Positions 1 through 64,000 of a DNA stretch of 64,000 nucleotides are shown here, piece by piece. The position numbers and the translations under genes were made by a program. Every line of letters starts with the position of its first letter. Within the stretch, counting starts at the first letter, position 1. This DNA is from an uncultured Methylomirabilota bacterium. GTDB lineage: Bacteria > Methylomirabilota > Methylomirabilia > Methylomirabilales > 2-02-FULL-66-22. The notes under the pieces are model-generated. The model was not told the origin of the DNA and made no database searches. It was given only the letters and a program-made list of their open reading frames with translations. The stretch is from positions 3,878 through 67,877 of the forward strand of contig CAVQPC010000077.1 of NCBI GenBank assembly GCA_963714585.1, read 5' to 3'.

Positions 1-75
1 CGCGAAGGCGTATCCGCTCCCGAGGACCAGAGCGCCTGCCGCCAGCAGCGCAATCAACAGCTTTACTCTTCGCAT
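1..75 (-). CDS. 5' end of a secreted or lipoprotein-like gene that runs off the left edge
   Basis: ATG at 75-73 preceded by GGAGGTGA; N-terminus MRRVKLLIALLAAGALVLGSGYAFA looks like a signal peptide; remainder lies outside the window. Confidence 0.45.
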   Translation of the reverse strand, partial: MRRVKLLIALLAAGALVLGSGYAFA

Positions 76-110
76 CGTTCACCTCCCCAAGCAGTTGCCG
101 TTACGCGGGA

Positions 111-548
111 TTAAGGTGGGCCGTCACCGTTACGCGGATGGCTCGTAGAAGCCGCTGCGGCCTCCTCCACGGATCGGAGGAACCGATCCAGTGGTCCGCC
201 CTTCACCAGCACCCGGAAAGCCCCCGCCTTCCGGAGCATCACCTCCAACCCACGGTTCAACAGGGTCGTCTGGATCACCACGGGCGGCGGATTCTCCGTG
301 CGGCGAACGCGTTTCAAGAGCGCTAAGCCATCCATGCTTGGCATCTGCAGATCCGTGACAATCACTGCGAACTCGCTGTCCTGCAGACAGCGCCATGCTT
401 GGAGGCCGTCGGCGGCCCCCTGCGCGTCCCAGCCGTGTCTCCCAAGGGCGTACAGGAACATCTCGCGAACCCCCGGATCATCCTCCACGACGAGGACCCG
501 TCCGCTGCCCGGCTTTGCCGCCACTCTTTCCGGTTTCTCCGGAGGCAT
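111..548 (-). CDS. single-domain response regulator (CheY-like receiver)
   Basis: VLVVEDDPGVREMF...VIVTDLQMPSMDGLALLKRVR receiver motifs; start moved to the ATG at 548, which has a GGAGGGG RBS. Confidence 0.8.
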   Translation of the reverse strand: MPPEKPERVAAKPGSGRVLVVEDDPGVREMFLYALGRHGWDAQGAADGLQAWRCLQDSEFAVIVTDLQMPSMDGLALLKRVRRTENPPPVVIQTTLLNRGLEVMLRKAGAFRVLVKGGPLDRFLRSVEEAAAASTSHPRNGDGPP

Positions 549-839
549 AACTCGCCCCTCCGACCCATTATGTCGTATCCAATACCAGGCAACCCTCATG
601 CCGATCACCCGGACGACAGGCGCGGCCTCCTAATATATGGGAAAACTTGGACTTGGGAATCAGCGGGCCTCGGGGCATTCGGAAGAAGACGGAAGACTCC
701 AGGCCAAGAGTGGCACGGGCCTTTCGCAGGATTCTTCAAACCCCCTGCGAATGCAGGAGATGGAGTTTGTGGCTACTTTTGGCAGCGGGTCGAATCAGCC
801 CGACACACTCCGCGGCGATCCGGGGCGGGCGCGGGCCGG

Positions 840-2207
<1,368 letters not shown>

Positions 2208-2213
2208 GGGGCC

Positions 2214-3710
2214 TCACCCCGTGCTTGCAGGAAGCTCCACGACCGCGCGCGTCCCCTCGCCCGGCGCGCTTTCCAGGTGGATGGAGCCCCCGTGATCTCG
2301 GGCCAGTCGGCGGCAGATGGCCAGGCCCAAGCCGGTCCCTCCCGAGGCGCCTCGGGTGGTGAAGAAAGGCTCGAAGGCATGCGCCAGGACGTCGGCATCC
2401 ATTCCCGGCCCGGTGTCGCTCACCGTCACGCGCACCGTTGGCATCCCGCCGTCCTCCCGCGTGGCCTCGGTGGTGAGGGTGAGCCTCCCGCCCCGTTCCA
2501 TGGCCTCCAGGGCGTTGGTGATCAGGTTCAGGAGTAGCTCCTGCATCTGCGCAGGATCGGCCATGACTGGGGGCACATCCTCGCCCAGGTGTTGGGCGAC
2601 CGCAATCCCCTTCCGCCGGACTTCGGATGTAGTCAGGACCTGGAGATCCACGAGGAGCGCATTCACGTCCACGGGCACCCGCACGGCCTCCGGCCTGGCC
2701 GCATCCAGGAAGCGCCGGGCTCCCGCGACCACCCGATCCACGTGTCCCTGGATGAGGCGCAAGCGCTCCTTGAGTCCGGCGTCGGAGACGTCCTCTTCCA
2801 GGAGTTGGAGGTGGCCGGACACGGCGGTGAGAGGGGTCCCCACGTCGTGGGCCATGGCCGCCGCCATCTCGCCAGCCGCCGCCAGCCGCTCGTTGCGAGC
2901 CACCTGCTGCTGTGCCCGGTAGAGTCGCTCATTGACGGTGCGCAGCTCGGCGGTCGCCTCGGAGACTTGGCGCGTCAGCTCCGTCTGGAAGGACCCCACC
3001 CGCTCCAGCATCCGGTTCAGGCCCCGCGAGAGCCGCCCCAGCTCGTCCCGCCGATCCTCGGGAGCCCGCACGTTCAGGTCCCCGGCCTCCGCCCGCTGCA
3101 TGACCCCCGCCAAGTGGCGGACCGGCGACGTGAAGGCCCGGTTCATGAGGACCGACAGGCTGGTTATGAGGAGGATCCCCGTGACCACACCGAGCCCGAT
3201 GGCCTGTCGCTCCGCGTGGCGCGCCAAGGCATCCGTGCGCCCCAGGGGGAGGGACAAGGCGACTGCCCCCACGCTGCGCCGGTCCTCCCAGATGGGGACC
3301 GCCACCCGCCAAGATCGCATCTCCCCTTGGGTTTTCAGGGTGGTGATCTCCTGCCCTTCCCGCGCCGCGATCTCTACTTCCGGCCAGGGAGGATGTGAGG
3401 GGCCCGCCGAGGCCCACTCGACGAGCCCACGGGACGTCACGGCGTAGATGGCTGCATCCCGGACCACACTGCCCCGGCCCAGCAGGCTGGTCAACTCCTG
3501 CTGCAGGGTCCCCGCCTCGACGGGCCCGTGGCTGGAGACGACGGAGGCAGCCAATTCCCGCGCCAGCGCCAACCCGCTGGTGCGCAGATCGTCCTCGGTG
3601 GCCCCCCGGGACATCCGGATGGTGAGGAACGTGGTGAGCGCCAGCACCGAGAGGACCACCGCCATCGTCACGACCACGATCTTGGTCCGGAGACTCCATA
3701 CCCTCCGCAT
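2214..3710 (-). CDS. membrane sensor histidine kinase with HAMP domain
   Basis: TM segments, HAMP, H-box MAHDVGTPLT, HATPase G-boxes DTGPGM and GTGLGLAI; lies 7 bp upstream of the NtrC-type regulator; start set at the ATG at 3710. Confidence 0.9.
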   Translation of the reverse strand: MRRVWSLRTKIVVVTMAVVLSVLALTTFLTIRMSRGATEDDLRTSGLALARELAASVVSSHGPVEAGTLQQELTSLLGRGSVVRDAAIYAVTSRGLVEWASAGPSHPPWPEVEIAAREGQEITTLKTQGEMRSWRVAVPIWEDRRSVGAVALSLPLGRTDALARHAERQAIGLGVVTGILLITSLSVLMNRAFTSPVRHLAGVMQRAEAGDLNVRAPEDRRDELGRLSRGLNRMLERVGSFQTELTRQVSEATAELRTVNERLYRAQQQVARNERLAAAGEMAAAMAHDVGTPLTAVSGHLQLLEEDVSDAGLKERLRLIQGHVDRVVAGARRFLDAARPEAVRVPVDVNALLVDLQVLTTSEVRRKGIAVAQHLGEDVPPVMADPAQMQELLLNLITNALEAMERGGRLTLTTEATREDGGMPTVRVTVSDTGPGMDADVLAHAFEPFFTTRGASGGTGLGLAICRRLARDHGGSIHLESAPGEGTRAVVELPASTG

Positions 3711-3934
3711 GCATCGTTCTCCGCCGCTCTCGGCGGCCGCATCGCTCGGGGAGCGCTTGACGCCGTTAATCATAAGCTCCCTACCCTAGTCCGGCAAGAT
3801 GACGGGCCCGCACAGCCCTAGCGGAATACGCCTTGTGGCTTCCTGCTGTTGCGCTACCATGCTCTGCGGGAAGGATCCTACGATGTGTGGGGGATGTCGG
3901 GGAGTGGATGCACGCTCGCCTGGAGGGTCTCGTC

Positions 3935-4100
3935 ATGGAAATCGATCGGCTGACTTCCCTGCGCCAGGTTCCCATGTTCTCGATGCTTGAACCGGCGCAC
4001 CTCGCCGTGCTCGCGCGGATGACCCACCGTCAGCATTACCGTAAGGGACAGATTATCTACTACCGGGGCGATTCCGGCAATGCCATTTACCTACTGATAA
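3935..4100 (+). pseudogene. N-terminal fragment of a Crp/FNR-type cyclic-nucleotide-binding regulator
   Basis: LRQVPMFSMLEPAHLAVLARMTHRQHYRKGQIIYYRGDSGNAIYLLI matches the first half of a cNMP-binding fold; homology stops abruptly near 4100. Confidence 0.55.
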
Positions 4101-4110
4101 GGAGACGGGA

Positions 4111-4251
4111 GTGGAGAACGTGTTGCATGCCGTCGATGGTTCCGTTCGCCCTGGCGAGGCGGCGGCATTGGCGCACCGCCTGCTTCCCCGGGATGCCGAG
4201 ACGCTGGTCCTCCAGGTGGTGCCCCAACTGCCTTATGCCTGGTCTGCCTAG
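4111..4251 (+). pseudogene. 46-aa N-terminal fragment resembling a universal stress protein
   Basis: GGAG RBS then GTG; VENVLHAVDGSVRPGEAAALAHRLLPRDAETLVLQVV resembles a USP N-terminus and is then terminated. Confidence 0.45.
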
Positions 4252-4375
4252 CGCCGGACCCACGAGCTGTCCGGCAAGGCTCAAGCAGCGGCAGCCTGCC
4301 GCTTGGAAAAACAACCGCCGCGGGAAGGGTGAGACCTCCCCGCGGCGGTCATATGCGTAATCGGGACGCCTCGGC

Positions 4376-4873
4376 TTAGTCGATGGCCGCCGGCTCTTCG
4401 ATCTCCTTCCCTGCCTCGTGGAGCAGAAGCACATGCGCGGCGACCTCTTCTAGCCGCGCCTGGCCCAAACGATCTTCCGCCAGGCTGAAGCCCACCTCCT
4501 CCTCCAGGAACATGTGGTGGACGAATTCCTTGACCAAGGCGAGGCCCTTCTCGCGAACGAGCGGGGCCATTGCCTCGCCGATCGGGCAGGAGGTGAGCGC
4601 CTTGAATTCCGCGAGGCGGGTTTCCAGGTCCCGATGTTCCTGCGCCATCTCGGCGACCACGCCTGCGGCGTCCGGACCGGTCTCGGCCAGCGGACGGAAC
4701 ACCCACCGTTCCTCCGAGCCCCAGTACTCGCGCAACTGCATGTCAAGGTAGTTCGCGAGGTTCCTGGCCACCGTGGCCCAATGGGACGACTGCGTCAGGA
4801 GCGCTCGGTCCAGGGACACCAGGGCCTTCCGGATGGTCCGATGATTCTTTCGGAATAGATCGGTCGCGATCAT
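4376..4873 (-). CDS. hemerythrin-like (HHE cation-binding) domain protein
   Basis: H/E-rich four-helix pattern (KNHRTIRKAL...EHRDLE...HHMFLEEE); starts 7 bp after the malic-enzyme stop, so probably co-transcribed. Confidence 0.7.
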   Translation of the reverse strand: MIATDLFRKNHRTIRKALVSLDRALLTQSSHWATVARNLANYLDMQLREYWGSEERWVFRPLAETGPDAAGVVAEMAQEHRDLETRLAEFKALTSCPIGEAMAPLVREKGLALVKEFVHHMFLEEEVGFSLAEDRLGQARLEEVAAHVLLLHEAGKEIEEPAAID

Positions 4874-4879
4874 GCTCCC

Positions 4880-7390
4880 TCACCCCACCAGCCCGAGCTT
4901 CCCCTCGTAGATGTAGGCCCGGGCGTTCTCGGCGACCACCTCGGGATCGATCTTCAGGCGTGCCACCCCGGTCTCCATGGCGGCGGTGGCCACGGCCTTG
5001 GCGACGGCCACCGGCACCCGGAAGTCCAGCATGGTGGGGAGGATGTACTCCCGCTTCAGCTCCTTGTCGCTCACCAGGGCCGCGATGGCCTCCGCGGCGG
5101 CGATCTTCATGGCGTCATTGATCTCGCGGGCGCGCACATCCAGAGCGCCCCGGAAGATCCCGGGGAAGCCCAGGGAGTTGTTCACCTGGTTCTCGAAATC
5201 CGAGCGGCCGGTGGCCACGACCGCGGCCCCGCCCGACTTGGCCTCGTCGGGGAAGATCTCGGGGACCGGGTTCGCCATGGCGAAGACGATGGCGTCTTTC
5301 GCCATGGTCCGCACCATTTCCGGTGTGACGGCCTTGGCCACCGAGAGGCCGATGAAGGCGTCGGCCCCCACCAGGGCGTCGGCCAGCGTCCCGGTGCGCC
5401 GCGCCTTGTTCGTGCAGTGGGCCATCTCGACCTTCACCGGGTTCATCCCCTCCGTCCGCCCCTCGTAGACGATGCCCTTGGTGTCACAGAGGAGGAGGTC
5501 CTTCACGCCGACTTTCAGGAAGAGGCGGGCGACCGCGATGGCCGAGGCCCCGGCCCCGTTCAGGACCACCGTGGCCTCCGCCAGGGTCCGCCCCGTCACC
5601 TTCAGGGCGTTCAGCATGGCCGCCAGCACGATCACGGCCGTCCCGTGCTGGTCGTCGTGCATGACGGGGATGTCCAGCTCCTTCTTCAGCCGGTCCTCGA
5701 CCGCGAAGCAGCGGGGGGCCGCGATGTCCTCCAGGTTGATCCCGCCGAAGACCGGGGCGATGGCCTTCACCACCGCCACGATCTCGTCGACGTCCTGGGT
5801 GGCGATGCAGATGGGGAAGGCCTCGACCCCGCCGAAGGTCTTGAAGAGCACGGCCTTGCCCTCCATGACGGGCATGGCGGCCCGGGCGCCGATGTTGCCC
5901 AACCCCAGGACGGCGCTGCCATCCGAGACCACGGCCACCAGGTTGCCCTTGGCGGTGAGCTCGTACACCTTGGCCGGGTCCTGCCGGATGGCTTCGACCG
6001 GGAGGGTCGCCCCCGGCGGGAGGTAGAGCAGGTTCAGGATGTGGGCGTCCTTGATGGGCACCTTGCTCAGGATCCGGAGCTTGCCGCGGAAGCGGCGGTG
6101 CAGCTCCATGGCCTCTTCCTTCTGGCTGAGGGGCTTGCCCGGGGCCCGGGGCTCGATCGGGACGCTGCCCTCGTAGATGAAATGGAGGGTCCGCTCCGCG
6201 ATGGTCGCGGGGTCCATCTTGGATTCCCCGCTCTGCATGGCGGCCTTGGCCACCGCGGCGGCGATGGTGGGGGCCACGTGGAAGTCGAAGAGCGGGGGGA
6301 CGATGTGCTCGGGGGTCAAGTCGGCCGCGGGCACCAGCCCGGCCAGGGCCTGGGCGGCCGCGAGCAGGATGGGGGTCGTGACATTGCGGGCCTGGATGTC
6401 CAGGAGGCCCCGCAGGACCCCGGGGAAGACCAGGGCGATGTCGAGCTGGTTCGGGAAGTCCGACCGGCCGGTGGCGACGATCGCGGCGCCGGCCGCCTTG
6501 GCCTCGGCCGGCAGGATCTCGGGCGTGGGGACGGCCAGGGCGAAGACGATGGCCTGGGCGGCCATGCGCGCGACCATCTCGGGGCTCACCACGCCCCCCT
6601 TCGAGAGGCCCACGAATACATCCGCGCCTTGGAGGGCCTCGGCCAGGGACCCGGCGAAGTTCTCGGGGTTGGTTTGCCGAGCGACCTCGGCCTTCACCCA
6701 GTTCATGTTGACCGGGCGATACTTGTGGAGGGCGCCGGCGCTATCGCAGACGATGAGCCGCTGCGCCCCGGCCGCGACGAGCAGGCGCGCCACCCCCACC
6801 CCTGCCGGGCCCGCCCCGCCGATGACGATGCGCGCATCCTCCAGGCGCTTGCCCACCAGGGTCAAGGCATTCAGCAGGCCCGCCAGCACCAGGACGCCCG
6901 CCCCATGGGCATGGTTGTGGAAGATGGGCACGTTCACCGCTCGCTGCAGGTGGTCCTCCAGGGAGAAACAGCGCGGGGAACTGATATCCTCCAGGCAGAA
7001 GGCCCCGAAGGTCGGGGCGAGCATGGCCACGGTCTGGATCATCTCGTAGAGCGTGTCCACGCGCAGGCACATGGGGAAGGCGTCGACCCCCGCGAAGGTC
7101 TGGAAGAGGACCGACTTCGCTTCCATGATGGGCAGGGCAGCCTCGGGACCCACCGCGCCCATGCCGAAGAGGGCGGAGCCGTCCGTGATGAGGGCGATGG
7201 TGTTCCCCCGGCAGGTGTACTCGAAGGACTTCCGGGGATCCTTATGGATGGCGAGGCACGGTTCGGCCACGCCCGGGGTGTACACCAGGCTGAGGGTGGC
7301 CCGGTCCTTCACGGGCATCTTGCTCTCCACCCCGATCAGGCCGCGGTGGCGGCGGCGGTAGTCCAGGGCATCGTCCTCGTGGATCATCAT
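4880..7390 (-). CDS. tandem double malic enzyme: two full NAD(P)-malic-enzyme modules in one 836-aa protein
   Basis: Both halves carry ME motifs. The C-half is canonical (VSDGSAVLGLGNIG, PVMEGK, HDDQHGTA, NQVNN); the N-half is degenerate. AAGGAG RBS before ATGATG at 7390; the upstream 115 codons of the ORF look non-coding. Confidence 0.9.
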   Translation of the reverse strand: MMIHEDDALDYRRRHRGLIGVESKMPVKDRATLSLVYTPGVAEPCLAIHKDPRKSFEYTCRGNTIALITDGSALFGMGAVGPEAALPIMEAKSVLFQTFAGVDAFPMCLRVDTLYEMIQTVAMLAPTFGAFCLEDISSPRCFSLEDHLQRAVNVPIFHNHAHGAGVLVLAGLLNALTLVGKRLEDARIVIGGAGPAGVGVARLLVAAGAQRLIVCDSAGALHKYRPVNMNWVKAEVARQTNPENFAGSLAEALQGADVFVGLSKGGVVSPEMVARMAAQAIVFALAVPTPEILPAEAKAAGAAIVATGRSDFPNQLDIALVFPGVLRGLLDIQARNVTTPILLAAAQALAGLVPAADLTPEHIVPPLFDFHVAPTIAAAVAKAAMQSGESKMDPATIAERTLHFIYEGSVPIEPRAPGKPLSQKEEAMELHRRFRGKLRILSKVPIKDAHILNLLYLPPGATLPVEAIRQDPAKVYELTAKGNLVAVVSDGSAVLGLGNIGARAAMPVMEGKAVLFKTFGGVEAFPICIATQDVDEIVAVVKAIAPVFGGINLEDIAAPRCFAVEDRLKKELDIPVMHDDQHGTAVIVLAAMLNALKVTGRTLAEATVVLNGAGASAIAVARLFLKVGVKDLLLCDTKGIVYEGRTEGMNPVKVEMAHCTNKARRTGTLADALVGADAFIGLSVAKAVTPEMVRTMAKDAIVFAMANPVPEIFPDEAKSGGAAVVATGRSDFENQVNNSLGFPGIFRGALDVRAREINDAMKIAAAEAIAALVSDKELKREYILPTMLDFRVPVAVAKAVATAAMETGVARLKIDPEVVAENARAYIYEGKLGLVG

Positions 7391-7613
7391 GGGCTCCTTT
7401 ACGGAGGACAATTCCCCCGGGGCTGTCCTCCCACTGTTCGGTTTGGCCACTTCGGTTTCGGATGGGTCCTGGGGGTGGGTCCCACCCTCATCCTCACAAT
7501 GTGTGCGGAAGACGCAGATCGCTCCGGCCGACGGTCCGTCGCTACACGGACACCAGCATCGGAACGACGCAACGTCTGGGCGACGATATGAAACAGATTG
7601 CCACCTGTCTCTC

Positions 7614-7629
7614 GGCAATTCCGATACCA
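7614..7629 (-). promoter_or_regulatory. candidate sigma-54 (-24/-12) promoter upstream of the malic-enzyme operon
   Basis: Minus-strand TGGTATCGGAATTGCC fits TGGYAY-N5-TTGC spacing exactly; about 225 nt upstream of the start at 7390. Confidence 0.55.
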
Positions 7630-7879
7630 ATTTCCACCCTGCCTCGGTTTCCAGACATGCTCCGTGGCAATCGGTCAGAACATGAGGCATCCCTGCGAAA
7701 TGCCGATGACTTGCGGCCCAGGGGCGACGGGACACGAAAGCCGATATCGATGGGACGCGTTGGCGAAGCTATGCTCCCTGAGGCAAATTAGCCAAGATCT
7801 GAGCCACAACGTCCCGCTGCCCCGGAACACAGATTGCCGAGCCTGGTGCGGTGGAAAATTGAGATGCGGCTGGCCCTCT

Positions 7880-8584
7880 TTACCATTCCTCCGCCTTGTG
7901 AATCAGGCGAGCACGAAATGCCTGCATGAGAGGCGCAGGGACGCCAGGACCGGCCCTGACTAGCAAGAGGTTCGCGCGGTCGTGGCGGATGTTCCCTTCG
8001 TCCGTCGGGCAGACGTCAAATCCAGCGGCTCGGAAGAGTCGCAAGAGCAAGTGGCGGTATTCCGCTTTCCTGAGTCCGGTTTCTCGCAGGTCCCAGCACC
8101 AGGTGAGAGCCTGAGCATAGACGATGACCGCATCGAGGTCCGGGGAGGAGAACGCTTGGTCCAGGAGCCGGCGAGCCAGCCCGCATCTGCGCTGGCCGCG
8201 AGCCACCTCGATCCCGCCCAACTCCAGGATGTGGCCGGCGGGCAGGTCGGCCCAGCGACTCGAGGGATCCGGCGCGTGAAGCGTGAGGTATCCGACCAGT
8301 CGTCCGTCCTTCACGGCCGCCAGAACCCGGCCGTGGGGCACGCCGGGGACCCGGAGGAGAGAGGCGAGTTGCCGCTCCGGAGATTCCGGCGCGTAACGCG
8401 AAAGGGCGCCCAGGCCTTTGTCTGGCGTGAGGCTGGAGAGAAAATCGGACGTGCATCGATCACGGATGTCCGGCGATACCGCTCGCCCCGGCTCCGGTGT
8501 CTTCGGGGGCCGGAGGATGCCAGCCACGCTCAATCTCCCTGGGCGAGGTCCGGCGTGAGGGACCGCGATCCTCTCCCCTGCCAT
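7880..8584 (-). CDS. GNAT-family N-acetyltransferase
   Basis: GRLVGYLTLH...LELGGIEVARGQRRCGLARRLLDQAF is an acetyl-CoA-binding-type motif. Confidence 0.7.
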   Translation of the reverse strand: MAGERIAVPHAGPRPGRLSVAGILRPPKTPEPGRAVSPDIRDRCTSDFLSSLTPDKGLGALSRYAPESPERQLASLLRVPGVPHGRVLAAVKDGRLVGYLTLHAPDPSSRWADLPAGHILELGGIEVARGQRRCGLARRLLDQAFSSPDLDAVIVYAQALTWCWDLRETGLRKAEYRHLLLRLFRAAGFDVCPTDEGNIRHDRANLLLVRAGPGVPAPLMQAFRARLIHKAEEW

Positions 8585-8632
8585 GGGTAATGTCGCTCAT
8601 GTGTTAACGAACCAGACCCACGGGAAAGAGGA

Positions 8633-8648
8633 AGCAAGCGGCATACCA
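8633..8648 (-). promoter_or_regulatory. candidate sigma-54 (-24/-12) promoter upstream of the GNAT gene
   Basis: Minus-strand TGGTATGCCGCTTGCT has correct GG-N10-GC spacing; about 50 nt upstream of the ATG at 8584; directly downstream of an NtrC-type regulator gene. Confidence 0.6.
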
Positions 8649-8727
8649 GCAGTGGGAGAGGGAGCCGTCAGGGGAACGGGATTTCCCTTGGAGTCTGGGC
8701 GTCCGTGGGGGGTGTCGCGTCTTGCCG

Positions 8728-10092
8728 CTACTCCTCGGTGAGCCGGATGCCGTAGCGGCGAATCTTGCGATACAGAGTCCGCCGGTCGATCCCCAGAATG
8801 CTCGCAGCGCGGATCTGGTGCCCCTTCGTGCGGCGGAGGATGAGGCCGATGTATTCCCGCTCCAGATCCTCCAGGGTGGCTTCTTTGAGCAGCGCGCGCT
8901 CCAGCGGATCCGTCCCCCCGACCAGGTGGGGCGGCAGGTCCCCCGGCTGGATGGCCGGCCCCCGGCCCAGCGTCACGGCCCGCTCGATCACGTTCTCCAG
9001 CTCGCGGACGTTGCCGGGCCAGGAGTAGCTCAGCAGGACCGTCATGGCCTCCTTCGAGATCTCGCGGACATTGGGATTGGACTCTTGGGAGAACTTCTGC
9101 ACGAAGTGGTTCGCGAGAAGCGGGATGTCCTCCTGGCGATCCTTGAGGTCGGGCAGCGTGACGGGCACCACGTTCAGGCGGTAGTAGAGGTCCTCGCGGA
9201 AGGTCCCCTCGTCGACGGCCTTCTTCAGCTCCCGGTTGGTGGCGGCGATGACCCGGACGTCGATCTTGATGGTCCGGGTCCCGCCCACCCGCTCGACCTC
9301 CCGCTCCTGGAGGGCCCGCAGGATCTTCGCCTGGAGGTCGAGGCGCATGCTCCCCACCTCGTCCAGGAAGAGGGTCCCGCCCGTGGCCAGCTCGAACTTC
9401 CCCACCTTGGTGGCGATGGCCCCCGTGAAGGAGCCCTTCTCGTGGCCGAAGAGCTCCGACTCCAAGAGCTCGGAGGGGATGGCGGCGCAGTTGACGGCGA
9501 CGAAGGCCTTGGTGGCTCGCGGGCTGTTGTAGTGGATGGCCTTGGCGGCGAGCTCCTTCCCTGTCCCGCTCTTGCCGTACACCATCACCGTGCTGCGGCT
9601 GTTCGCCACCTGCTCGATGAGGCTGAAGACATCTTGCATCGCCCGGCTCTTGCCGATCAGATTGTCGAACCGGTAGCGGGTGCGCAGCTCCTGCCGGAGG
9701 GTGCTCACCTCGCGGCGCAGGCGGCGCTCCTCCAGGGCCTTCTCGATGGTGAGGAGCATCTCGTCAATCTTGAACGGCTTGTTGATGTAATCGTAGGCGC
9801 CCTCTTTCACCGCCTGGACCGCCTGGTCGATGGAGCCGAAGGCGGTCATGATGATGACGACGATCTCGGGGTTCAGCTCCTTGATCGCGCGTAGCGCCTC
9901 CATGCCTCCGAGGCCTGGCATGCGAACGTCCGTCACCACGAGATCCATCGGCTCCCTCTCCAGGAGGGCCAGGGCCTCGGTTCCCTCTCCGCAGACGGAG
10001 ACGTGGTAGCCATTCTTGCTCAAGACCTTGGTCAGCAGCTCCCGCATCTGCTCTTCGTCATCCACAACCAGAATCCGCTCTTGCGCTGTCAT
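8728..10092 (-). CDS. sigma-54-dependent response regulator (NtrC family)
   Basis: Receiver plus AAA+ (GKSGTGKELAAKAIHYNS, GSFTGA) plus HTH; ATGA overlap with the kinase stop. Confidence 0.95.
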   Translation of the reverse strand: MTAQERILVVDDEEQMRELLTKVLSKNGYHVSVCGEGTEALALLEREPMDLVVTDVRMPGLGGMEALRAIKELNPEIVVIIMTAFGSIDQAVQAVKEGAYDYINKPFKIDEMLLTIEKALEERRLRREVSTLRQELRTRYRFDNLIGKSRAMQDVFSLIEQVANSRSTVMVYGKSGTGKELAAKAIHYNSPRATKAFVAVNCAAIPSELLESELFGHEKGSFTGAIATKVGKFELATGGTLFLDEVGSMRLDLQAKILRALQEREVERVGGTRTIKIDVRVIAATNRELKKAVDEGTFREDLYYRLNVVPVTLPDLKDRQEDIPLLANHFVQKFSQESNPNVREISKEAMTVLLSYSWPGNVRELENVIERAVTLGRGPAIQPGDLPPHLVGGTDPLERALLKEATLEDLEREYIGLILRRTKGHQIRAASILGIDRRTLYRKIRRYGIRLTEE

Positions 10093-11919
10093 GCCGCTCC
10101 ACTCCCTCCGGGCAGCCAGATGGTAAAGCGGGTCCCCTTCCCCAGCTCACTGGCCACCTCGATGCTCCCATGATGGTCCATCACGATCCGGCGGCTGATG
10201 GCGAGGCCCAAGCCTGTCCCCTTGCCCACGCCCTTGGTACTGAAAAAGGGATCGAAGATCCGCGGGAGGTTCTCGGGGGAAATTCCCGTGCCGGTATCCT
10301 CAATGCTGGCCTCTGCGCCGAGCGAGGCGGGGCGGCCGCTGCGCCGAGCGCGATCGGGGGTGGGCGTGGCCCGGGTCCGGAGCGTGAGCGTCCCCCCGTC
10401 CGGCATGGCGTGCCAGGCGTTGATCACGATGTTGAGGAAGGCCTGCTCCAACTGGTTCGCATCGCCCGTGATGGAGAGGGAGATCCTCCTGGAAATCCGT
10501 CTGAACGGTGATCTGTCCCCTGACGATCGGATGCTCTGTGAGGCCCAGCACCTCCCGGAGCAGCGCATTGAGCTTCAAGGGCTCCAGCTCCATCCGGGTG
10601 GGCCGGGCAAAGTTCAAGAGCTGCTGGATGAGCTTGGTGATCCGGTCGGTCTGGGCGACGATGATCTCCAGTTCATGCGGCCGCTGTCCCTCGGCGCCCC
10701 ATTCCATCATGAGGTACTCGGCGGACCCGGAGATCACGTTGAGCGGGGTCCCGATCTGGTGGGCGATCCCCGCGGCGAGCTGGCCGATCACGGCCAGCTT
10801 CTCGGCTTGCTGCACCTCCTGGGCGAGGGCGACGCGATCGCTCACGTCCTCGATGGCCAGGACCGCTCCGGCGATCTCGCTCGTCTGGTCCTGCAGGGCA
10901 CTGCCCCGGATGTTGAGGACCACCCGGCCGCGGCGGATCGTCTCGTGCTCGAAGTGGCGCAGCGTGAAATCCCGGCGTTGCCCCCGGAAGAGGCTGTCCA
11001 GTTCCTTCTTCAGCCCTTCCCGATCCAGAGCGGGGAACGCCTCGAACAGGTCGCGGCCCAAGACCTCCGCTTCGGGGATCCCGTACCGGTCGGCCATCGC
11101 CCGATTCCACGTCCGGATGCGTCCGGCGGCATCCAAGCCGATGATGCCGTCGGTGATGCTCTGGACCACGTTCTGCGCGTACTCGCTTTCCCGCACGAGA
11201 TGCTGGCGGGCCTCCTCCAGGTTGCGAGCCAGGGCGTTGAACTCCTGCGCCAGGCGGGCCACCTCGTCCCGCCCCGATACGATCACGTCCTCGGGGATCT
11301 GCCCGCGGCCCAGAACCGCCGCGCGCTCCATGAGCCCTGCCAGCGGCACGGTCACCGTTCGCCGGATCGTGATGGAGATCAGGACCGCCAGGACGATGGA
11401 GACCATGGCCAGCATGCTGAGGAAGTAGTTGCGCTCGTGAGCCAGCACCGCCTGAACGTCCTCCAGGCTTTCGGAGACCTTGAGGCCGCCGAGCAGTTCC
11501 CCGCCCGCCGTCAAGGCTATGAGGTGACTGCCCAGCGGAATCCCGCTTGCCTGCTCCACACTCCCCACGCCGCGCGGGAGGCTGGTCAGGGCCATCAGTT
11601 CCTGCCGGCTCACGCCTCCGGCCCAGGCGTCCAGCCCCCAGGTGAGGATCGGGTGACCCTCCTGGTCGTAGACGACGAGGCCGAAGCGCTTCTTGTCGAG
11701 AGCCGAGCGCTCCACGATGTTGGAGATCTCAGCGGGTCTCTTGCGCCACAGGGCATCCGTCACCGAGATCGCCAGGGTGTTGGCGAGGCGCTCCACGGAT
11801 TCCCGCACTTCGCCCTGATGGAGTTGTTGTTCTCGGTGCAGAGTTATGGCTGCGTAGCCGATCAAGAGCAGGAGGATCGGGAGCAGGACCCACAGGGTCA
11901 ATTTCCCTCCCAGGCTCAT
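10089..11919 (-). pseudogene. HAMP/PAS sensor histidine kinase with an interrupted reading frame
   Basis: The N-terminal 560 aa (TM, HAMP, PAS, H-box HQIGTPLN) and the HATPase part (GDANQLEQAFLNIVINAWHAM...GTGLGLAI) sit in different frames; the switch is at about 10470-10490. Confidence 0.8.
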
Positions 11920-12336
11920 CTTGCCCTCCCGGAGGCACGCTGAAGGACTGAAGGCGCGGCGAAGCGATCGGTGGCTGTTGAGCAACTGCACGCCGTTCGA
12001 TTGCCGGGATCGTTATTCGAAGCGTTGCGACGGGGATCCGCGAAGATATGGGGCATCAATCCCCTCCGCGACCTACTCTAACCGGGATGGGTCACCGCCG
12101 CAATTGGTTGAGCATGAATGTCTCAAGTTGGACACAATGTCCCGTTCTCCGGTCGTCACAGCCTGAGACGGGCATGGGGGCGCGCAGAGCCAAATTCCCC
12201 CAAGCTGAATGACAGGTCCACAGGGGGATGCCGGCAGGGGCATTGAGCGGTCCGAACTGCGAAGGTGAGGTCGCAGCGATTCGGTTCGCCTGCTATACTT
12301 GGGCCGCCGGATGACTGGAAAGGAGAGGACGCAACC

Positions 12337-12540
12337 GTGGCGAGCCGCTGGCTGCTCGAGACCGAGCCGGGAGAATACTCGTTCGGCGATCTGGTGCGCG
12401 ACAGACAGACTGCATGGGACGGCGTCATGAATGCGGCGGATCCCAGATTCCGAAGGTTCGATCTCGTCCGACTGCCTCGGCTCTCCGTCATGCCCGTTCC
12501 GGAGCCACTGTGGCGGGCCATCCTGCTCAAGACCAAGGCG
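12337..12540 (+). pseudogene. EVE (PUA-like) domain remnant with an internal deletion
   Basis: GGAGAGG RBS then GTG. The N-terminus RWLLETEPGEYSFGDLVRDRQTAWDGV is joined in frame to the C-terminal motif FDLVRLPRLSVMPVPEPLWRAIL; about 70 central residues are missing. Confidence 0.45.
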
Positions 12541-12751
12541 GTGGATCTGTTCGACGCGACGGTGGCGGAGCCGCCACTCAGGGATCGCGTCGAGCAGATT
12601 CAGGCCATAGGTCTGTCTCACGTCCCTGAAGATTCCTGGCCCACAAGGCGTCTCTCGGCATGTAGGGCTGCAGCCTCGACGACCCGTGGTCGGAGGGGCG
12701 GAGAGGAGGCTGCCATGAAGCCCGAAGTTGCACGCATCCTGCGCGAGGCGG

Positions 12752-14152
12752 ATGTCGACCCGCTGGAAGCCGGTTGAGGTGGAGTACGGGCCGACGACTT
12801 TTCAGGTGGCCGTTCCGCCGGATTGCCGGGTCCTGGAGATGCAGGAGGTCCCGCCCCCGACGAATCCGGGCGAGCGGATTCGAGCATCCCTTTCCCATCC
12901 CATCGGCACGAAGCCCCTGCCGGAGATCCTCCGGGCAAAGGGGAAGTCCCTCGGGGATCTCACCGTCTGCATCACCACCTCCGATATTACCCGCCCCGTT
13001 CCCTACAAGGGCGAGAAAGGGATCCTGCCGCCCTTCCTGGCGCTGCTCCAGCAGGTCGGCGTCGCGCGGGAGCACATCACCCTCTTGGTGGGGACGGGGA
13101 CCCATCGGCCGAGCACCGAAGAGGAGAAGGTGGCCATGTTCGGCGAGGATGTGGCCGCGCAATATCGCATCGTGGATCATGACTGCGACAACGATGCGGG
13201 GCTGGTAGACATCGGGAAAACCAGGACCGGCAACGAAATCTTGATCAACCGCCGTTTCTACGAGGCGGACGTCAAGATCGCCACCGCCCTGGTGGAGAGC
13301 CACTTCATGGCAGGCGCCTCCGGCGGCAGGAAGGCGGTCTGTCCCGCCCTGGTCAGCCGCCGAACCATCGCGAGGTTCCACAGCGCAGAGGTCCTGGACT
13401 CTCCGCTGGCGACGAACCTCGTCCTGGAGGGGAACCCCTGCCACGAGGAGGCCCTGGAGATCGCGCAAAAAGCCGGGGTCGATTTCATCATCAACACCGT
13501 CTTGAACCGGCGCCTGGAGCTGATCGATGTGTTTTCCGGGGATCTGATCCACGCGCACGCCAAGGCTGTCCAGCTCCTGCGGAGCATCGTGGCCATTCCC
13601 GTGGATCGGGAATACGACATCGTGCTGACCCACGGCGGGTACGTGGGCATCAACCACTACCAGAACGCGAAGGCGGCCGTGAACGCCCTGCCGGTCGTGA
13701 CGGAGGGGGGCATCATCATCCTGGCGGCTTGCGAGCGCGACCTGGATCCCATCGGGCCGCTCACTTACAAGACCCTCCTCCACCTCCTCAAGCTTCAGGG
13801 ATCGGCCGCATATCTCTCCACCCTCATGCATCCGGGCTGGCGGTTCACCAAGGATCAGTGGGAGCCGCAGATGTGGGGCAAGGTCCTGGACAAGGTGGGT
13901 GAGGAGGGACTGATCTACTGCTCGGCGCGTCTTTCGGAGGAGCAGCACCAGCTCGTCCCCGGCGGAATGGGCTGGGACTACCTGCCGGACGGGAAGTATG
14001 CAGACGACGCGGAGCAGGCCCGGACCATGGTGCAGAATGCCGTGATCGCGGCGGTGCAGCATCCGAGGTGGGGCGGCCGATCTCCCAGCGTCGCCTTCAT
14101 CAAGGAAGGCCCGTACGCCGTGCCGGTCCGCAGCGAGGCAGCCGCCAGCTAG
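12752..14152 (+). CDS. LarA-family nickel-pincer-dependent 2-hydroxyacid racemase/epimerase
   Basis: DUF2088/LarA motifs: LVGTGTHRPSTEEE and SHFMAGASGGRKAVCPAL (GGRK tether-lysine context). Confidence 0.85.
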   Translation: MSTRWKPVEVEYGPTTFQVAVPPDCRVLEMQEVPPPTNPGERIRASLSHPIGTKPLPEILRAKGKSLGDLTVCITTSDITRPVPYKGEKGILPPFLALLQQVGVAREHITLLVGTGTHRPSTEEEKVAMFGEDVAAQYRIVDHDCDNDAGLVDIGKTRTGNEILINRRFYEADVKIATALVESHFMAGASGGRKAVCPALVSRRTIARFHSAEVLDSPLATNLVLEGNPCHEEALEIAQKAGVDFIINTVLNRRLELIDVFSGDLIHAHAKAVQLLRSIVAIPVDREYDIVLTHGGYVGINHYQNAKAAVNALPVVTEGGIIILAACERDLDPIGPLTYKTLLHLLKLQGSAAYLSTLMHPGWRFTKDQWEPQMWGKVLDKVGEEGLIYCSARLSEEQHQLVPGGMGWDYLPDGKYADDAEQARTMVQNAVIAAVQHPRWGGRSPSVAFIKEGPYAVPVRSEAAAS

Positions 14153-14314
14153 GGACGCGCGGGTCTCTGCGGGGAGGGGGGCAGCGCTTTGGCGTGCACC
14201 TGTTCCCGAGAGGCCACGACCGGCCGCGCTTCCGCCTTTGGTTTTCCCGGCGCGCGTGGTAGTCTCTCCCGCCGAATTTCTCTTCCGATCGAATCTCATT
14301 CAGGAGGATTCCGC

Positions 14315-15720
14315 ATGAGTGCCATCTCCCTGTCGGAGATCGTGAACGACCTGCGAGCCCTGGGCCTCTCGTCCGGGTTCGATCCCCATCTGCCGGAGGG
14401 CGCGCAGCCGCCCGTCGACGTCCTCGACCGGTGGGCCCGAGCGGCGGCTCTGGCAGAGCCGGACGCCCGCCAGGCGGCCATCTGGGCCATCCGGGAGGCC
14501 GCGCGCGCCTCGGGGGTCGTGCCGGCCTCGATCCAGGGGCTGTACGCGGCGCGGGGCCAGGGCCGCTGGGGCGGGCGGACGGTGCCGGCCATGAACCTGC
14601 GCGGCTGGACCTACCAGACCAGCCGGGCGGCGTTTCGCGCCGCGCAGAAGATGGGGGCCTCTCTCCTGATCTTCGAGCAGGCCCTGGCGGAGGCGCTCTA
14701 CGCCCGGCAGTCGCCGGCGGAGTACACCGCCGGGGTCCTGGCCGCCGCCATGCGCGAGGGGTATCGCGGACCGCTCTTCCTCCAGGCCGACCATGACCAG
14801 GTGAACGCAGGCAGCTTTGCCAGGGATTCCGCCGCGGAGATCCAGCGCCTGTCGGAGGTGATCCGGGAGCAGGTGGCCGCCAGCTTCTTCAATATCGACA
14901 TCGATGCCTCCACGGTGGTGGACCTGTCCCTCCCCACGCTCCGGTCGAGCAGCAGCGGCTGAACGCCGAGCTCACCGCCCGGTTCACCCGGCTGGTGCGG
15001 GAACTGGAGCCGCCGGGGGTGACGATCTCTGTCGGGGCGGAGATCGGCGAGGTGGGCGCGCACAACACGACGCCGGACGAGCTGCGGGCGTTCATGGCCA
15101 CCTACCCGAAGGCCCTGGCCGCCGCCGGAGGCGGGGCCGGCATCAGCAAGGTCAGCGTGAACTCCGGCACCACGCACGGCGGGAAGGTCCTGCCCGACGG
15201 GAGCCTGGCCACGGTGACGGTGGCCTTCGACACCCTGGCCGAGATCTCCCGCGTGGGCCGCCAGGAGTTCGGCCTCGCCGGCGCAGTGCAGCATGGAGCC
15301 TCCACCTTGCCCATGTCGTATTTCAGCCGCTTCCCGGAGAGCGAGACGGTGGAGATCCATCTGGCCCTCGGCTTCAACAACCTCATCTTCGACCACCCCA
15401 AGCTGCCGCAGGCTGTGAAGGACGAGATCCGCTCGTACGTCTTCACCCAGCACGCCACCGAGCGGAAGCCGGACCAGACCGAGGCCCAGTTCATCTACAC
15501 GACGCGCAAAAAGGCCTGGGCCGGCATGAAGCCGCGGTTCTGGGACCTGCCGGGAGACATCCAGGAGGCCCTCATGGCCTCACTGGAAGAGATGTTTCGC
15601 GACATGTTCGAGCGGATGAACGCCGGAGGGACTGGCGAGCTTGTGGCGAAGTTCACCCGGGCACCTGCCGTCCCGGTGCCCGTCCCGTCGGTCCTGGCGG
15701 GACCGTTGGCGCGGTCCTGA
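14315..15720 (+). pseudogene. class II (metal-dependent) ketose-bisphosphate aldolase family protein with an interrupted reading frame
   Basis: AGGAGG RBS. The N-part (LQADHDQ...NIDIDAS) and the C-part (SVNSGTTHGG...AVQHGAS) are contiguous in homology but in different frames; the break is at about 14935-14945. Confidence 0.8.
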
Positions 15721-15848
15721 CGCCGGAACGTGGCCACGGCGGCCTGACCGGGATGATCGGCCGCTCGGAGAATCGGGCCGCCCATTCGGCGCCCCGGGCG
15801 CGTCCCTGCATCCCCGCACGCTACGGCGTGTGAGAGAGGAGAGCGGCT

Positions 15849-17132
15849 ATGTCGCGGGCTGAACGGGTGCTTCAGGTGTTGGCCGTCGCCCTGGCCGCCA
15901 TCCTGACGCTGGCCCCCCTCGCAACCCAGGCCGCACAGAAGGCCGAGGTCCGCTGGCTCCAGTGGAAGACGGCGGAGGTGGGCGAGAAGCTCATGAGCGA
16001 GATCAAGGCCGCCTTCGAGAGGGACAACCCCGGTATCACCCTGACCCTGGTGGACTCACCGTTCACCGGCTTCCACGACAAAGCCATCACCCTGTTTCAA
16101 GCGCAGAAGTCGGCCGACGTCCTCATGATCCAGGTGGACTGGGTGGCGGAGTACGCCGAGCTGGGGATGCTGGAACCCCTGGACGCCTGGATCGCCAAGG
16201 AGCCGACGGCGTTCACCGACAACATCTTTCCGGCCTTCCACCAGAAGTGGCAGGGGAAGCAGTACTACCTCCCGCTCCATTTCGGCTGCGTGGTCCTGTA
16301 CTGGAACACCGACATCTTCCGGGACGCAGGGATCCCGGGGCCGCCCAAGACCTGGGATGAGTACGTGAAGGTGGCCAAGAAAGTGACCAGCCCGGAGAAG
16401 AAGATCTACGCCACGACCGCCACGCTGCAGGCTGAGCCACCGACCGACCTCACCTCCGGTATCTACCCGCTGATCTACCAGGCGGGCGGCGATGTGATCG
16501 ACGAAAAGACCAACAAGGCGGTCTTCAACAGCCCGGCCGGGGTGAAGGCGATGCAGTGGTACATCGACCTGATCAACGCGTACAAGGTGACTGTCCCCGA
16601 TGTCCCGTCCAACGGCGAGAAGGAGCAGCGCGCGAACTTCGCCGCCGGCAACGTGGCCATGATGTTCGAAGGCCCCTGGGCGATTCCCATCCAGAAAAAC
16701 CTCAATCCCAACCTCAAGCTCGCGACCGCCCTGCTGCCAAAAGGGGTGACGACGGGGACCGTGGTCCGAGGGACGCTGGATGCGATCACGACGCAGGCCC
16801 AGAACAAGGAGGCAGCTTGGAAGTTCCTCCGCTGGATCTCCGGTCCTGTGGGGAGCGAGATCTGGGCGCGCGGGTCCGGCGACCTCCCGGCGCGGAAGGA
16901 CGTGGCGGACAGGCCGTACTTCAGAGAGAACAAGCTGCTGCAGCCCTTCATCCAGCAGATGAGCCTGCCGAACGCCAAGTCCCCGAACCTGGGGATGCCC
17001 AACGCGGTGCAGTTGAACAGGGCGTTGACCATCGAGATCCTGCAGGCGGTGCAGGGCAAGGAGAGCGTGAGGCAGGCCCTGGACGCCGCCGCCGCGGAGT
17101 GGAACAAGGCCCTGGCGAAGTATCAGAAGTAG
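15849..17132 (+). CDS. ABC transporter sugar-binding protein (family 1 SBP)
   Basis: Signal peptide and typical SBP_bac_1 pattern; GAGAGGAGAG RBS. Confidence 0.9.
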   Translation: MSRAERVLQVLAVALAAILTLAPLATQAAQKAEVRWLQWKTAEVGEKLMSEIKAAFERDNPGITLTLVDSPFTGFHDKAITLFQAQKSADVLMIQVDWVAEYAELGMLEPLDAWIAKEPTAFTDNIFPAFHQKWQGKQYYLPLHFGCVVLYWNTDIFRDAGIPGPPKTWDEYVKVAKKVTSPEKKIYATTATLQAEPPTDLTSGIYPLIYQAGGDVIDEKTNKAVFNSPAGVKAMQWYIDLINAYKVTVPDVPSNGEKEQRANFAAGNVAMMFEGPWAIPIQKNLNPNLKLATALLPKGVTTGTVVRGTLDAITTQAQNKEAAWKFLRWISGPVGSEIWARGSGDLPARKDVADRPYFRENKLLQPFIQQMSLPNAKSPNLGMPNAVQLNRALTIEILQAVQGKESVRQALDAAAAEWNKALAKYQK

Positions 17133-17290
17133 CCGATTCTTCCGTTGACACCCCATGGACCTGCCCCACCTTTCGCGAGGCGGGGCGGGTGGCCCTCTGC
17201 CGAAGGCCGGGCCTGCTCCCGGCCCCGCCGTCCTGGCAGGGTCCGTGGCAGAACGGAGGGCTGCGATGCGTCCTCGTCGCTGGGTGATTC

Positions 17291-17304
17291 TTGACAGGTG
17301 TCAA
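17291..17304. promoter_or_regulatory. 14-bp palindrome TTGACAGGTGTCAA, possible operator/-35 upstream of the second SBP gene
   Basis: Perfect inverted repeat TTGACA/TGTCAA in the 350-bp intergenic region. Confidence 0.3.
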
Positions 17305-17481
17305 ACGACTGTGCGATGGTATCGCCGCTCGGGCGCGCGAGGCGGGAGCGACCTGCGCGGCGTGACCGGCGATGCCGGCCACCCGAAGCGCCCGCCACCG
17401 GGCGCGGGGCCTCCCGAGGCTGCTCCCCGCTGAGACGACTGGGCCTCCGGCCGGAGGCATCGGAAAGGAGGGACAGGCATC

Positions 17482-18744
17482 ATGCGTGGCAAGGTTGGAG
17501 TGGGCACGGTGGCAGTCTGGGTGGCGGCGCTCGTCCTTCTCCTCGGCGTGGCCTTTCCACCCGGGACGGCTCTGGCGCAATCGCCCACGGTGGTCCGGTA
17601 CTGGCTGTGGTTGGACGATCCGACCGACCCCATGTTCGACCAGCTCGTCAAGGAGTTCAACGCGACCCACCCCGGCATCAAGGTCGAGTACCAGCTCGTG
17701 CCCCTCAGCGAGTACCACGACAAGCTGGTGACGGCGCTGGCGGCGGGGGCCGGGCCAGACGCCGGGCGCTTCAAGGACTGGTGGCTGGGGGAATTCGTGA
17801 AGCTCGACGCCCTGGAACCCCTGGCGAACGACATCGCGAAGTGGCCGGATCGGGGTGATGTCATCGAGAACCTCTGGAGCACGGGGCGGATCACGGCGAC
17901 GGGGCCCGTGTATATGCTGCCCCACCAGTTCATCACGTTTTACCTTTACTATCGCAAGGACTGGTTCGCTCAGGCCGGCCTCAAGCCCCCGGCCACCTTC
18001 GACGATTTCCTGGCGGCCGCCAGGAAGCTGACCGATCCTGCCAAGACCCAGTACGGCTTCGGCCTGCGGGGCGGGGCCGGCGGGCAGGATCAGTGGCTGG
18101 CCTTCATGGTGGCGGGTGGCGCCAGGATGGTGGATTCGCAGGGGAAGGTGGTTATCAACGACCCCACCGGGGTAAAGGTCAACCAGTGGTACATCGACCT
18201 GTTCCGCGTGGACAGAGTGGCGCCCCCCAGCGCGCCGACCGACGCCTATGCTCAGGTCCTGGGGGCCTTCGAGGCGGACCACACGGCCATGTTCGCCCAC
18301 CACGTGGGCAGCTCCGTGCTGGTCACCCAGAAGCTGGGCGCGGGGAGCGTGGGCGTCGTCCCCATCCCGGCCGCCGATCCGAAGAAGCCGGCGACGATGG
18401 CCACCATGTCGGGCAATGTGGTCTTCGGGGGCAGCAAGCAGAAGCAGGCTGCCTTCACCTTCATCTCGTGGCTGAGCGAGACCAAGGCCATGGACAAGTG
18501 GAGCGGCTCTCGCCAGGGCCAGTTGCCCGTTCTGCAATCGGTGGCGAAGCTCCCGCGCTACACGGACAACATCTTCTTCAAGGTGTCCCTGGAAGAGGCC
18601 AATTACGCCATTACCTGGCCGCCCCTCCCCGGTGTGGGATACGTGGCGGCGCAGGCCTGGCAGGCCAACATGCAGCGGGCGCTGCTGGGCCAGATCAGCA
18701 GCAAGGACATGCTGGATGAGATCGCCAAGGCCCTGCAGCGCTAG
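17482..18744 (+). CDS. second ABC transporter sugar-binding protein (family 1 SBP)
   Basis: Signal peptide and SBP_bac_1 pattern; AAGGAGGG RBS. Confidence 0.9.
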   Translation: MRGKVGVGTVAVWVAALVLLLGVAFPPGTALAQSPTVVRYWLWLDDPTDPMFDQLVKEFNATHPGIKVEYQLVPLSEYHDKLVTALAAGAGPDAGRFKDWWLGEFVKLDALEPLANDIAKWPDRGDVIENLWSTGRITATGPVYMLPHQFITFYLYYRKDWFAQAGLKPPATFDDFLAAARKLTDPAKTQYGFGLRGGAGGQDQWLAFMVAGGARMVDSQGKVVINDPTGVKVNQWYIDLFRVDRVAPPSAPTDAYAQVLGAFEADHTAMFAHHVGSSVLVTQKLGAGSVGVVPIPAADPKKPATMATMSGNVVFGGSKQKQAAFTFISWLSETKAMDKWSGSRQGQLPVLQSVAKLPRYTDNIFFKVSLEEANYAITWPPLPGVGYVAAQAWQANMQRALLGQISSKDMLDEIAKALQR

Positions 18745-19648
18745 CCTGCCCGGGCACAGACACGGGAGGGGCGGGACCTGGGTCCTGCCCCTCTTTCTGC
18801 TTTCGCCGGCGCTCGTGCTCCTGGGCGGGATCGTCGCCTATCCGATCGGGCGGGCCGTCTGGCTCAGCGTCCACCACCTGGAGATCCTGCGCCCCGACCA
18901 GACGCAGTTCGTTGGCCTCCGGAACTACCGGGAGCTCTGGCAGGACCCGGTCCTGCGCATCGCGCTCGGCAATTCCGTGGTGTGGGTGGTGGGGGTGGTG
19001 CTCTTTCAGCTCCTGGGCGGACTGGCAGGGGCCATCGTCCTGAACCGGCGATTCTCCGGCCGGGCCGTGGTTCGCGGGCTGGCGCTGATCCCCTGGGCGA
19101 CCCCCAGCGTCCTGGTGGCGCTGATGTGGACCTGGATGCTGGACGGCAACTACGGACTCATCAACGACCTGCTGGTGAAGGTCGGCCTGCTCTCCCGGTT
19201 CCAGCCCTGGCTGGCGCAGCCCTGGTCCGCCCTGCCGGCCGTGATGCTGGCGGATATCTGGCAGGGCATCCCCTTCTTCGCGGTGATGCTCCTGGCGGCT
19301 CTCCAGGCCATTCCCGAGGAGCTGTTCGAGGCGGCGCGCATCGACGGGGCCTCCGCCTGGCGCGTCTTCCGGCATGTCACCTTCCCGCTGCTGCTCCCCA
19401 CGGTGCTCATCACCAGCATGCTGCGGATGATCTGGACCGCCAACTACATGGACCTGATCATGATCATGACGGGAGGCGGCCCCGGCTACAGCAGCTTGAC
19501 CGTGCCGCTGCACGCCTACTACATCGCGTACAAGCGACTCGACTTCGGCTACGGCTCCACCATCGCCATCGTCCAGGTGGCCGTCCTGGCCCTGGCGATC
19601 GTGGCCTACCTGCGCCAGCTCCGCAAGACCGAGGTGATGATCCAATGA
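18716..19648 (+). CDS. ABC sugar transporter permease (MalF/UgpA-like)
   Basis: Six TM segments and the EAA loop (EELFEAARIDGASAWRVFRHVTFPLL); start codon uncertain (ATG at 18716 overlaps the SBP end). Confidence 0.85.
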   Translation: MRSPRPCSASLPGHRHGRGGTWVLPLFLLSPALVLLGGIVAYPIGRAVWLSVHHLEILRPDQTQFVGLRNYRELWQDPVLRIALGNSVVWVVGVVLFQLLGGLAGAIVLNRRFSGRAVVRGLALIPWATPSVLVALMWTWMLDGNYGLINDLLVKVGLLSRFQPWLAQPWSALPAVMLADIWQGIPFFAVMLLAALQAIPEELFEAARIDGASAWRVFRHVTFPLLLPTVLITSMLRMIWTANYMDLIMIMTGGGPGYSSLTVPLHAYYIAYKRLDFGYGSTIAIVQVAVLALAIVAYLRQLRKTEVMIQ

Positions 19649-20487
19649 GTGGCCGCGGCCTGCGTCGCGCCTGGGGTGCGGTCAGGCTCTGGCTGCCGCT
19701 GGCGGCCTGGCTGGGATTCGTCCTCGCCCCCTACGCCTGGATGTTCATCACGTCCATCAAGCCTCCGGACGAGCTGTACACCAAGGTCGTGGATTACTGG
19801 CCCCGCCGTCCCACGTTCGAGGGATATCGCCTGCTGCTGGAGACCACTCCCTTCCTGATCTACATGCGCAACAGCGGGATCGTGGCGCTCTCGACGTGCG
19901 CGGTCGCGCTGGTGGTGGCCGTGTCAGCAGCCTACTGTTTCTCCCGTCTCCACTTTCGCGGGAAGGGGATTCTCCTCTTCGGCTTCCTGGTGACCCAGCT
20001 ATTTCCCTCCGTGCTCCTGGTCCTCCCCCTGTTCCTCATCATGCGGTCCCTGGGAATCCTGAATACGCCGCCCGCGCTGATCCTGGCCCACAGCACCTTC
20101 GCGGTGCCGTTCTCCACCTGGCTGCTGACCGGATTTTTCAACGCCATTCCGCGCGAGCTGGACGAGGCGGCCACCATCGACGGCTGCAGTCGCCTGCAGG
20201 CCTTCCGCTTCGTCCTGCTGCCGCTGTCCGCGCCGGGCCTGGCCGCGGCGCTCACCTACATCTTCATCTATTCCTGGAACGAGTTCATCTACGCCCTGAC
20301 CTTCACCGCGGATCTGCGGGCGCGGACGATCCCGGTGGGGCTGCAGACCTTCATGGGGGAGTTCATCATCCGCTGGGACCTCCTCACGGCCGGGGGAGTG
20401 ATCACGGCCCTGCCGATCGTCTTCTTCTTCATGCTGGTCCAGCGACACCTGATCGCCGGCCTGACGGCGGGGGCGGTCAAGGGCTAG
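19645..20487 (+). CDS. ABC sugar transporter permease (MalG/UgpE-like)
   Basis: ATGA overlap with the upstream permease; EAA loop ELDEAATIDGCSRLQAFRFVLLPL. Confidence 0.9.
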   Translation: MSGRGLRRAWGAVRLWLPLAAWLGFVLAPYAWMFITSIKPPDELYTKVVDYWPRRPTFEGYRLLLETTPFLIYMRNSGIVALSTCAVALVVAVSAAYCFSRLHFRGKGILLFGFLVTQLFPSVLLVLPLFLIMRSLGILNTPPALILAHSTFAVPFSTWLLTGFFNAIPRELDEAATIDGCSRLQAFRFVLLPLSAPGLAAALTYIFIYSWNEFIYALTFTADLRARTIPVGLQTFMGEFIIRWDLLTAGGVITALPIVFFFMLVQRHLIAGLTAGAVKG

Positions 20488-20637
20488 CTTCCCACCTGCC
20501 CGTCCTGATTCCTTGCATTGTCCTGAACTCTTGGGCACACGTTCCAGGACGGTGGTCTCGCCCTCGGCAGCCAGCCTTTGCCAGGCTGGTCTCCTCGTCC
20601 GGGGATGGGGGCCGTGGGCTTTTCGCCGGACCGGAGG

Positions 20638-22161
20638 CTACTCCGCCGGGTCGGCCAGCGTCGTGGGGAGGAGCCAGCTCCGCCCGTCCCGGGCGATGAG
20701 GGCCTCGGCCGCCTCGGGACCCCAGGTTCCCGCCGCGTAGTTGGGGAAGTCGGAGGCAGGCGTCGTTCCCCACACCTGCAGCACCGGCATCAGGATGGAC
20801 CAGGCGGCCTCGACCTGGTCGGCGCGCATGAAGAGGGTGGCGTCGCCCCTCATCACGTCCCAGAGGAGGGTCTCGTAGGCGTCGGGGGACGGGGTCTTGA
20901 AGGCCTCCCGGTAACAGAAGCGCATGTCCACGGGACGCAGGCGCATCTGGGGTCCCGGCTGCTTGGCCTGGAACTTGAGGACGATGCCCTCGTTGGGCTG
21001 GATGCAGATCACCAGCCTGGCCGGCTGCCAATCCAACGCCGCCTCGGTGGGAAAGGATTGATGGGGCACGGCGCGGAAGCGGATCGACACCTCGGAGACG
21101 TGGGCGGCCAGGCGCTTGCCCGTGCGGAGGTAGAAGGGCACGTCCTGCCAGCGCCAGTTGTCCACGAAGAGCTTCAGGGCTGCAAAGGTCTCGGTGTTGG
21201 AATCCCGCGCCACGGCGGGCTCCTCCCGGTAGACCGGGACGTGCTGTCCCCGGACCCAGCCGCTCCCGTACTGGCCCCGTGCCGCCACGGCGTGCACGGC
21301 CTCGGGGGCGATGGGTCGGATGGCATGCAGGACGTCGACCTTCTTGTTCCGGATCTCGTCGGCGTGGTAGGCGACCGGCGGCTCCATGGCCACCAGGCAC
21401 AGCAGTTGGAGCAGATGGTTCTGCAGCATGTCGCGGAGGGCGCCGGCGTGCTCATAGTACCCGCCGCGGTGCTCCACGCCCACCTCCTCGGCCACGGTGA
21501 TGGTGACGTGGTCCACGTAGCGGCGGTCCCAGATGGGCTCGAAGAGGGGGTTGGCGAAGCGGAAGGCCAGGATGTTCTGCACCGTCTCCTTCCCGAGGTA
21601 GTGATCGATCCGGAAGATCTGCGATTCCCGGACGGTATCGGTGAGGAGGCGGTTCAGTCGCACGGCCGACTCCAGGTCGGAGCCGAAGGGCTTCTCCACC
21701 ACGATGCGCGCGCGCTGGCGCTCTCGCACCAACCCGGCGGCCCCCAGCCCCGTGGCGATGGCGCCGATGAGCTGGGGGGGGATGGCCAGATAGAAGATCT
21801 GAGTGGCCTTCGCCCGCCACTCCTGCTCCAGGGCCGTGATCCGCTTCGCGAGCGCCGTGTAGGCGGCCTGGCCCGTGAAATCGGCCTGCAGGTACCCGAC
21901 CTGCGCGGCAAAAGCCTTCCAGTCTTCGTCGGGAATGGAGGCGCCGGAGGTCGCCTGGGCCAGTTGCTTTCGGAGGTGCCGGCGGTACGCCTCGTCAGTC
22001 TGCTCCACCCGGTCCACCCCCAGCACTGCAAAGGGCTTGGGCAGGGTCTCCTTGAGCGACAGGCGGAAGAGGGCGGGGACGATCTTGCGCCAGGTGAGAT
22101 CGCCCGCGGCACCGAAGATCACCAGGATGGTGGGCTGGAGTTGAGGCACGGAGTTTTGCAT
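20638..22161 (-). CDS. zwf: glucose-6-phosphate 1-dehydrogenase
   Basis: GAAGDLTWRKI NADP motif, RIDHYLGKE active-site motif, full length; start set at the ATG at 22161. Confidence 0.95.
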   Translation of the reverse strand: MQNSVPQLQPTILVIFGAAGDLTWRKIVPALFRLSLKETLPKPFAVLGVDRVEQTDEAYRRHLRKQLAQATSGASIPDEDWKAFAAQVGYLQADFTGQAAYTALAKRITALEQEWRAKATQIFYLAIPPQLIGAIATGLGAAGLVRERQRARIVVEKPFGSDLESAVRLNRLLTDTVRESQIFRIDHYLGKETVQNILAFRFANPLFEPIWDRRYVDHVTITVAEEVGVEHRGGYYEHAGALRDMLQNHLLQLLCLVAMEPPVAYHADEIRNKKVDVLHAIRPIAPEAVHAVAARGQYGSGWVRGQHVPVYREEPAVARDSNTETFAALKLFVDNWRWQDVPFYLRTGKRLAAHVSEVSIRFRAVPHQSFPTEAALDWQPARLVICIQPNEGIVLKFQAKQPGPQMRLRPVDMRFCYREAFKTPSPDAYETLLWDVMRGDATLFMRADQVEAAWSILMPVLQVWGTTPASDFPNYAAGTWGPEAAEALIARDGRSWLLPTTLADPAE

Positions 22162-22207
22162 TAGCCGTTTCCTTTGTGTCACGGACGTCCATTCATGCCG
22201 GGCTCGA

Positions 22208-23594
22208 TCACTCGGGACAACCATCCGGTGCAGCCCCACTACAGGCTGGCCCCGTGTCTGTCGCTCTTGGCATCCCAGTCGGCAGCGAAGGAGCGTCGTG
22301 CGTCTCGTCGGCCTCTTCCCCCGCCGACCCTCCCCTCGCCATGAGGAGCCCCAGGCCGATGCCCATCACGGCCACCAGCGGAACTCCCCGGTACCCCCAC
22401 GGGCCTGCCACCCAGCCTCCCAGCGCCGCCCCCAGTACCCCCGCGAGGGCCGTCACGGCGTTGAACAGTCCCATGCCGGGCCCTTCCCCGATCGGAGAGA
22501 GCTGGGCGGCCAGGGCGGTGCCGCTCACGCTCTGCAGGGACCAGCCGCAGATGAGGACCGCCAGGGCGAGCAGGGCCAGCCCGCCTTGGCCGGGCGGCCG
22601 CAGGATCCCCAGGAGGAAGAGGGCAAGGAACGCCGCCAGGCGCAGGATCAGGGCGGCGCGCAGTACCCGGACAGGGCCGAACCGGTCGCACCAGCGGCCC
22701 CCCGGAGAGTACAGGGTCAACCCCAGCGCGGCCGCCACGGCGAACCCCGCCGACGAGACGGTCGGGGAGAGCCCATGCACCCGGCTCATCAAGAGGGGGT
22801 ACAGGGCGAAGAAGGCTGGCAGCGCCCCCGAAGCTGGCCAGCCAGCTCCCGAGGAAGAGGGTGAAGGGAGAGCGCCAGCGGGATCCCGCCCCGCGTCTCG
22901 GGATCCCGCGCAGATGGTGGAAGAGGCGCTGGGGCGAGATGACCGCCCCCTCGGCATGACGGCACGGGTACAAAAGGACGGGCCTCGGTGCTACTGGTCC
23001 TGGAGGGGTCGTCGTGAGAGCCCATCCGCAGACCGCCGCGACGGCAGGCAGGGCGGCTGCGACCTCCAGTCCGGCGCTCATGCGGATCTGGCTCAGGGCG
23101 CCGGCGAGGAGGAGGCCGCCGACCTGGCCTCCGCCATAGAACGTCTGCAGCCAACCGATGCGTGCGTCCCACTCGGCGCGAGGGTGCGCCTCCACCACGA
23201 ACAGGTTGGCCACGGTGGCCGCCCCGGCCGCCCCGGCACTCAGCACCACGGCGAGGGCGACCCGCGCCGCCAGGGCCGTGGAGGCGGGGAAGGCCGCCAG
23301 CCCGATTGCGGTGACCAGGAGTCCCCCGACCAGCAGGCCTCGGTGCAGGCGGTAGCGATCCGCCAGGCCGCCCCAGAGGGGCGCGGTCAGGCCGCCCAGA
23401 TTCACGGCCGCCATCACCCAGCCCACGGCCGCCGGTCCCCCGGTCTGGCTCACCATCAGGGGCAGCAGGATGGGGATGAGGCCGGCCACGGCGGCGCCCT
23501 GCAGCGCATAGGCGAGATACCACGGCTCGATCGCCCGGCCCCACGGGTGGGAGGCCTTGACGGTTTTTGCGCCCACAGCGGACGGCGTCGGCAT
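22208..23594 (-). pseudogene. MFS transporter with an interrupted reading frame
   Basis: The N-terminal six-TM half and the C-terminal half are in different frames; the break is at about 22820-22835, at a C5 run (22825-22829). Confidence 0.8.
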
Positions 23595-23605
23595 CTGCTG
23601 CCTCG

Positions 23606-24864
23606 CTACTCTCGCATAGCCGGGCTTCTCCTCACGCCTCTCGCAGGAAGGGCGCGCGTCGGTCCGGAGACGGCCTCGGGGGCCGCGACCGAGCGAGCGG
23701 CGCGGGGCAGCGACTCGTACAGCTCCAGATAGCGCCGCAACGTCTTCCGGCAGTCGTGGTGCAGCGCGAGAGCCCGGCTGGCCGCACCCATCCGGGCCCA
23801 CGTCTCCCGGTGGTCAGCCAGTTCCGCGATCCCTCGGGCGGCGGACTCGGGGTCCCCGGGTCGAAAGAGGATCCCGTTGACCCCGGGCCGCACCAGTTCG
23901 GGCAGGGCCCGGGCGTCCGCCGCCAGGATCGGCCGGCCCGTGGCCATGGCCTCCAGCGTGGCGATGCTCAGGAGTTCGGCGTCGCTCGGCATGGCGAAGA
24001 GGTCGGCGCTGTTGAGGAGTGCCGGGAGATCCGCGGTGGGCACATACCCGGGAAAGACCGCCCGCCGGCCCAAGTGGAGCGCCTGTGCGAGCGCGGCAAG
24101 GGCCCTCCGATGTCTCCCCTGGCCGACCATCACCAGTTGCAGATCGTGCCGGTCCAGCCGGGCCAGCGCCTGGAGCAAGACCTCCAGGCACTTTTCCCGG
24201 TCCAGCCTGCCCACGTAGAGAAACAGCGTGGCCTCGGCCTCCAGCCCGTACCGCAGCCGCACCGCCCGCCGGTCCACGTCCTGATCCGGTGTGAAGTGCT
24301 CCACATCGACGCCACAGGAGACGGCCCGGACCTCGACCTGGAGGCCGCAGTCGCGCAAGATCTGCGCGGCCGTCCGGCTCGGGGCCGTGACCAGATCCGC
24401 CCGATCCAGCACCCCCAGCGCCGTCCGCCAGAGGAGGCGCGTGAGCAGGCGGGGTGCGCGGCGCAGCAGGGGGACGTAGGGGATCATGTTCTCCGGCACG
24501 AAGTGGTTGGTGGCCAGCACCGGTATCCCCCGCCGCCGGGCCGCGCGGAGCACGCCGCGAGAGAGGGGGTAATGGTCCTGCAGGTGGACGATGTCGGGTT
24601 GGAATTCCTCCAGGAGGCGAGCCCACCCACGGGCCCGGCGTGAAGCTCACCCGAATGTCGGCGTAGGGGGGGAACAGCGGCACGGCGGGGATGCCTTCGA
24701 CGCGCACGCCATTCCGCACCGGCCCATGGCCCGCAGGCGGGGGACGGCGTGAGGACCATAACCTGGTGGCCCTGGCGCCCGAGGCCCTCTGCCAGTTGGA
24801 TGCTGAACACCCCCGGTCCGTTGATGGGGGGATCGTAGGTCTGGCCGGCCATGACGATGCGCAT
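23606..24864 (-). pseudogene. GT4-family glycosyltransferase spread over three reading frames
   Basis: AAGGAG RBS. MRIVMAGQTYDPPINGPGVF, then RNGVRVEGIPAVPLF, then RLLEEFQPDIVHLQDH...EAMATGRPILA; breaks at about 24735-24745 (G5 run) and about 24618-24640. Confidence 0.8.
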
Positions 24865-24866
24865 GT

Positions 24867-25361
24867 TCACCGCTCCTTCGTCAGGGCGTCCCGCATCCAG
24901 GGGACGGGATGCCCGGCGTCCGGTCGGCCGTCCTTGAAGGGGATTTCGCCCACAGCGAGCGGCACCGCCTGCGGTCCCAGGGTGGTGCAGTGCCCGCCCT
25001 TCCCGAAGGAGCGCGTGCTCCGCAGGAAGAGGAAGCCAATGACGAGGGGCAGCCAGAAGTTCAGACCACGGAAGGCCAGGGTGATCAGGACGGCCTTGGC
25101 CTCCGGCATGCCGAGGGAGGCGAAGACCAGGGCCATGACGCCCTCGACGGCTGCCACCCCCTGGGGGAGGATGGTGACCACGCCGGAGATCACGCCGAGA
25201 CCAAAGCCGGCCATGAGGACGCCCAGGTCTACCGGCTGGTGGAAGGCCAGGAACAGCAGGTAGAGGCCTGCCAGGTTCACGGCGTGCAGGACAAATCCTA
25301 CGAGGGCAGCGACTAGAAGCCAGCGGCGGCCCCGAAGGTACCCCTGCGCGTGCGGTGCCAC
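24867..25361 (-). CDS. membrane protein resembling the C-terminal half of a flippase-like / lysyl-PG-synthase TM-region protein
   Basis: Four TM segments with ILPQGVAAVEGVMALVF...LAFRGLNFWLPLVIG; GTG start directly after the upstream TGA; about half the usual family length. Confidence 0.5.
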   Translation of the reverse strand: MAPHAQGYLRGRRWLLVAALVGFVLHAVNLAGLYLLFLAFHQPVDLGVLMAGFGLGVISGVVTILPQGVAAVEGVMALVFASLGMPEAKAVLITLAFRGLNFWLPLVIGFLFLRSTRSFGKGGHCTTLGPQAVPLAVGEIPFKDGRPDAGHPVPWMRDALTKER

Positions 25362-27212
25362 TCACAGCCCCTGCGGCGCCGGATGCGGCTGCGGCTCGGC
25401 CAGGCCGGGCTGGACCCGTGACGGGGACGTCCGCGGGACCTTGCGGCCGGCCTCGGACGGTACCTGCTCCGCCTCGTAGCGGCGGAGGAGCGTCTCGCGC
25501 GTGATCCAGAGTTGGTCGCGCCGGAGCTCCCACACCCGCCTCCCGCGAAGACTCGCAGGGTTGTAGGCCCAGGTCAGGCACTTGGCGTGCAGGTTCTCCC
25601 AGAAATCGGCAAACCGTCGCCTCCACCCGGCGGCGCCATCCCGGGGGACCAGCTCAAACCCCCAGCGCTCGGCCATCTTGGCCAGGTGCACGGGCGTGTA
25701 GCGGCTGCCGAATGCCCCCTCGCCCCGGAAAGCCCGGACCCGCGCGAGGCGCGGGTCGGTCTGGATGTAGACGCTGAGATCCCTGAGCGACTGGACCAGT
25801 TGCCGCCGGAAAGCGAGAGCCCAGGCCAGGTCCGATCGCCGGTCCCCTAGGGGCGGGATGTGCTCGTTCCACAGGTGGAGCTCGCCCACCAGGTCCCCGC
25901 GGCGAACCTGCGTGCCGTCGGATAGGGCCAGATCCTGCCGGCTTTCCCCGAGGGCCAGCCGGAACAGGCAGCCCCGTCCGTGGCTGAACTCGAAGATGTG
26001 GCACGTCCGCCGGAGGCAGGCGTCCAGGCCGCGCACCAGCGGTCGCAAGGCCGGGGTCGCCCCCGCGGTAGCCGGCTCTTCAGATGGGAGCGGCACGAGG
26101 CGGCCGTCGTGCGACAGGGCAAAGGTTTCACCCCGCCAGACGACCTGCCGGCCTCCGGCGCCCATGCACCAGATCAGGGCGGTCAGCAGGTCCCGCAGCG
26201 GGAGCCAGACCATCCAGCGGCGGGCCGTCCGATCCCGCGTCTCACCGGTGATGAGCCACACCACGGTCCAGCGCAGCAGGAGGGACGCGACCAGAGCCAG
26301 AAGCGCCTGCGGGCTGCCGTCGGTCCAGAGCACCAGGACGACGGCCAGCGGGGTGCTGAAGGTGAGAAGGAGGCCGGGGTACTCCCGGGGGCGGCTCACC
26401 CGGTGGCAGTGGGTCCAGCGCACCTCTCGATCCCACTGCGCGCGGAAGGTGGTGGCGCCGAGGACGTTCTCGACGATATAGTCGGACAGGTACACCTTCA
26501 GGCCCAGATCGGCGATCCGCGCCCCCAGTTGGTAGTCATCCACCAGGTAATCCGCCACGGCGGCGAATCCGCCCAGCCGCAGCAGGTCGTCACGCCGCAA
26601 GGCGAGGGTGGAGCCCAGGGCGAAGCGCATCCGGAGCACCCGGCGGGCGACGACCACCAGCGGCAGGTACGTGGCCCCCCAGTAGAGCGCTTCGAGCCTG
26701 GCGGTGAAGGTGACGGCTTCCATCCCCCGGAAGAGGCACGTGACCAGGCCGACGGACCGGTCGGCGAGGGGCGCCACCACGCGCCGCAGGTAGTCCGGCC
26801 CGACCCGCATGTCGCTGTCGCTCACCACCAGGATCGCGTGCCGGGCGTGGGCGGCCATGGCGTGCAGCAGGCCGGCCTTGCGGTTGGTCCGGTTCGTGGG
26901 GGCGACGACGAGCCGGATGCTCCGCGTGGGGCAGTCTCGCTGCAGGCGCTTGACGACGGCCACGGCCGGATCCGCCGCGTCGGCCACACCGAACAGCAGC
27001 TCGAAGTCCGGGTAGTCCTGCCGGCAGAAGCTCAGGAAGTTCCGGTACGCGTCCGCATCCAGCCCCCGCACAGGCTTGAGGATGGAGACGGGCGGCTGGA
27101 AGGCGGAATCGGGTGCGGACCGCCGCCGCAGAAAGGCCCGCACCCACCACCAGGCCAGCAGCCAGAAAAGCCAGCTCGCGACGAGGAGCACCTCGAGAAT
27201 CGTGGTGAGCAT
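25362..27212 (-). CDS. GT2/GT21 glycosyltransferase (ceramide glucosyltransferase / HpnI-like) with a ~225-aa uncharacterised C-terminal extension
   Basis: PPVSILKPVRGLD, QDYPDFELLF, VVSDSDMRV, GLVTCLFRG motifs plus TM segments; the C-terminal soluble part is not recognised with confidence. Confidence 0.85.
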   Translation of the reverse strand: MLTTILEVLLVASWLFWLLAWWWVRAFLRRRSAPDSAFQPPVSILKPVRGLDADAYRNFLSFCRQDYPDFELLFGVADAADPAVAVVKRLQRDCPTRSIRLVVAPTNRTNRKAGLLHAMAAHARHAILVVSDSDMRVGPDYLRRVVAPLADRSVGLVTCLFRGMEAVTFTARLEALYWGATYLPLVVVARRVLRMRFALGSTLALRRDDLLRLGGFAAVADYLVDDYQLGARIADLGLKVYLSDYIVENVLGATTFRAQWDREVRWTHCHRVSRPREYPGLLLTFSTPLAVVLVLWTDGSPQALLALVASLLLRWTVVWLITGETRDRTARRWMVWLPLRDLLTALIWCMGAGGRQVVWRGETFALSHDGRLVPLPSEEPATAGATPALRPLVRGLDACLRRTCHIFEFSHGRGCLFRLALGESRQDLALSDGTQVRRGDLVGELHLWNEHIPPLGDRRSDLAWALAFRRQLVQSLRDLSVYIQTDPRLARVRAFRGEGAFGSRYTPVHLAKMAERWGFELVPRDGAAGWRRRFADFWENLHAKCLTWAYNPASLRGRRVWELRRDQLWITRETLLRRYEAEQVPSEAGRKVPRTSPSRVQPGLAEPQPHPAPQGL

Positions 27213-27339
27213 CGCGTTCCCCTCATTCCACGCCCAGGGCGCCCCGCACGGTCTCCCGGAGGATGGCGAGCCCCCCCGCGGGGTCGCCGCCCAGGTCGGC
27301 GGAGCGAGGTGCCTCCCGCCGCCCGAGCCTCGGCCCCCG

Positions 27340-27658
27340 CCAGGAAGGCTTCGACCACCTCCCGGTAGCGGGGGAGCCCGAAGAGGAGGGTCACGTTGAC
27401 ATTGATCCCCTCGCTGAGAAGCGCCCGGATGGCCGGAACGCCTTCCCGCGTGCCCGGGACCTTGATCATGAGGTTGGGCCGATCCGCCGCCGCCCAGAGC
27501 CGCCGGGCCTCCTCGATGGTCCCGGCCGTGTCGTGGGCGAGGTGTGGAGAGACCTCCAGGCTCACGAAGCCGTCAGCCCCGTCCAGGCGGTCGTAGATCG
27601 GGCGGAACAGGTCCGCGGTCTGCTGGATGTCCTCGACGGGATTCTCCTTCATGGTCAT
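27340..27658 (-). pseudogene. tal: transaldolase remnant (central ~100 residues only)
   Basis: DIQQTADLFRPIYDRLDGADGFVSLEVSPHLAHDTAGTIEEARRLW...NLMIKVPGT...GINVNVTLLF matches the central part of long-type transaldolase; the N-terminal ~80 aa and the C-terminal half are absent. Confidence 0.7.
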
Positions 27659-27711
27659 GCCTCCCGGCCTGCGGGCGAAATGTCTCGCGCCGTCATGTCG
27701 ACGCCCCGCTA

Positions 27712-28080
27712 TTAGTATAGGGTCCTAGTCACGGAATGGTAACCGGTTGCCCCGTTGGGAGAGGGGTCGTGGGAGGTCTCGATCTGGAGGGCGCCGGTCC
27801 CGTCCGTGGCGCGGACGCGGAACGTGTGCCGGCCGCCCTGTCGCGGCCAGTCGTAGACCCACTGGACCCAGGTGCGCGAGCTCAAGGGTGGGGTCCGGAG
27901 GACGGCCTCGGCCCACGGGCCGGCGTCCACCTGGACCTCGACCTTTTGGATGCCCCGATCGCCGGCCCAGGCGATCCCCCCGACGGGGACCTTCCCGTCC
28001 TGGACGCGGTCCGTCGCCACGCTGTCGATGATGGACAGGATCTGGGGCCGGGCCTGGCGGCTCCAGTCGCGGTCCCCCAT
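27712..28080 (-). pseudogene. isolated Moco-dimerisation (Ig-like) domain of a sulfite-oxidase-family enzyme
   Basis: GIAWAGDRGIQKVEVQVDAGPWAEAVL...WVQWVYDW...FRVRATDGTG; the catalytic Moco domain is missing. Confidence 0.65.
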
Positions 28081-28092
28081 TACTCCTGTCGA

Positions 28093-28374
28093 GTGGCTAG
28101 GGGACCCCACCAAGATTATTCCGCCAAGGAGCGTGCGGCCTACGACGAGCGGGTCCTGGCCATTCGCACCGTGCTGGAGCTGGTCGAACAGCGACAGAGG
28201 CGCCGCCTCTCCCAGCGGACGCTCGCCGAGCGCATGGGGGTCAGCCAGCCGGTGATCGCCCGGCTGGAGAAACCGCTCGAGCCGGCGTGGCGGCAGCCGT
28301 CCCTGAGCATGCTCTCGCGATATGCCGCCGCCCTCGGTCTGGTCCTTGAGGTGCGTCTCCGCCCCGCGGCCTGA
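28093..28374 (+). CDS. XRE-family HTH protein, antitoxin-like (orphan)
   Basis: RRLSQRTLAERMGVSQPVIARLEK HTH with a short N-terminal ERAAYDE segment typical of HigA-like antitoxins; GTG start uncertain; begins at the junction with the sulfite-oxidase fragment. Confidence 0.6.
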   Translation: MARGPHQDYSAKERAAYDERVLAIRTVLELVEQRQRRRLSQRTLAERMGVSQPVIARLEKPLEPAWRQPSLSMLSRYAAALGLVLEVRLRPAA

Positions 28375-28571
28375 TCCGATCGCTCGGCGCCTGACGTTGC
28401 TCGCGATGACGTCCATCCCTCAGGCGGTCAGTCCACTCAGCGAACAACGCATTCTGCCCGGTCCGACGAGGGGGACTCGGCTCGGAGCAAGCATCAGGAT
28501 ACATGAAAAGCAACGACCCGGATTGCCAGGATCGATGGGGCGAAGCCGCTGCTCTGCAGGATTCCGAGCAC

Positions 28572-28750
28572 TTCCTTTTGTCCCGCTCCCGGTTTCCCGG
28601 ACACCAACCCAGACAGATTCTGCGGCCCCCGCACCACGAGGGCTCTTCGGTAACACTGCCGAAGCGGCCGGGCCCGTCGCTCCGATGTCCCGGTCAACGG
28701 AAATGACTTCCGCAAGTGCGCTACGTAACAAGTTGCTCCAGAAGCAATGT
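28572..28750 (+). repeat. cassette-boundary repeat, copy A
   Basis: Aligns along about 180 bp with copy B and about 110 bp with copy C; core CGGCCGGGCCCGTCGCTCCGATGTCCCGGTCAACGGAAAT. Confidence 0.8.
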
Positions 28751-28797
28751 ACCCCGATATTAAGGTACTGGTCAGTACCTCGTTGTACCCTTTCCCC

Positions 28798-28827
28798 TTG
28801 ACAGCCGCCCGGCTGTCTGAGTAGTGT
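28798..28827 (+). promoter_or_regulatory. candidate sigma-70 promoter with embedded palindrome upstream of the Panacea gene pair
   Basis: TTGACA (28798-28803), 18 nt, TAGTGT; the spacer contains the palindrome ACAGCCG-CC-CGGCTGT (28801-28816). Confidence 0.4.
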
Positions 28828-29125
28828 GTGGGTGGCTCAAGGCCACGGCTGCCCTCATTGAGGTCCCCAGCTAGAGCCAAGAAATACCTCAGCTTCTGGT
28901 TATTTCATGCCGATGGTCAGTGAGGACGGACTGCCCGACGCTACCGACCCTCACTCTTTACTCCAGGAAATTCTTCCCATCTTGGGATAGCGCCAAAATA
29001 GTCGTGCACGTGGTGCCCTCTCCTCCAATCAGCAGTGGTTCCGTCGGAACCCATCACCTGACCTGGAGGTGGTCCTCATGCCGTCCGCCCACACCATTGC
29101 CCGGCCCGCGAGAGAAGTCCAAGTG

Positions 29126-29689
29126 ATGTCCTCAAAGAAGACTGTTGCCCCTATTAGGATCAAGACCGCCACCGAGTATGATCCGGAGAAGGCTGTCCAC
29201 ACTCTCGCATATGTCGCGAAGAAGTTGGGCGGGGCAGCCGACATGTACAAGCTCCTCAAGATTATTTATTTTGCGGATAAGCGTCATCTGGAGCGGTATG
29301 GACGCTTCATCTTCGGCGACACCTACATCGCCATGAACCACGGTCCCGTTCCGAGTGGGGCATACGATGCCATCAAGGACGTACGCGGCGTGGCGGTATG
29401 GTGCAGACGACATCCTCTGGCGAAGAAGGCGCTTCGGGTCCAGGGCACGGAGATAATCCCCAGGGTCGAACCAGATCTAGACTTGTTCAGTGAGTCAGAC
29501 CTGGAGTGCCTGGACGAGACAATCAGGGAGTGTCGGGACCTGAGCTTCCAAGAGCTGAAGAAGAGGAGCCATGGTGACCCCGCCTTTCGGAAGGCAGATG
29601 CCAATGGCGAGATGACGATCGAGAGTATCGCCGCAACCCTGCCCAACGCCGGGGCTGTGCTGGAGTACCTTCATGGATCTTCGGAGTAA
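29126..29689 (+). CDS. Panacea (DUF4065, SocA/GepA-like) domain protein, putative PanA-type antitoxin
   Basis: MYKLLKIIYFADKRHLERYGRFIFGDTYIAMNHGPVPSGAYD is the DUF4065 signature; start could also be 29069. Confidence 0.8.
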   Translation: MSSKKTVAPIRIKTATEYDPEKAVHTLAYVAKKLGGAADMYKLLKIIYFADKRHLERYGRFIFGDTYIAMNHGPVPSGAYDAIKDVRGVAVWCRRHPLAKKALRVQGTEIIPRVEPDLDLFSESDLECLDETIRECRDLSFQELKKRSHGDPAFRKADANGEMTIESIAATLPNAGAVLEYLHGSSE

Positions 29690-29697
29690 TCGCCGGG

Positions 29698-30177
29698 ATG
29701 GCCATCGGCGACTCCTTTCCCCTCGAGAAGCGAAAGGCCTACGTTGAGCGCAACCTCAAGGCGTGGTCGGTCATCTACCTCTACTGCGAGTCCATCTCCC
29801 CGCCGCACGACAAGTTCCTTCTGATCGTCAGCGCGTCTCCATACGTGCTTTACTTCTTCATCAACACTGAGCCATACGAACTCGCCAAGTCGAACCCAAA
29901 GATGAAAGAGACGCAGGTCTCCATCGACGTGAAGGAGCATCCTTTTCTCTCCTACGATTCCTTCATCGACTGCTCGCGGCTGCTCTCCCTCCCGGCCTAC
30001 GAGGTTGAGCGGCAACTCGTCGCCGACGTCGGGAGAGTCAAAGGTGTGATATCGGATGCCATTCAGGCGAAGGTTCTTGAGGCGGTGAGGAAAAACGGGG
30101 TCATGAGCCCACGCAAGAAGAAAATGATCTTGGAACAACTGTTGAGCAAGACGCCTCGGCGGGGAGGCAGGGCCTGA
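29698..30177 (+). CDS. hypothetical 159-aa protein, candidate Panacea-associated toxin
   Basis: Starts 9 nt after the PanA stop with a GGAG upstream; no family recognised by eye. Confidence 0.6.
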   Translation: MAIGDSFPLEKRKAYVERNLKAWSVIYLYCESISPPHDKFLLIVSASPYVLYFFINTEPYELAKSNPKMKETQVSIDVKEHPFLSYDSFIDCSRLLSLPAYEVERQLVADVGRVKGVISDAIQAKVLEAVRKNGVMSPRKKKMILEQLLSKTPRRGGRA

Positions 30178-30224
30178 TTAACTCTCACCAAGGACGATGG
30201 CGGGGTCCTTCCGTCACGCCCCTT

Positions 30225-30408
30225 ATTCCTTCTGTACCGCACCCGGTTTCCTGGACAGCAACTCGGACAGATTCTGCGGCCTTCCGCACCGACGAGGAGG
30301 GGTCTTCCGTGACGCTGGCGAACCGGCCGGGCTCGTCGCTCCGACGTCCCGGTCGACGGAAATAGCTCTCCTAAGTGGGCTGCTTAACAAATTCCTTCAG
30401 AACCAACG
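30225..30408 (+). repeat. cassette-boundary repeat, copy B
   Basis: Same family as copy A; core CGGCCGGGCTCGTCGCTCCGACGTCCCGGTCGACGGAAAT; ends with GCTTAACAAATTCCTTCAGAACCAA. Confidence 0.8.
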
Positions 30409-30437
30409 GGTCCCCCATTACACCCGTTTGACCCGGA

Positions 30438-30806
30438 TCACTTCCAGATCCCCTGCCTCAGCTTGGCCACGACGGCGGCGTGATCCGCCTCCGTGGGAGG
30501 CGGGGTGACGACGTGGAAAGCCACAAGCTTCGTTTCAGCCTTCAGCCCCCGGGCCTCTCCTGCGGGGATGAAGGCGACGGAGCCGGCGCCCACCGGCTCG
30601 TCCCGGTCGCCGGCCACGAGCCGGCCCTCTCCCTCCAGGATGGCGAGGGTGAGATCCACGCCCGGCTGGTGGACCGGGATGAACTGCCCGGGCTCCAGGC
30701 AGACCAGGAGCACCTTCACCCGCTCGTTTCCCGCCAGGGCCACCGGATTGAACCGATCCTTGGCGAAGGCCACGCGATCCCGATAGGCGGACACGAGGAC
30801 GCTCAT
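30438..30806 (-). CDS. cupin-domain protein
   Basis: VLLVCLEPGQFIPVHQPGVDLTLAILEGEGRLVAGD...FIPAGEARGL is a cupin two-motif pattern. Confidence 0.8.
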   Translation of the reverse strand: MSVLVSAYRDRVAFAKDRFNPVALAGNERVKVLLVCLEPGQFIPVHQPGVDLTLAILEGEGRLVAGDRDEPVGAGSVAFIPAGEARGLKAETKLVAFHVVTPPPTEADHAAVVAKLRQGIWK

Positions 30807-31012
30807 GAGTCCCTCCAGTGCGGATGGCCCTGTTGCCTGGCCTGGCCTCCGCCGCTTCCTGCATCATTGCACCTCCAGGACTCCAGGACGCCGACCGAAC
30901 CGAGGAGGACGTTCCGGATGTCGTGGTCCACGAAGGTATATTTGCCAGGCTGGGGGATGACCAGGTCGAACACCACCCCCTCTCCCAGAATTGCTGCCGG
31001 CGCCCCGCACGG
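30805..31012 (-). pseudogene. possible C-terminal scrap of a cupredoxin-type copper protein
   Basis: GVVFDLVIPQPGKYTFVDHDIRNVLLGSVGVL resembles the last strand region of a blue-copper domain; there is no proper start and it follows the TAG of the upstream gene in the same frame. Confidence 0.3.
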
Positions 31013-31231
31013 CTACTCGCCCGAAGTCCCGTCGGGGAAAGCGCGGCCCCACGTATTCCCACGCTTCAGGCACTGCCACTTGGGCGATGTGGCCTCGACT
31101 ACACAGCCACCGAGGATGATTCTTCGGTCAGGATACTCGGCTTTTACGTCCGAGGTCACCGTGCCGTATATGACCTGCGCGATCTCCCGCGACCCGCAGC
31201 GTTGGCAATAGGGGTCTTCCCACGGTTTCAT
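31013..31231 (-). CDS. small zinc-ribbon-like protein (72 aa)
   Basis: Two Cys pairs: CQRCGS ... GGCVV...WQC; its start codon lies inside repeat copy C. Confidence 0.5.
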   Translation of the reverse strand: MKPWEDPYCQRCGSREIAQVIYGTVTSDVKAEYPDRRIILGGCVVEATSPKWQCLKRGNTWGRAFPDGTSGE

Positions 31232-31232
31232 C

Positions 31233-31343
31233 CTGCAGCCCCCTGCACCGCGAGGCCGGTTCTTCCGTGACGCTGGCGAGACGGCCGGACCCGTCGCTCC
31301 GACGTCCCGATCAACGGGAATAGTTTTCGTACGTGCGCTACGT
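31233..31343 (+). repeat. cassette-boundary repeat, copy C (left part replaced by the zinc-ribbon gene)
   Basis: CTGCAGCCCCCTGCACCGCGAGG...CGGCCGGACCCGTCGCTCCGACGTCCCGATCAACGGGAAT aligns with copies A and B. Confidence 0.75.
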
Positions 31344-32496
31344 CCCCCTCGCCCACGCGTCCGCCGGAAACGGCATCAATGGGGGGGAGCGCCGTGCGCT
31401 GCAGCGTTGCGAGACCTTCCCTCACATTGGTCGGGGACCGCACGGCACGCAGCCCCTGGGGCTCACACCAGGGGCCAGCAGGGAGAATGTAGTAATCTCA
31501 AGGCCGTCCCCCATTTTCCCTTCGTCCCTCGCCTCGAGAGTCCACTCAGTCAACAACGCATTACGGGTCCCGCATTACGCGTTATGACGCGAGGTGGGCC
31601 GGCTCGTCAAATAGGGGTATGCGATGGGGCCGCTCGCGTCTCCCCGCTGCGGGGGCGGCAGCCGATCCTCACCAGTGTCGGGCACCTGGCGGTGTTCGAG
31701 ATGACCCCAGACCCCCCGGGCTCTCCCTCACCCGCTCCCACAGTCCGGCCGCGTTCCTCGCCGCCCAGCCCCACCCCGGGATCCCATGGTCGGTGGCGGT
31801 CGCCCAAATTCGCCGAGTGCCCCTCCCGAACCCCTGAGCCAATGCGGCCCCGGCGAAGCGCTCTCCGCACCCTTTGGGCTTGACATCGGTCCCCCGCCTG
31901 TGGGAAGCTTAAACGGGTTGGGCCCGTGCCCTGGCATGCCTCGGCCTCGCGGGCGTCGGGGCCCGACACCGCCCAAGAGAATATTCGGAGTACGTCACCA
32001 TCACCAGTTCCAGGCCATAGGGTCCGCGAACTCTACATCGAGAAGAGTGGCGGTCCTGTGCGGTGCAGGCTTGCTGGGTTCGCCGGCCGCGGCCAGGATG
32101 TGGATGTGACTCTCCTGCCTATCCACCTCGTTGCCGGTGCTCCACTGGGAGTCAGCCGCGTCGTCGCACCCCCGCACTGCCCGCTCCGATCCGCGCCAGC
32201 CCCTTCCAACAGGGCCGGCGAGCCTCCCGGAAAGCAGCTTCGCCTAGTCGCCCCCGGCACCCCGGCGGCGGCACAGTCCCCCGGAGACTGCCTTGGTCCC
32301 CGCCGGGATCCCCGCGTCGCACTTGACTCCACCTTCGACCGCGCGGTATCGGGGATCCAGGCCGAACGTCACGGGCCCGCTTCCCAGCAGGGACGCATAC
32401 CGCGGCCCAGATCACCGTGTCCGAGAAGGGGCGTCATGTTTCCCACGCTCTGCGCCACGTGAGCCCCATGCTGTGGACTGGCTGAGAGCGTCTCCT

Positions 32497-34737
32497 ATGC
32501 GGCGTCTGTTCCAGGCTGCGACCCTCGGGCTGGTGACGGGAACGCTCGGACTGCTCCTGAGCCTGCTCCCGCTCTGGCTTGATGTGGAGGAGCAGGTCGG
32601 CCTCGGAGTGCTGTTCTCCCTCCGCGGGAGCCGCCCGCCGCCCGAGGACGTGGTGATTGTGAGCATCGACCGGTCCTCGGCCGAGACGCTGGACCTGCCG
32701 GCCGACCCCGCGAAGTGGCCCCGGTCACTCCACGCGCGACTCACTGACAGCCTGGTGCGGGCGGGAGCCAAGGTCATTGCCTTCGACATCTTCTTCGAGC
32801 AGCCGCGCGCCGCCGAAGAAGACGCGCGCTTCGCCGCCTCGATTGCCCGCGCGCGAAACGTGGTGCTCTCGGAATACCTTGCCCAGGACACGGTGGCCCT
32901 GGACAGTCAGACTGGCGGAGCGGGCCGGCTCAACATCGAGCGTCTCGTGTCCCCGATCCCGATCCTCGCCGAGGCCGCCGTCGCCTCCGCGGCCTTTCCG
33001 TTACCCAAGCTGCCCGTCCGCCTGAATCAGTACTGGAAGTTCAAGAGCGAGGCAGGCGCGGGGCCTACCCTCCCCGTCGTCGCCCTCCAGGTGTTCGCCG
33101 TCGAGGAGTACGACGACCTCATCCGCCTGCTGGCGGGACTGCGACCCGGGCGGGCAGCGATGCTGCCCCCGGACGGGCGGACTCTTCTGGCCGCGGGCCA
33201 CGTGGAAGCGGTCATCCTGAAGCTCAAGGCCGTGTTCGAGTCGGAGCCCGGGCTGGCGAACGCGATGCTCGAGGCCGCCCGGACAGGACTGGGCGGTCCC
33301 CCCGAACGTCTCCTGCGCCTCCAGGCCCTGATCAGGATGTACCAGGGGCCGGACAGCGCGTATCTGAACTTCTACGGGCCGCCCCGCACGCTGCGGACGG
33401 TTCCCTATCATCGGGTTCTTTCTGCGGAGACCACTGCGGATCTCGAAAGGCTCGGGCTGCAGGGCAAGGCGGTGTTCGTCGGCCTCTCCGACTATCTCCG
33501 GCCCGAGCAGAAGGATGGCTTCTACACCGTCTTCTCGCAGGGGGGGATCGACATCAGCGGGGCCGAGGTGGCAGCCACCGCCTTTGCCAATCTGCTCACC
33601 GATCGACACGTACGGCCGCTCGGACTCCTCGGACACATCGCCGTCGTCTTCTCAGGCGGCATCCTGGTCGGCGGCATCTGTGCTGTCTTCACCCCCGTCC
33701 GGGCGGCAGCCGCCGCCCTCGGGCTGGCGGTGGCATATCTGGCCCTGGCCGCTTCTCGGTTCGCGGTTGCCGATGCCTGGTATCCCATCACGGCGCCACT
33801 CCTCTTCGAGATCCCCGCTGCGTTCGTGGGCGCCATCCTGTGGCGATACACCGACACCAACCGCGAGCGGCAGGAGATGCGCAAGGTGTTCTCGTACTAC
33901 CTGCCCCATACCGTGATCGATGAATTGCTCCGCAACACGGCCGGCATGGCCTCGAGCGGGCGGATGGTCTACGGCATCTGCCTCGCCACCGACGCCGAGC
34001 GGTACACGAGCCTGGCCGAATCCATGGAGCCTGACGAGCTGGCGCGCTTCGTCAACCGGTACTACGCAGTTGTCTTCGATCCGATTCGCCGCTACGGAGG
34101 GACGATCTCCGATGTGGTGGGTGATGCGGCGCTGGCCATCTGGGCGGCGGCCGCCCCCGACGCGGCGCTCCGGAGCCGGGCCTGCCACGCCGCCTGCGAG
34201 CTCTCGGCGGCGGTGGACCGCTTCAATCGGGAGCCGGCGAGCGTCCACCTGCCCACCCGCATCGGCCTCCATTCGGGGCGGATGGTGCTCGGGCACGTCG
34301 GAGCCATGGACCATTACGAGTACAGGGCGATTGGCGACATCGTGAACACCGCCACCCGTATCCAGGAACTCAACAAGCGGTTCCGAACCCGCATTCTCGC
34401 CTCCGACGACGTCCTCGTCGGGCTCGACGACTTCCTTACCCGGCGGCTCGGCGCCTTCATCCTGGCCGGCAAGTCGAAGCCGCTCGTGATCCACGAGCTG
34501 ATCTGCCGCCGGGACGAGGCCGGTGAGCGGCAGCGCCGGATGGCAGTGCTTTTCACCGAGGGCGTGGCTGCCTACGAGGAGCAGTGCTGGCTCAAAGCGA
34601 GCGAGGCGTTCGGCGCCTGCCTGGGGGAGGGCGGGGGCGACGAGGCCGCGCGCTTCTATCTGAACGCCTGCGCCGAGCATCGAGCCCGCCGCCCCGCCGA
34701 GCCGTGGGAGGCGGTGTTCCGGATGGAGACGAAGTGA
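32497..34737 (+). CDS. CHASE2 sensor domain adenylate/guanylate cyclase (class III)
   Basis: N-terminal TM, periplasmic CHASE2 region, three TM segments, then a cyclase domain (GDAALAIWAA...RIGLHSGRMVLGHVG...YRAIGDIVNTATRIQ). Confidence 0.9.
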   Translation: MRRLFQAATLGLVTGTLGLLLSLLPLWLDVEEQVGLGVLFSLRGSRPPPEDVVIVSIDRSSAETLDLPADPAKWPRSLHARLTDSLVRAGAKVIAFDIFFEQPRAAEEDARFAASIARARNVVLSEYLAQDTVALDSQTGGAGRLNIERLVSPIPILAEAAVASAAFPLPKLPVRLNQYWKFKSEAGAGPTLPVVALQVFAVEEYDDLIRLLAGLRPGRAAMLPPDGRTLLAAGHVEAVILKLKAVFESEPGLANAMLEAARTGLGGPPERLLRLQALIRMYQGPDSAYLNFYGPPRTLRTVPYHRVLSAETTADLERLGLQGKAVFVGLSDYLRPEQKDGFYTVFSQGGIDISGAEVAATAFANLLTDRHVRPLGLLGHIAVVFSGGILVGGICAVFTPVRAAAAALGLAVAYLALAASRFAVADAWYPITAPLLFEIPAAFVGAILWRYTDTNRERQEMRKVFSYYLPHTVIDELLRNTAGMASSGRMVYGICLATDAERYTSLAESMEPDELARFVNRYYAVVFDPIRRYGGTISDVVGDAALAIWAAAAPDAALRSRACHAACELSAAVDRFNREPASVHLPTRIGLHSGRMVLGHVGAMDHYEYRAIGDIVNTATRIQELNKRFRTRILASDDVLVGLDDFLTRRLGAFILAGKSKPLVIHELICRRDEAGERQRRMAVLFTEGVAAYEEQCWLKASEAFGACLGEGGGDEAARFYLNACAEHRARRPAEPWEAVFRMETK

Positions 34738-37700
34738 GACGGGTCTGGGCGGCCCTGGTACTGGCGGCCTGGCTGTGCCCGGGGCTCGCGGCGGCGGCCG
34801 TCTGCGAGGAGTGGGTGGCCAGCATGGTGTCGGCGCAGGGGACGATCCAGGCCCGCCGGGGCGGGGAGAGCGAGTGGCTGCACACGGGAGTCGGCGATCG
34901 CTTCTGCCCCGGTGACTCGATCCGGGCCCTGGACCAAAGTCGGGCGGCGGTCCTGCTCCGCAATGAGGCGGTCCTCCGTCTCGACCAGAACACGACGATC
35001 ACGCTGACCGTCGTCAAGGACGCCCCCGCGACCTGGGTGGACCTCCTGCGGGGCATCGTGCACTTTCTCAGCCGTCTGCCACGCGGGCTCAAGGTGCTGA
35101 CGCCGTTCGTGAACGGCACCGTGGAGGGGACGGAGTTCGTGTTCGAGGTGGCGCCCGACCGGGCCGTCCTGACGGTCCTCGAGGGACGCGTGGCCGCCGA
35201 GAACGCGATGGGACGGCTGACCGTGGCGACCGGACAGGCGGTCGTCGCCAGGCCGGGACAGCCGCCCATGCCGCTGGCCGTCGTTCGCCCGCGGGATGCC
35301 GTGCAGTGGGCGCTCTATTATCCGTCGATCCTCGACTATCGGGCCACCGACTTTCCCGACATCGCGGGTGAGGACTGGCCGGCGTGGGTGCGCCGGTCAA
35401 TCGAGGCCTACCGGAAGGGAGACCTCGCCGGAGCCTTCGCCAGCCTGGAAGGCGTGGGGGCGGGCATCCCGGACCCGCGGTTCTTCACGTACCGGGCCGT
35501 CCTCCTGCTGTCGGTCGGCCGTGTGGAGGAGGCGAGATCGGACATCCGGAGGGCGCTCGCCCTGGATCCGAAGGACGGTCAGGCGCTCGCCCTCCTGTCG
35601 CTCATCGCGGTCGTCCAGAACGAGAAGGATGAGGCGCTACGGCTCGCGCGGTCGGCGGTCGAGTCCAGCCCGGCCTCGGCGGGAGCCTGGATCGCGCTCT
35701 CGTATGCCCAGCAGGCGAGCTTCAACCTCGAGGGCGCCCGGCGGAGCCTCGAGGAGGCCGTGAAGCTCGACCCGCAGAGCCCGACTGCACACGCCCGCCT
35801 GGCGGAGATCTGGCTATCGTTCGGGAAGGTGGGGGAAGCCCTGGCGGAAGCGAACGAGGCCGCGCGCCTGAGCCCGGATTACGCGCGCACGCGGACCGTC
35901 CAGGGCTTCGCCTACCTGGCCGAGGTGAAGATCAAAGCGGCGCAGGAGGCGTTCCAGCGGGCAATCGCCCTCGATCCCGCGGATCCGCTTCCACGCCTGG
36001 GGCTCGGGCTGGCCCGGATCCGGACGGGCGACCTCGATTCCGGTCGGCGCGAGATCGAGATCGCGGCCGCGCTCGACCCTGACAACTCGCTGATCCGGAG
36101 CTACCTCGGGAAGGCCTACTACGAGGAGAAGCGGGACGCCATCGCGGTGGAGGAATTCCGGCGGGCCAAGACGCTGGACCCGAACGATCCGACGCCCTGG
36201 TTCTACGACGCCATCGAGAAGCAGAGCGTGAACCAGCCGGTGGAGGCGTTGCACGACCTGCAGCGGGCGATCGCCCTGAACGATAATCGGGCCGTCTACC
36301 GCTCGCGCCTGCTGCTCGACGAGGACCTCGCCGCCCGGAGTGCCAGCCTGGCTCGGATCTACGACGACCTCGGCTTCCAGCAGCTCGCCTTGGCCGAAGG
36401 CTGGAAGTCCGTCTCCGCCGACCCCGCCAACTACTCCGCACACCGGTTCCTCGCCGACTCCTATTCTGTGCTGCCCCATCATGAGGTCGCGCGGGTGAGC
36501 GAGCTTCTCCAGTCCCAGCTCCTCCAGCCCATCAACCTCGTCCCGGTCGAGCCCCAACGGGCGGCCAGCCGGCTGTTCATCCTGTCGGGGACGGGCCCGA
36601 CGCAGCCGGGCTTCAACGAATTCAATGCCCTCTTCGAACGAAACCGCCTCTCCGCCTATGGCAGCGGGGTTGTAGGCGGGAACAGCACCTACGGTGACGC
36701 GCTCGCCCTCGCAGGTCTCTGGAATCAGCTCGCCTTCAGTCTCGGCCAGTTCCACTACGAGACGAACGGCTTTCGGCAGAACAACGATCTCACCCAGGAT
36801 ATCTATAATGTCTTCCTGCAGGGGAGCCTGTCCTACCAGACGAGCCTCTTTGGGGAGTTCCGGGACACCCGGCTTGAAAAGGGCGATCTTCCGCTGCGGT
36901 TCGATCCCGACAGCTTCAATCCTACCCTGCGGCAACATGAGGACACAGATTCCGCCCGCCTGGGCTTCCGTCACGCTTTCACCCCCGGTTCCCAACTCAT
37001 CGCATCTGCCGCATATGGAAAAGTGGACGCGACTGCGGATGTTGCGCCAGACATTGGCCTCAAATCGAAGGACGAAGGCTACACGGGAGAAATCCAGCAC
37101 CTCTTTCGCTGGAGATCATTCGATCTGACCAGTGGGGCCGGGTACTTCCGAGGGGATCGAAAGGATAGGTCCAGTGTCTTCGGGTTCGAGTCGGCCGAAG
37201 ATCGCACCATCCAGCACACCAATTTCTATCTCTACTCGTCCATCAACTACCCGAAACAGCTCGTGACTACACTGGGAGGCAGCGTAGACCTCTTCGACGG
37301 AATCGTGGAGCGAAATCAGGCCAACCCGAAGGTCGGCCTGGCCTGGACACCCCTACCCGGCACCACGCTGCGCGGCGCTGTCTTCAGAGTCGTGAAGAGA
37401 ACGCTGGTGTCGAATCAGACCATCGAACCGACGCAGGTGGCCGGCTTCAACCAGTTCTTCGACGACCCGGAGGGGACCACGGCCTGGCGCTACGGCATCG
37501 CGGTGGATCAGACCTTCTCCCGCGACCTGCACGCCGGTGCGGAAGCTCTCAAGACGGGACCTCCGCGTCCCGTTCACTGATCTCTCCGGGCCGGCACCAC
37601 AGATCCTGGAGGTTGATTGGCGCGAGGAAGTGGGCCGCGCATACGGGTACTGGACCCCGCATCCCTGGTGGGGGCTCAGCCTGGAGTATTACTTCGAACG

Positions 37701-38058
37701 CCTCCGCCGGGATCCTGGCTTTGTCGGGGAGGAGGAGATTCGCCGGGTCCGCACCCACCGCGTCCCGGTGGGGATCAACTTCTTCCATCCCTCCGGCGTG
37801 AGCGTACGTCTGCAAGCTACCTACGTGAACCAGCACGGCGAGTTTGGGGACCCGGCCTCGGGAACCGTGTCCGGGGGGGACCAATTTATTGTTGTGGACG
37901 CGTCCGTGGCGTACCGCTTGCCCAGACGGTGGGGTCTGCTCTCGCTGGAAGTCAAGAATCTCTTCAACCGACGCTTCCGGTTTCAGGAGAGCGATCCGGC
38001 GAGTCCGATCGTCTCCCCCGAGCTCTTGATTCTGGGCAAACTCACCCTGGCCTACTGA
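34734..38058 (+). pseudogene. FecR-domain / TPR-repeat / C-terminal beta-barrel outer-membrane protein with an interrupted reading frame
   Basis: GTGA overlap with the cyclase stop; signal peptide, FecR-like region, about 8 TPRs, beta-strand-rich C-terminus ending LGKLTLAY; frame switch at about 37525-37540. Confidence 0.75.
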
Positions 38059-38194
38059 CCAGCCATGAATCACGCCAGGCATCGGAACGAGGCACCACGG
38101 CGGGGAGGCCGTTCTCCCCCGTGCACCTCCAGCGGACAAGATGGCGCGTGTGTCAAGACCGAGCAGTCACACCCGGCACACAGGAGGGAGGCCC

Positions 38195-38452
38195 ATGAAG
38201 TTCGATCCAATCAGCCCACATCACAAATTCATGCTCAAGCATGACGAGAACGGAGTGGTCGATGGTGTGTCGGAAGAGGACGCTACTCCGTGGGAGGACC
38301 TCGGACCCGTTCCTCCAGATTATAACCCGCCAGGCACGATTCTCTTTGACAAAACCTTTCCAGGCAAACCCATTCGGTTGGTCAAGGAGCAACACAACCC
38401 GACTTGCTGGTACGTCATCGTGGGGGGCAGGGCCTATAGGATCTGCCAGTAG
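38195..38452 (+). CDS. hypothetical 85-aa protein
   Basis: Strong GGAGGGAGG RBS; no recognised domain; last gene of the cyclase module. Confidence 0.5.
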   Translation: MKFDPISPHHKFMLKHDENGVVDGVSEEDATPWEDLGPVPPDYNPPGTILFDKTFPGKPIRLVKEQHNPTCWYVIVGGRAYRICQ

Positions 38453-38527
38453 TGAACCGCCGTAGGTTCTGATATCGAAGACCGGCCGTCAAGGGGGATT
38501 TCTCAGCGGGAATACGGGACGGAATCC

Positions 38528-39584
38528 GGGACGTTGCCACTTTTGTCAACTCTATGATACCTTCATGCCCCTCATGCCTCGACAACCGCGCCTCGATGCG
38601 CCGGGGGTCCTGCACCATGTAATGGTGCGGGGCCTCGAGCGGCAGCCCATCTTCCGGGATGATGCCGACCGGGCCGACTTCGTCACGCGACTCGCGGCAC
38701 TGGCCGAGAGCGGCGCGCTGTGTGTCCTCGCATGGGCTCTCCTCCCGAATCACGCCCACCTCCTCGTCCGCACCGGCACGCGTGCCCTTCCCCGCAGCAT
38801 GCGAAGCCTTCTCACGGGCTACGCTGGAGCCTTCAACCGGCGGCACCGGCGGGTCGGGCACCTCTTCCAAAACCGGTACAAGTCCATCGTGGTGGAGGAG
38901 GAGCCCTACCTCCTGGAGTTGGTCCGCTACCTCCACCTGAACCCGCTCCGAGCGAAGGTCGTCTCGGATCTCCGTGCCCTCGCCCGCTATCCCTGGACTG
39001 GCCACAGCGCCCTGCTGGGGACCGTCTCCCGCCCCTGGCAGGCCACGGCGCAGGTCCTGGAGCAGTTTGGCCGCCCGCGTGCCCGGGCCCGGCAGGCCTA
39101 CCGAGCCTTCGTGGCGGAAGGGGCCTCCCAGGGTCGGCGGCCGGAACTCCAAGGGGGCGGCCTTTTGCGGAGCACCGGAGGCTGGGCTGCCGTCGCCGCA
39201 TTGCGTCGTGGTCGGGAGGCGTACCTGGGGGATGAACGGATCCTCGGGAGTCCGGAGTTCGTGGAAGAGATCCGGAGGGAAGTGGACAAGGTTTCGTCAC
39301 CACCTACACTACGGCTCACGGGCGAGGACGTCGTGGCCCGGGTCTGCCGCCACGTCGGCATTGCGCCGGAGAGGCTCCAGGGCGGCGGCCGGTCCCCCCA
39401 GATCACGCGTGCCCGAACTGGGATCGCTTACCTCTGGCTCGAGGTCCTGGGTCGCGCCGGTCGGTCCCTCGCGCCGGCCCTCGGAGTTCGGCCCCAGTCG
39501 GTGTACCGGGCCGCGGTGCGGGGCCGCGAGGAGAGCGGTGAGTGGAGGCAGTTGCTTACAAAGCGATGAAAGTGGCAACGTCCC
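38528..39584 (+). mobile_element. 1057-bp element: Y1 (IS200/RAYT-like) transposase gene bounded by perfect 16-bp inverted repeats
   Basis: GGGACGTTGCCACTTT at 38528-38543 and its exact reverse complement at 39569-39584. Confidence 0.7.
38565..39569 (+). CDS. IS200-like / REP-associated tyrosine (Y1) transposase with a C-terminal DnaA-C-like HTH
   Basis: HHVMVRG...WALLPNHAHLLVRT...GHLFQNRYKS HUH/Y1 motifs; C-terminal ITRARTGIAYLWLEVLG. Confidence 0.85.
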   Translation: MPLMPRQPRLDAPGVLHHVMVRGLERQPIFRDDADRADFVTRLAALAESGALCVLAWALLPNHAHLLVRTGTRALPRSMRSLLTGYAGAFNRRHRRVGHLFQNRYKSIVVEEEPYLLELVRYLHLNPLRAKVVSDLRALARYPWTGHSALLGTVSRPWQATAQVLEQFGRPRARARQAYRAFVAEGASQGRRPELQGGGLLRSTGGWAAVAALRRGREAYLGDERILGSPEFVEEIRREVDKVSSPPTLRLTGEDVVARVCRHVGIAPERLQGGGRSPQITRARTGIAYLWLEVLGRAGRSLAPALGVRPQSVYRAAVRGREESGEWRQLLTKR

Positions 39585-39657
39585 CCATGTCGGCACGGGG
39601 CCGCGGGAGAGCGGTGAGTGGAGGCAGTTGGTTACAAAGCGATGAAAGCGGCAACGT
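39520..39657 (+). repeat. tandem duplication (about 77-bp period, 2 copies) of the right end of the Y1 element
   Basis: GGGGCCGCG(AG)GAGAGCGGTGAGTGGAGGCAGTTG(C/G)TTACAAAGCGATGAAAG(T/C)GGCAACGT occurs at 39520-39581 and 39597-39657. Confidence 0.8.
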
Positions 39658-39787
39658 GGTGCGGGCCGCGGTCCAGGCCTTCATCGAGCGCTACAACCAG
39701 GCCTGGCTCGTCGAGAAGAACGGCTTCCGGAGCCCGGCGCAGGCCCGGGCGGCTTGGCTCGCGGCCGCCCTGCCGGTGGCCGCGTGA
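39656..39787 (+). pseudogene. C-terminal scrap of an rve-type (IS481/IS3-like) integrase
   Basis: VVRAAVQAFIERYNQAWLVEKNGFRSPAQARAAW matches the extreme C-terminus of DDE integrase-core transposases; nothing lies upstream. Confidence 0.5.
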
Positions 39788-40120
39788 TCAACAACCTTGT
39801 GTCCAGGGAACCGGGCGCGCTACACCGGCACCAAGAAGCTTTTGAGGTTCCGCTCGTCCCGCAACCCTCTCTGGGCGCCCGCATCCGCTAACCTGGCGCC
39901 GATACCCAGTGCGAACCGCTCCGGGCAGCGGATCCTGGCTTCGCGAAAGACCGGGATTCGACGGCATCATCCATGAGGGTTCGACACCCCTTCCGCAAAC
40001 AGACCCCGGGGGCCGCTTTGCGGAACGGCGGTGGGGGTGATCAACCCTTCCGGCTTGCAGTGGGTCTGGCTGGGGAGAGGCTGGGCCCTGCTTGCGTCGC
40101 ACATCTGCAGAAAATACCGC

Positions 40121-40153
40121 TTGACAATATCATGCACACGGTAAATTATACCA
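40121..40153 (+). promoter_or_regulatory. AT-rich candidate promoter/operator upstream of the Fur-family gene
   Basis: TTGACA (40121-40126) followed by ATATCATGCACACGGTAAATTATACC, a locally AT-rich stretch in GC-rich DNA. Confidence 0.4.
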
Positions 40154-40259
40154 TCTATAGAAAGAGATGGGCCGCGCTCCATTCCTCCGAGGGGCGACAT
40201 CACAGTCACCGAGCGATTGCTCGAGGCGGACGTCGCGTCGAGCGCGGGCGGAGGAGACT

Positions 40260-40781
40260 GTGCCGACGAAATCGGATCCAGTCCAGCAATTCAAGGCCAT
40301 CTGCCGGGCCCAGGGCCTGCCGGTCACCGTGCAGCGCCGCCGGATCTTCGAAGCCCTCCTGGGCCGGACGGACCACCCCACGCCCGATCAGGTCTACGCC
40401 GCCGTCAAGGACACGCTCCCCGGCGTGTCGCACACCACGGTCTACCGCGTGCTGGAGACGCTCGTGGCCCTCGGCGTGCTCGCGAAGGCGTGCACCCCCG
40501 GCGCCGCCACCCGGGTCGATCCGCGGACCGTTCGGCATCACCACCTCGTCTGCCAGCGCTGCGACCGGCTGTTCGATGTTGAGGATACGGCCGTCGACCA
40601 CCGCATCCGCCCGCCCGACGTCAGGCGCCAGGGGTTCACCATCCAGGCGTACTCCATCTATTTCACCGGCCTGTGCGCCGCCTGCCAGCAAGCGGAGGGG
40701 GCATCCCGTCGTGCGACGCTCCCGGCCAGCAGGCCAGCCCGGCAGGCAGCCATCTCCAAACGCAAGGCGCCGCGCTCCTGA
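40260..40781 (+). CDS. Fur-family metalloregulator (PerR/Fur-like)
   Basis: [13 protein letters not shown]...[11 protein letters not shown] winged helix; [14 protein letters not shown] and C-terminal CAAC metal sites; GGAGGAG RBS with GTG start. Confidence 0.85.
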
Positions 40782-40840
40782 GGCCAGCCAGCCGCGGCGT
40801 GACACCCCGCAACACCACACCCCAGGGAACGCGAAGGATT

Positions 40841-41201
40841 ATGAACGACGAGAAGAAGCTGACGAACAACGCCGGGCCCCCCATCCGGTACCGGCTCGGC
40901 GTGAATCACCACCTGATCCCGGTCAATGCCGCCCGCTGCCCATTCCACAGTTACCACCGTGATGGGGCCATGCGGGTCGACGGAAACTATTTACTACCGC
41001 CAGCCCGGTTTGCCTTTCCGACTGATGAGCCCGCACCAGCAGACGGTTCTCTTTGCCAACACCGCGCGCGCTATCGGCCGAGCGCCGAAGGAAATTCAGC
41101 TCCGCCACATTGGCAACTGCCTGAAGGCCGATCCGGCTTATGGCCAGGGGGTAGCCGCCGAACTGGGCATTCCCCTCAGCGAACTGCCCAAAGAGGCATA
41201 A
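40841..41201 (+). pseudogene. catalase remnant with at least two internal deletions
   Basis: The [16 protein letters not shown]-terminus is fused in frame to [31 protein letters not shown]. It then runs out of frame to [28 protein letters not shown]...[16 protein letters not shown]; about 350 residues are missing. Confidence 0.7.
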
Positions 41202-41319
41202 ACCAATCAGCGAACAATCGCATGGAGCCCTACGGGGACCGCGCCGCGCGGGCAGTGAAGGTGCGGCGGTAACCCCACTCACCGGAGTCGACATCGACTC
41301 CCAGACACAGGAGGAACTC

Positions 41320-41814
41320 ATGCAACTCTCCAAAGCCATGCAGGACGCCGTGAACGCGCAGATCCAGAAGGAGTATTATTCATCGTATTTGTATCTGGCC
41401 ATGTCGGCCTCCTTGGAAGCGAACAACCTCCCGGGCGCGGCGAAGTGGACCCGGATCCAGAGCCAGGAGGAGCTGACCCACGCCCTCAAGCTGTTCGACC
41501 ACGTGGTCGACCGGGGCGGCCGCGTGACTCTGGCCGCCATCCAGCAGCCGCCGACAGAGTATGGTTCGGCCCTCCACCTGTTCGAGCAGGTGCTGGAGCA
41601 CGAGCAGCGCGTGACGGCCTCCATCCATGCGCTCTACGCGCTGGCTGTGAAAGAGCAGGACTACGCGGCCCAGGTCATGCTGCAATGGTTCGTCGCGGAA
41701 CAGGTGGAAGAAGAGAAGAATGCCACGCAGGTCGTGGAGCAGTTGAAGGCCGTCGGCGAGAGCAAGACCTCGTTGATGTTGCTGGACCGGCACCTGGGGA
41801 AGCGGGGCGAATAG
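41320..41814 (+). CDS. ftn: non-heme bacterial ferritin
   Basis: QIQKEYYSSYLYLAMS...QEELTHA...EHEQ ferroxidase-centre pattern; 164 aa. Confidence 0.9.
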   Translation: MQLSKAMQDAVNAQIQKEYYSSYLYLAMSASLEANNLPGAAKWTRIQSQEELTHALKLFDHVVDRGGRVTLAAIQQPPTEYGSALHLFEQVLEHEQRVTASIHALYALAVKEQDYAAQVMLQWFVAEQVEEEKNATQVVEQLKAVGESKTSLMLLDRHLGKRGE

Positions 41815-41905
41815 GGAGGCATTCATGAAAGTTCCTGGGAACCGCCGGCCGGGCCGAGTGCCCGGCCCCGGTTCTCACCGAAACCTACTCAAAGGAGGAA
41901 CGCTG

Positions 41906-42328
41906 ATGGCCAAGCCACTCAAGGGCACCAAGACGCACGAGAACCTCAAGGCCGCCTTCGCCGGCGAGAGCCAGGCGAACCGTCGCTACCTCTACTTCGC
42001 GAAGGTCGCGGACATCGAGGGGTACCCCGAAATCGCGAGCAACTTCCGCGAGACCGCCGAGGGCGAGACGGGCCACGCCCACGGCCACCTGGACTACCTG
42101 AAGGCGGTGGGTGACCCGGCCACCGGTCTGCCCATGGGGGACACGGCGCTCAACCTCCAGGCGGCGGTCAGCGGCGAGACCCACGAGTACACTGACATGT
42201 ACCCGGGCATGGCGAAGGCCGCCCGCGAGGAAGGCTTCGCCGAAATCGCGGACTGGTTCGAGACCCTCGCCAAGGCGGAGAAGTCCCACGCCGGCCGCTT
42301 TGGCGCCCTCCTGAAGTCGATCCAGTAG
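41906..42328 (+). CDS. rubrerythrin-family diiron protein (no rubredoxin domain)
   Basis: [13 protein letters not shown]...[10 protein letters not shown]...[13 protein letters not shown]...AEKSHAGRF; AAAGGAGG RBS. Confidence 0.85.
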
Positions 42329-42398
42329 GCGGGTGTGGCGGGGGCCGCGGCGGCCCGGGAGAGCCGCGGCCCCCGCCGTTCTCGCGAGGAGACCGAGC

Positions 42399-43763
42399 AT
42401 GAGCACCGAGGCGCCGATCTCGTACCAGCCGACAGACGGGCTGACCTACGATCCCGAGGTCGCGAAGTACTGGGAGCCCGAGGCGCTGGCCAAAGAGGTC
42501 CGCCGTGCGTTCGCGATCTGCCACGGCTGCCGGATGTGCTTCAAGTACTGCGACGCGTTCCCGACACTGTTTGCGCTCCTCGACCGGGAGAGAGACGGCA
42601 AGGTCGACCGGATCACCACGGATGAGACGGACCGGATCATGCAGGCTTGCTTCCAGTGCAAGCTGTGCGAGGTCCAGTGCCCCTACACGCCCCGGGAGAA
42701 GCACGCGTTCCAGCTCGACTTCCCCAAGCTCGTCCATCGCCACCAGGCGGTCCGGGCCAAACGGGAGGGCATTCCCCTGCGCGACCGCGTTCTCGGGAAT
42801 CCCGACCTCGCCGCCGCGGTTGCGCGCGCGAGCTTCGGACTCGCCAACGTGATGAACCACGTGCCCGCACACCGGTGGCTCATGGAGAAGGGCCTCGGCA
42901 TCCACCGGGAGAAAGTGCTCCCCGACTTCGCGCGGGTGACGTTCGAGCGGTGGGCCGGGGGGACCGGCCGGACCGTGGAGCGGCCAGCCGGTCCGGGCGA
43001 TCCCGAGGTCGTCCTCTTCCAGACCTGTTACGTCCAACACAACGAGCCCCAGATCGGCCGGGACACGCTCGAGGTGCTCGACCGCAACCAAGTCCGCGCG
43101 GGCTGCCTCGCGGGGCTCCAGTGCTGCGGCATGCCCGCGTGGGAGCACGGGGACCTCGCCGCCCTGCGTCGCCAGGCGGCCCACAACCTCGAGATCCTCC
43201 AGCCCTTCGTCGCGGCCGGCGCCAGAGTCCTGGCGATCAATCCGACCTGCGCCATGATGATGCGCCGCGAGTACCCGGAGCTGCTGCCCCGCGGGCAGCG
43301 CGAGGCCGCCCAGGCACTCGCCGCGGCGATCATGGATCCCTCCGAGTACCTCTGGTCCATCCGCGACCAGGCGCGCTTCAACACCGACTTCAAGAGCACC
43401 CCCGGCGCCACGGTCGCCTATCACGCCCCCTGCCATCTCCGGGCCCAGGCCGTGGGATTCAAGGGGCGCGACCTGCTCCGCAAGATCCCCGGCGTCGTGC
43501 CGCGCGCGGTCATGGAGTGCTGCGGCCACAACGGCACCTACGCCATGAAGGCCGAAGGGTTCGCCGCCAGTCAGCGAATCGGCCAGAAGGCCTTCGACGG
43601 GATGCGGGAGGTGGGCGCCGAGGTGTGGGTCAGCGACTGCCCGCTGGCCGCCCTGCAATTCCAGCAACACGCGGGCACCAAGCCCCTGCACCCCATGTCC
43701 CTCCTCGCTCGCGCCTACCGCCCGGACGGCTTTCCAGCCCCCGTCCGCCCAACCCGGGAGTGA
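42399..43763 (+). CDS. Fe-S oxidoreductase with two CCG domains (GlpC / HdrD-like)
   Basis: [11 protein letters not shown] and [12 protein letters not shown] ferredoxin motifs followed by two CCG-type repeats ([15 protein letters not shown]). Confidence 0.85.
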
Positions 43764-43929
43764 CGCCTGTGAGGCCGGTCACCCGCGAGGAGCTCCTCGA
43801 CTCATCCCAGAATTTTCACCGCCAAGGCCGCAAAGATCGCAAAGAATCGCCAGCATTCATCGGGTCAGAGGAGCTGTCGAATCGAAATCTTCCACACCGC
43901 AACTCCGAGTTTCCCCGGGTCAGCGCTTT

Positions 43930-44105
43930 GAATCCAAGAAGGTTCATTCCCCGCGGCTTGCCGCGAGTTCGTCATACCGGCCCCGGTTTTCACCGGGGAA
44001 CCCAGCCGGTATCCAGAAAGCCCGACTGGATTCCGTGTCACGCACGGAATGACGGACTAGAACAGAGGCCGATACCCCGCGGCTTGCCGCGGGGTAGTTC
44101 ATTTA
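43930..44105 (+). repeat. multi-hairpin MITE-like repeat, copy 1
   Basis: Near-identical to the reverse complement of 53009-53164 except for a 24-bp hairpin insertion; contains CCCCGCGGCTTGCCGCGGGG and ATTCCGTGTCACGCACGGAAT hairpins. Confidence 0.85.
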
Positions 44106-44303
44106 CGGGGACTTCCTTTGCGCCCTTCGCGTGCTCTGCGGATAAAGCGGACGTTCTCACCTTCCTTTTCTAACGAGGGTGCTTCTGTGGAACGCGTCAC
44201 AGAAGCTGGGCCACCGTCTGCGATCGGTCGTCTAGGATCGGCGAAGATTCTTGGGGATAGGGACTGAACCGTCGGGAGGAGAAAAATTTCCGAAACCGTC
44301 AAC

Positions 44304-45506
44304 TCAGGCCTCCAAGAGGAGGCCTGCGGGATCCTCGATCAGTTCCTTTACCCGGACGAGGAACTGGACCGCTTCCCGACCGTCCACGATCCGGTGGTCG
44401 TAGCTCAAGGCCACGTACATCATGGGTGCGACGACCACGGCGCCCTGGCGGGCAATGGGCCGCTCTTCGATCTTGTGCAGGCCCAGGATGCCCACCTGCG
44501 GCGGATTGAGGATGGGAGTGCTGAGGAGGGAGCCGAAGACGCCGCCGTTGGTGATGGTGAACGTTCCACCGCGAAGATCGTCCAGAGAGAGCGTGCCCTC
44601 TTCTGCCTTCCGGCCGAACTCCTTGATGGTCGTCTCGATGGCGGCAAAGGACAGACGGTCGGCGTCCCGCAGGACCGGGACCACCAACCCTTCCGAGGCC
44701 CCCACGGCAATGCCGATGTCGAAGTAGTGCTTGAGCACCATCTCGTCGCCCTGGATCTCGGCGTTGAGCCGCGGGAAGGCCTTCAGGGCGCCGATGCTGG
44801 CCTTGACGAAGAACGAGGTGATCCCCAGGCCCACCCCGTAGCGGTTCGTGAAGCTCTCCTTGTGCCGGGCGCGGAGGGCCAGCACGGCGCTCATATCGAC
44901 CTCGTTGAAGGTCGAGAGCATGGCCGCCGTGTGCTGTGCCTCCACGAGCCGGCGGGCGATGGTCTGCCTCCGGCGGGACATGCGGACGCGCTCCTCGCGC
45001 TCGGGACGCGCGGCGGCCACCGGCCCCGCATACCCACCTGGCTCGGGCAGGGGGGCGACCTCCCGCCTGGGAGCCTCCTGGACGGGGGCGCCACCCGGCG
45101 CGGGGGCTTCCAGGACCTGAGCCGAGACGCCCGCCGATGCCGGAGCGGACGGATGGATCTCTGCGGGAGCTTCCTTCCCGTCGCCGGAGTCCGCACTGCG
45201 GGGGAGGGCCGCGGCCGGACGGGCTGGGACCTCGGCACGTGTGCGGGGCGGCTCCTGGGCCTGCACAGCGCCCTCCTCGATCTCACCCAGGGTCTCACCC
45301 ACCTTCACCTCGTCCCCTTCGTGTCGATCGATGCGGGTCAGGACCCCCGCCTTCTCCGCGCCCACCTCGAGGTCCACCTTCTCGGTCTCGAGTTCGACGA
45401 CCGTCTCGCCGGCATTCACGCGGTCGCCCTCTCGCTTCAGCCAGCGGGCTATCGTGGCACCCACAACCGACTCGCCCATCTCGGGCACGACGATCTTGGT
45501 CGTCAT
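44304..45506 (-). CDS. sucB: 2-oxoglutarate dehydrogenase E2 (dihydrolipoamide succinyltransferase)
   Basis: Lipoyl domain ([12 protein letters not shown]), Ala/Pro linker, catalytic domain ending SYDHRIVDG. Confidence 0.9.
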
Positions 45507-45533
45507 CGCCGCTCTCGCCTCCCGGAGCAATTA

Positions 45534-45599
45534 CCAATGACCAATTCCCGAATGACCAATGCGTTCCGAGGTCATTGGGATTTGGGAATTGGTCATTGG
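45534..45599. repeat. 66-bp hairpin repeat filling the sucA-sucB intergenic space
   Basis: CCAATGACCAATTCCC ... GGGAATTGGTCATTGG perfect 16-bp arms with an inner TGACCAATG/TCATTGG pair. Confidence 0.8.
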
Positions 45600-48410
45600 T
45601 CATTCCTTGTATGTAGAGATGGCCCCGTCCTCCGAGGCCCGCGACGCGAGGTTGTAGGCGCACTCCACCAAGGCCTTCTGATTCGCGGCATGCCACGCAG
45701 CGGATCCCTCGGCGGGGCTGGAGTTGGGGGGCCGGCCAATGTAGCGCAGCGGCCAGCGCCCCTTGACCAGCTCGCCGACTCGCGGGTGCATGTAGCTGCA
45801 GGCGCCCATATTCATCGGCTCCTCCTGGAGCCAGACCACTTCTTCCAGATGCGGATACCCGGCCAGCACGGGCGCGAGATCCTCGCCGGGGAAGGGGTAG
45901 AGTTGCTCCACCCGCACGATGGCGACGCTCCTGCTCTGCTCCCGCTGCGGGTGGCTCACCAGATCCACATATACCTTCCCGCAGCACAGGATGAGGCGCC
46001 GGACCTGGTCGGGCGCCTGCCGGGCATGCGGGTCGTCAATCACCGGCTGCCAGTGGCCTTGGGCCAGCTCCTGCAGGGCGGAATAGGTGAGAGGATGGCG
46101 CAGCAGGCTCTTCGGTGTCAGGATCACCAGGGGCAACGGGTCGGTCTCGAGCAATGCGGCCTGCCGTCGCAACAGGTGGAAGTACTGGGCCGCGGTGGTG
46201 GCGCTGGCGATGCGCATGTTCATTTCCGCCGCCAGTTCCAGGAACCGCTCCGCCCGGGCGCTGCTGTGGTCGGGGCCTTGCCCCTCGAGGCCGTGAGGGA
46301 GCAGGAGCACCAGGGAGGGGGGCTGGCCCCACTTGGCCCGAGCCGAGACGATGAACTCGTCGATCACGACCTGGGCGCCATTGACGAAATCCCCGTACTG
46401 GGCCTCCCAGATCACGAGTCGGTCCGGCGCCTGGACGTTGCAGCCGTACTCGAAGCCCAGCGTTGCGTTCTCCGTGAGCGGGCTGTTGAACACGGCGAAG
46501 GCGGCCCGCGCCTGCGGCAAGGCCTGCAGCGGGACGAAGGTGCGCTCCGTCTTCACGTCGTGGAACACGGCGTGGCGCTGGCCGAAGGTCCCCCGCTCCA
46601 CGTCCTCGCCCGTGAGGCGGATGGGGATGCCGTCGGCCAGGATAGTGGCGAAGGCCAGCTCCTCGGCCGTGGCCCAATCGATGGTGGCCCCGTCGGGACT
46701 GTCCAGGGCCACGCGCCGGCGCCGCATGGCGCGCTCCAATTTCGGGTTGAGCGTGAACCCGTCGGGCACCTCCAGCAGGCCGGCATGCAGCTCGCGGAGC
46801 CTGTCGGCCGGCACGCCCGTCTTCACCCGGCTGGCGGCGCCCTTGGGCGGCGACGCGGGCAGAGGCTCCACCAGGTCGCGCTCCGGATGCAGCGACTCCA
46901 GGACGCCCTGCAGCTCGCTCATGCAGGCCTCGACCAGCTCCTTGGGCCGTGCCGGATCGATGAGCCTGCGCTGCACGAGCAGCTCGGCCCACTGGTCCCG
47001 GACCGTGGGGTGCCCCGCGATCTTCTCGTACATGAGCGGCTGCGTGAAGCTGGGCTCGTCGCCCTCGTTGTGGCCGTAGCGGCGGTAGCCCACCAGATCG
47101 ATCAGGAAGTCCTTGTGGAACGTCTGGCGATAGTTCGATGCCAGGTGCGCCGCCTCGATGCAGGCCTCGGGATCGTCGGCATTCACGTGGACGATGGGGA
47201 TCTCGAAGCCCTTGGCGAGATCGCTGGCGTAAAGCGTGCTGCGGCCCTCCTCGGGCGTGACCGTGTAGCCGAGTTGATTGTCAGTGATGATGTGGATCGT
47301 TCCGCCGGTCTGATACCCCGCGAGGCGTGACAGGTTCAGGGTCTCGGCCACGACGCCCTGGCCCGGGAAGGCGGCGTCACCGTGGATGAGGACCGGGAGC
47401 GAGATCGTGGGATCGAAGCGCGGCGGGCCCGGCTGATCCACGCGCGTCCCCGCCGCACACGCCATCCCCTCCACCACGGGATTGATGTACTCCAGGTGGC
47501 TGGAGTTGGGCGGCATCGTCACGACGAGATCGAGCGGCTCCCCGTCCTTCAGGGCCCGATGCGCCCCCATGTGATACTTGACGTCCCCCGTCCAGCTCAG
47601 ATCCTCGCGAAATGTGAACCGGCGGCCGCGCGCCGGATCCCGAAACTCCGCCAGGATCTGGGCGTAGGGGAGCTTGAGGATATGGGCCAGAACATTCAGG
47701 CGGCCGCGGTGGGCCATCCCGATGAGGATGTTCCGGATCCCGGCCTCCGCCGCCTCGCCGACGACCTCATCCAGCATCGGGACCAACATGTCCAGGCCTT
47801 CCAGGGAGAAGCGGGTCTTCCCCGGAAAGACACGATGGAGGAAGCGCTCGAACGCCTCCACGCGGGTCAGACGCTCCAGGAGTGCGATGGGGTCGAGCGG
47901 GTCGCGGGGCGGGCGGAAGATTCCCGATTCCGCGGCGTGGCGCAGCCAGGCGCGTTCCTCGGGGTTGTGGATATGGGCGTAGCCGTAGCCGGTGGTAGAG
48001 GCGTAGACACGCCGGAGAGCCTGGATGGCCTCGAGGGCATTCGCTGCCCCCTCGGCCGCGGGGCCGCCGATCAGGCTGGCGGGCAGTTGGCGGAGGTCGT
48101 CCTCGGTGATTCCGTGTGTGGCCGGATCCAGCGAGGGGTCGCCGCGGGGCGGAGTGCCCAGCGGGTCGAGACGGGCGGCGAGATGGCCGTACCCGCGGAT
48201 GGCCTGCGCCAGACTCACGGCGCCCACGACCTTGTCGATCGCGGGCAGCTCCCCGGGAGGGCGACCGTCCGCAGGGGGCGTCCAGTGCGCGAAGTAGGCC
48301 CGCGTCGCGCCGTCCACGGACTGCGGGTCGCGCCGGTACCGCTCGTAGAGCGCGACCACGTAGCCGGCGTTCACGCCTTGAAACTCGCCCCAGGGATCCA
48401 TGGCGCCCAT
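45600..48410 (-). CDS. sucA: 2-oxoglutarate dehydrogenase E1 component
   Basis: 936 aa, full-length E1o with a ThDP-binding region. Confidence 0.95.
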   Translation of the reverse strand: MGAMDPWGEFQGVNAGYVVALYERYRRDPQSVDGATRAYFAHWTPPADGRPPGELPAIDKVVGAVSLAQAIRGYGHLAARLDPLGTPPRGDPSLDPATHGITEDDLRQLPASLIGGPAAEGAANALEAIQALRRVYASTTGYGYAHIHNPEERAWLRHAAESGIFRPPRDPLDPIALLERLTRVEAFERFLHRVFPGKTRFSLEGLDMLVPMLDEVVGEAAEAGIRNILIGMAHRGRLNVLAHILKLPYAQILAEFRDPARGRRFTFREDLSWTGDVKYHMGAHRALKDGEPLDLVVTMPPNSSHLEYINPVVEGMACAAGTRVDQPGPPRFDPTISLPVLIHGDAAFPGQGVVAETLNLSRLAGYQTGGTIHIITDNQLGYTVTPEEGRSTLYASDLAKGFEIPIVHVNADDPEACIEAAHLASNYRQTFHKDFLIDLVGYRRYGHNEGDEPSFTQPLMYEKIAGHPTVRDQWAELLVQRRLIDPARPKELVEACMSELQGVLESLHPERDLVEPLPASPPKGAASRVKTGVPADRLRELHAGLLEVPDGFTLNPKLERAMRRRRVALDSPDGATIDWATAEELAFATILADGIPIRLTGEDVERGTFGQRHAVFHDVKTERTFVPLQALPQARAAFAVFNSPLTENATLGFEYGCNVQAPDRLVIWEAQYGDFVNGAQVVIDEFIVSARAKWGQPPSLVLLLPHGLEGQGPDHSSARAERFLELAAEMNMRIASATTAAQYFHLLRRQAALLETDPLPLVILTPKSLLRHPLTYSALQELAQGHWQPVIDDPHARQAPDQVRRLILCCGKVYVDLVSHPQREQSRSVAIVRVEQLYPFPGEDLAPVLAGYPHLEEVVWLQEEPMNMGACSYMHPRVGELVKGRWPLRYIGRPPNSSPAEGSAAWHAANQKALVECAYNLASRASEDGAISTYKE

Positions 48411-48623
48411 GATAAGCCTCTAACCTGTCCGGTCAAGGGCCGAATGGCGCAGACATCGAGCGCAGGCAGGGGGGCTCGGCCTGCGACGCATGGATCGGAG
48501 AACAGTACATAAGGTGCGGGCGCGGTTGCAATTCGGGACGTGAAGGTGTATCTCGTGTGGGCGTAAAATTCTCCGGCGCATGCGGCTGGCGTCCGGCTCG
48601 CTCACACCACAACGGAGGGCGGA

Positions 48624-49286
48624 ATGTCTCGAGCGGTGGCCTTCTACCAAAGCCTCGTTGGCCAGAAGCTCATCATGGCCGTGACGGGCATCTTGCTGTA
48701 CCTCTTCCTCCTCGAACATGTGGCGGGCAACCTGTTGACCTTCGGCGGACCGGGGCCGCTGAACCGGTACGCCGCCCTCCTGAAGAACCCGGACCTCCTT
48801 CCAGTGCTCTGGGTCGCGCGCGTGGGCCTCATCATTGCCCTCATCCTTCATCTCATCGCCGCGGTGCGGGTGACGGTGGCTAACTGGCAGGCCCGTCCGG
48901 TCTCCTACTTCCTGCGCAAAGATGTCGAGACGAATTATGCGGCCCGCACCATGATCGTGAGCGGACCGCTCATCTTCCTCTACCTCATCTATCACCTCAT
49001 GATGTTCACCTTTCTCACCACCGGCCCCGGCTATAGCGAGACGGATGTCTACCGGAACGTGGTCCTGGCCTTCCAGGTGCCGGCCATTTCCGCGGTGTAC
49101 ATCGTGACCATGATCATCCTCGGGTATCACCTCTGGCACGCCGGCTGGAGCATGGTCCAGACCCTGGGGATCACGTGGCCCACACGCCCCGGCCTGCGAG
49201 GGTGGCTGTTTCCGGCGATCGGCGTCCTGATCGCGGTCGGCTTCATCAGCGTTCCGGTCGCCGTTCTGACCGGCATCGTCCGATAG
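48624..49286 (+). CDS. sdhC: succinate dehydrogenase cytochrome b subunit (b558 type)
   Basis: Five TM helices with conserved His; immediately upstream of sdhA. Confidence 0.85.
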
Positions 49287-49303
49287 GCGGGGAGGTCGCT
49301 GGC

Positions 49304-51220
49304 ATGGAATTGCAAAGCAAGGTCCCCTCGGGTCCCATCGAGCAGCAGTGGAACCGGCACCGCGACGAGATGCGGGTCGTGAGCCCGAACAACAAGCGGA
49401 AGTACAAGGTCATCGTGGTGGGAACGGGACTGGCGGGCGCCTCGGCGGCGGCCACGCTGGGCCAGCTCGGCTACGAGGTGAGCTGCTTCTGCTTCCAGGA
49501 CAGTGCCCGCCGCGCCCACTCCATCGCCGCGCAGGGCGGCATCAACGCCTCCAAGAATTACCAGAACGACGGAGACAGCGTCTTCCGCCTCTTCTACGAC
49601 ACGGTCAAGGGGGGCGATTTCCGCTCGCGGGAGGCCAATGTCTACCGGCTGGCGGAGCTGTCCATGGCCATCATCGATCAGTGTGTGGCCCTGGGCGTGC
49701 CCTTCGCGCGCGAGTACAGCGGATACCTCGCCAACCGCTCCTTCGGCGGGGTCCAGGTCTCCCGGACCTTCTACGCCCGGGGGCAGACGGGGCAGCAGCT
49801 CCTGCTGGGTGCCTACTCGGCCCTCACGCGGCAGGTGGCGCTGGGCCAGGTGAAGCTCTTCCCCCGGCACGAGATGCTTGACGTGGTTGTGGTGGATGGC
49901 CACGCCAAGGGAATCATTGTCCGGGACCTGGTGAGCGGGGCTATCAGCCGCCACGCCGCCGATGCCGTGGCCCTGGCCACGGGTGGCTACGGCAACGCCT
50001 ACTACCTCTCCACCAATGCCAAGGGGTGCAACGTCACGGCCATCTGGCGCGCCCATAAGCACGGCGCCTTGTTCGCCAACCCCTGCTTCACCCAGATCCA
50101 CCCCACCTGCATCCCCGTGACGGGTGAGCACCAGTCCAAGCTTACCCTCATGAGCGAGTCCCTCCGGAACGACGGGCGCATCTGGGTGCCCAAGCAGCCT
50201 GGCGACAAACGGCGCCCCCAGGACATCCCCGAGGCGGAGCGGGACTACTACCTGGAACGCAAGTACCCGAGCTACGGGAACCTGGTCCCGCGGGACGTGG
50301 CCTCCCGCAATGCCAAGGGGGTGTGCGACGAGGGCCGGGGCGTGGGGCCGGGGGGGCGGGGCGTCTACCTGGACCTTTTCGATGCCATGCGCCGGCTGGG
50401 CGAGCCGGTGATCCGGCAACGCTACGATAACCTCTTCGAAATGTACGAGCGGATCACGGGCGAGGATCCCTACCAGCAGCCCATGCGGATCTACCCCGCC
50501 ATCCACTATGTGATGGGTGGCCTGTGGGTGGACTACAACCTCATGAGTAACGTGGATGGCCTGCACGTCCTGGGCGAGGCCAACTTCTCGGACCACGGGG
50601 CCAACCGCCTGGGAGCCAGCGCACTCATGCAGGGCCTGGCGGACGGGTACTTCATCATCCCCTATACGATCGGCGACTACCTGGCGCGGGTCTCGCCCAA
50701 GGATCGCCCCTCCACGGATCACCCGGCCTTTCAGCAGGCGGAGCGGGAGGTGGTGGAGCGCATCCAGAGGCTCCTGTCGGTGAACGGCGCGCGCACGGTG
50801 GACTCTTTCCACCGGGAGCTGGGGCACCTGCTGTGGGAGCACTGCGGCATGGCCCGGAACGAGAAGGGGCTGAAGCTGCTGCTGGAGCGGATCCCGGCGC
50901 TCCGCGAAGAGTTCTGGCAGAACGTGCGGGTGCCGGGCGAGGAGCAGGACTTCAACCAAGCGCTGGAGCACGCCGGGCGCGTGGCGGACTTCCTGGAGTT
51001 CGCCGAGTTGATAGCCTACGACGCCCTCATGCGGGATGAGTCCAGCGGCTGCCATTTCCGCGAGGAGCACCAGACGCCAGAGGGCGAGGCCCTGCGGGAC
51101 GACGCGCGCTTCTCGTATGTGGCGGCCTGGGAATACACGGGCGTGGGCAAGACGCCCAATTTGCATCAGGAACCCCTCGCCTTCGAAACCATCCACCTGA
51201 CCCAGCGGAGCTACAAATGA
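49304..51220 (+). CDS. sdhA: succinate dehydrogenase flavoprotein subunit
   Basis: [17 protein letters not shown] fold, [11 protein letters not shown] covalent-FAD His motif; GGGGAGG RBS. Confidence 0.95.
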
Positions 51221-51984
51221 GACTGACGCTGAAGATCTGGCGGCAACCCGGTCCCAAGGTCAAGGGGAAGCTGGTGACCTACCCCATGGACGGCGTGGAG
51301 CCCGACATGTCCTTCCTGGAGATGCTGGATGTCCTCAATGATCGGCTCATCCTCAACGGGGAGGAGCCCATCGCCTTCGACCACGACTGCCGTGAGGGGA
51401 TCTGCGGGAGCTGTGGTCTCATGATCGGCGGAGTGGCCCACGGCCCCCAGAAGCTCACCACCACCTGTCAGCTCTTCATGCGGCACTTCACGGACGGCGA
51501 CACTATCATCGTCGAGCCGTTTCGGTCCCGAGCGTTTCCCGTGATCAAGGACCTGGCGGTGGACCGGAGCGCGCTGGACAAGATCATGCAGGCGGGGGGC
51601 TTCATTTCCGCCCGCACGGGGAGCGCCCCCGAGGCCAACAGCATCCTCGTCTCGAAGGAGGCGGCCGACCGCGCCATGGACGCGGCCGCCTGCATCGGTT
51701 GCGGGGCCTGCGTGGCGGCCTGCCCCAACGGCTCGGCCATGCTCTTCACGGCGGCCAAGATCTCGCATCTGGGGCTGCTGCCCCAGGGACAGCCCGAGCG
51801 GAGCCAGCGCGCCCTGCGCATGGTCCAGCGGATGGAGCAGTTGGGCTTCGGGAGCTGCTCCAACCATGGGGAGTGCGAGGCCGCCTGCCCCAAGGGGATC
51901 AGCCTCGACTTCATCGCCCGCCTGAACCGGGACTTCCTCAAGGCCGGCCTCCTGGAAGAGGCGATGCCGCTCATGGAGGTGTGA
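51217..51984 (+). CDS. sdhB: succinate dehydrogenase iron-sulfur subunit
   Basis: [21 protein letters not shown] and [12 protein letters not shown] cluster motifs; ATGA overlap with sdhA. Confidence 0.95.
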
Positions 51985-52119
51985 CCCCGCTCCTGCGAGT
52001 GGTGGCCCCGTCTCCAAGGCCAAGCCATTCGGACCGGCGACTTCAGCCGGGGATCGCGCCCCGGCCCTCTCCCTTCGCGGGGAGAGGGAAGTGGATAGTG
52101 TGCGAGGTCCGAGGAACTC

Positions 52120-52722
52120 ATGAGCGCGTTCGATCCGAAGCCGACCATCCTTGAAGGGCGGCACGTCCGGCTGGAGCCGCTCGCCCCCCAGCACGCCGAG
52201 GACCTCTATGCGGCAGGACAGGATCCCGCCATCTGGCCGTACATGGCGCGCGGGGAGTTCACGAGCCTGGAGGATGTGCGGGAGTGGATCCGACAGGCGC
52301 TCGGTATGCAGGAGACCGGGACGCAGATCCCCTTTGCCATGCTGCTGCGCCGAAGCGGAGAAGCGATCGGCTCCACCCGCTACCTGGACATCCGACGAGA
52401 GGACCGGGGCCTGGAGATCGGCTGGACGTGGGTCGCCGCACGGCATCAGCGCAGTGCCGTGAACACGGAGTGCAAGTACCTCCTCCTCCGTCACGCCTTC
52501 GAGGACCTCGGGGCCGTCCGGGTGCAACTGAAGACCGATCGACGGAACGAACGCTCGCAGCGCGCCATCGAGCGCCTGGGCGCCGTGCGCGAAGGCGTCC
52601 TGCGGAGGCACATGGCGGTTCGGGACGGGTTCATCCGCGACACGGTGTACTACAGCATCCTTGACACCGAGTGGCCCGAGGTGAAGAGCCGCCTGGAAGA
52701 CTTCCTGCGACGACCGGCCTAA
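52120..52722 (+). CDS. GNAT N-acetyltransferase (RimJ/RimL-like)
   Basis: LEIGWTWVAARHQRSAVNTECKYLLLRHAFEDLGAVRVQLKTD pattern. Confidence 0.8.
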   Translation: MSAFDPKPTILEGRHVRLEPLAPQHAEDLYAAGQDPAIWPYMARGEFTSLEDVREWIRQALGMQETGTQIPFAMLLRRSGEAIGSTRYLDIRREDRGLEIGWTWVAARHQRSAVNTECKYLLLRHAFEDLGAVRVQLKTDRRNERSQRAIERLGAVREGVLRRHMAVRDGFIRDTVYYSILDTEWPEVKSRLEDFLRRPA

Positions 52723-53008
52723 AATTCCACTCCGTTCTCTCCTGATTAAGATAAGGCTTCTGCTTGACAGCCCTACACTAGGCGGCTAGCGTCAAGCGGT
52801 CTAAGTGGCTCCTTCTGGACCAAGGGGAGAGAAATGCCGGCCGGCGGAACCATAGCCGTATGGGCAGGCAAGCGCTCCCTCGGCGTCCGACCTTGCGGCC
52901 CTTTGGGGTTGACAGCTCCCAAAGGGTCCTTGTGTATTCGGGACCAGGGCATCATCCGTTCCAGGCGGCGAGGCCTGCTTCACCCCTCGCTCTCACACTC
53001 CCCAATAT

Positions 53009-53164
53009 TAATGAACGACCCCGCGGCAAGCCGCGGGGTATCGGCTTCTGTTCTCGTCCGTCATTCCGTGCGTGACACGGAATCCAGTCGGGCTTTCTGG
53101 ATACCGGCTTCCGCCGGTATGACGAACTCGCGGCAAGCCGCGGGGAATGAGCCCTCTTGGATTC
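53009..53164 (-). repeat. multi-hairpin MITE-like repeat, copy 2 (inverted relative to copy 1)
   Basis: Its reverse complement aligns end to end with 43930-44105. Confidence 0.85.
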
Positions 53165-53194
53165 AAACTTTACAGTCATAGGAGGTCGTCACAG

Positions 53195-53605
53195 ATGCTG
53201 AGCCGTGCAATCATGTCCTGGGCGATGGCGGGTTGCAGCGCAATGCTGCTCTTGAGTGCAGTGCCGGTCGTGGCCGGCGAGCAGCCATGGGTGGCTCCGG
53301 CCGCGGATAAGGCAAAGAAGAACCCCGTGCCTCGCGCGACCGGTGTCCCGGAGGGCAAGAAGGTCTTCGAAACGAATTGCAGCATGTGTCATGGGCCGGC
53401 AGGGAAGGGCAATGGGCCCGCGGGCGCGGCCTTGAGCCCCAAGCCGGCGGACCTGACCTCCAAGGCGGTTCAGGCCCAGACGGACGGCGAGCTGTTCTGG
53501 AAGATCTCCACCGGCCGCGGCGCCATGCCGTCGTGGCAGACGCTCCCGGAGAAGGACCGCTGGAGCGTGGTGGACTTCATCCGCAGCCTTGGCGGGAAAA
53601 AGTAG
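53195..53605 (+). CDS. class I c-type cytochrome
   Basis: Signal peptide, CSMCH heme motif, distal GAMPSW Met; GGAGG RBS. Confidence 0.8.
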   Translation: MLSRAIMSWAMAGCSAMLLLSAVPVVAGEQPWVAPAADKAKKNPVPRATGVPEGKKVFETNCSMCHGPAGKGNGPAGAALSPKPADLTSKAVQAQTDGELFWKISTGRGAMPSWQTLPEKDRWSVVDFIRSLGGKK

Positions 53606-53778
53606 GAGGAGGGCGATCGTGACCTGTCGCGGTAGCCGGTGGAGAGACCTTTGCTTGCAGGGGGAGCGAGCGAGTCTCGGCGACCGGGCACGACCGGGAG
53701 CCTGCGGAAAAGGCTGAGGCATCCATATCCGCAATGGCGTCTCCACCAACCGGGTGCATGGAAGAGGGGAGGGAATCC

Positions 53779-54987
53779 ATGAGGGGAATACCGCGTAGAC
53801 ACTTCCTCAAGACAGTTGGGGCATTCGCCGTCGCGGGTGGCGCGCTGGGGCGCGCGGGACGGGCGCTCGCGCAGGAGGATCCGATCCTGGCCGGCCGGCC
53901 GCTCGTCCGATACCCAGAAAAGACAGACCTGATCCTTCTCACCTCGCGGCCCCCGCAGCTCGAGACCCCGATGAAGTACTTCGACCGGGCCATCACGCCG
54001 AACGAAGCGTTCTTCGTCCGCTACCACGTCTTTCCTGTCCCGACCAGCGTGGATCTGGCCACGTGGCGCCTGAAAGTGATCGGCCATGTGGGCAGCCCGC
54101 TGGAACTCTCCATGGACGACCTCAAGACCAAGTTCCCCCGGGCCTCCATCACGGCCGTGACACAGTGCGCGGGCAACAGCCGCGGCCGCTTCGCGCCTCG
54201 GGTCTTGGGGGGGCAGTGGGGCGACGGGGCCATGGGGAACGCCCAGTGGGCCGGCGCGCGGCTCCGGGACATCCTCACCGCGGCCGGGGTCCGGCCGGAG
54301 GCCGCGGAGGTCTCGCTCAACGGCCTGGACCACACCATATTTCCTACCACGCCTGACCTCGTGAAGAGCCTGATGATCGATCGGATCATGGACGATCCAG
54401 ATATCTTGGTGGCCTACGAGATGAATGGTCAGCCCCTCCCCATGCTGAATGGATACCCGGCCCGGCTGATCGTCCCCGGATGGTACGCCACCTACTGGGT
54501 CAAGAACCTGTTCGAGATCAACGTGTTGGACAAGCCCTTCGAAGGCTTCTGGATGAAGCCCGCCTACCGGATCCCGGATAATCCCTGCGGCTGCATCCCG
54601 CCGGGGACGGCGCCGAAGCGCACCGTGCCCATCAACCGGATGACGGTCCGGTCCTTCATCATTGTCCCCGAGGCCGGCGCCAGACTGCCTGCCGGGAGCG
54701 GGACGACGCTGAAAGGCATCGCCTTCGACAGCGGCTACGGCATCCGGGAGGTGGAGATCTCCGACGATGGCGGGGCCACGTGGCGGCGCGCCCAGCTCGG
54801 CCCCGACCTCGGTCGCTACTCCTTCCGCGAGTGGTCCTCGACCTGGCAGCCGCCGCGCGCCGGAGCCTACCGGCTCATGGTGCGCGCCTTCAACACCATC
54901 GGGGAGTCGCAGGACTACGAGCCCTTGTGGAATCCGGCGGGCTACCTGCGCAATGTGATTGAGCACGTGGACGTGCAGGTGGCATAG
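53779..54987 (+). CDS. sulfite dehydrogenase / sulfite-oxidase-family molybdoenzyme (SorA-like), Tat-exported
   Basis: RRHFLK twin-arginine signal, Moco domain (TQCAGNSRG active-site Cys), C-terminal dimerisation domain. Confidence 0.85.
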   Translation: MRGIPRRHFLKTVGAFAVAGGALGRAGRALAQEDPILAGRPLVRYPEKTDLILLTSRPPQLETPMKYFDRAITPNEAFFVRYHVFPVPTSVDLATWRLKVIGHVGSPLELSMDDLKTKFPRASITAVTQCAGNSRGRFAPRVLGGQWGDGAMGNAQWAGARLRDILTAAGVRPEAAEVSLNGLDHTIFPTTPDLVKSLMIDRIMDDPDILVAYEMNGQPLPMLNGYPARLIVPGWYATYWVKNLFEINVLDKPFEGFWMKPAYRIPDNPCGCIPPGTAPKRTVPINRMTVRSFIIVPEAGARLPAGSGTTLKGIAFDSGYGIREVEISDDGGATWRRAQLGPDLGRYSFREWSSTWQPPRAGAYRLMVRAFNTIGESQDYEPLWNPAGYLRNVIEHVDVQVA

Positions 54988-54999
54988 GGGGGACCAGAG

Positions 55000-55323
55000 A
55001 TGAAAATTGCGCGTATGCTCGCACCCTTCGCGGTGCTGGTCCTGGTGCCCCTGGCCGTCTGGGCCGCCGACCAGAAGACGATCACCCTCCCCCCTGATAA
55101 CGCCATGGCGACGCTGGCGCCGGGGCCGGGGATGGAAGTTGCGCGGGCCAATTGCGGCATCTGCCACTCGACGGACTACATCGTCCGCCAGCCGCGAGGC
55201 GACGCCAAGCAGTGGGGCCCCGAGGTCGCGAAGATGATCAAGGTCTTCGGCGCGCCCATCAGCCCGGAGAACGAGAAGATCATCGTCGAGTACCTGGCCA
55301 CCGCCTACGGCCCCGCGAAGTAG
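55000..55323 (+). CDS. small c-type cytochrome, SorB-like partner
   Basis: Signal peptide and CGICH heme motif; 13 nt after the molybdoenzyme stop. Confidence 0.7.
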   Translation: MKIARMLAPFAVLVLVPLAVWAADQKTITLPPDNAMATLAPGPGMEVARANCGICHSTDYIVRQPRGDAKQWGPEVAKMIKVFGAPISPENEKIIVEYLATAYGPAK

Positions 55324-55925
55324 GCCGGAGAAGCGCAGCTATTGCTCTGCGGCTACGCGGCCTGGGCTTGCCCCTGGATATCGGCCCAGGCGCCGCGGCG
55401 CTTCCGCGCGGTGTTTGGGAAGAGCCCGCGCCCCTAGCTCTCCGAGGTGCGCCTCCGGCAAGCCGCAGACCTCCTACACACGACCCGCCTCGGCATCCAG
55501 CAGACCCTGGGCGACCAGAACCTCGCGGCCTGTGACTCCCCCTGTCCGAGATGCGGTCTCCTCCCGGGCGCCCCTCCCATGCCACGGTTCCGAGGCGACG
55601 GCCAAGAATTGAAATCCGGCCCCCGCAGAATCAAGCAGTTGCGGCCCAGATGGTGTCTGGTACATTTTTACCTCGGTCAGTACTGAGGCCGGTTTCTCGT
55701 TGACAGGCTGTGGCGCTTTCGATAGCCACTGTGGCCGGTCCTCTTGTATCATTCCACTTCGCGAGAGGACTCGCCCATCCTCAACCGTGTTCAACCGGGC
55801 TGCGCTGGCCCGTATGCTCCTTTCCATATCGCAGTGTGCAGTCGCAGGGGTGGTAGCCAACCCCGAGTTCTGGCATTCGTACGTTTGGCTAGCAATTCTG
55901 CCCAAGGAGGATTCGGAACGCGGCG

Positions 55926-56669
55926 ATGCATCTGAGCGAGTCGGATACGCGAGCCAAACTCGTCGACCCGGCCATCCATGCCCGTGGCTGGACGGAAGAC
56001 CTCATCCGCTGCGAAGAGACTGCCGCAACAGTCGACATCATTGACGGGTTCCCCCGGAGGCGTGGTAAAGGCCGGGTGGATTACGTCCTGCGCGTCAAAG
56101 TGAGCCCTGATACGCAGCCGGTCGCGGTTGCGCTCATCGAGGCGAAGGCCGAACACCTGCCCCCTGCCCACGGCCTGGAGCAAGCCAAACTCTACGCCAC
56201 CTGTAAGCGGCTCAACGTACCCTTCGTCTTTTCCAGCAACGGCCATCTTTTCGTCGAGTACGACCGTATCACCGGCATGACCAGCGCTCCCCGCCCGCTG
56301 GCCGAAATGCCGACGCCCGCCGAGTTGCGTTCCCGGTACGAGCAGCGCATGGGCTTTACCCTGGACGCGCCCTTGGCCAAGCCCCTGCTCGCGCGCTATA
56401 CCGGGGGCGAGGCGACGCGCCGCTACTACCAGGATGCCGCGATCCGGGCTGTCCTGGAGAAGCTGGCTCGGGGGGAAAAACGCGCCCTTCTGTTCCTTGC
56501 CACCGGGGCGGGGAAGACGTTCATCGCCGTCCACCTGCTCAAGCGGTTCGCCGATGTGGGCCAGCTCCGGCGGGCGCTGTTCGTCTGCGACCGCGACGAA
56601 CTGCGGAGTCAGGCACTCGGGGCGTACCAGAACCGCATAAGGAGGCGACCCCTGTGGCAAAGAGTGTGA
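55926..56669 (+). pseudogene. truncated restriction-enzyme helicase subunit (HsdR/Res-like): N-terminal nuclease-like domain plus helicase motif I only
   Basis: SESDTRAKLVDPAI...VDYVL...LIEAK nuclease-like domain and ATGAGKT Walker A; homology ends near 56635, where composition changes. Confidence 0.75.
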
Positions 56670-57325
56670 AGATCCCGTGCGTCAATTGTGGGGGCGGCCC
56701 GCGAAATCATCTAGTCCTGAAGGAGCACGAAGAGAAGTGGAGAACCGAAGATGACCAAGGGGGAGGCACCTACCAGATCTGTAAGTGTATGGGCTGCGAA
56801 GCGGTACGATTTCGAGAGGAAGCGTGGGACACAAGCTGCTGGAACTACGACACGCAGAAGATGGAGCCAGAGGTTACCGTATATCCGGAGACCGTTAAGT
56901 CTGAGCGTGAGCCGGTGGACGTTGTGGAGTACCCAGATGCCGTTGCCCGGATCTATCTAGAAACCATTCGAGCTTTCAACGGTGGGGCCATGATTCTCGC
57001 TGGTGGGGGGCTCCGTGCGATAGTTGAGGCAATTTGCCTAGGTCGCAAAGTCTCGGGGAGAAATCTCAAGGAGAAAATTGACGCGCTCGTGGCCAGCGGG
57101 CTACTTGCCAAACCCCAAGCCGAACTGCTGCATGAAGAACGGTACATTGGCAATTCGGCACTGCACGAGATCCTGCCGCCAACGAAGCGCGACGTCGAGG
57201 ACGGCCTGGCCATTGTCGAGGGCCTGCTGAATACGATCTACACCCTGCCAGGCCACGCGGAGCGCCTTCGGCGAAAGCGCCAGAACAAGACACAGCTCCC
57301 CAAGCCATCGCAACGAAAGCCGTAG
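56654..57325 (+). CDS. zinc-ribbon plus DUF4145 domain protein
   Basis: AAGGAGG RBS 8 nt before the GTG; CVNCGG...CKCMGC ribbon; C-terminal LRAIVEAIC...LHEERYIGNSALHE pattern typical of DUF4145. Confidence 0.75.
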   Translation: MAKSVKIPCVNCGGGPRNHLVLKEHEEKWRTEDDQGGGTYQICKCMGCEAVRFREEAWDTSCWNYDTQKMEPEVTVYPETVKSEREPVDVVEYPDAVARIYLETIRAFNGGAMILAGGGLRAIVEAICLGRKVSGRNLKEKIDALVASGLLAKPQAELLHEERYIGNSALHEILPPTKRDVEDGLAIVEGLLNTIYTLPGHAERLRRKRQNKTQLPKPSQRKP

Positions 57326-57549
57326 CTCCTAACCCCAATCCGAAATTCTTGAACCGCCATGACGCCAAGAACGCCAAGATTCACAGGGCTTAGAAAACAA
57401 ACACTTCCTCGCGTGCCACTGCACCATGAGGTGTCTTTGAGAATTCGGCCCTGACATCAGCCCCTGTCGGCCTTGGCGGCCCCCGGTGGCGCCTTGGCGG
57501 TGAGACGGTTTCTTCGGATCGGGGCTAATCGGGATCAGCAGCAGGGTGC

Positions 57550-58515
57550 CTAGTGTACCGTTTCCAAAATGGCTTTACAGCGCCCCACCTTTTCCAGGAT
57601 GGTCTCCGCCGACTTCGTCCAGACCAAAGGCTTCGGGTGGGTGTTGTGCACCTGGATGTACTCCTCGATGGCGGCGATGAGGTCGGGGACGCTCTTGAAG
57701 ACCCCCCGCCGAATGCGTTTGGTGGTGAGCTCCCGGAACCACCGCTCGACGAGGTTCAACCACGACGAGCTGGTCGGGGTGAAGTGGAGATGAAAACGCG
57801 GACGCTTGGCCAGCCACTGCTGCACCTTGGGATGTTTGTGCGTCCCATAGTTGTCCACGATCAGGTGCAGATCCAGCCCGGCCGGCGTCGTGCGATCCAG
57901 CTGCTGAAGGAACGCCCGAAACTCTCCGTTCCGATGCCGGGGGTAGCAGGCCCCAAGCACGGTCCCTTCGAGCACGTTCAAGGCCGCAAAGAGGGTCGTG
58001 GTGCCGTTCCGCGTGTCGTCGTGGGTCATCGTCCCACAGCGGCCCTGCTTGATCGGGAGGCCCGGTTGGGTGCGGTCCAGGGCCTGGATCTGGCTCTTCT
58101 CGTCGACGCAGAGGACCAGGGCCTTGTCGGGCGGAGGCAGGTACAGGCCCACCCCATCGGTGAGCTTCTCGGCGAAACGCTTGTCCCGGGAGACCTTGAA
58201 GGGCCGGACCCGATGCGGCTGGAGGCCATGGGCCTGCCAGATGCGGGCCACGGTGGCGTTGCTGACGCCGAACGCCTCCGCCATCGTCCGGGTGCTCCAG
58301 TGGGTCGCGCCCTTGGGCGTGGTCTGGGTGGTCGCCCGCACGATGGCCTGCACGGTGTCTGTCGGGATACTCCGCGGGCGGCCACGCCCGGGGGCATCCT
58401 GCTGCACCGCGGCCAGGCCCCCCGCCTGAAACCGTTTGCGCCACAGGGCCACGGTGGGGCGCGTCGTGCCGAGGCGCTGGGTGATCTGGCTCGGCGGGAC
58501 CCCCTGCGCGGTCAA
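57550..58515 (-). mobile_element. IS630-family DDE transposase, apparently 5'-truncated
   Basis: HTH, then DEKSQIQAL...IVDNYGTHKH...SSWLNLVERWF DDE_3 motifs; the first ~35 residues usual for the family are missing. Confidence 0.9.
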
Positions 58516-58667
58516 GACAACTGCGCCTGCGACAGATTGCGATCGATGCGGAACCGAATGATCTGTTTCGCAAGCTCGTACTCTTCTTCCAGGTCCTCAT
58601 ATGCCTTTCGAAACTCAGGATTCTTCAGTTGAGTATCAAGATACTTGTCGAAGTCGGTCGTCTTCAT
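58512..58667 (-). pseudogene. HigA-like XRE antitoxin truncated after 51 codons at the IS630 junction
   Basis: MKTTDFDKYLDTQLKNPEFRKAYEDLEEEYELAKQIIRFRIDRNLSQAQL then stop; ATGA overlap with the toxin stop; the HTH is cut in helix 2. Confidence 0.6.
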
Positions 58668-59008
58668 ATGTTTCCCCTTGTACCTTCGGCGTGCTGCCTC
58701 ATGAGCAGCGCGGCTCGTTCAAGCTCCCTTCGGTCGAGCTTCATTCCCTTCTTTATGTAGCCTGAAGTCACTACGTACAAATGCTCCTGGTGCCAGAAGT
58801 AGAAGAATCGGCATGCGTCATGACCAAGCATGACCCTAAGCTCAAATAGTCCAGGCCAATCGGACACCTTCTTTGAATGGGGCTCCCTAAGGGAGGGGCC
58901 GAACTCCTGAAGCAGCCGTATCGAACGAGCCGCTTTGGCCTTCAGGCGGTCATGCAAGCCGTCCAGGAATTGGACCGCCGGCGGCAGAAGCTTGACTTTG
59001 TAGCCCAT
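58664..59008 (-). CDS. RelE/ParE-superfamily toxin (HigB / Gp49-like)
   Basis: LFELRVMLGHDACRFFYFWHQEHLYVVTSGYIKKGMKLDRRELERA fits the Gp49/HigB pattern; start at 59008 or 59023. Confidence 0.75.
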   Translation of the reverse strand: MGYKVKLLPPAVQFLDGLHDRLKAKAARSIRLLQEFGPSLREPHSKKVSDWPGLFELRVMLGHDACRFFYFWHQEHLYVVTSGYIKKGMKLDRRELERAALLMRQHAEGTRGNI

Positions 59009-59539
59009 GCAGGAATATACCATGCGTGATATGGCTGTGTCAAGCACGGATTGCCCTCCCCGGAAAGACCGATTCATTTGGCAGTCCGCTGTACGAGAAA
59101 GCCGACGTTGGGTCCAAAGATGGGCATAACACGTATAAGGCCTCCCCGAGTCAAGAGGCGTGGCCGAGCGCGACAAACCCGGAGTGGCTGCCAGAAGAGA
59201 AGAGACGCCGATAAAACAGCCCGACTTGGTTTCTACGATGGGTGCGGCAATGCAGCCTGCACCAAACACGTATCGAGAGTCGCCCGAGGCGCTCTAGAAT
59301 CTTATTAGTGCCCGACCGCCGTCCGAATCAAAAAAGGGGGTCACCTCCAGGGTGCCTCAGTTACTTTTGCGGCTCGGCGCGGGGCAGACCGCATATCGGT
59401 GTTCTGTTGTCGTGCGGCACCAGAAGATCGGGACCCGGGTGTGCGACCAATCAAATCGAGGGACTTGCCCGAACACAGAGAGCACAGAGGACAGTCCAGT
59501 TAAGCGAACAGGTTCCTGCACACCCTGTCCCTTTTTTCA

Positions 59540-60586
59540 TCAGCCGTCTTGATAGAATCGCATCGGGTCGAAAGCCTCCTTGTGCTTGAGCATGAAATAG
59601 AGGGTGCGGCCAAGCTTCTGTGCGATGATGGAGAGGGCCTTGGCCTTGCCGTACTTGGAGACCAGCTTGTGGTGAAGGCGTTGGGCGGGCTCGTTGTCGC
59701 GCAAGAAGGTGACCGCCGCTTCTGAGAAAGCCCACTTGAGATGGACGTTGCCGATCTTACTGTTGCGCGCTCCACTCTTTTTGCCCGCGGACTCGCGTGC
59801 GCACTTGACCAGGCGGCAGTAGGAGATGAAGTTGCCTACTGAGGAGAAGCGTGAAATGTCGTGGACCTCGTAGAGGATCACCAGGGACAGGATCTTGCCG
59901 ATGCCGGGAACGGTGCAGATGAGTCGCAGGGCCAGAGGATCGTGAGCGCGTGCTTGCTGGAGGACCGTCCGCTCGACGCTCAACAGCACTCGGTGCAAAG
60001 CGTCCAGGACGTCGATGTCGGCCTGGATGCTTTTGCTCACCATGGGTTCAGGGAAGTGCTCAGAGAGTTTGGCTCTATTGGTTCGGTAGTTGATGCGTTT
60101 CTGGAAGGCGGCCAGGTTGTACTGGGCGTTGGTGTTCTGGATGTGAGCGAGGAGCTCGCTTTGCTGGTGCATGAGGTACATGCGGCGACGAAGCAGATCA
60201 CGGGTGGAGCGCATGGCCTGAGGGTAGGCGTAGGCCAGGGGCAGCATACCGGCGCGCAGCAGGCCGGCGATCTTCTGGGAGTCAAGTTTGTCGTTCTTGG
60301 TCTTGCCGCCGTGGATCGCCTTCATATACAGGGCGTGACCGAGCACGAATGAGATGGCGTGTTGAGCACACACATCGGCGATCCAGTACCAGGTGAAGAT
60401 GCATTCCACGGCGACCACGATGTCTTCTCGATAGGGGCGTAAAGCTTCTAGAAGATGCTCACCGTCTGTGGGCAGGTTGCGGTGGAGGAGCACGGTACCT
60501 GCAGAGTCGAGGATGCACAGGTACATGCTTCTTGCGTGAAGATCGATGCCGCAATAGAATTGATGCTGTCGGGTGTAGAAGTGCAA
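59540..60586 (-). mobile_element. IS110-family (DEDD) transposase, element a
   Basis: YCGIDLHARSMY...AVECIFTWYW...KTKNDKLDSQKIA N-terminal DEDD domain and Transposase_20 C-domain (VPGIGKILSLVIL...SGARNSKIGNVHLKWAF); GAGAGGAGG RBS before the TTG at 60586. Confidence 0.9.
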
Positions 60587-60661
60587 TCTTGGCCTCCTCT
60601 CAAAATCGTTTAGTTGAGCGACGGTAGCTTTCCTACCGTACCTCCGAGGGGAGGCCTTAAT

Positions 60662-60780
60662 AAGTATCAAATCGTTGGAGCAGTCGCCTTAAGGGGCCGT
60701 CTTGAACCGCGAGTCGCGATCCCGTAAGGAACCTTGGTCTTTGGGCGTGGTCGGCGGCGCTGCTCAACTCTATGTTATGC
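60662..60780 (+). repeat. integron attC-like site 1
   Basis: ATCAAATCGTTGGAGCAGTCGCC ... GGCGCTGCTCAACTCTATGTTATGC; the inner arms pair with bulges and the right end is GTTATGC. Confidence 0.7.
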
Positions 60781-61750
60781 CGCCGTAACTTGACGGCTGA
60801 TGTGGCTGAATGGCGCGTGCTGGAGGTGTTCGCCGAAGTGAAGGGTGCCAAGCTACAGCGTGCGCTAGGGCCGATTATGACTTATTTCGAGCAGTGTCCT
60901 CGACCGCGGATCTCTCCGAGCCAAGCGGCATCACTGCCATTGCGATCTAAGGCCATCCTCCCCACGCGGCAGCGAGAGGCTTCCCACCGTCGGAGCGTAC
61001 TGCGCTCAGTTTCGTGGAGTGGCGAAGTATATTGGACATTGAGCGTCGTCGACGGAATGTGCAGTTCTGCTTGTTAGCAGCAGCTAAGTCACCAAATTTT
61101 AACTCGTTGATCAAGCAAGGCTATACGGTAGGACCGAAATAGAAACTGCGCAGTCGCTTCAGGTCCGGCATTCTGTAGATCTCTTCGAACCAAGACTTCC
61201 ATGCGCTGCGAAGGAGCTTTCGACCGACTCACAGACCCAGGACATAAGGAGATCAGACTTTCGTTCAAACGATTAGCGCATAGCTGACGGGTTTCACCGG
61301 CCGCTGAAGCATGCACAGGAGCTCGGACGACGCTGGTGAGACTATCGATGTAGGCGTACGAGTATGAACGTTCAGGAGATCGAATATTTCCGGTGGATTC
61401 TTCGCCACAATCTTTACCAATCCGATTCGAGGAATGGACACCGCAGTGGTCGCAATTGCCACAGAGATGACGCATGGACTTCCGCCTCACAGGCCACTAG
61501 AGTACCGTTATTCGGGACTAAAGATGCTAAATGAGGAAAACGGACTCGCAGGACGCAACGACATCGGGAGCTACTTACGAAGACCTTGCCAGGTACAACC
61601 TACATCCGACTGTACGCTCTCATGGTTCGTTTAATGACCCCGATGGACGGATATCAATGCGGGGATGAGAATGATCTCTCCGACAAAGCGAGTGAATTCG
61701 AGGTGCTTGTAAGGGTCGCTACAGTGAAAGCTTATTCTGCGACGAGCGCC

Positions 61751-61867
61751 CCATAACAAATCGTTGGAGTTGTCGCCTTAGGTGGTCTTCTGCTTCGACG
61801 GGAATGTCGTCGCCGGGGTTCGCTTCGCGCTGGTGATTCGGCGGCGCAACTCAACTCTATGTTATGT
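61751..61867 (+). repeat. integron attC-like site 2
   Basis: CATAACAAATCGTTGGAGTTGTCGCC ... GGCGGCGCAACTCAACTCTATGTTATGT; CATAAC pairs with GTTATG, and GTTGGAGTTG pairs with CAACTCAAC with one unpaired base. Confidence 0.75.
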
Positions 61868-61942
61868 CCAGCTTGGGGCTGACACTCATGGCCTGATTTC
61901 GGTTGACGGCTTGATATTGTAGCGATAGGAGAGCGTAGGAAA

Positions 61943-64000: not shown

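Follow-up and report, generated by a model that had tools for sequence, protein, structure and literature searches.

Repeats between accessory gene sets of an uncultured Methylomirabilota bacterium are probably decayed ends of an IS3-family insertion sequence

Results

Gene context and repeat copies

The window analyzed here, a 64-kb stretch of DNA (64,000 nucleotides) from an uncultured Methylomirabilota bacterium, contains a region of lower G+C content than its flanks, in which three copies of a repeat (A, B and C) sit between unrelated gene sets. The order is an HTH_3 gene fragment, copy A, a SocA/Panacea gene with its partner, copy B, a cupin gene with a gene fragment and a small minus-strand gene, and copy C. 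The original prediction of an unclassified repeat family at the boundaries of gene sets was therefore upheld. The three copies are co-oriented and share a block at 28633-28747, 30292-30406 and 31250-31364. The core identities are 78.6% for A/B, 79.8% for A/C and 82.1% for B/C, in line with the predicted 75-85%. The extents originally proposed for A and B were too long, because the extra bases are common to these two copies only.

The boundaries of the copies were refined by comparison with copies on other contigs. Copies A (28579-28725, plus strand, 147 nt) and B (30233-30384, plus strand, 152 nt) are full-length forms, the former ending in ...GTGCGCTACG. Copy C (approximately 31230-31342, plus strand) is truncated on the left, where its edge extends into the region around the start codon of a 72-aa gene on the minus strand (31013-31231). 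The hairpin core that had been predicted, CCGGGCYCGTCGCTCCGAYGTCCCGG, starts at 28668, 30327 and 31285, compared with no occurrence in 100 shuffles, and is absent from the remainder of the 64 kb. It forms the central hairpin of A (28668-28693) and the hairpins of B (30327-30352) and C (31285-31310), the last with two stem-breaking changes, and is followed by the tail TC(G/A)ACGG(A/G)AAT. Only A and B share a second block (28572-28627 and 30226-30281, 88% identical), and both run on into TAACAA(G/A)TT. The tail of copy A (TAACAAGTTGCTCCAGAAGCAATG, about 24 nt, 28726-28750, plus strand) is common only to A and B and lies outside the wider family; the tail of copy B, TAACAAATTCCTTCAGAACCAACGG, leads into an exact 12-nt box, GTCCCCCATTAC, at 30410-30421 (30385-30421 in all, plus strand).

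About ten further copies lie on seven distinct metagenome contigs, and twelve copies of the family were found; the repeat was not found in 185,579 GTDB species genomes or in IMG/VR. Three copies lie within 1.3 kb in L005, and the breaks in the Logan contig L009 fall exactly within cores A and B. The divergence is star-like: the window copies share 79–82% identity with each other and 84–87% with the copies close to the consensus, L007, L005a and L008. The right end of the repeat is constant, whereas the left end is ragged. The unit is non-coding and multicopy, with a length of 147–152 nt in its long form; one-base indels separate the copies, and the variable positions do not fall at third codon positions. 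The core of about 95 nt is conserved, to about 90% in the hairpin region, which is more than expected for pure junk. Such conservation would be compatible with a role in protein binding or as single-stranded DNA.

The entire block from A to C is an insertion relative to L002 and L006, and the junction on its left side coincides with the tip of the IS inverted repeat described below. An imperfect direct duplication of about 24 nt, with homology to a single unbroken stretch of L002/L006, brackets this 2.8-kb block with its three repeats and their genes. The left duplicate, CTGCAGGATTCCGAGCACTTCCTT (28554-28577, plus strand), and the right one, CTGCAGCGTTGCGAGACCTTCCCT (31399-31422, plus strand), are identical at 18 of 24 positions.

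The left end resembles an IS3-family terminal inverted repeat

In A, B, L007, L005a and L005b, which are the long copies, the sequence opens with a 26-mer, TGTANCGCNCCCGGTTTCCTGGACAC, which occupies 28579-28604 in A and 30233-30258 in B; it is present in 5 of the 12 copies and missing from the other 7, including copy C. This left end starts with 5'-TG and, by hand count, is identical at 20 of 26 positions to the verified left terminus of an IS3-family element from E. coli, TGAACCGCCCCGGGAATCCTGGAGAC. The same 26-mer recurs behind rve_3/InsO transposase remnants, 14 nt beyond their stop codons, at 39824 on the minus strand of the window, in L012–L015 and in L016, and it was found once more at position 4350 of L005. 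Right ends following such remnants in three independent contexts match the left end of the repeat at 19–24 of 26 positions, again by hand count. The remnant in the window (39660-39824, plus strand) comprises the C-terminal end of a transposase (to 39787) and a right terminal inverted repeat, TGTAGCGCGCCCGGTTCCCTGGACAC, on the minus strand at 39799-39824. On its 5' side this remnant is cut at the half-box GGCAACGT. These matches indicate that the full-length form, which is about 150 nt long, opens with an IS3-family terminal inverted repeat of 26 nt.

All relatives found were fragments, with transposase pieces of 73–192 aa, and a full-length parent IS3 element was not recovered. The right end of the repeat gave an inverted match to the IS repeat of at best 7 nt (GTAGCGC, p ~0.08 compared with shuffles), and a search for exact flanking direct repeats, allowing ±3 nt per boundary, detected no target-site duplication of at least 4 nt at the five long copies. 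Given these two results, classical DDE transposition is no more than a possible mode of movement for the 150-nt unit.

Boxes of a Y1 transposase family mark the truncation points

The constant right end of the repeat usually abuts the 12-nt box; in A and B, no box follows this end directly. An exact copy of the box lies at 28072-28083 on the plus strand, and a minus-strand Mo-co-dimer gene fragment (27712-28080) starts inside it, through the ATG of GTAATGGGGGAC. The second motif of the original prediction, GTCCACTCAGCGAACAACGCATT at 28431-28453 (plus strand), was confirmed with exactly two occurrences, at 28431 and 31540, compared with none expected; we now read it as a variant of the box together with its 5' flank (...TCAACAACG...CATTAC). 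Its other copy (31540-31562) is directly followed by a box, GTCCCGCATTAC, at 31567-31578 (31540-31578 in all, plus strand), and a degenerate box, GTCCCCCATTTT, is present at 31506-31517 on the same strand.

An intact gene for a Y1 HUH transposase of the TIRYT or RAYT subclass 2.1 type, which also has a DnaA_C-like HTH domain, is located seven kilobases from the repeats (38565-39569, plus strand). The HUH motif is NHAHLL, and the catalytic Tyr is in FQNRYKS. The product matches Y1_Tnp (E=5e-7) and Bac_DnaA_C (E=5.5e-5) in Pfam, while its score of 62 bits with the NCBIfam model REP_Tyr_transpos is under the 80-bit cut-off. The gene is flanked upstream by an inverted terminal repeat on the minus strand (AAAGTGGCAACGTCCCGGATTCCGTCCCG, 38517-38545) and downstream by one on the plus strand (AAGTGGCAACGTCCCCCATGTC, 39570-39591). 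Inverted boxes also flank independent homologues at 82% and 76% identity (loci L018/19 and L022) and an internally deleted derivative of 93 aa in L007; a homologue at 74% identity (L023/25) has the downstream box only. This arrangement identifies the 12-nt box as the terminal repeat (TIR) of a Y1 TIRYT element. [quoted passage not shown] 2013, PMC3733652; Quentin et al. 2018, PMC6006769), and these two papers describe the TIR families as moderately abundant and occurring as singles, dimers or clusters. The large repeat is absent from three independent TIRYT loci and their 10-kb flanks, although boxes are present there, and it is thus not a regular part of TIRtrons.

Additional boxes are found in intergenic DNA as single, tandem or clustered copies. 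Within arrays the boxes and the repeats are co-oriented, and the boxes are strongly co-oriented over kilobases. The edge of a box is where a DUF3553 gene ends (position 3293 of L005 compared with L007), where an IS3 transposase ends (L011, and 39657 in the window), where the homology between L006 and L008 breaks and where the Mo-co-dimer fragment of the window ends. A 178-nt indel between L002 and L006 is bounded by CAACGTCCCC, and conservation ends directly after TTAC. The precise gene-truncation junctions are marked by boxes and not by the large repeats.

Discussion

We conclude that the repeats are probably decayed, non-coding and non-autonomous copies of the initial stretch, approximately 150 bp long, of an insertion sequence of the IS3 family, and most copies adjoin a TIRtron box. 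Each copy would consist of the left terminal inverted repeat and subterminal sequence of the element, the 120 nt following the inverted repeat being putative IS-interior sequence, and would stop at the fixed inner point ...GTGCGCTACG, in most copies against the box (G)TCCCCCATTAC. The box belongs to a second, unrelated element, a TIRtron, in which a Y1 HUH gene lies between inverted boxes. The unit may have multiplied through IS3 transposase acting in trans, through TIRYT single-strand events at the adjoining box or through plain recombination, and the ragged left ends may stem from later deletions. The repeats would then be scars, and possibly passengers, and would not themselves act as recombination sites or RNAs. 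Alternatively, because 7 of the 12 copies have no IS inverted repeat, the core of about 95 nt could be an independent repeat that acquired an IS end. The region as a whole is a rearrangement hotspot, rich in boxes, that joins toxin-antitoxin and other accessory modules with gene fragments.

A competing explanation to an IS3 origin assigns the repeat to the Y1 system itself, as a REP/REPIN- or PATE-like unit of TIRYT whose imperfect hairpin and adjoining box are recognized on single-stranded DNA and which moves by peel-and-paste or by one-ended HUH events. This would account for one constant and one variable end and for the missing target duplications, and it would fit the intact TIRYT gene in the window. 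The right end of the repeat abuts the box or mimics its left half (AAGTGCGCTACG resembles the left half of the TIRYT terminal repeat, AAGTGGCAACG), and a second unit that resembles the box, CGTCCCGGTCAA, overlaps the hairpin in its 3' arm. The absence of significant terminal inverted repeats and of target duplications is as in IS200/IS605 elements, and the co-orientation in arrays is as expected of strand-specific transposition of single-stranded DNA. However, the left 26 nt clearly come from a DDE element of the IS3 family, the box-bearing TIRYT loci have no large repeat, the hairpin mutations are uncompensated, and the right ends of A and B are not directly followed by a box, so that we consider this explanation unlikely. 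We give still less credence to the repeat as a minus-strand cis-acting expression module, that is, a portable promoter, 5' leader or small RNA for the adjacent downstream gene. Minus-strand genes do begin right after several copies: the 72-aa gene after C (from 31231), with its start codon region in repeat-derived sequence, the DUF3553 gene after L007 and L005b, an HsdS-like ORF after L001, and a small antitoxin-like ORF after L002, L006 and L004. However, no credible minus-strand gene follows A or B, each copy has its own distance and junction to the gene downstream, several of these "genes" are 5'-truncated fragments, and no sigma-70-like promoter appeared in a scan. Nor was the predicted alternative of a conserved leader or terminator RNA supported. 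Rfam 15 gave nothing at the gathering score in the whole window and nothing even at E<=1 in 27900-31900, and the repeat folds no better than its shuffles (z-scores of -0.08 to -1.94). Compensatory changes were found at none of 18 predicted pairs on the plus strand and none of 14 on the minus strand, in a comparison of low power with 11 similar sequences, in which several changes break pairs and the covariation term is unfavorable.

The possibility that the repeat is a new attC-like cassette recombination site, used by an unknown recombinase and delimiting mobile gene cassettes, would be favored by the small, unrelated accessory gene sets that the copies separate, by the lower G+C content of the region, by the TAACAA motif after A and B and by a genuine attC array at 60.6-62.7 kb of the same window. 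We regard it as highly improbable. A strict scan of 28.0-31.7 kb for complementary R'' (RYYYAAC) and R' (GTTRRRY) cores 50–150 nt apart, which also missed the degenerate attC sites of the window itself, found no pair at the repeats; its sole match was a palindromic pair in coding sequence at 29641-29749, reported on both strands. On either strand, the ends stay unpaired in the tails at 28718-28796 and 30372-30440 and in the motif at 31536-31596, whereas in a control attC (61750-61875, minus strand) CATAACA pairs with TGTTATG end to end. A covariance model built from the three attC sites of the window, which score 113–129 bits, placed the repeat at noise level (7.4 bits, E=7.9). These results led us to reject attC identity, in agreement with the earlier statement that the repeats are not canonical attC sites; the TAACAA motif is present as described, but its likeness to the array at 60–62 kb is superficial, because the tails do not fold like attC. 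In addition, the left boundary varies by copy, in contrast to sites whose crossover point is fixed, the precise junctions map to the 12-nt box and not to the repeat, and no tyrosine recombinase was detected among the approximately 45 ORFs scanned against Pfam, which are a part of those in the window and of a longer contig. Thus, the proposal of a new cassette recombination site does not suit the 110–180 bp repeat with its ragged left end, but it may fit the 12-nt box.

Among the three classes originally proposed, a MITE comes closest. The size lies within the 70–300 bp of MITEs, the unit is non-coding and multicopy, and its copies diverge independently, with an IS3-type inverted repeat on the left. 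MITEs also have inverted repeats at both ends and target-site duplications; a second inverted repeat and such duplications were sought and not found, and for this reason a non-autonomous repeat or IS-end remnant is the better description. The 26-nt 5'-TG terminus and the non-coding, multicopy unit of about 150 nt resemble IS3-family elements with IS51/IS629-like terminal repeats, their solo ends and their MITE derivatives. Unlike these, the repeat has no transposase, no convincing second inverted repeat and no target duplication of 3–5 bp; over half of its copies have lost the inverted repeat, and its inner end is fixed against a foreign repeat.

Integron attC arrays and CALINs likewise place repeats between small, unrelated and often promoterless accessory genes, but the repeat lacks the R''/R' cores, the bulged end-to-end hairpin and the fixed crossover point of attC. 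The resemblance to TIRtrons is in the intact Y1 transposase between inverted G-rich boxes and in the varied arrangements of the extra intergenic boxes. The box read on the minus strand (GGGGACGT / GGGGGACG), however, fits the published TIR motif GGGGWSAS at 6 of 8 positions only. Furthermore, the boxes studied here coincide with exact gene-truncation points and are co-oriented over kilobases, and neither feature is described in the available parts of PMC3733652 and PMC6006769. With REP/BIME hot spots, such as those of REP-targeting IS elements and REPIN/RAYT systems, the region shares short repeats linked to a Y1 HUH enzyme and IS fragments at rearrangement points. However, the boxes do not have the form of palindromic REP hairpins, and REPIN doublets were not observed. 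Known REP-targeting elements adjoin the REP with the tip of the IS, whereas here it is the inner side of the IS fragment that adjoins the box.

Three copies of the repeat lie between unrelated genes

A repeat search of the window recovered a three-member family (28633–28747, 30292–30406 and 31250–31364) and an additional segment that the first two members share at 88% identity (28572–28627 and 30226–30281). The copies, named A (28579–28725), B (30233–30384) and C (about 31230–31342), all lie on the same strand, and their cores are 78.6% (A/B), 79.8% (A/C) and 82.1% (B/C) identical. Across the 64 kb of the window there are three occurrences of the hairpin core CCGGGCYCGTCGCTCCGAYGTCCCGG, against none in 100 shuffles; a second motif (28431–28453 and 31540–31562) occurs twice, where none is expected. 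Gene order runs from a truncated HTH_3 gene to A, through a SocA/Panacea gene and its partner (plus strand) to B, and through a cupin gene, a fragment and a 72-aa gene (minus strand) to C. The repeat search, the shuffles and the gene content thus agree with the original prediction that three repeat copies stand between unrelated gene sets. The G+C content is 57–64% at 28–31 kb, compared with about 70% on both sides. A promoter-like TTGACA - 17 nt - TAGTGT at 28798–28826, which scores under the threshold of the promoter-scanning tool, is located some 240 nt 5′ of the Panacea gene, so the two genes of the Panacea pair are probably transcribed from a promoter of their own, independently of copy A.

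Eight JGI metagenome contigs (L001–L008) matched the core in an exact-pattern scan, though not all of them are distinct: L003 repeats a portion of L007, and L002 is almost the same as L006. With a profile search, three copies (L005a–c) came to light within 1.3 kb of L005. The core had no match in 185,579 GTDB species (one genome each; two patterns) or in IMG/VR (one pattern). Two short Logan contigs reproduce the Panacea locus of the window, one of them terminating exactly within cores A and B, which resembles the behavior of an assembler at a repeat.

In the alignment of all copies, the right end of the repeat is constant (...AAGTGCGCTACG) and the left end is ragged. Full length, 147–152 nt, is reached by five copies (A, B, L007, L005a and L005b), and C, L001, L002/6, L004, L008 and L005c are joined to unrelated DNA at differing internal points. 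Only A and B carry an extra segment of about 8 nt on the left and about 24 nt (TAACAA...) on the right. The window copies are 84–87% identical to the near-consensus copies L007, L005a and L008, which is above their mutual identity. Star-like identities of this sort typify a family of repeats that decay from one master sequence, as opposed to local tandem duplication.

The left end is an IS3-family terminal repeat

When copy B was compared sensitively with the remainder of the window, its initial 25 nt matched 39800–39824 on the opposite strand (22/25). The 26-mer TGTANCGCNCCCGGTTTCCTGGACAC, which begins every long copy, lies at 39824 (minus strand), 14 nt past the stop codon of a transposase C-terminal remnant. 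This IS3-family (rve_3/InsO-like) remnant and its right terminal repeat occupy 39660–39824, and the 5′ side is cut at a half-box of the terminal repeat described below, between GGCAACGT and GGTGCGG. Homologues of the remnant carry rve/rve_3 domains and the source label “transposase InsO family”, and on independent contigs (L012–L015 and L016) the 26-mer is again found 14 nt after the stop codon. Because it keeps this fixed position after InsO-type transposase stops, we identify the 26-mer as an IS3-family terminal inverted repeat. The sequence TGAACCGCCCCGGGAATCCTGGAGAC, which we take to be the start of E. coli IS629-type elements, is identical to the left end of the L007 copy at 20 of 26 positions by hand count. 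In E. coli genomes it occurs at 100% identity directly 5′ of an annotated IS3 family transposase and at the point where a host gene is interrupted.

The repeat has its tip (TG) on the outside and its body running inward, and the body is unlike the sequence adjoining the right-hand IS repeat. From this arrangement we infer that the body should correspond to the left-hand interior of an IS3-family element. An exact-protein look-up for the full-length parent IS returned fragments only.

A 12-nt box flanks a TIRYT transposase gene

The 12-nt terminal-repeat motif, or box, (G)TCCCCCATTAC, also given as AAAGTGGCAACGTCCCCCATTAC, ends in ...CCCCCATTAC; in the majority of its copies, the big repeat runs from ...GCTACG into TCCC(C/G)(C/G)AT.AC. 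The 12-mer GTCCCCCATTAC is present exactly at 28072 and 30410 and in approximate form at 31506 and 31567. The box is frequent on L002–L008, nearly always co-oriented with the big repeat, and the second motif proved to be the box with its common 5′ flank, ...(G/T)CAACAACG(TCCCC)CATTAC. On the 3′ side of copy C (31343–31398), a box remnant ACGTCCCCC is followed 35 nt on by an inverted G-rich box-like sequence CAATGGGGGGGAGCG, and the two may form a head-to-head box dimer; the sequence between them shows a weak likeness to the IS3 right repeat, GTCCGCCGGAAACGG.

The intact gene at 38565–39569 encodes a TIRYT, a Y1 HUH transposase (Y1_Tnp) with a Bac_DnaA_C-like C-terminus, the HUH motif NHAHLL and the catalytic tyrosine in FQNRYKS. 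The protein scored 62 bits, under the 80-bit cut-off, with the NCBIfam model for REP-associated tyrosine transposases, to which it is related. Inverted copies of AAAGTGGCAACGTCCC(C/G)(C/G)AT flank the gene, with an inverted tandem box upstream and one box downstream, which makes 38510–39660 a complete TIRtron (TIRYT gene plus inverted boxes). A duplicate of the last ~50 nt of the TIRYT gene with a half-box is found at 39596–39657.

The same arrangement was seen at independent loci. Homologues with 82% (L018/19) and 76% (L022) identity carry the box AAAGTGGCAACGTCCCCCA right behind the stop codon, plus one or two boxes in inverted orientation 40–90 nt upstream; in a 74% homologue (L023/25), only the box behind the stop codon is seen. 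L007 encodes a derivative of 93 aa with an internal deletion, 50% identical to the window protein in its N-terminus, and inverted boxes flank it twice. The closest named homologues come from “candidate division NC10” or “Methylomirabilota” MAGs, which hints at the origin of the window without proving it, and the homologue search returned >7,600 close homologues; TIRYT/RAYT subclass 2.1 transposases are very widespread. To our knowledge, this subclass has no described activity, DNA substrate or cleavage site.

Other elements adjoin these loci. The NC10-labelled MAG contigs L023 (691–1977) and L024 (656–1942) have a gene for a group II intron reverse transcriptase (RVT_1 + GIIM) directly next to the TIRYT gene on its 5′ side, at the expected place of the upstream inverted box. 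L007 carries three copies of a ~60-nt repeat, GGCTCCGAGAGGGGTKGCGCGGTTCGAAWAGCAAATTATCAAGGCCYGACCCCCATTAC (452–524, 7415–7475 and 7612–7685), with a box at the end of each, and a 62-nt solo copy of the mini-TIRtron upstream region inserted straight after a box (7476–7537).

Boxes form the precise junctions

The precise junctions are the boxes, not the big repeats. Conservation extends ~20 nt 5′ of the box and drops to zero immediately after TTAC. The DUF3553 gene beside the repeat is whole on L007 and is cut directly after CATTAC on L005; CATTAC is also the point after which L006 and L008 diverge. An IS3 transposase gene is cut after ...CCCTATTAC on L011 and after the half-box at window 39657. 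An indel of 178 nt with CAACGTCCCC at its bounds distinguishes L002 from L006. Y1 transposases, as in IS608, cleave single-stranded DNA immediately 3′ of a short target (TTAC, for example). The abrupt edge of the box at TTAC is compatible with IS608-like cutting, without proving it.

The ORF at 27712–28080 (minus strand) encodes only the C-terminal dimerisation domain of a sulfite-oxidase-like protein (Mo-co-dimer). It aligns to residues 326–393 of the full-length paralogue at 53734–54987 and starts at an ATG inside a box. A search for the other half of the gene beyond the island found nothing recognisable at 31.6–32.3 kb, and a simple insertion into this gene was rejected on that ground.

The reverse complement of the box, GTA-ATG-GGG-GAC, provides the start codon of 5′-truncated ORFs (“MGD...”), namely the Mo-co-dimer fragment (28078–28080) and a PIN-like fragment on L008; on the same contig, a box resembling a G-rich ribosome-binding site lies 5 nt upstream of the start of a DUF2442-like (by eye) gene (L008 1049–1060 and 481–492). 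The window (28073–28122) and L005 (1468–1517) share, directly behind the box, a 50-nt non-coding module (CCCCCATTACTCCTGTCGAGTGGCTAGGGGACCCCACCAAG...) at 98% identity, whereas the big repeats of the two are only about 85% identical. On the minus strand this module reads ...ACAGGAGTAATGGGGGAC, with a ribosome-binding-site-like AGGAG beside the box ATG.

The island and other mobile debris

Compared with L002/L006, window segments 28525–28577 and 31404–31515 are two halves of one continuous sequence. The 2.8 kb that separate them hold A, the Panacea pair, B, the cupin set and C. An imperfect direct duplication of ~24 nt (18/24 identical) brackets this block, whose junction on the left falls precisely on the tip of copy A's IS repeat. 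The island (28.07–31.58 kb) has boxes at its bounds and holds at least six box-type motifs, compared with only two in the other 60 kb of the window, both flanking the TIRYT gene. On the metagenome contigs, the neighbouring genes (PIN, MqsA-like, RhuM, YhcG nuclease, Macro and DUF499) are typical of toxin-antitoxin and defence islands.

Elsewhere in the window, three attC-like sites of one family (CATAACAAATCGTTGGAG...CTCAACTCTATGTTATG) are located at 60661–60792, 61750–61875 and 62576–62705 in a stretch of 51–58% G+C, with an isochorismatase-family cassette gene (61943–62497) within the array. The first site is cut at its left end, where an IS110-family transposase gene (59540–60670, minus strand) is found, and a second IS110-family gene lies at 62964–63917. 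No integron integrase was seen among the ORFs scanned. Ahead of this array, 55926–59269 holds further mobile or defence debris: a type I restriction HsdR N-terminal fragment (55926–56669), DUF4145 (56654–57325), a DDE_3 transposase (57550–58515, minus strand) and a Gp49/HigB-like toxin gene (58664–59269, minus strand).

Origin of the repeat

Taken together, the repeats are probably decaying, non-autonomous left-end remnants of an IS3-family element, with a fixed inner end at the TIRYT box, in a box-rich hotspot of module shuffling. The 150-nt unit could have been multiplied by an IS3 transposase in trans, by TIRYT-mediated events or by plain recombination. The main rival is that the repeat unit is itself a TIRYT substrate. 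Its constant right end and its boxes would suit this idea; the big repeat and the IS3 repeat occur in none of the independent TIRYT loci, so the big repeat is not part of the TIRtron, and we regard the idea as unlikely. That the repeat is an outward expression module has little in its favor and seems improbable. No sigma-70-type site turned up when the repeats and their surroundings were scanned with a simple promoter search. Least probable, and very doubtful indeed, is a cassette recombination site. The TAACAA tails recall attC, which the original prediction had already doubted in canonical form, and this doubt was well founded. A strict pattern scan found no complementary R″/R′ cores at the repeats, and the TAACAA tails and the second motif gave no end-to-end fold under conditions in which the control attC (61750–61875) folds end to end with CATAACA paired with TGTTATG. 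A covariance model built from the window's own three attC-like sites scored those sites at 113–129 bits and reached at best 7.4 bits (E=7.9) in the repeats. All three tests were negative, and the repeats are not attC sites.

A structured RNA likewise found no support, and neither did the proposed leader or terminator RNA. Rfam returned nothing at gathering score in the window and nothing at E≤1 in 27900–31900; RNAalifold found no pairs kept by double change on either strand, with an unfavorable covariation term; substitutions in C, L002, L004, L005b and L005c break the central hairpin; and the folding energy is within about two standard deviations of shuffles (z −0.08 to −1.94). One-base indels among copies and variable sites that are not third codon positions rule out a protein-coding repeat, and high G+C can account for its open frames. 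Because the 3′ end is constant and the 5′ end ragged, a group II intron 3′ fragment (domain V/VI) was considered; inspection of the hairpin ruled it out (no AGC triad, GNRA loop or 34-nt geometry), and Rfam gave no intron match. Among the options originally offered, a MITE came nearest. A classical two-ended MITE is nevertheless unsupported: the longest inverted match that the right end offers is 7 nt (p about 0.08, not significant), and the unit has no target-site duplication of ≥4 nt around it.

Significance and relation to known systems

The value of reading the repeats as IS3-family remnants is mostly corrective. Repeats between accessory genes beside a real attC array invite an integron-like reading, when they are, on the reading favored here, IS debris; annotating them as such averts false “novel attC” or “novel ncRNA” calls in these metagenome-derived genomes. 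The pattern of box junctions is a more interesting lead than the repeat family, whose own interest is modest. In the box, which is 12 nt long, ends abruptly at TTAC on its 3′ side and is inverted around the gene, the loci provide a concrete candidate TIRYT substrate; they also provide several natural “before and after” junctions, in which genes end exactly at the box edge.

It is conceivable, although we would not expect it, that the box, rather than the big repeat, is a genuine site-specific breakage-and-joining site of TIRYT that builds cassette-like arrays. The enzyme would then cut just 3′ of TTAC, as IS608 does on its target. In this lineage, probably a Methylomirabilota/NC10-like one in which the transposase family is very abundant, it would line up toxin-antitoxin, defence and other accessory modules in co-oriented arrays, truncating genes and sometimes donating a start codon or a G-rich ribosome-binding site; the IS3-end repeats would be passengers, repeatedly carried by or cut at boxes. 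If true, an HUH enzyme would here be operating a cassette system that resembles an integron.

Both sequences belong to known kinds, the repeat to IS3 remnants and the box to TIRYT terminal-repeat families. A TIRtron consists of a TIRYT gene (RAYT subclass 2.1) and terminal repeats, and TIR families can be moderately abundant, as single, dimeric or clustered copies (PMC3733652, PMC6006769). The Y1 gene of the window, with its inverted boxes, has this published architecture.

Follow-up and report, generated by a model that had tools for sequence, protein, structure and literature searches.

The window analysed here, a stretch of 64,000 nucleotides from an uncultured Methylomirabilota bacterium, contains two adjacent plus-strand genes, panA (29078–29689) and panT (29698–30177), which raise the question of whether they form a toxin-antitoxin (TA) pair of the Panacea type and, if so, whether this pair is new. 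The preliminary description assigned the SocA/DUF4065 signature to the first gene, could not name a family for the second, and proposed a candidate new PanA-PanT pair. We find that the module is a real TA pair of a Panacea protein and a MazF-shaped partner. However, it is a diverged member of the PanT cluster T5, and the pairing has been known since 2022.

The panA gene encodes a standalone Panacea (DUF4065) antitoxin without an N-terminal accessory domain. Its start is ambiguous, as translation could begin at ATG 29126 (187 aa), at ATG 29078 (203 aa) or at GTG 29069, in each case ending at the stop codon 29687–29689. Gene callers on near-identical contigs choose ATG 29078, i.e., the 203-aa form, and the N-terminal extension is weakly conserved in a 66%-identical relative. 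Against the Pfam family SocA_Panacea (PF13274) the protein scores 74.4 bits (cutoff 25.7, E 1.8e-20) and passes the gathering threshold, in agreement with the signature first assigned to it. The match covers residues 43–152 of the 187-aa form and positions 1–110 of the 113 positions of the profile. The Panacea domain is followed by a C-terminal tail of about 35 aa with the pattern SHxDxA...LxYL, which is conserved in an alignment of 19 PanA sequences and is a candidate toxin-binding element. The Pfam search found no HTH or other DNA-binding domain in PanA, and no solved structure was found when a profile of the PanA proteins was compared with PDB. The SocA equivalog of NCBIfam (NF047745) gives 26.8 bits against a cutoff of 190; judged from its sequence, PanA has the domain of SocA, yet it is not SocA. 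In the SocA-SocB system of Caulobacter, a type VI TA, SocA contains the same Panacea domain, while the toxin SocB (cluster T10) is unrelated to the partner in the window. SocA is a ClpXP adaptor and not a direct inhibitor.

The second gene, panT, starts at ATG 29698, stops at 30175–30177 and encodes a protein of 159 aa, here referred to as the partner. It is separated from panA by a spacer of 8 nt, which recurs in the loci L001–L004 and suggests that the translation of the two genes is coupled. A ribosome-binding site, GGAG, can be read from the sequence at 29683–29686 on the plus strand, within the 3' end of panA and 11 nt before the ATG of panT. The peptide strings quoted for the partner in the preliminary description are all found in its translation. 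Searches of Pfam, NCBIfam, PADLOC and PHROGs give nothing significant for the partner; a weak NCBIfam match to HisA/HisF (13.5 bits, cutoff 180, E 0.047) was rejected as noise.

The family around the partner is large. While a word-indexed search detects only four close relatives, 63–98% identical, an exhaustive HMMER search with a profile of the close relatives detects about 950 cluster representatives at E<=1e-3, 340 of them at E<=1e-10. The family members are nearly all about 150 aa long (140–160 aa) and match from end to end. Two alignments are used below: A3, built around the window protein and containing 113 family members, and A1, containing five sequences. In A3, K39 is invariant while N56, Q73, L84, S88 and C92 are near-invariant, and all six are present in the window protein. 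The motifs of the family in the 113-sequence alignment are PPKxK(Y/F)L, (I/V)N(S/T) and FLxHDSxIDC. None of the 113 members has a convincing match to any Pfam family, and a search of the family profile against the sequences in PDB returned noise only (E 0.5 or worse).

Is the partner consistently linked to Panacea genes? In all 19 loci examined, a Panacea gene is found immediately upstream of the partner homologue while the outer neighbours vary, and all 19 upstream proteins pass the Pfam Panacea model (best E 1.3e-24). The loci span Chloroflexota, Bacteroidota, and Delta-, Gamma- and Alphaproteobacteria, that is, at least five groups at the phylum or class level. On the contigs L001, L002, L019/L020, L021/L022 and L023/L024, which encode relatives that are 27–98% identical, the Panacea gene is directly upstream in every case. 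The 13 loci recovered from species-representative genomes belong to Anaerolineales, Chloroflexia, Deltaproteobacteria, Parabeggiatoa, Neomegalonema and several Bacteroidota, among them two cultured strains, Arcicella rigui KCTC 23307 and Myroides phaeus DSM 23313. In each of these 13, an ORF of 175–210 aa ends between -35 and +54 nt relative to the toxin-like ORF. In L009 the toxin-like gene is in pieces beside an intact PanA and appears to have been disrupted, as is often the case for toxins. The gene pair is clearly not a chance arrangement, as homologues are abundant at the protein level and every one of the 19 loci keeps the two genes together. The survey of adjacency to DUF4065 genes, which the preliminary description had proposed as a check, thus supports its view that an antitoxin gene of the PanA type is linked here to a gene for a toxin-like protein.

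The pairing itself was already catalogued. Kurata et al. 2022 (PNAS 119:e2102212119, PMC8832971) predicted 1,268 PanAT loci and divided the toxins into 88 clusters, T1–T88. Dataset S1 of that study contains, under T5, the pair from Myroides phaeus DSM 23313, a 'noNTD' PanA (WP_090409562.1) and a 'hypothetical protein' (WP_090409560.1), in the order A|T and with a gap of 5 nt. An exact-sequence look-up shows that the protein pair of our locus L015, also with a gap of 5 nt, is exactly WP_090409562.1/WP_090409560.1. Aligned with hhalign, profile A3 matches WP_090409560.1 with 99.6% probability (E 1.9e-24, 141 columns), and the shallower five-sequence profile A1 matches it with 96.5% probability (E 1e-9). 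From these profile alignments, the 159-aa partner is a member of the published PanT cluster T5, one of the 88 clusters, and the idea of a new PanA-PanT pair can therefore not be upheld.

The experimental record of T5 is short. Only one pair of this cluster was tested, from Chryseobacterium bovis (WP_076782182.1/WP_076782181.1). The toxin, WP_076782181.1, is toxic in E. coli; the C. bovis PanA proved toxic as well, no rescue was seen, and the pair was scored as 'Toxic' and not as 'TA' (PMC8832971). By HHpred, the T5 representative matches EndoA, MazF6 and MazF at 99.5% and CcdB at 98.5% in the same study. The MazF-like PanTs of T6 and T25 are validated TAs in E. coli, while the MazF-like PanT of T8 was non-toxic, as were 8 of 25 predicted PanTs (PMC8832971). 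In T6 from P. moraviensis (WP_083201923.1) and T25 from B. ruminantium (WP_026646888.1), a Panacea antitoxin neutralises a MazF-fold toxin. However, these are different sequence clusters, set apart from T5 by the published cluster labels, and T25 is recognisable as PemK by CDD while T5 is not.

Compared with the T5 pairs of Myroides phaeus and C. bovis, the module in the window combines the same two families with the antitoxin gene first; the genes are just as closely spaced, and PanA is again standalone ('noNTD'). The toxins resemble each other in length, about 150 aa, and in the motifs PPKxK, INS/T and HDSxIDC. However, the window partner is only 24–30% identical to the T5 members from Bacteroidota, it belongs to a small subgroup (63–98% identical) from high-GC environmental bacteria, and it has His-Asp-Lys where the T5 motif has Pro-Lys-x-Lys, as well as a basic C-terminal tail.

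Structurally, the partner is predicted to have an SH3-like barrel of the MazF type. The AlphaFold2 model, obtained with the 113-sequence alignment, has a pLDDT of 91.4 and a pTM of 0.87; a run with just five close sequences gave a pLDDT of 54 and was left out of the structure searches. The model consists of an N-terminal helix followed by a five- to six-stranded barrel (strands 24–30, 37–45, 49–56, 73–76, 88–99 and 114–117), with helices at 100–109, 120–131 and 138–149. In a Foldseek search against PDB, the six best matches are chains of MazF-mt1 (6kyt/6l2a), MazF from D. radiodurans (7d2n) and MazF from E. coli (5co7), with probabilities of 0.99–1.00 and TM-scores of 0.54–0.68 normalised to the length of MazF, while the seventh match has a probability of 0.15. 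The 50 best PDB matches include no CcdB chain, and CcdB is thus not the nearest structural neighbour. Among the viral models in BFVD, only two matches are confident, a 'PemK-like protein' and an 'Endoribonuclease', both with a probability of 1.00. The resemblance to a PemK/MazF-like barrel had been offered earlier as a tentative guess, with Foldseek on a predicted structure as a way to check it; the predicted fold now agrees with that guess, and MazF toxins are the only confident neighbours in PDB.

At the sequence level, the relationship to MazF is harder to detect. None of the 113 family members matches the Pfam family PemK_toxin (PF02452) at E<=0.1, and the window partner has no match to it at E<=1. 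Alignments with hhalign between the family and single MazF sequences are not significant, and neither is the alignment to a shallow MazF profile of four sequences (E 0.026, probability 1.9%). A search to deepen this profile returned, among the matches listed, only EndoA sequences that are 92–100% identical. Because our own sequence-level tests are not significant, the membership in MazF rests on the fold and on the HHpred match published for the T5 representative. In the alignment to EndoA, itself not significant, INS/T and HDSxIDC of the family pair with ITA/S and RDSVILL of MazF, and N56 with T48 of EndoA. The catalytic pair of MazF is an Arg before strand 2 (R29 in E. coli) and a Thr/Ser after strand 3 (T52). 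In the model, the invariant K39 precedes the strand 37–45, while N56 and S/T57 end the strand 49–56. From these strand positions only, it can be speculated that K39 and N56-S/T57 correspond to R29 and T52 of MazF. With Lys and Asn as the invariant residues, the chemistry or the target of PanT may differ from that of MazF.

The predicted fold of the partner is the same SH3-like barrel as in MazF/PemK/EndoA (PF02452; PDB 6kyt, 7d2n, 5co7, 4me7), and in MazF systems, as in this pair, the toxin gene comes second in a bicistronic type II TA. However, the window partner exceeds MazF by about 45 residues and has additional helices, one at the N-terminus and two at the C-terminus, it has no match to the Pfam sequence profile, and the catalytic Arg/Thr are not demonstrably conserved. 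The antitoxins also differ, as MazF is paired with MazE/PemI (AbrB or RHH) and the partner here with Panacea.

How is the pair expressed? Upstream of panA, about 250–300 nt away, lies a promoter-like TTGACA-N18-TAGTGT on the plus strand (28798–28827), the spacer of which contains a perfect 8+8 palindrome, GACAGCCG-CC-CGGCTGTC (28800–28817). A stricter sigma-70 scan does not call this site, because its -10 hexamer, TAGTGT, matches TATAAT at only three of six positions. The pattern TTGACA-N16-18-TANNNT is nevertheless found three times in the GC-rich window where 0.05 occurrences are expected, a 60-fold enrichment, and another of the three sites (59043–59014, minus strand) precedes a gene for a Gp49/HigB-like toxin. 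Motif and palindrome are identical in the 95%-identical relative L002. In the 66%-identical relative, L001, the upstream DNA is otherwise unalignable, but TTGACA-N17-TAGGCT is found at the same distance, about -280 nt, while the palindrome is absent. From these observations, a real promoter at 28798–28827 is plausible. The motif and the embedded palindrome seen in the preliminary description are thus both present, but only the motif is partly conserved. Its suggestion that the operon is autoregulated is not supported, because L001 lacks the palindrome and PanA is without a DNA-binding domain. Panacea itself is also unlikely to autoregulate transcription, as argued by Ernits et al. 2023 (PMC10440598).

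The module lies in a pocket of low GC content, 56–58% from 28700 to 30200, in a chromosome of about 70% GC. Pocket and module coincide in extent, and this suggests that the pair was acquired horizontally. The chromosomal neighbours encode G6PD, an MFS transporter, a GT21 glycosyltransferase, a CHASE2 cyclase and a TPR/FecR protein, and immediately to the left of the module there is a truncated transaldolase and an HTH_3 ORF. Copies of a dispersed element of about 150–180 nt, all on the plus strand, flank the module. Copy 1 (28572–28747) forms its left border, copy 2 (30226–30421) starts 49 nt past the panT stop, and copy 3 (31230–31343), which consists of the core only, lies beyond a cupin gene and a minus-strand ORF of 72 aa. 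Copies 1 and 2 are in direct orientation and 80% identical, and no further copies are found in the window. In contig L002, which is 95% identical, similarity to the window is confined to 28579–30421 and the outer flanks are unrelated; between the two, the left repeat is 86% and the right repeat 93% identical. The core of the repeat also occurs in eight metagenome contigs that are otherwise unlike the window. We regard the repeat as a lineage-specific dispersed intergenic element that marks synteny breakpoints between accessory modules.

Some of the repeat-containing contigs contain other TA-like genes, assigned by reading translations. L031, with three repeat copies, has DarT/DarG-like and DUF4258/zinc-ribbon pairs adjoining the repeat, L033 has a HigB/HigA-like pair beside it, and L027 an AbiEi-like gene.

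Two other interpretations of the repeat were rejected. An integron/attC element is not supported, as no integrase was detected in the window, the repeat shows no covariation and the synteny breakpoint with L002 is not at a GTTRRRY (R') box; no tyrosine recombinase is present among the Pfam families of the window ORFs (25 listed of 26 matched). A structured RNA is also unsupported, with no Rfam match at the gathering threshold or at E<=1 and no covariation. The consensus of the repeat folds into three short local hairpins only, with a covariation term of -0.19, and two of the three copies have a fold z-score near -2.2.

Taken together, we consider it likely that the two genes form a type II PanAT module, bicistronic and obtained by horizontal transfer, in which a T5 MazF-fold toxin is bound and neutralised by a standalone PanA. 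A single transcript would cover both genes, with the TTGACA-type promoter some 270 nt upstream as its probable start, and the 8-nt spacer and the ribosome-binding site inside panA would couple their translation. By analogy with MazF, PanT most likely acts as an endoribonuclease and thereby stops translation, and the standalone PanA would bind it and neutralise it directly. Direct neutralisation via the Panacea core has been demonstrated for a standalone Panacea antitoxin with another PanT (PMC10440598).

The pair and the fold could also be as described while the toxin is not an RNase, its MazF/CcdB barrel being directed against another target, e.g. as a gyrase poison. CcdB shares the fold and is among the published HHpred matches of T5, no PemK signal is seen in any of the 113 members, Lys and Asn are invariant instead of the Arg and Thr of MazF, and MazF lacks the extra N- and C-terminal helices. 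However, we find this unlikely, as six MazF chains and no CcdB are at the top of the structural matches, EndoA and MazF rank above CcdB in HHpred (PMC8832971), and INS/T and HDSxIDC pair with ITA/S and RDSVILL of MazF, although in a non-significant alignment. Even less probable, to the point of being remote, is a conserved non-toxic operon with some other function, for which 'PanT' would be a misnomer in T5. It would fit the non-toxicity of 8 of 25 predicted PanTs and the fact that rescue by PanA was never demonstrated for T5, but one T5 member is toxic (PMC8832971), and the predicted fold is that of a classical toxin. The patchy spread across phyla, the varying neighbours and the atypical GC content are moreover typical of selfish TA modules, and in L009 it is the toxin gene that is apparently disrupted beside an intact PanA.

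That the module serves mainly in anti-phage abortive infection would be compatible with the type II TA reading, and we see it as a tentative possibility, on balance somewhat doubtful. The 66%-identical homologue adjoins genes for a SIR2_2 protein of 1220 aa and an ATPase (AAA_15/AAA_21), a typical defence-island context, and the low-GC pocket is accessory with other TA-like genes nearby. Ernits et al. [quoted passage not shown] On the other hand, neither PanA nor PanT matches PADLOC, and the neighbours in the window (cupin, CHASE2 cyclase, glycosyltransferase) are not defence genes. Two further ideas do not exclude the others, and we hold them jointly to be improbable. T5 may have replaced Arg/Thr by Lys39/Asn56 and added the helices, and could then differ from the known MazF RNases in substrate or chemistry; and the repeat could be the recombination site of an undescribed system that shuffles TA cassettes, either independent of an integrase or with an integrase encoded at a distance.

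With the T5 MazF-fold PanAT module as the preferred reading, the apparently unrecognised toxin, which has no match in Pfam, NCBIfam, PADLOC or PHROGs, belongs to a large family that is already paired with Panacea in the literature, where a cluster number in a supplementary table is all that records it. Some 950 sequence clusters of PanT proteins with the MazF fold are thus without a family name. The value of the locus is modest: it exposes this annotation gap and offers a test case for T5, which experiments have so far established as a TA only in part. The flanking repeat is a separate lead on the shuffling of TA modules in this lineage, and a diverged high-GC representative of T5 could help to demonstrate the rescue and the mechanism that were left open by the 2022 study.

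The PanAT module is flanked on both sides by copies of a dispersed repeat, located in the window at 28572-28747 (copy 1), 30226-30421 (copy 2) and 31230-31343 (copy 3). The repeat is approximately 150-180 nt long and contains a strongly conserved core of about 95 nt, which includes …CTGGCGAAACGGCCGGGCCCGTCGCTCCGACGTCCCGGTCAACGGAAAT…. It is also present at 347-532 and 1998-2189 of L002, a 95%-identical contig, and when this contig is compared with the window, the similarity ends where the repeat copies sit. Further copies are found in the metagenome contigs L027-L034, of which L031 contains three (1572-1722, 2662-2726 and 2772-2925), and in unrelated contigs the same repeat adjoins other TA-like modules. 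The repeat has no match in Rfam, a search for covariation found none, and no integrase was detected among the listed Pfam matches of the ORFs in the 64-kb window.

Two shorter motifs also recur in the window. (A/C)G(C/G)GGTCCC(C/G)CATTAC occurs three times in the window (28068-28083, 30406-30421 and 31563-31578, i.e., with spacings of 2338 and 1157 nt), and the similarity to L002 stops exactly at the middle copy. A 24-nt motif, AGTCCACTCAG(C/T)(G/C)AACAACGCATT, is found at 28430 and 31539. Both motifs may be pieces of a bigger composite element. The repeat core is also adjoined by a conserved protein of about 190 amino acids (MVFREGEYVRHGSQPDWGIGRVLSLGENGK…) in three contigs, L029 (4212-5117, minus strand), L033 (546-1451, minus strand) and L031 (2735-3328, plus strand); the listed ORFs of this protein read through the repeat.

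Just left of the module are gene remnants, a transaldolase fragment and a neighbouring ORF (27032-27658 and 27712-28416, both on the minus strand). The fragment covers only positions 63-152 of the 285 in the profile, after which the frame degenerates. The neighbouring ORF has no match in Pfam; its C-terminus resembles a molybdoenzyme dimerisation domain. They point to a hotspot that has decayed or been rearranged, or to errors in the assembly. A small HTH_3/XRE-type ORF (about 28130-28374, plus strand; PF01381, E 2.5e-7) stops about 200 nt upstream of copy 1 and might encode an orphan antitoxin or a regulator that acts alone.

In Candidatus Parabeggiatoa, an intact PanA is followed by a T5 toxin homologue (L009:5741-6249) that is split across two or more ORFs and has probably become a pseudogene. 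In L001, the 66%-identical PanAT pair has a defence-island-like neighbourhood (1922-6605), with a SIR2_2 protein of 1220 aa, a protein resembling DNA_processg_A and an AAA_15/AAA_21 (DUF2813) ATPase.

Elsewhere in the window, an IS200-like Y1_Tnp match and a DUF4145 match are present among the ORFs, and an IS110-family transposase (59540-60670, minus strand; DEDD_Tnp_IS110 and Transposase_20) adjoins a Gp49/HigB-like toxin gene (58664-59269, minus strand). The PF05973 domain (E 1.9e-17) occupies the C-terminal 100 residues of this ORF and is preceded by a promoter-like TTGACA-N18-TATATT (59043-59014, minus strand), one of three motifs of the TTGACA-N16-18-TANNNT type in the whole window. This locus is probably a second TA module in the window.
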